Assembly (NCBI GenBank): GCA_034408725.1 | Contig: JAWXCN010000242.1 | Location: 1 to 10,092 of the forward strand | Source of the DNA: Candidatus Hydrogenedentota bacterium | GTDB taxonomy: Bacteria; Hydrogenedentota; Hydrogenedentia; Hydrogenedentales; SLHB01 | Length of the DNA: 10,092 bases | Reading direction: 5' to 3' | Part shown: positions 1 through 10,092 of the stretch, piece by piece | Layout of the letters: every line of letters begins with the position of its first letter | Position numbering within the stretch: position 1 is the first letter of the stretch | Made by a program: the position numbers and the translations under genes | The notes under the pieces: generated by a model | The model's database searches: none | The model's input: the letters and a program-made list of their open reading frames with translations, nothing else | What the model was told of the DNA's origin: nothing

Positions 1-299
1 ACGTGCTCCTGTAGCCTCCAAATTTATTGAGGCATTCGCGTATCCGAAGTGAAAGCGGCGCTGACACGCCGCAGTCCAAGGTGGCCACTAGACGTCCAAA
101 ACCCGCGCGGAGCGCCTTGGGGTGCGGTAGCGGGTAGCTGCCGCTTTCCCTTTCCCGGGCATGGTCGCGTCACAATTGAGCGAGATTGCCCTGGCTTTGA
201 TTCACGTGCTCCTGTAGCCTCCAAATTTATTGAGGCATTCGCGAATCCGAAGTGAAAGCGGCGCTGACACGCCGCAGTCCAAGGCGGCCAACTGACGTC
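1..299. repeat. Tandem direct repeat, ~203-bp period (copy 1 from 1, possibly truncated by the window edge; partial copy 2 from 204), built from REP-like hairpins
   Basis: 1-87 matches 204-290 with 2 mismatches (pos 41 T/A, pos 82 T/C); similarity continues to GACGTC at 91-96 and 294-299. Lies downstream of the methyltransferase stop codon. Confidence 0.95.
52..147. repeat. Inverted pair of REP-like palindromes (REPIN/BIME-like doublet)
   Basis: 52-79 AAAGCGGCG-CTGACA-CGCCGCAGTCCAA and, in the opposite orientation, 117-147 TTGGGGTGCGGTAGCGGGTAGCTGCCGCTTT. Further copies at 255-282 and 4715-4745. Confidence 0.75.
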
Positions 300-321
300 G
301 CGGTTGCCTCCCTGGTTTCGC

Positions 322-945
322 CTATGCAGTGCGGGTCCAAACTCCGGTGTCCGTTACGCCGCTGGTGAAATTCCGGTAAGTCCAGTTTCCAAGCGCAATG
401 CTCACGTCTTTCCACAGTTTCGTAAACGGCGCCGCTCCACGTGGCAGCGCGCGCGGCGCGCGCGAACCCGAAGGTAAATATCGATGGACATCATCAACAA
501 TTAATATCCCGTTCACGCGAATTTTCGGCAACGCCGCCCAGGCGCAGGCATCGCGCCGGTCTGATAGTCCGTCCACCAGTACGAAGTCGAGGCTCTCGTC
601 CGCCACTGCGCAAATCGCGTGTTCATAACGCGATTCCGACGCCGGAACGCAATGCAACGTCACATTGGCAACCGGGCGCGCGTGTACGGCGCGTTGAACC
701 CGCGCGTACCATGCTTCGTCGTGCTCAATGCTGGTCATCGCGCTAACCCGTGAAGAAAACCACACCGTACTGCGGCCCGCGCCCCATTCGAACCCCACGT
801 GCTCCGGTTTCAACCACGACTCGAGCATCCGCACTGCCTCCGGCACAATCCACGGCGCTCCGGGATAACAGAAAGTGTACAGAGCAAGTTTGGCCCGGTC
901 TTTCGCGTACGCAGCGTTCCAATGAGAAAAAGACCGCACCCTCAC
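322..945 (-). CDS. Class I SAM-dependent methyltransferase (Methyltransf_24-like)
   Basis: Motif I FEWGAGRST, acidic SIEHD, DFVLVDG and GILIVDD, with an upstream PWI motif. Start placed at GTG 945 (or 939), just after the upstream stop at 953-955; the ORF-track start at 1023 overlaps the upstream gene. Confidence 0.8.
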   Translation of the reverse strand: MRVRSFSHWNAAYAKDRAKLALYTFCYPGAPWIVPEAVRMLESWLKPEHVGFEWGAGRSTVWFSSRVSAMTSIEHDEAWYARVQRAVHARPVANVTLHCVPASESRYEHAICAVADESLDFVLVDGLSDRRDACAWAALPKIRVNGILIVDDVHRYLPSGSRAPRALPRGAAPFTKLWKDVSIALGNWTYRNFTSGVTDTGVWTRTA

Positions 946-952
946 CGCTTCC

Positions 953-1987
953 CTAACGGCCTTGGGCGAACGCGGCCGCCGCATCCGCCGCGCCGTACGT
1001 TTGCGCATCGCCTTCATGAACAATGACGCGGTATCGCAACGCGAAACTTTCGCCCGGGTTTAACGTATGCGACGCGGTATGCGGCCACGACGCGCCCAGA
1101 AAACCGTAGTGACGAAGCATCCAGCCGGGATGCGGATAGCCGGGATTGTCACGATGTTGAATCATGGTGACTCCCCGCTTTTGCCCGGTTCCCCAGGATA
1201 TATCAACCCACGGCGTCTCGCAGGACATACGGTCGTCACTCACACGCCCCTCCGCCGCGGTGAACGTGAACGGGGTGTTCGCAGCATCTGGCCGATAACA
1301 GAACCCACCATATCCCTTGGCGCCCGCGCCCGCGCTTCCTGCCGCCGCCGCCGATCCCTGAAAGACAACATCAGCGTCCACGATGTTCTTGAAGCTTAGA
1401 TCAAAATCGATAACCCGCTGGCCGTCTTTCAACGCATGCACCATCAGCCAGGCGCGCTCCTCGATCGGCGCGAACCCGTCGTCATCAAACCGCCAGACGT
1501 TCTGCGCCTGTACACGGAATAGCGTGCGGGACGAATCCATGCCCGACCAACGCTGGAACACCGTTCTTGCCCCGTCGAGTTCCCAGACGTTCAGTTTGCG
1601 GTCATTGACGCTACAGTTTGGCCACGCCCAGAATATGCCCCGGTGATGGTGGTGGTCCGCCGGAAAGTCTTCGGTAACGACGCTACCGTCGGGACCGTGG
1701 ACCGGGTGCAGGTAATTCGCGCGCCGGAATTTTTCAGAAACACCCGTCGGGGGAGCCACCGGCGCGTAGTTATAGACGAATACCGGTTTTCCACCTTCCA
1801 TCACGATCAGGCGCTGTTCATCGTCGCTCGTCGTGAAAGGTGACAGCAGCTCCACCCCTGCGAATGCACCGGCGCAGCCAAAAGCCAAACCTGGGACCAA
1901 AAGTGAATGCGACGCCATCCCCGCCGCAAGCGCCGATTTCAAGGCATCGCGCCGGGTAATCTCAAAATCATGTTTGGTTGTCTTCAA
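953..1987 (-). CDS. DUF6807 / 'PmoA-family' (PF14100-like) exported protein with a twin-arginine signal peptide; not a true methane monooxygenase subunit
   Basis: Recognised family motifs YLHPV..PDG..VTEDFPADHHHHRGIFWAW, KGYGGF.YR and W..R.YGFLG. N-terminal TRRDALK plus a hydrophobic stretch. Start uncertain (TTG 1987, ATT 2002 or ATG 2032). Confidence 0.8.
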   Translation of the reverse strand: MKTTKHDFEITRRDALKSALAAGMASHSLLVPGLAFGCAGAFAGVELLSPFTTSDDEQRLIVMEGGKPVFVYNYAPVAPPTGVSEKFRRANYLHPVHGPDGSVVTEDFPADHHHHRGIFWAWPNCSVNDRKLNVWELDGARTVFQRWSGMDSSRTLFRVQAQNVWRFDDDGFAPIEERAWLMVHALKDGQRVIDFDLSFKNIVDADVVFQGSAAAAGSAGAGAKGYGGFCYRPDAANTPFTFTAAEGRVSDDRMSCETPWVDISWGTGQKRGVTMIQHRDNPGYPHPGWMLRHYGFLGASWPHTASHTLNPGESFALRYRVIVHEGDAQTYGAADAAAAFAQGR

Positions 1988-2009
1988 TCCAAAATCTAAA
2001 ATCCAAAAT
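1986..2009. repeat. Heptamer short tandem repeat (AATCCAA/AATCTAA x ~3.4)
   Basis: AATCCAA-AATCTAA-AATCCAA-AAT read directly from the sequence. Confidence 0.85.
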
Positions 2010-2164
2010 TCCTCCAAGTCGCTCTCCAACATCCTAACGCCAGGCCGCATCGGCCACAAACTACGAAAAGTGTAGCGCATTCTTTCCACCATAGACACGA
2101 AATAACTTGAATTGGCGTCCAGCTTTCGGCAACCTTGTCTATATTAAATCGTAGGAGTCGCCTT

Positions 2165-4627
2165 ATGCCGAGCAGCGACCTTGCGCCGCTTCGGATTTAT
2201 TGTGTTTGCGGACAGAAGATGAAGGTGTCCGAAGACATGTATGGACGCCCAGGCAAATGCGTTGCCTGCCGCCAGAAGATTCGCATTCCACGACCGGACG
2301 AACTTCCCGAAAACACCGGCGTCATTCATCTCAAGGACTACCCCCAGTTTCTCCGCAAGGTGAAAAAATCCGCATCGCGCGACCATGCGCACATTAACGA
2401 AGAAATCGAAGTCGCGCCCCTGCCGGACCTCGAACACAACGGAAAAGCTCGCAAGGCCATGGGCCCGCTCGACATTTTGGAGCCGCTTAGGACCATTCAT
2501 AGTCTCCTGACGAAGATCGAGCGGCGGATGGCCGCGCTTAAAACAGGCAAAGACGAAAACGGCAGCGAGGACGCAGCGAAACGCGACCCCAAATTCGCCG
2601 AACTACTTGCCAGACGCTCGAAAGTGCGCGCCGCACAGCAGGACCTCGAAGAAGAGCTTCGGCAGCGCCTCATGGAAACTGCAATCGAGCTGTCCGCCAC
2701 GCAGGAAAAGATCGCCGAGCTCAATCTCGGTGTGCGCGTAGGCGAGATAACGTTCGACGAGTACCGTGCGCAAGTAGACCGCATCCGGCGGCGCCGCGAC
2801 AACCATGAGCGACGGCAGACAAATCTTCGCGGATGGCTTACCGTCGATGACGCCTATGGCGCCGGCGGCTACGTCGATATGCCAATTGATCACGTCCCGA
2901 GGAATACGTCTCGTATCGCCTTCTCGAACGAAATTGACGATAGCGTCACGCTGTTCGACGCGCATGTCGATGGCTTGCGCCATGCATTGGCGCGGCGCGC
3001 AAACGCCGAACGGAAACTCAACGAAGTCAAAAAAATGAAACCCGGCGTTCTGAGCGAGCGGGGTTCAATGGAAGAACTAAGGGCCGAAGCCCGCGCCGAC
3101 CTTGAGCGCTCACGCGCACTCGTTCAATATTCGCGCGAAAGACTTGAACAACTCGCCGATGATTGCTCGAACGACGTGCAAGCGGCCGAAGCCCAGCTTG
3201 ACCACATGCGCGGCCGGTTGCAGGCCGGACAAATAAAAAGGGAAGTCTTCACCGTTGCGGAAGACTCCCTGACCCGCGCGAAAATCGATCTCACCAAGGC
3301 GCGCGCACTTGTCGTCCGCGCGCTCAACGCCAATAACGCCGAAGAAGTTCCACGCGCGCGCGGCACCTTTGTCGCGCGCCTTGCACGAGGAAGACCCGGC
3401 CTTCGCGCCCCAATGGACGCATGGGTCGCGTGGGCGGGCGCGGCGCTCGTGTTGCTGTCACTTTTCATTCCCATTGCCAATGGCGCAACGCCGCTTCAAC
3501 TCATGCGTATCGGGGCCTCCCAGGCCGCCAGCACGCACTGGTTCGCGACATTTCCCATTCTGATTGCAGTGATTGCCGCGGCAGCTTCGCTGATACCCGG
3601 TATTTCGGCGCGCGGGCTGGCGTATTGCGCGGTATGGCTGATGGGCAGCCTGTTGGCCGCCGCATTCGTGCATGAAGCGAGATATAGCAGCACCCCCGCG
3701 GCAGCGGCCCTGCACATTGGCGGCCCAATGCTCCTGCGGCCAGGAATACTCGTATACAGCATTGGCTTGCTTGGAGTCGCAGCGGCAGCGTGCATGGCGC
3801 TTCTCACCACGCGCGACGGACGCCGCGTCCTCCCCATTGCCGCAATCGCGTCACTGGCCGGTCTTGGCGCGGTCGCAACCGACATGGGCGGGATTCGTGT
3901 TCCGAATCCTGAAATGCGCGTGCAAACCAAATTGCTCGTCGATTCCATACCCGCAGTTCACGAAGCCACCGTCTCCATCGTCAATACCGGCGGACGCGAA
4001 CTCGTGCTCGCCAGAAACTCCACCGCCGCCAACGCGTATCAATTCTCCGTCGAGCGCCGCATCGGAAAAAATTCCGGGATTGATGTCAATCCACCCGTGA
4101 GTATCATCGTTGGGCAGACTCCCGTGCCAAGTGGCGGCGTCCCGCTCCCGCGTATCCCCGTGACGCAAGGACAAGCCGCGACATTCGTGTACCACCTGCC
4201 GCAAGGAGACTATCGGGTTACGTTGCAAGGCGTGCGCAACGCCGACCGGCAAGAGAATTCGTTCTCACTCGAATCGCTTCCCGCCGCGGAAACGATCCCG
4301 AATCCACCGGCATCCGAAACAGCGCAAATGGCTACACCGGCAGCGGCGCAACAATCACCAGGCGTCCTGACAGAAGCCTTGTCCGCATCTGTGTCACTGC
4401 GCGGCGTCGTGGTTGCGGGCAATCGTCCCGCGCAATTCTCTATCAGCGTAACGCTGCCGGATGGCGCGATGAAGGAACAATCCTACGCCATCGGAGACGA
4501 AGTGTTTACCGGTTGGAGAATCACAGAGTTCAATCCGGAAGAGCAGACCGTGACAATTGCGCGCGGCTCGCGCATCGTAATTCTACGGCGTGGGGAACCC
4601 CAACTGCTCGATCCCCGCGGATTGTAA
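2165..4627 (+). CDS. Hypothetical multidomain membrane protein: N-terminal Zn ribbon, long coiled coil, ~5 TM helices, Ig-like domain, C-terminal PilP/GspC-like beta domain
   Basis: 820-aa ORF with SD AGGAG at 2153-2157 before ATG 2165. CVCG...KCVAC at the N-terminus; E/R/L/A-rich heptads; five hydrophobic segments at ~3418-3880; beta-rich C-terminus (LRGVV...YAIGDEVFTGWRITEFNPEEQTVTI). Domain calls are by eye. Confidence 0.85.
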   Translation: MPSSDLAPLRIYCVCGQKMKVSEDMYGRPGKCVACRQKIRIPRPDELPENTGVIHLKDYPQFLRKVKKSASRDHAHINEEIEVAPLPDLEHNGKARKAMGPLDILEPLRTIHSLLTKIERRMAALKTGKDENGSEDAAKRDPKFAELLARRSKVRAAQQDLEEELRQRLMETAIELSATQEKIAELNLGVRVGEITFDEYRAQVDRIRRRRDNHERRQTNLRGWLTVDDAYGAGGYVDMPIDHVPRNTSRIAFSNEIDDSVTLFDAHVDGLRHALARRANAERKLNEVKKMKPGVLSERGSMEELRAEARADLERSRALVQYSRERLEQLADDCSNDVQAAEAQLDHMRGRLQAGQIKREVFTVAEDSLTRAKIDLTKARALVVRALNANNAEEVPRARGTFVARLARGRPGLRAPMDAWVAWAGAALVLLSLFIPIANGATPLQLMRIGASQAASTHWFATFPILIAVIAAAASLIPGISARGLAYCAVWLMGSLLAAAFVHEARYSSTPAAAALHIGGPMLLRPGILVYSIGLLGVAAAACMALLTTRDGRRVLPIAAIASLAGLGAVATDMGGIRVPNPEMRVQTKLLVDSIPAVHEATVSIVNTGGRELVLARNSTAANAYQFSVERRIGKNSGIDVNPPVSIIVGQTPVPSGGVPLPRIPVTQGQAATFVYHLPQGDYRVTLQGVRNADRQENSFSLESLPAAETIPNPPASETAQMATPAAAQQSPGVLTEALSASVSLRGVVVAGNRPAQFSISVTLPDGAMKEQSYAIGDEVFTGWRITEFNPEEQTVTIARGSRIVILRRGEPQLLDPRGL

Positions 4628-4668
4628 ATACTCATCGCCTCTGCCCTGCTCCTGACCAAAGAAATTGC

Positions 4669-4856
4669 CAGGGCAATCGCGCTTGATTGCGAAGCGATCT
4701 TGCCCAGGAAATGGAAAGCGGCAGCTACCCGCAGCCGCACTCCAAGGCGCTCCGCGCGGATTTCGGACGTCATTTGGCTGGGCGTAGCGCCGTTCCCCCG
4801 ACAGCGCCGCTTTTCGTTGGCGTCAGGTTATTCGGGACTTAAGCGCGATTGCACTG
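4669..4856. mobile_element. MITE (non-autonomous element, 188 bp) with ISAs1-like ends and a 10-bp target-site duplication
   Basis: Left TIR CAGGGCAATCGCGCTT (4669-4684) and right TIR AAGCGCGATTGCACTG (4841-4856) are 15/16 complementary. The perfect direct repeat AAGAAATTGC abuts both ends (4659-4668, 4857-4866). No transposase ORF. Related sequence at 91-193. Confidence 0.85.
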
Positions 4857-4988
4857 AAGAAATTGCTCTGGCGCGACATGCCGCACTTACTGTAAACTGA
4901 TCTCTGGGAAGAAATTGCGAGTGGAAAGTGGGTCCACACGCACTCGTTGTTAAATCTGGACCATTCCGTCGTGCGGAGCATGAAGTTT

Positions 4989-6413
4989 ATGACGGCAAAT
5001 CCCCGGCCCCTGCTGGAACAGCTCTTGGACAGCCGTGACGATACCGATATCATGGTCGCCGCCCGCGAACTTGCACCGCGAATAGATTTGGCCCTGCTTT
5101 CCGCCCGTCTTCTCGTCGATCTCCTTGACACGGGCTCCGCGGCGCGCGCCGCAGCGGCCGCCTTCATTCTTGGCGAATGGGCCGAACACGCGCGCGCTGC
5201 CTCGCCGAACCTCGTCTCCGCGTTGCGAAAAAACACCCGCCATCCAAACGTTACCGTGCGCCACTGGTGCATTACCGCGCTCATGCGTCTCGGCGCAAGC
5301 GCGGCGGGGGCGGTGTCCGAACTCGCGGACAGCCTGCGCGACCCCGATGACGGTGTGCGCGCCATAAGCGCGCACGCACTCGGCGGGCTCGGCAGGTTGG
5401 CGACGGGAGCGGTCCCCAAATTACTGATTGCAGTCTTCGATGACGCTGAAGAGGTGCGGCAAGCCGCTATCGCGGCACTCGTCCGCATCGATCCGCACGG
5501 AAATCGATATGTCCGGGAATTGGCCAGCGGCCTTGGGTCGCCATCCTCGCGCGCGCGGCAGTCCGCGATCGAGGCGCTCACCCGCATGCGCACTGCCGCC
5601 CTGCCAGCCGTACAGGCGCTCTGCGAACGAATGCACGATGAAAACGCCGCCGTCCGCCGAAAAACTGTCTATGCTCTCGTCTGCATCCTGCCCCCCGAAC
5701 GCGCGCTGCTTCACACGCTGGGGGTCGCCATGCATGACACGGACGAAGACGTGCGCATGGAAGCCTTGCGCGGATTCCGTGGATTTACCCATGCCGCGGC
5801 AGACGCCGCGCCGTATGTGATGGGCGCGCTGCGGGACAGCGCTCCGCGCATCCGGTTTTTCGCGTTGGAAATTCTAGAACGCATGACGCCTGACCTTGGC
5901 CCCATGATTGCTGCGGTCCGTGTTGCCATTGGTCACTGCCTGCACGATTCGTCCATGCTCGTGCAGACACGCGCCGTCCAAGCCAGTGGACGGCTCGCGC
6001 AATGGACCCATCCCGCGGACCCGCGCCTGCTCAATGCCTTGTTCGAGTCCGACGGCGCCCTGCGTCTTGCCGCGACGCGGGCCCTCGCCCAAATGCACAA
6101 TGATCCAGCCGCCCTTGACGCGCTTCGATTCCGGCTTGCCGATGAACGGGCCGACGTGCGAGCGGCCGCATGCCGCGCATTGGTGGAATTGGGCGAGCGC
6201 CCTTCAGCCATCATCCCCTCCCTCCTCCAGGCCTTGGGCGACTCAGACCTGGAGATTCAGCGAGAGGCCCTGGCGATTCTCGAAGTTATTGGGGCCGATG
6301 CTTACGACGCGCTTGATGCAGTCGCTGCGAAAAGGTCGGACAGCAATTTGGACATTCGCAATGCCGCGGACCGCGCATCGGCAAGCATCCTCCGCAAACC
6401 TGAAGCTGTTTAG
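4989..6413 (+). CDS. HEAT-repeat (HEAT_2/PBS-lyase-like) protein
   Basis: About 12 repeats of L-x-D-x-x-x-x-VR-x-x-A-x-x-AL (e.g. LRDPDDGVRAISAHALG, LADERADVRAAACRAL). GGAG at 4975-4978 favours ATG 4989; ATG 4980 is an alternative. Confidence 0.9.
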   Translation: MTANPRPLLEQLLDSRDDTDIMVAARELAPRIDLALLSARLLVDLLDTGSAARAAAAAFILGEWAEHARAASPNLVSALRKNTRHPNVTVRHWCITALMRLGASAAGAVSELADSLRDPDDGVRAISAHALGGLGRLATGAVPKLLIAVFDDAEEVRQAAIAALVRIDPHGNRYVRELASGLGSPSSRARQSAIEALTRMRTAALPAVQALCERMHDENAAVRRKTVYALVCILPPERALLHTLGVAMHDTDEDVRMEALRGFRGFTHAAADAAPYVMGALRDSAPRIRFFALEILERMTPDLGPMIAAVRVAIGHCLHDSSMLVQTRAVQASGRLAQWTHPADPRLLNALFESDGALRLAATRALAQMHNDPAALDALRFRLADERADVRAAACRALVELGERPSAIIPSLLQALGDSDLEIQREALAILEVIGADAYDALDAVAAKRSDSNLDIRNAADRASASILRKPEAV

Positions 6414-6444
6414 TGCATGCCTTCGATGGCGGGCGAAACACTGC

Positions 6445-6479
6445 GAAAAGAAACGCGCCCGGCCATTAGAACCGGGCGC
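6445..6479 (-). terminator. Rho-independent terminator downstream of the tatA genes (possibly also serving the convergent HEAT gene)
   Basis: Stem GCGCCCGG (6455-6462) / CCGGGCGC (6472-6479), followed on the minus strand by GTTTCTTTT; lies between convergent genes. Confidence 0.75.
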
Positions 6480-6500
6480 AGAATAATCGTCGCGTAAAAC

Positions 6501-6683
6501 CTACAAGTCTTTTGGATCGGAATCCAGTTTCTCCGGGTCTTTGGACTTTACGCTGTCCTTGAACTCCGTAATCGACTGTCCCACCGATCGTGCAAGCGAC
6601 GGCAGGCGGTTGGCGCCGAAAAACAATAGTATGACGCCCAAAACAAGCATCAACTCCCAACCAGTCGGTATCCAATACCACAT
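6501..6683 (-). CDS. tatA: Twin-arginine translocase TatA/TatE family subunit (copy 2)
   Basis: MWYWIPTGWELMLVLGVILLFFGANRLPSLARSVGQSITEFK: TM helix, FG hinge, LP..ARS.G..I.EFK amphipathic helix. SD GGAG upstream. Confidence 0.92.
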   Translation of the reverse strand: MWYWIPTGWELMLVLGVILLFFGANRLPSLARSVGQSITEFKDSVKSKDPEKLDSDPKDL

Positions 6684-6711
6684 ATCTGTTACTCCACCCT
6701 AAACCCTGGCG

Positions 6712-6891
6712 TCATGCGCCCGGATTCGGGTTGTCGGAAGGATCGTCTTTCTTCTTCAACCCATCCTTAAATTCCGTTATCGCCGTGCCGACGGAGCGGC
6801 CCAATTGCGGAAGTTTGGACGGACCAAAAATCACGAGCACCACCAGAAGGATAAGAATCCACTCTGCACCACCGGGCAAACCGAAGGGCAT
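6712..6891 (-). CDS. tatA: Twin-arginine translocase TatA/TatE family subunit (copy 1; 59 aa, absent from the ORF track)
   Basis: Manual translation MPFGLPGGAEWILILLVVLVIFGPSKLPQLGRSVGTAITEFKDGLKKKDDPSDNPNPGA*. Strong SD GGAGGT upstream of ATG 6891; canonical FGPxKLP..GRS.G..I.EFK. Confidence 0.93.
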   Translation of the reverse strand: MPFGLPGGAEWILILLVVLVIFGPSKLPQLGRSVGTAITEFKDGLKKKDDPSDNPNPGA

Positions 6892-6956
6892 CGCACAGCA
6901 CCTCCACCTCGGGGGAAACGCCCCGCGGGAAAATTGATACGCCTTTATTCGTAATC

Positions 6957-6986
6957 AGTATATGCTGGCCGTGCAATTGCATGCAA
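6957..6986 (-). promoter_or_regulatory. Candidate sigma70 promoter for the tatA pair
   Basis: Minus strand TTGCAT (6986-6981), N18, TATACT (6962-6957), ~65 bp upstream of the tatA start. Confidence 0.4.
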
Positions 6987-7103
6987 CCTAAACTTACAGG
7001 TTGACGCGGAAAAATGAATGCTCCTATTCCCGCGCGGTTTTCCCACTATTCCCCACTCTGTTGGGGAATGACCTGGAATTAACACTATATGCGCGGCTTT
7101 TCC

Positions 7104-7132
7104 TTGCGATATGTCGCTGCTACCCCTATAAT
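7104..7132 (+). promoter_or_regulatory. Sigma70 promoter for the small ORF-amidase-GerMN-murI operon
   Basis: TTGCGA (7104-7109), exactly 17 nt, then a perfect TATAAT (7127-7132), 44 nt before ATG 7177. Confidence 0.7.
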
Positions 7133-7176
7133 CGAATCTAGGGGTAATAACTTGACCGATCACGGGGGTGGCCGTC

Positions 7177-7344
7177 ATGGCCTTATCGCGGCGAGATACG
7201 GTGGCAGCGATTATCATCGTCATGGGATTCATTGTCTTGATGACGACACTCTATTTCTCCTTGAAACCAGCGGGACCGGATGTCGGGTTCGATAACAATT
7301 TCTTCGTGCAACAACGCATCCGCGTTCAAAACCAAAGTAAGTAA
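7177..7344 (+). CDS. Small (55 aa) single-pass membrane protein with an N-terminal SRR motif; absent from the ORF track
   Basis: Manual translation MALSRRDTVAAIIIVMGFIVLMTTLYFSLKPAGPDVGFDNNFFVQQRIRVQNQSK*. GGGGGTG SD-like sequence upstream; sits just downstream of a good promoter; its stop TAA directly abuts the amidase ATG. Confidence 0.65.
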   Translation: MALSRRDTVAAIIIVMGFIVLMTTLYFSLKPAGPDVGFDNNFFVQQRIRVQNQSK

Positions 7345-8421
7345 ATGCGTTTTCCCAATTGGATGTCTCTCGTAGCCGCGCGCGCTCGCGCGGTAATCCT
7401 TATTCTCGCGGCGGTTACCGTCAACGCCGATACCGTCACGTATCACGCGCAGGTTGGCCCGGAACTCCGGACCTGCACCGTAAACATAGTTGAAGTAAAC
7501 GGCATGGCCAGTGTGCCGCTCAACGATATCGTAAACCAACTCGGCGGAGACGTTACGGTCAATTCCGGCGCCATCGAAATCTCGTTGCACGGCGCAACGG
7601 CGCACATTGCCGTCGATGACACCCGGGTCGCGTCTTCCCACAACGAATTCACCATTCAACATCCGGTCCGCGCGCAGGACAACAATGTCTTCGTTTCCGT
7701 GAACGATATCGCGCCGCTGTTTTCCTACGGCTTCAAATTGACATTGCAAACCGGCGATGCCGCGATGCAACCCTCCACTCAATCGGCAACTGAGACGCCG
7801 CTTCCACCGCCAGTGCCACTACAAGGCAGAAAACTGCGGGTCATACTTGACCCCGGTCACGGTGGGATTGATCCCGGAGAAGGCGGTCCGAACGGTTCAG
7901 AAGAAAAAACTATCGCGTTGGCCGTGGCGCAACGCGCAGCGGAACTTCTCGAAGACGTCTGCGCTCCCGTGCTCACGCGAAAGCAGGACGCTTCGCTGAC
8001 GATCAAGGAGCGGGTCAGCGCGGCGAACGTGTCATTGCTCGGCGACCGCCCACTTCGCGGCGATCTGTTCATCAGCATCCATACCGGCGCTAGTTCCTCG
8101 CCCGTGCCCAGCGGTTGCGACGTGTTTTGCCCACCACAGCCGCAAGACGTTGCCGGACAAGCCAACGCGCAGCGGAGCCTCGCGCTCGGGCGAAGTATAA
8201 GCAATGCCGTCGCCGAATCGACCGGCATACCTTCGCGCGGGGTCCATCAAATGCCTGCCCGCACTTTCGTAAATTTACAAATGCCCGGCGTGCTGGTCGA
8301 AGTCGGGTTCATCACAAATCCCAAAGAAGAACCGCTCCTCGTAACGCCGGAATATCAGGACAAAATCGCTCGGGGCATAGCGGCCGGCATCGCGAGTTAC
8401 ATCCAGGGCGTCACGCAGTAA
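7345..8421 (+). CDS. N-acetylmuramoyl-L-alanine amidase (Amidase_3) with signal peptide and an N-terminal copper-amine-oxidase-N-like domain
   Basis: Zn-ligand and catalytic motifs ILDPGHGG, EEKTIAL, LTR, FISIH and PGVLVEVGFITN..E; Pro/Thr linker; signal peptide ending VNA. Confidence 0.95.
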   Translation: MRFPNWMSLVAARARAVILILAAVTVNADTVTYHAQVGPELRTCTVNIVEVNGMASVPLNDIVNQLGGDVTVNSGAIEISLHGATAHIAVDDTRVASSHNEFTIQHPVRAQDNNVFVSVNDIAPLFSYGFKLTLQTGDAAMQPSTQSATETPLPPPVPLQGRKLRVILDPGHGGIDPGEGGPNGSEEKTIALAVAQRAAELLEDVCAPVLTRKQDASLTIKERVSAANVSLLGDRPLRGDLFISIHTGASSSPVPSGCDVFCPPQPQDVAGQANAQRSLALGRSISNAVAESTGIPSRGVHQMPARTFVNLQMPGVLVEVGFITNPKEEPLLVTPEYQDKIARGIAAGIASYIQGVTQ

Positions 8422-8432
8422 GGACGCATCAC

Positions 8433-9086
8433 GTGACCGAACCCGCAAAAAAATCGCACTTCCGGAGCATCGCAATGGCCGCGTGGGCGATGCTAACGCT
8501 GGTGCTCTTTTTTTGCGTCTTATTGCTCGCGAATGAATTGATGAAAGCGGGAAAGAACCCACTTGACCTTTCGGAAAACTCAGAGAGCGTCAATATTTCG
8601 GCCAGTGCCCCCAGTTCGTCGCAACTGCACGATATCCCGGTATACGTCGCCAGCGCCGACGCGCGCATGCTCCTGCCCGAACTGCGATCAATTCCTTTCG
8701 GGCCCTTTACCGTTGAAAACTGCCGGGCCGCGCTCGATGAATTGCGCAAGCCCAGCCCCTCCGGCACAAGCTTGTCCGTCCTTCCGCCCGTCGCCGAATA
8801 CAACGCGCTTTATCTCCTCGACGACGGAGAACTGGTCATCGACTTCACCGCATCGTTGCAGACAAGCGCGGCAAAGAGCGCGGGCGCGGAAGCGTTGATG
8901 ATCTACGGTATCGTCAACACGCTCACGCAGGACGTCCTCCGCGGCGAAGTAGGCGACCCCGTGAAGTCAGTGCGCTTCCTGATCAGCGGCGCTAGCCCAG
9001 GCGAAGCATTTCCCGCGCACTTCGATCTGTCCGGGCCCATTACACCAGACCCCGCATGGATTATGAAGGCGGAGGCAACGCAGTAA
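8433..9086 (+). CDS. GerMN domain-containing protein with N-terminal TM anchor
   Basis: GTG 8433 after SD AAGGA; TM AAWAMLTLVLFFCVLLLA; GerMN hallmarks LVIDFT...AEALMIYGIVNTLT...V.SVRFLI.G...H.DLSGPI. Position between amidase and murI fits. Confidence 0.88.
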   Translation: MTEPAKKSHFRSIAMAAWAMLTLVLFFCVLLLANELMKAGKNPLDLSENSESVNISASAPSSSQLHDIPVYVASADARMLLPELRSIPFGPFTVENCRAALDELRKPSPSGTSLSVLPPVAEYNALYLLDDGELVIDFTASLQTSAAKSAGAEALMIYGIVNTLTQDVLRGEVGDPVKSVRFLISGASPGEAFPAHFDLSGPITPDPAWIMKAEATQ

Positions 9087-9090
9087 ACCA

Positions 9091-9894
9091 ATGGCCAGTC
9101 CGGACGCTCCTCTCGGCATTTTCGACAGCGGCATGGGCGGCCTGACCGTATTGCGACAGGTCGCCGCGCGCGTACCCTCGGAATCCATTATCTATCTCGG
9201 CGACACCGCCCGTGTGCCCTATGGAAACAAGTCGGCCGATTCCGTCGTGCGGTACGCGAGAAGTTGCGCCGATGTGTTAATGGGCCGCGGCATCAAAATG
9301 CTCGTCGTCGCGTGCAACACCGCGTCAGCATACGCGCTCGACATGCTCCGGCGGGAACTCCCAATTCCCGTCCTCGGTGTCATCGAACCCGGCGCAAAAC
9401 GCGCCATAGCCGCCACAAGGTCTGGCAATATCGGCGTCATCGGCACCGCCGGCACCATCAAGAGCGGACAATACCAGGCCGTGTTGCGCGAATACGGACC
9501 CAACATTCAGGTCTTCACCAAGCCTTGTCCGCTTTTCGTTCCACTCGCCGAAGAAGGCTGGACCGACGGCGAAGTACCAATGGCAGTCGCAAGGACCTAT
9601 CTCGCTGAATTATGCGAAAAAGGCATCGACACGCTGGTGCTCGGATGCACCCACTATCCCCTGCTCAAAGATGTGATTGCGACTGCCGCCGGGCAGGACG
9701 TGATATTGGTAGATAGCGCCGAGGCTACTGCGGAGTCCGTGGCTGACGTGCTGAACGCGCAACACGCCGCCAATTCAGGCGCCGCGCGCGGAACGCGATC
9801 GTTTCTCGTGACTGACGCGCCAGACTCGTTTGTCCGCGTCGGATGCCGGTTTCTGGGCGAAGAAATTAACGATGTCGAATGGGTGGATATTTGA
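9091..9894 (+). CDS. murI: Glutamate racemase
   Basis: GIFDSGMGGLTV, YLGDTARVPYG, catalytic VACNTAS and LGCTHYP motifs. Confidence 0.98.
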   Translation: MASPDAPLGIFDSGMGGLTVLRQVAARVPSESIIYLGDTARVPYGNKSADSVVRYARSCADVLMGRGIKMLVVACNTASAYALDMLRRELPIPVLGVIEPGAKRAIAATRSGNIGVIGTAGTIKSGQYQAVLREYGPNIQVFTKPCPLFVPLAEEGWTDGEVPMAVARTYLAELCEKGIDTLVLGCTHYPLLKDVIATAAGQDVILVDSAEATAESVADVLNAQHAANSGAARGTRSFLVTDAPDSFVRVGCRFLGEEINDVEWVDI

Positions 9895-9895
9895 T

Positions 9896-10092
9896 ATGAA
9901 TGGAGTGGACCGGAAAGACTGGAGCGGCCAACCCGCTCGCACCATAGCAACGCCGAATACGTGGAGCACCCTGAGCATGCTGGGGTGCGCAGTCGTAATC
10001 GCGGCGACCGTCAGCATAGTGCTGATGCAGCGCCACCTTGCGGCGCATGCCGTCGCCGCTGATGCCCTCGTTCAGAGGACACCCCACATCGC
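9896..10092 (+). CDS. 5' part of a hypothetical membrane-anchored or exported protein (runs off the window)
   Basis: ATG 1 nt after the murI stop; open to the window end (MNGVDRKDWSGQPARTIATPNTWSTLSMLGCAVVIAATVSIVLMQRHL...) with a hydrophobic segment. Confidence 0.55.
   Translation, partial: MNGVDRKDWSGQPARTIATPNTWSTLSMLGCAVVIAATVSIVLMQRHLAAHAVAADALVQRTPHI

Follow-up and report, generated by a model that had tools for sequence, protein, structure and literature searches.

A probable ISAs1-derived MITE with REP cargo in the genome of a Candidatus Hydrogenedentota bacterium

A 188-bp insert between two genes of a Candidatus Hydrogenedentota bacterium is very probably a MITE derived from an ISAs1 element, carrying REP palindromes as captured cargo and moved in trans by an ISAs1 DDE transposase. 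It lies at positions 4669-4856 of a stretch of 10,092 nucleotides (hereafter the window), which is the whole of contig C242 in a draft genome of 5.17 Mb (280 contigs, 92% complete). I assign the insert to an ISAs1-derived MITE family because its ends are identical to those of ISAs1 elements, a 10-bp target-site duplication (TSD) recurs among its copies, its right arm is homologous to that of an ISAs1 element, it is present in many copies, and it is absent from the corresponding locus of a congener.

The element and its locus

The insert is non-coding, carries TIRs that agree at 15 of 16 positions, and is abutted on both sides by an exact 10-bp TSD (Table 1); an initial annotation of the window had made these points, coordinates included, and they held when the sequence was read directly. 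A repeat search of the window returns the TIR arms as 16 nt long, 94% complementary, and 156 nt apart. Just inside the left TIR is a partial inverted copy of it, so that the left arm is a small palindrome on its own, and 39-bp TIR/TIR' pairs of this kind also occur in other family copies (C104, C64, C69, and C212). The inner copy is possibly a second, putative transposase-binding site. Further in, the stem of a REP-like hairpin, AAAGCGGC-N11-GCCGCACTCCAA, occupies 4715-4745 and its degenerate inverted partner, CAGCGCCGCTTT, occupies 4802-4813, both exactly where they had first been placed. The two inverted REPs and their spacer are intact in the longer, 213-bp units of the family described below, whereas the window copy has them in degenerate form, the outer half of the inverted partner being replaced in the 188-bp type.

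Table 1. Features of the element and its surroundings in the window.
Feature	Position	Strand	Remark
Left TSD copy, AAGAAATTGC	4659..4668	.	Exact match to 4857-4866
Left TIR, CAGGGCAATCGCGCTT	4669..4684	+	Family consensus extends to CAGGGCAATCGCGCTTAA
Inner inverted partial TIR copy, AAGCGATCTTGCCCAG	4692..4707	-	Read in the sequence
REP-like hairpin with conserved flanks, AAAGCGGC-N11-GCCGCACTCCAAGGCG	4715..4749	+	
Spacer separating the REP halves	4750..4791	+	Own GC-rich hairpin potential
Degenerate inverted REP partner, GACAGCGCCGCTTTTCG	4792..4816	-	Compared with the units of C64
Subterminal right arm, GCGTCAGGTTATTCGGGACTT	4820..4840	+	Left over from an ISAs1 transposase gene (3' end)
Right TIR, AAGCGCGATTGCACTG	4841..4856	-	15/16 positions match the left TIR
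Right TSD copy	4857..4866	.	Exact 10-bp match to the left copy
Upstream gene, 830 aa, no Pfam family	2135..4627	+	Stop codon 41 bp before the element
Downstream HEAT-repeat gene	4981..6413	+	Listed ORF starts at TTG 4947; ATG 4981 agrees with where the G003 ortholog starts
Fragment of a same-family array, running off the contig start	1..300	-	BLAST, C242:91-193

No listed ORF is contained in the element; the only ones to overlap it are mechanical ORFs of 66, 96, and 256 aa, the last of which has no Pfam family. The early suggestion that the element can fold back on itself is supported by structure prediction, with an RNA fold of the 188 bases at -85.9 kcal/mol (z -2.96; one of 200 shuffles folds as well) and a DNA fold at -46.6 kcal/mol (z -2.57). 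The duplicated word AAGAAATTGC is found a third time at 4909-4918, 52 bp downstream and outside the element, and has 18 occurrences genome-wide against about 5 expected from base composition; it is thus no common motif, and the target region already had a local repeat of this word.

The intergenic gap that holds the element measures 353 bp in the window, and the HEAT-repeat gene begins about 125 bp past the element. A second piece of the same family lies at the start of the contig, where a truncated unit, a tail, a left TIR (193-178), REP1, a spacer, REP2, and a tail follow one another; its segment 91-193 aligns to positions 1-103 of the 188-bp query at 86%. Both genes that flank the element are present in all four congeners and lie on one contig only in congener G003, where they are 51 bp apart with no element between them. 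The proteins of G003 are only 62-69% identical, such that the intergenic DNA is not alignable base by base; the comparison demonstrates that a relative lacks the element, but does not give an exact empty site. No empty-site allele was seen over 4300-5200 in the contigs of four microbial-mat metagenomes, which is no proof of absence, as contigs drop rare variants; three mat contig pieces (X1, X3, and X4) cross the junction from flank to element, and no joint skips the element. Thus, of the empty site foreseen in the initial annotation, what was seen is the absence of the element from the syntenic G003 locus, and neither an exact empty site nor an empty allele. In another congener, G002, a REP doublet also lies upstream of the ortholog of the HEAT-repeat gene.

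Could the insert be a conserved structured RNA or a regulatory intergenic element, and not mobile DNA at all? The genes on either side of it are co-oriented, its fold is more stable than those of shuffles, and the G002 ortholog has its own upstream doublet, all of which would suit such a role. However, an Rfam search of the element gave no match at E<=1, a scan of 4550-5050 for promoter-like and terminator-like sites found none, and the syntenic G003 locus is without the element. Above all, the sequence sits at dozens of unrelated loci with TSDs of their own, and this multicopy distribution already refutes the idea, to which I attach next to no probability.

A dispersed family with recurrent duplications

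A BLAST search of the genome with the 188 bases yields 207 HSPs, and the genome has about 66 clusters of arm modules, which bears out the expectation that the element is multicopy. Since 27 of these 66 clusters touch contig ends, the family accounts for many of the contig breaks in the draft genome. When the query was extended by 150-bp flanks, alignment starts piled up at -1, 0, and +1 (22, 21, and 18 HSPs; 61 in total) and alignment ends at 123 (30 HSPs) and at 188 (4 HSPs), which indicates a sharp left boundary and at least two right-hand forms. Seven copies, which span all or nearly all of the 188 bases (query end 179-188), show 79-90% identity to that of the window, and in six of them the preceding DNA is not unique but a conserved 'tail' (...AATAAATTTGAAGGCTTCAGGAACACGTGAATCGAAAC).

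The tail is part of a modular plan of the longer copies, seen in the tandem array of C64, where 213-bp units are set head to tail, each in the order left TIR, inner inverted TIR copy, REP1, spacer, inverted REP2, tail. Complete arrays close with a 188-type unit bearing the right TIR, and the window copy, a single terminal unit, is the shortest complete form having a full right arm. Many family units lie in such tandem arrays and are hence not all separate insertions; the first two units of C64 are near-identical, which points to local duplication, and not transposition, as the source of part of the copy number. Elements of the family range from 104 to 619 bp, and copies are 79-93% identical to that of the window. 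Two solitary 213-bp units (C104 and C123) end without a right TIR. I considered that such units might be leftovers of the excision of an inner 188-bp element and rejected this, as their flanks do not repeat.

To look for TSDs, every left-facing TIR was paired with every right-facing TIR within 6 kb, giving 30 pairs. Three of these have flanks that agree at 10 of 10 positions: the window copy (188 bp), C152:35294-35701 (408 bp, two units), and C31:6416-6736 (321 bp). Two contig breaks could be bridged by metagenome contigs of the same population, of which L183 joins C203 to C178 and reveals a 403-bp element with a 10/10 TSD, and L185 extends C229 and reveals a 619-bp element of three units with a 9/10 TSD. 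A further copy, C31:30541-30889, has a 10/10 TSD on the condition that its left end is taken to be CATGCC, which is a base shorter than the consensus; C99:7445-7845 and a 104-bp copy on C18 have 9/10, and C200:41686-41814 has 8/10. I compiled this set manually, starting from 24 left ends preceded by unique DNA and from 13 right ends (the others are decayed or lie at contig ends); with the window copy included, its nine TSDs comprise five of 10/10, three of 9/10, and one of 8/10. Three 10/10 pairs among 30, with more once contig breaks are bridged, make the TSD more than a matter of chance. Other copies therefore do have duplications of their own, as a transposing element was initially expected to show, and besides the window copy they agree at 10/10 in four elements, at 9/10 in three, and at 8/10 in one, all at the same boundaries; at least two two-ended copies (C7:~1960-2153 and C164:8011-~8330) have no matching flanks.

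The element is accordingly short (below about 600 bp), without genes, bounded by TIRs, flanked by a TSD of fixed length in independent copies, and multicopy and dispersed, which are the properties by which MITEs are recognised.

Ends and right arm shared with ISAs1 elements

The family consensus end, CAGGGCAATCGCGCTTAA, is identical to both ends of 1203-bp ISs in other phyla, and the ISAs1-type ends of the initial annotation are supported by one of these, in a Nitrosomonas MAG (L127), where an 18-mer pair spanning 1203 bp encloses an ORF of 371 aa that scores 406.6 bits on the ISAs1 profile NF033564 (cut-off 70) and also matches PF13808 and PF01609. This IS lies between two copies of the 10-bp TSD GTATTGATGT if one takes into account that 12 bp of its left tip are duplicated, and five more copies of 1203-1220 bp (L064, L098, L109, L110, and L130) have 10/10 TSDs, with 9/10 in one further copy. 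In the genomes of other species the exact 18-mer was found in at least 119 stretches, with inverted pairs about 1.2 kb apart; most of the stretches listed are from Methylococcales, Nitrosomonas, and Sedimenticola.

ISs with matching ends are thus found in other phyla, and elements of the same family also occur closer to the host. NF033564 has matches in 32 of 133 genomes of the host's own order, in 16 of 53 of the same family, and in none of the four congeners searched. The ends of the ISAs1 elements of the order read CAGGGCAATCGCAYTWAA and are accompanied by 10-bp TSDs; among 12 loci inspected, CAGGGCAATCGC is present at both ends in ten, at one end in one, and at neither in one, and five of the ten (L174, L176, L177, L179, and L181) have clean 10-bp TSDs.

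The likeness extends beyond the tips on one side. Over its last 33-36 nt, the MITE right arm matches ISAs1 right ends, those of L100, L127, and L118 among them, at 83-86%, and the transposase ORF of L127 ends ...cgtcgggttattgggataatttaa, with its stop codon inside the right TIR. The left arm matches the ISs over 18-22 nt only, and a BLAST comparison of the 408-bp copy with 92 loci that have the TIR or an ISAs1 element gave matches to the right arm and the TIRs alone, not to the tail. ISAs1-family target duplications are 8-10 bp long. The MITE ends start with CAGGG and the MITE has a 10-bp target duplication, as have the L127-type ISs, to which its terminal 18 bp are identical, and ISArsp11 of Arthrobacter, an ISAs1 member whose IRs start CAGGGCT and whose DR is 10 bp according to one table of its source (PMC6305408, Table 3). 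The MITE also retains, in its right arm, the last codons of the transposase. Unlike these ISs it has no transposase gene, measures 188 bp as against 1.2-1.6 kb, is filled by a REP doublet unrelated to the IS, and has no autonomous relative that I could find in the host assembly.

That last point deserves attention, for the search for an ISAs1 transposase in the source genome came out negative: NF033564 gave no match at E<=0.01 in the 280 contigs (92% complete), and tblastn with three ISAs1 transposases reached a best E of only 0.019. IS copies often go unassembled in draft genomes, so a missing transposase does not show its absence. A scan of metagenome contigs for the right arm retrieved three contigs, all of them MITE copies of the same population, and no IS. 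The only kilobase-scale TIR pair in the genome, C153:31370-33159, was considered as the autonomous partner, but its flanks agree at 6 of 10 positions and it encloses unrelated ORFs, and I treat it as a chance pair; one of the enclosed ORFs is phage-portal-like by eye. An ISAs1 transposase gene bounded by CAGGGCAATCGCGCTT and with a right end reading ...GGGTTATTCGGGACTTAAGCGCGATTGCCCTG would identify the parent IS.

A transposase of another DDE family that makes 9-10-bp duplications, for instance a relative of IS4 or IS5/IS903, might move the element in place of an ISAs1 enzyme, and the lack of an ISAs1 match in the assembly would fit this, as would the relatedness of the ISAs1 model to other DDE_Tnp_1 families (the L127 protein itself scores 41.6 bits on the IS1380 model, cut-off 180). 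Yet the autonomous elements found with these ends all encode an ISAs1-type protein, verified by NF033564 for L127 and, for the split ORFs of L110 and L112, resembling the L127 protein by eye only, and ten ISAs1 loci of the host's own order carry CAGGGCAATCGC ends. I regard another DDE family as very unlikely. Of the initial proposal of spread in trans by an ISAs1 transposase, then, the ISAs1 derivation of the ends and the length of the TSD stand, with the homology of the right arm besides, while no transposase was found in the assembly or in four congeners and movement in trans is a deduction. More broadly, three things that had been named in advance as counting against a mobile element of this kind turned out the other way: TSDs recur, matching ISAs1 ends exist, and the G003 locus is without the element.

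REP palindromes inside and outside the element

With up to 2 mismatches allowed, the REP core CCGCACTCCAAGGCG is found at 287 genomic sites, and 104 of these match it exactly. In 77 the core stands behind a MITE left arm, in 49 behind a tail, and in 12 at a contig edge, and the other 149 are free; at most 126 of the 287, or about four in ten, therefore belong to MITE units. The half-site AAAGCGG is kept in 132 of the 149 free cores. Among the free cores, 23 adjacent pairs form REPIN-like doublets in the orientation (-,+), mostly 112-127 bp apart, which is the opposite of the (+,-) orientation of the MITE doublet. A search of 40 relatives found the REP part of the element (query positions 34-156) in 3 genomes and its TIR arms in none. 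The free cores, the relatives that have the REP without the TIR, and the fixed place of the REP in the MITE together indicate that the REP is older and more widespread than the MITE, and that it was captured by the element.

These palindromes raise the question of whether the insert is simply an ordinary REPIN moved by a RAYT (an HUH Y1 transposase), with CAGGG ends and a flanking repeat that are incidental. In favour of a RAYT system are the REP doublet of the interior with its long hairpin fold, the presence of free doublets with the same core, and five Y1_Tnp matches in the genome, of which three exceed the Pfam cut-off. The genes and repeats do not keep company, however: no REP core lies within 3 kb of the five Y1_Tnp loci, except for a MITE copy 2 kb from the weakest match (C274), and the repeat that stands before the best Y1 gene (C113) is a different one. 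A RAYT flanked by the same REP, which the initial annotation had thought worth considering, was accordingly not found among these five loci. Furthermore, the 10-bp TSDs recur at TIR boundaries and not at REP boundaries, the TIR is identical in 18 nt to that of a verified ISAs1 element, and the right arm shares homology with the IS 3' end. RAYT-driven insertion of REPINs is not known to produce 10-bp duplications. A RAYT-driven origin is in my estimation highly improbable. Measured against REPINs as portrayed in part of the original account (Bertels and Rainey, 2011; PMC3116915), the element is likewise extragenic, present in many repeats, and capable of folding into a long hairpin, and its REP core forms free doublets in this genome; it differs from what that part of the account describes in that its doublet lies inside DDE-type TIRs with 10-bp TSDs, in a REP orientation reversed relative to the free doublets, and with no REP-flanked RAYT found.

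The ISAs1-ended MITE is not confined to this host. MITEs of 164 bp with the identical 18-mer are present in Methylococcales and Methyloglobulus (L062 and L120, TSD 10/10), a 174-bp MITE with the same 18-mer is present in a Dehalococcoidia MAG (L069, TSD 9/10), and a 254-bp MITE, again with the identical 18-mer, is present in Methylobacter (L052, TSD 10/10; L105, 9/10). The Methylobacter MITE encloses an inverted doublet of a host palindrome, GCCGCGACTTCAGTCGCG, which has 95 occurrences in the Methylobacter genome against 0 for a control pattern; it is found inside the TIR pairs L052, L105, L190, and L084, and also free, with no TIR in the flanks retrieved (L186 and L188). The Methylobacter element is a second, independent MITE with ISAs1 ends and its host's own REP doublet. 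All of these MITEs from other phyla share the 18-bp TIR and the 10-bp TSDs with the family in the window, and the 254-bp one shares the possession of a REP doublet; their interiors, in contrast, are unrelated, the Methylobacter doublet being made of the palindrome of its own host.

Discussion

Correia and RUP elements are classical bacterial MITEs. The family described here differs from such classical MITEs in its internal tandem units of 213 bp, each of which repeats the left TIR. Its likeness to another set, the MaeMITEs of Microcystis, as given in the part of the source drawn on (PMC2779907), lies in being shorter than 600 bp, non-coding, bounded by TIRs and TSDs, intergenic, and present in tens of copies. 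The initial annotation held it to be possibly an undescribed MITE family. No description of an ISAs1-derived MITE was found in the passages covered of papers that name both ISAs1 and MITEs; as a MITE, the element belongs to a known kind. Its REP cargo, the recurrence of such a MITE in a second phylum, and its units that repeat the left end set the family apart from ordinary MITEs.

How might such an element have come about and spread? Of the parent IS only the ends would remain, namely the 18-bp TIR and about 35 bp on the right that include the last transposase codons, the interior having been swapped for two REP-like palindromes of the host that form a doublet. Acting in trans, a DDE transposase of the ISAs1 family would bind both TIRs and excise or copy the element, which would be inserted at staggered cuts 10 bp apart, and repair of these cuts would leave the 10-bp duplication. 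As the REP doublet is at the same place in all copies, it would have been captured once, by a progenitor, and then spread as cargo. The longer copies, in which 213-bp units that each have their own left TIR precede a 188-type terminal unit, would move either whole or from an inner left TIR, and use of the inner TIR would yield the 188-bp form. The copies are only 79-93% identical to that of the window and no transposase was found; the family is thus probably old and now immobile in this genome, maybe a fossil.

REPs are among the commonest bacterial repeats and are usually taken to be spread by RAYT enzymes alone. The two hosts in which ISAs1 ends enclose a local REP doublet raise a broader and more tentative possibility, which I consider somewhat less probable than its opposite: that ISAs1-type MITE shells repeatedly take up the REP doublet of their host and so provide a RAYT-free, DDE-transposase route for REPs. 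If true, up to 126 of the 287 REP cores of this genome would owe their position to this route, the palindromic cargo may help the element by bringing its two ends together, and multi-unit copies would be the sources of shorter daughters such as the 188-bp copy in the window. With that many cores inside ISAs1-ended units, and with a second host at hand, the hitch-hiking of REPs on a DDE-type MITE becomes directly testable. Finally, the family offers natural mini-substrates for the poorly studied ISAs1 family, namely elements of 104-619 bp, the 18-bp end, and its inverted copy further in, and these could serve the study of the ISAs1 transposase.

Results and discussion

The 10-bp word duplicated on either side of the window's MITE, AAGAAATTGC, recurs as a third exact copy a short distance downstream. 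As this word occurs only 18 times genome-wide, the additional copy implies a local direct repeat in the target region that either predates the insertion or is independent of it. The 1203-bp ISAs1-family element of the Nitrosomonas MAG locus (L127) has its left tip directly duplicated over 12 bp (CAGGGCAATCGC CAGGGCAATCGCGCTT), within the TSD.

The start of the contig falls within another, partial array of the MITE family, where the assembly breaks; across the whole genome, 27 of the 66 clusters of this family touch contig ends. The compact variant on contig C7 comprises a first unit with REP1 set directly against REP2, without the spacer, and a second of 52 bp, whose sole parts are the left TIR, some 14 bases from the right arm and the right TIR. 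The flanks of this variant do not match.

Coordinates of the repeats and genes discussed (C, contigs of the draft genome G000; G002, congener; L, loci)
Feature	Location	Strand	Details
Third TSD word	window 4909-4918		52 bp downstream of element
Partial array	window 1-300	minus	tail, left TIR (193-178), REP1, REP2, tail
Compact MITE variant	G000:C7:1960-2153	minus	two units
Direct repeat pair, 104 bp	G000:C200:35724-35827 and 40085-40188		98% identical, 4.36 kb apart
MITE-family copy	G000:C200:40313-40503
Repeat before Y1_Tnp gene	L031:1122-1550 (G000:C113)
REP doublet, same core	L049:1320-1430 (G002:C48, same genus)		~100 bp upstream of HEAT-repeat gene ortholog start
Duplicated ISAs1 tip	L127:1989-2018
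830-aa ORF	window 2135-4627		upstream of element

Other repeats lie outside this family. The 104-bp pair on C200 brackets a dnaE2-like gene and is unrelated to the ISAs1-type MITEs, yet adjoins one of their copies. A different, tandem-looking repeat, whose spurious ORFs read ...RRDYGAQ... twice, precedes the best Y1_Tnp gene (212 aa, IS200/RAYT-like) on C113, and may represent a REP family belonging to this gene.

The 830-aa ORF matches no Pfam family at E<=0.001 and is kept in all four congeners (4/4) at 52-69% identity. In one congener, G002, the REP doublet upstream of the HEAT-repeat ortholog is without ISAs1-type ends; it is a separate REP arrival upstream of the same gene.
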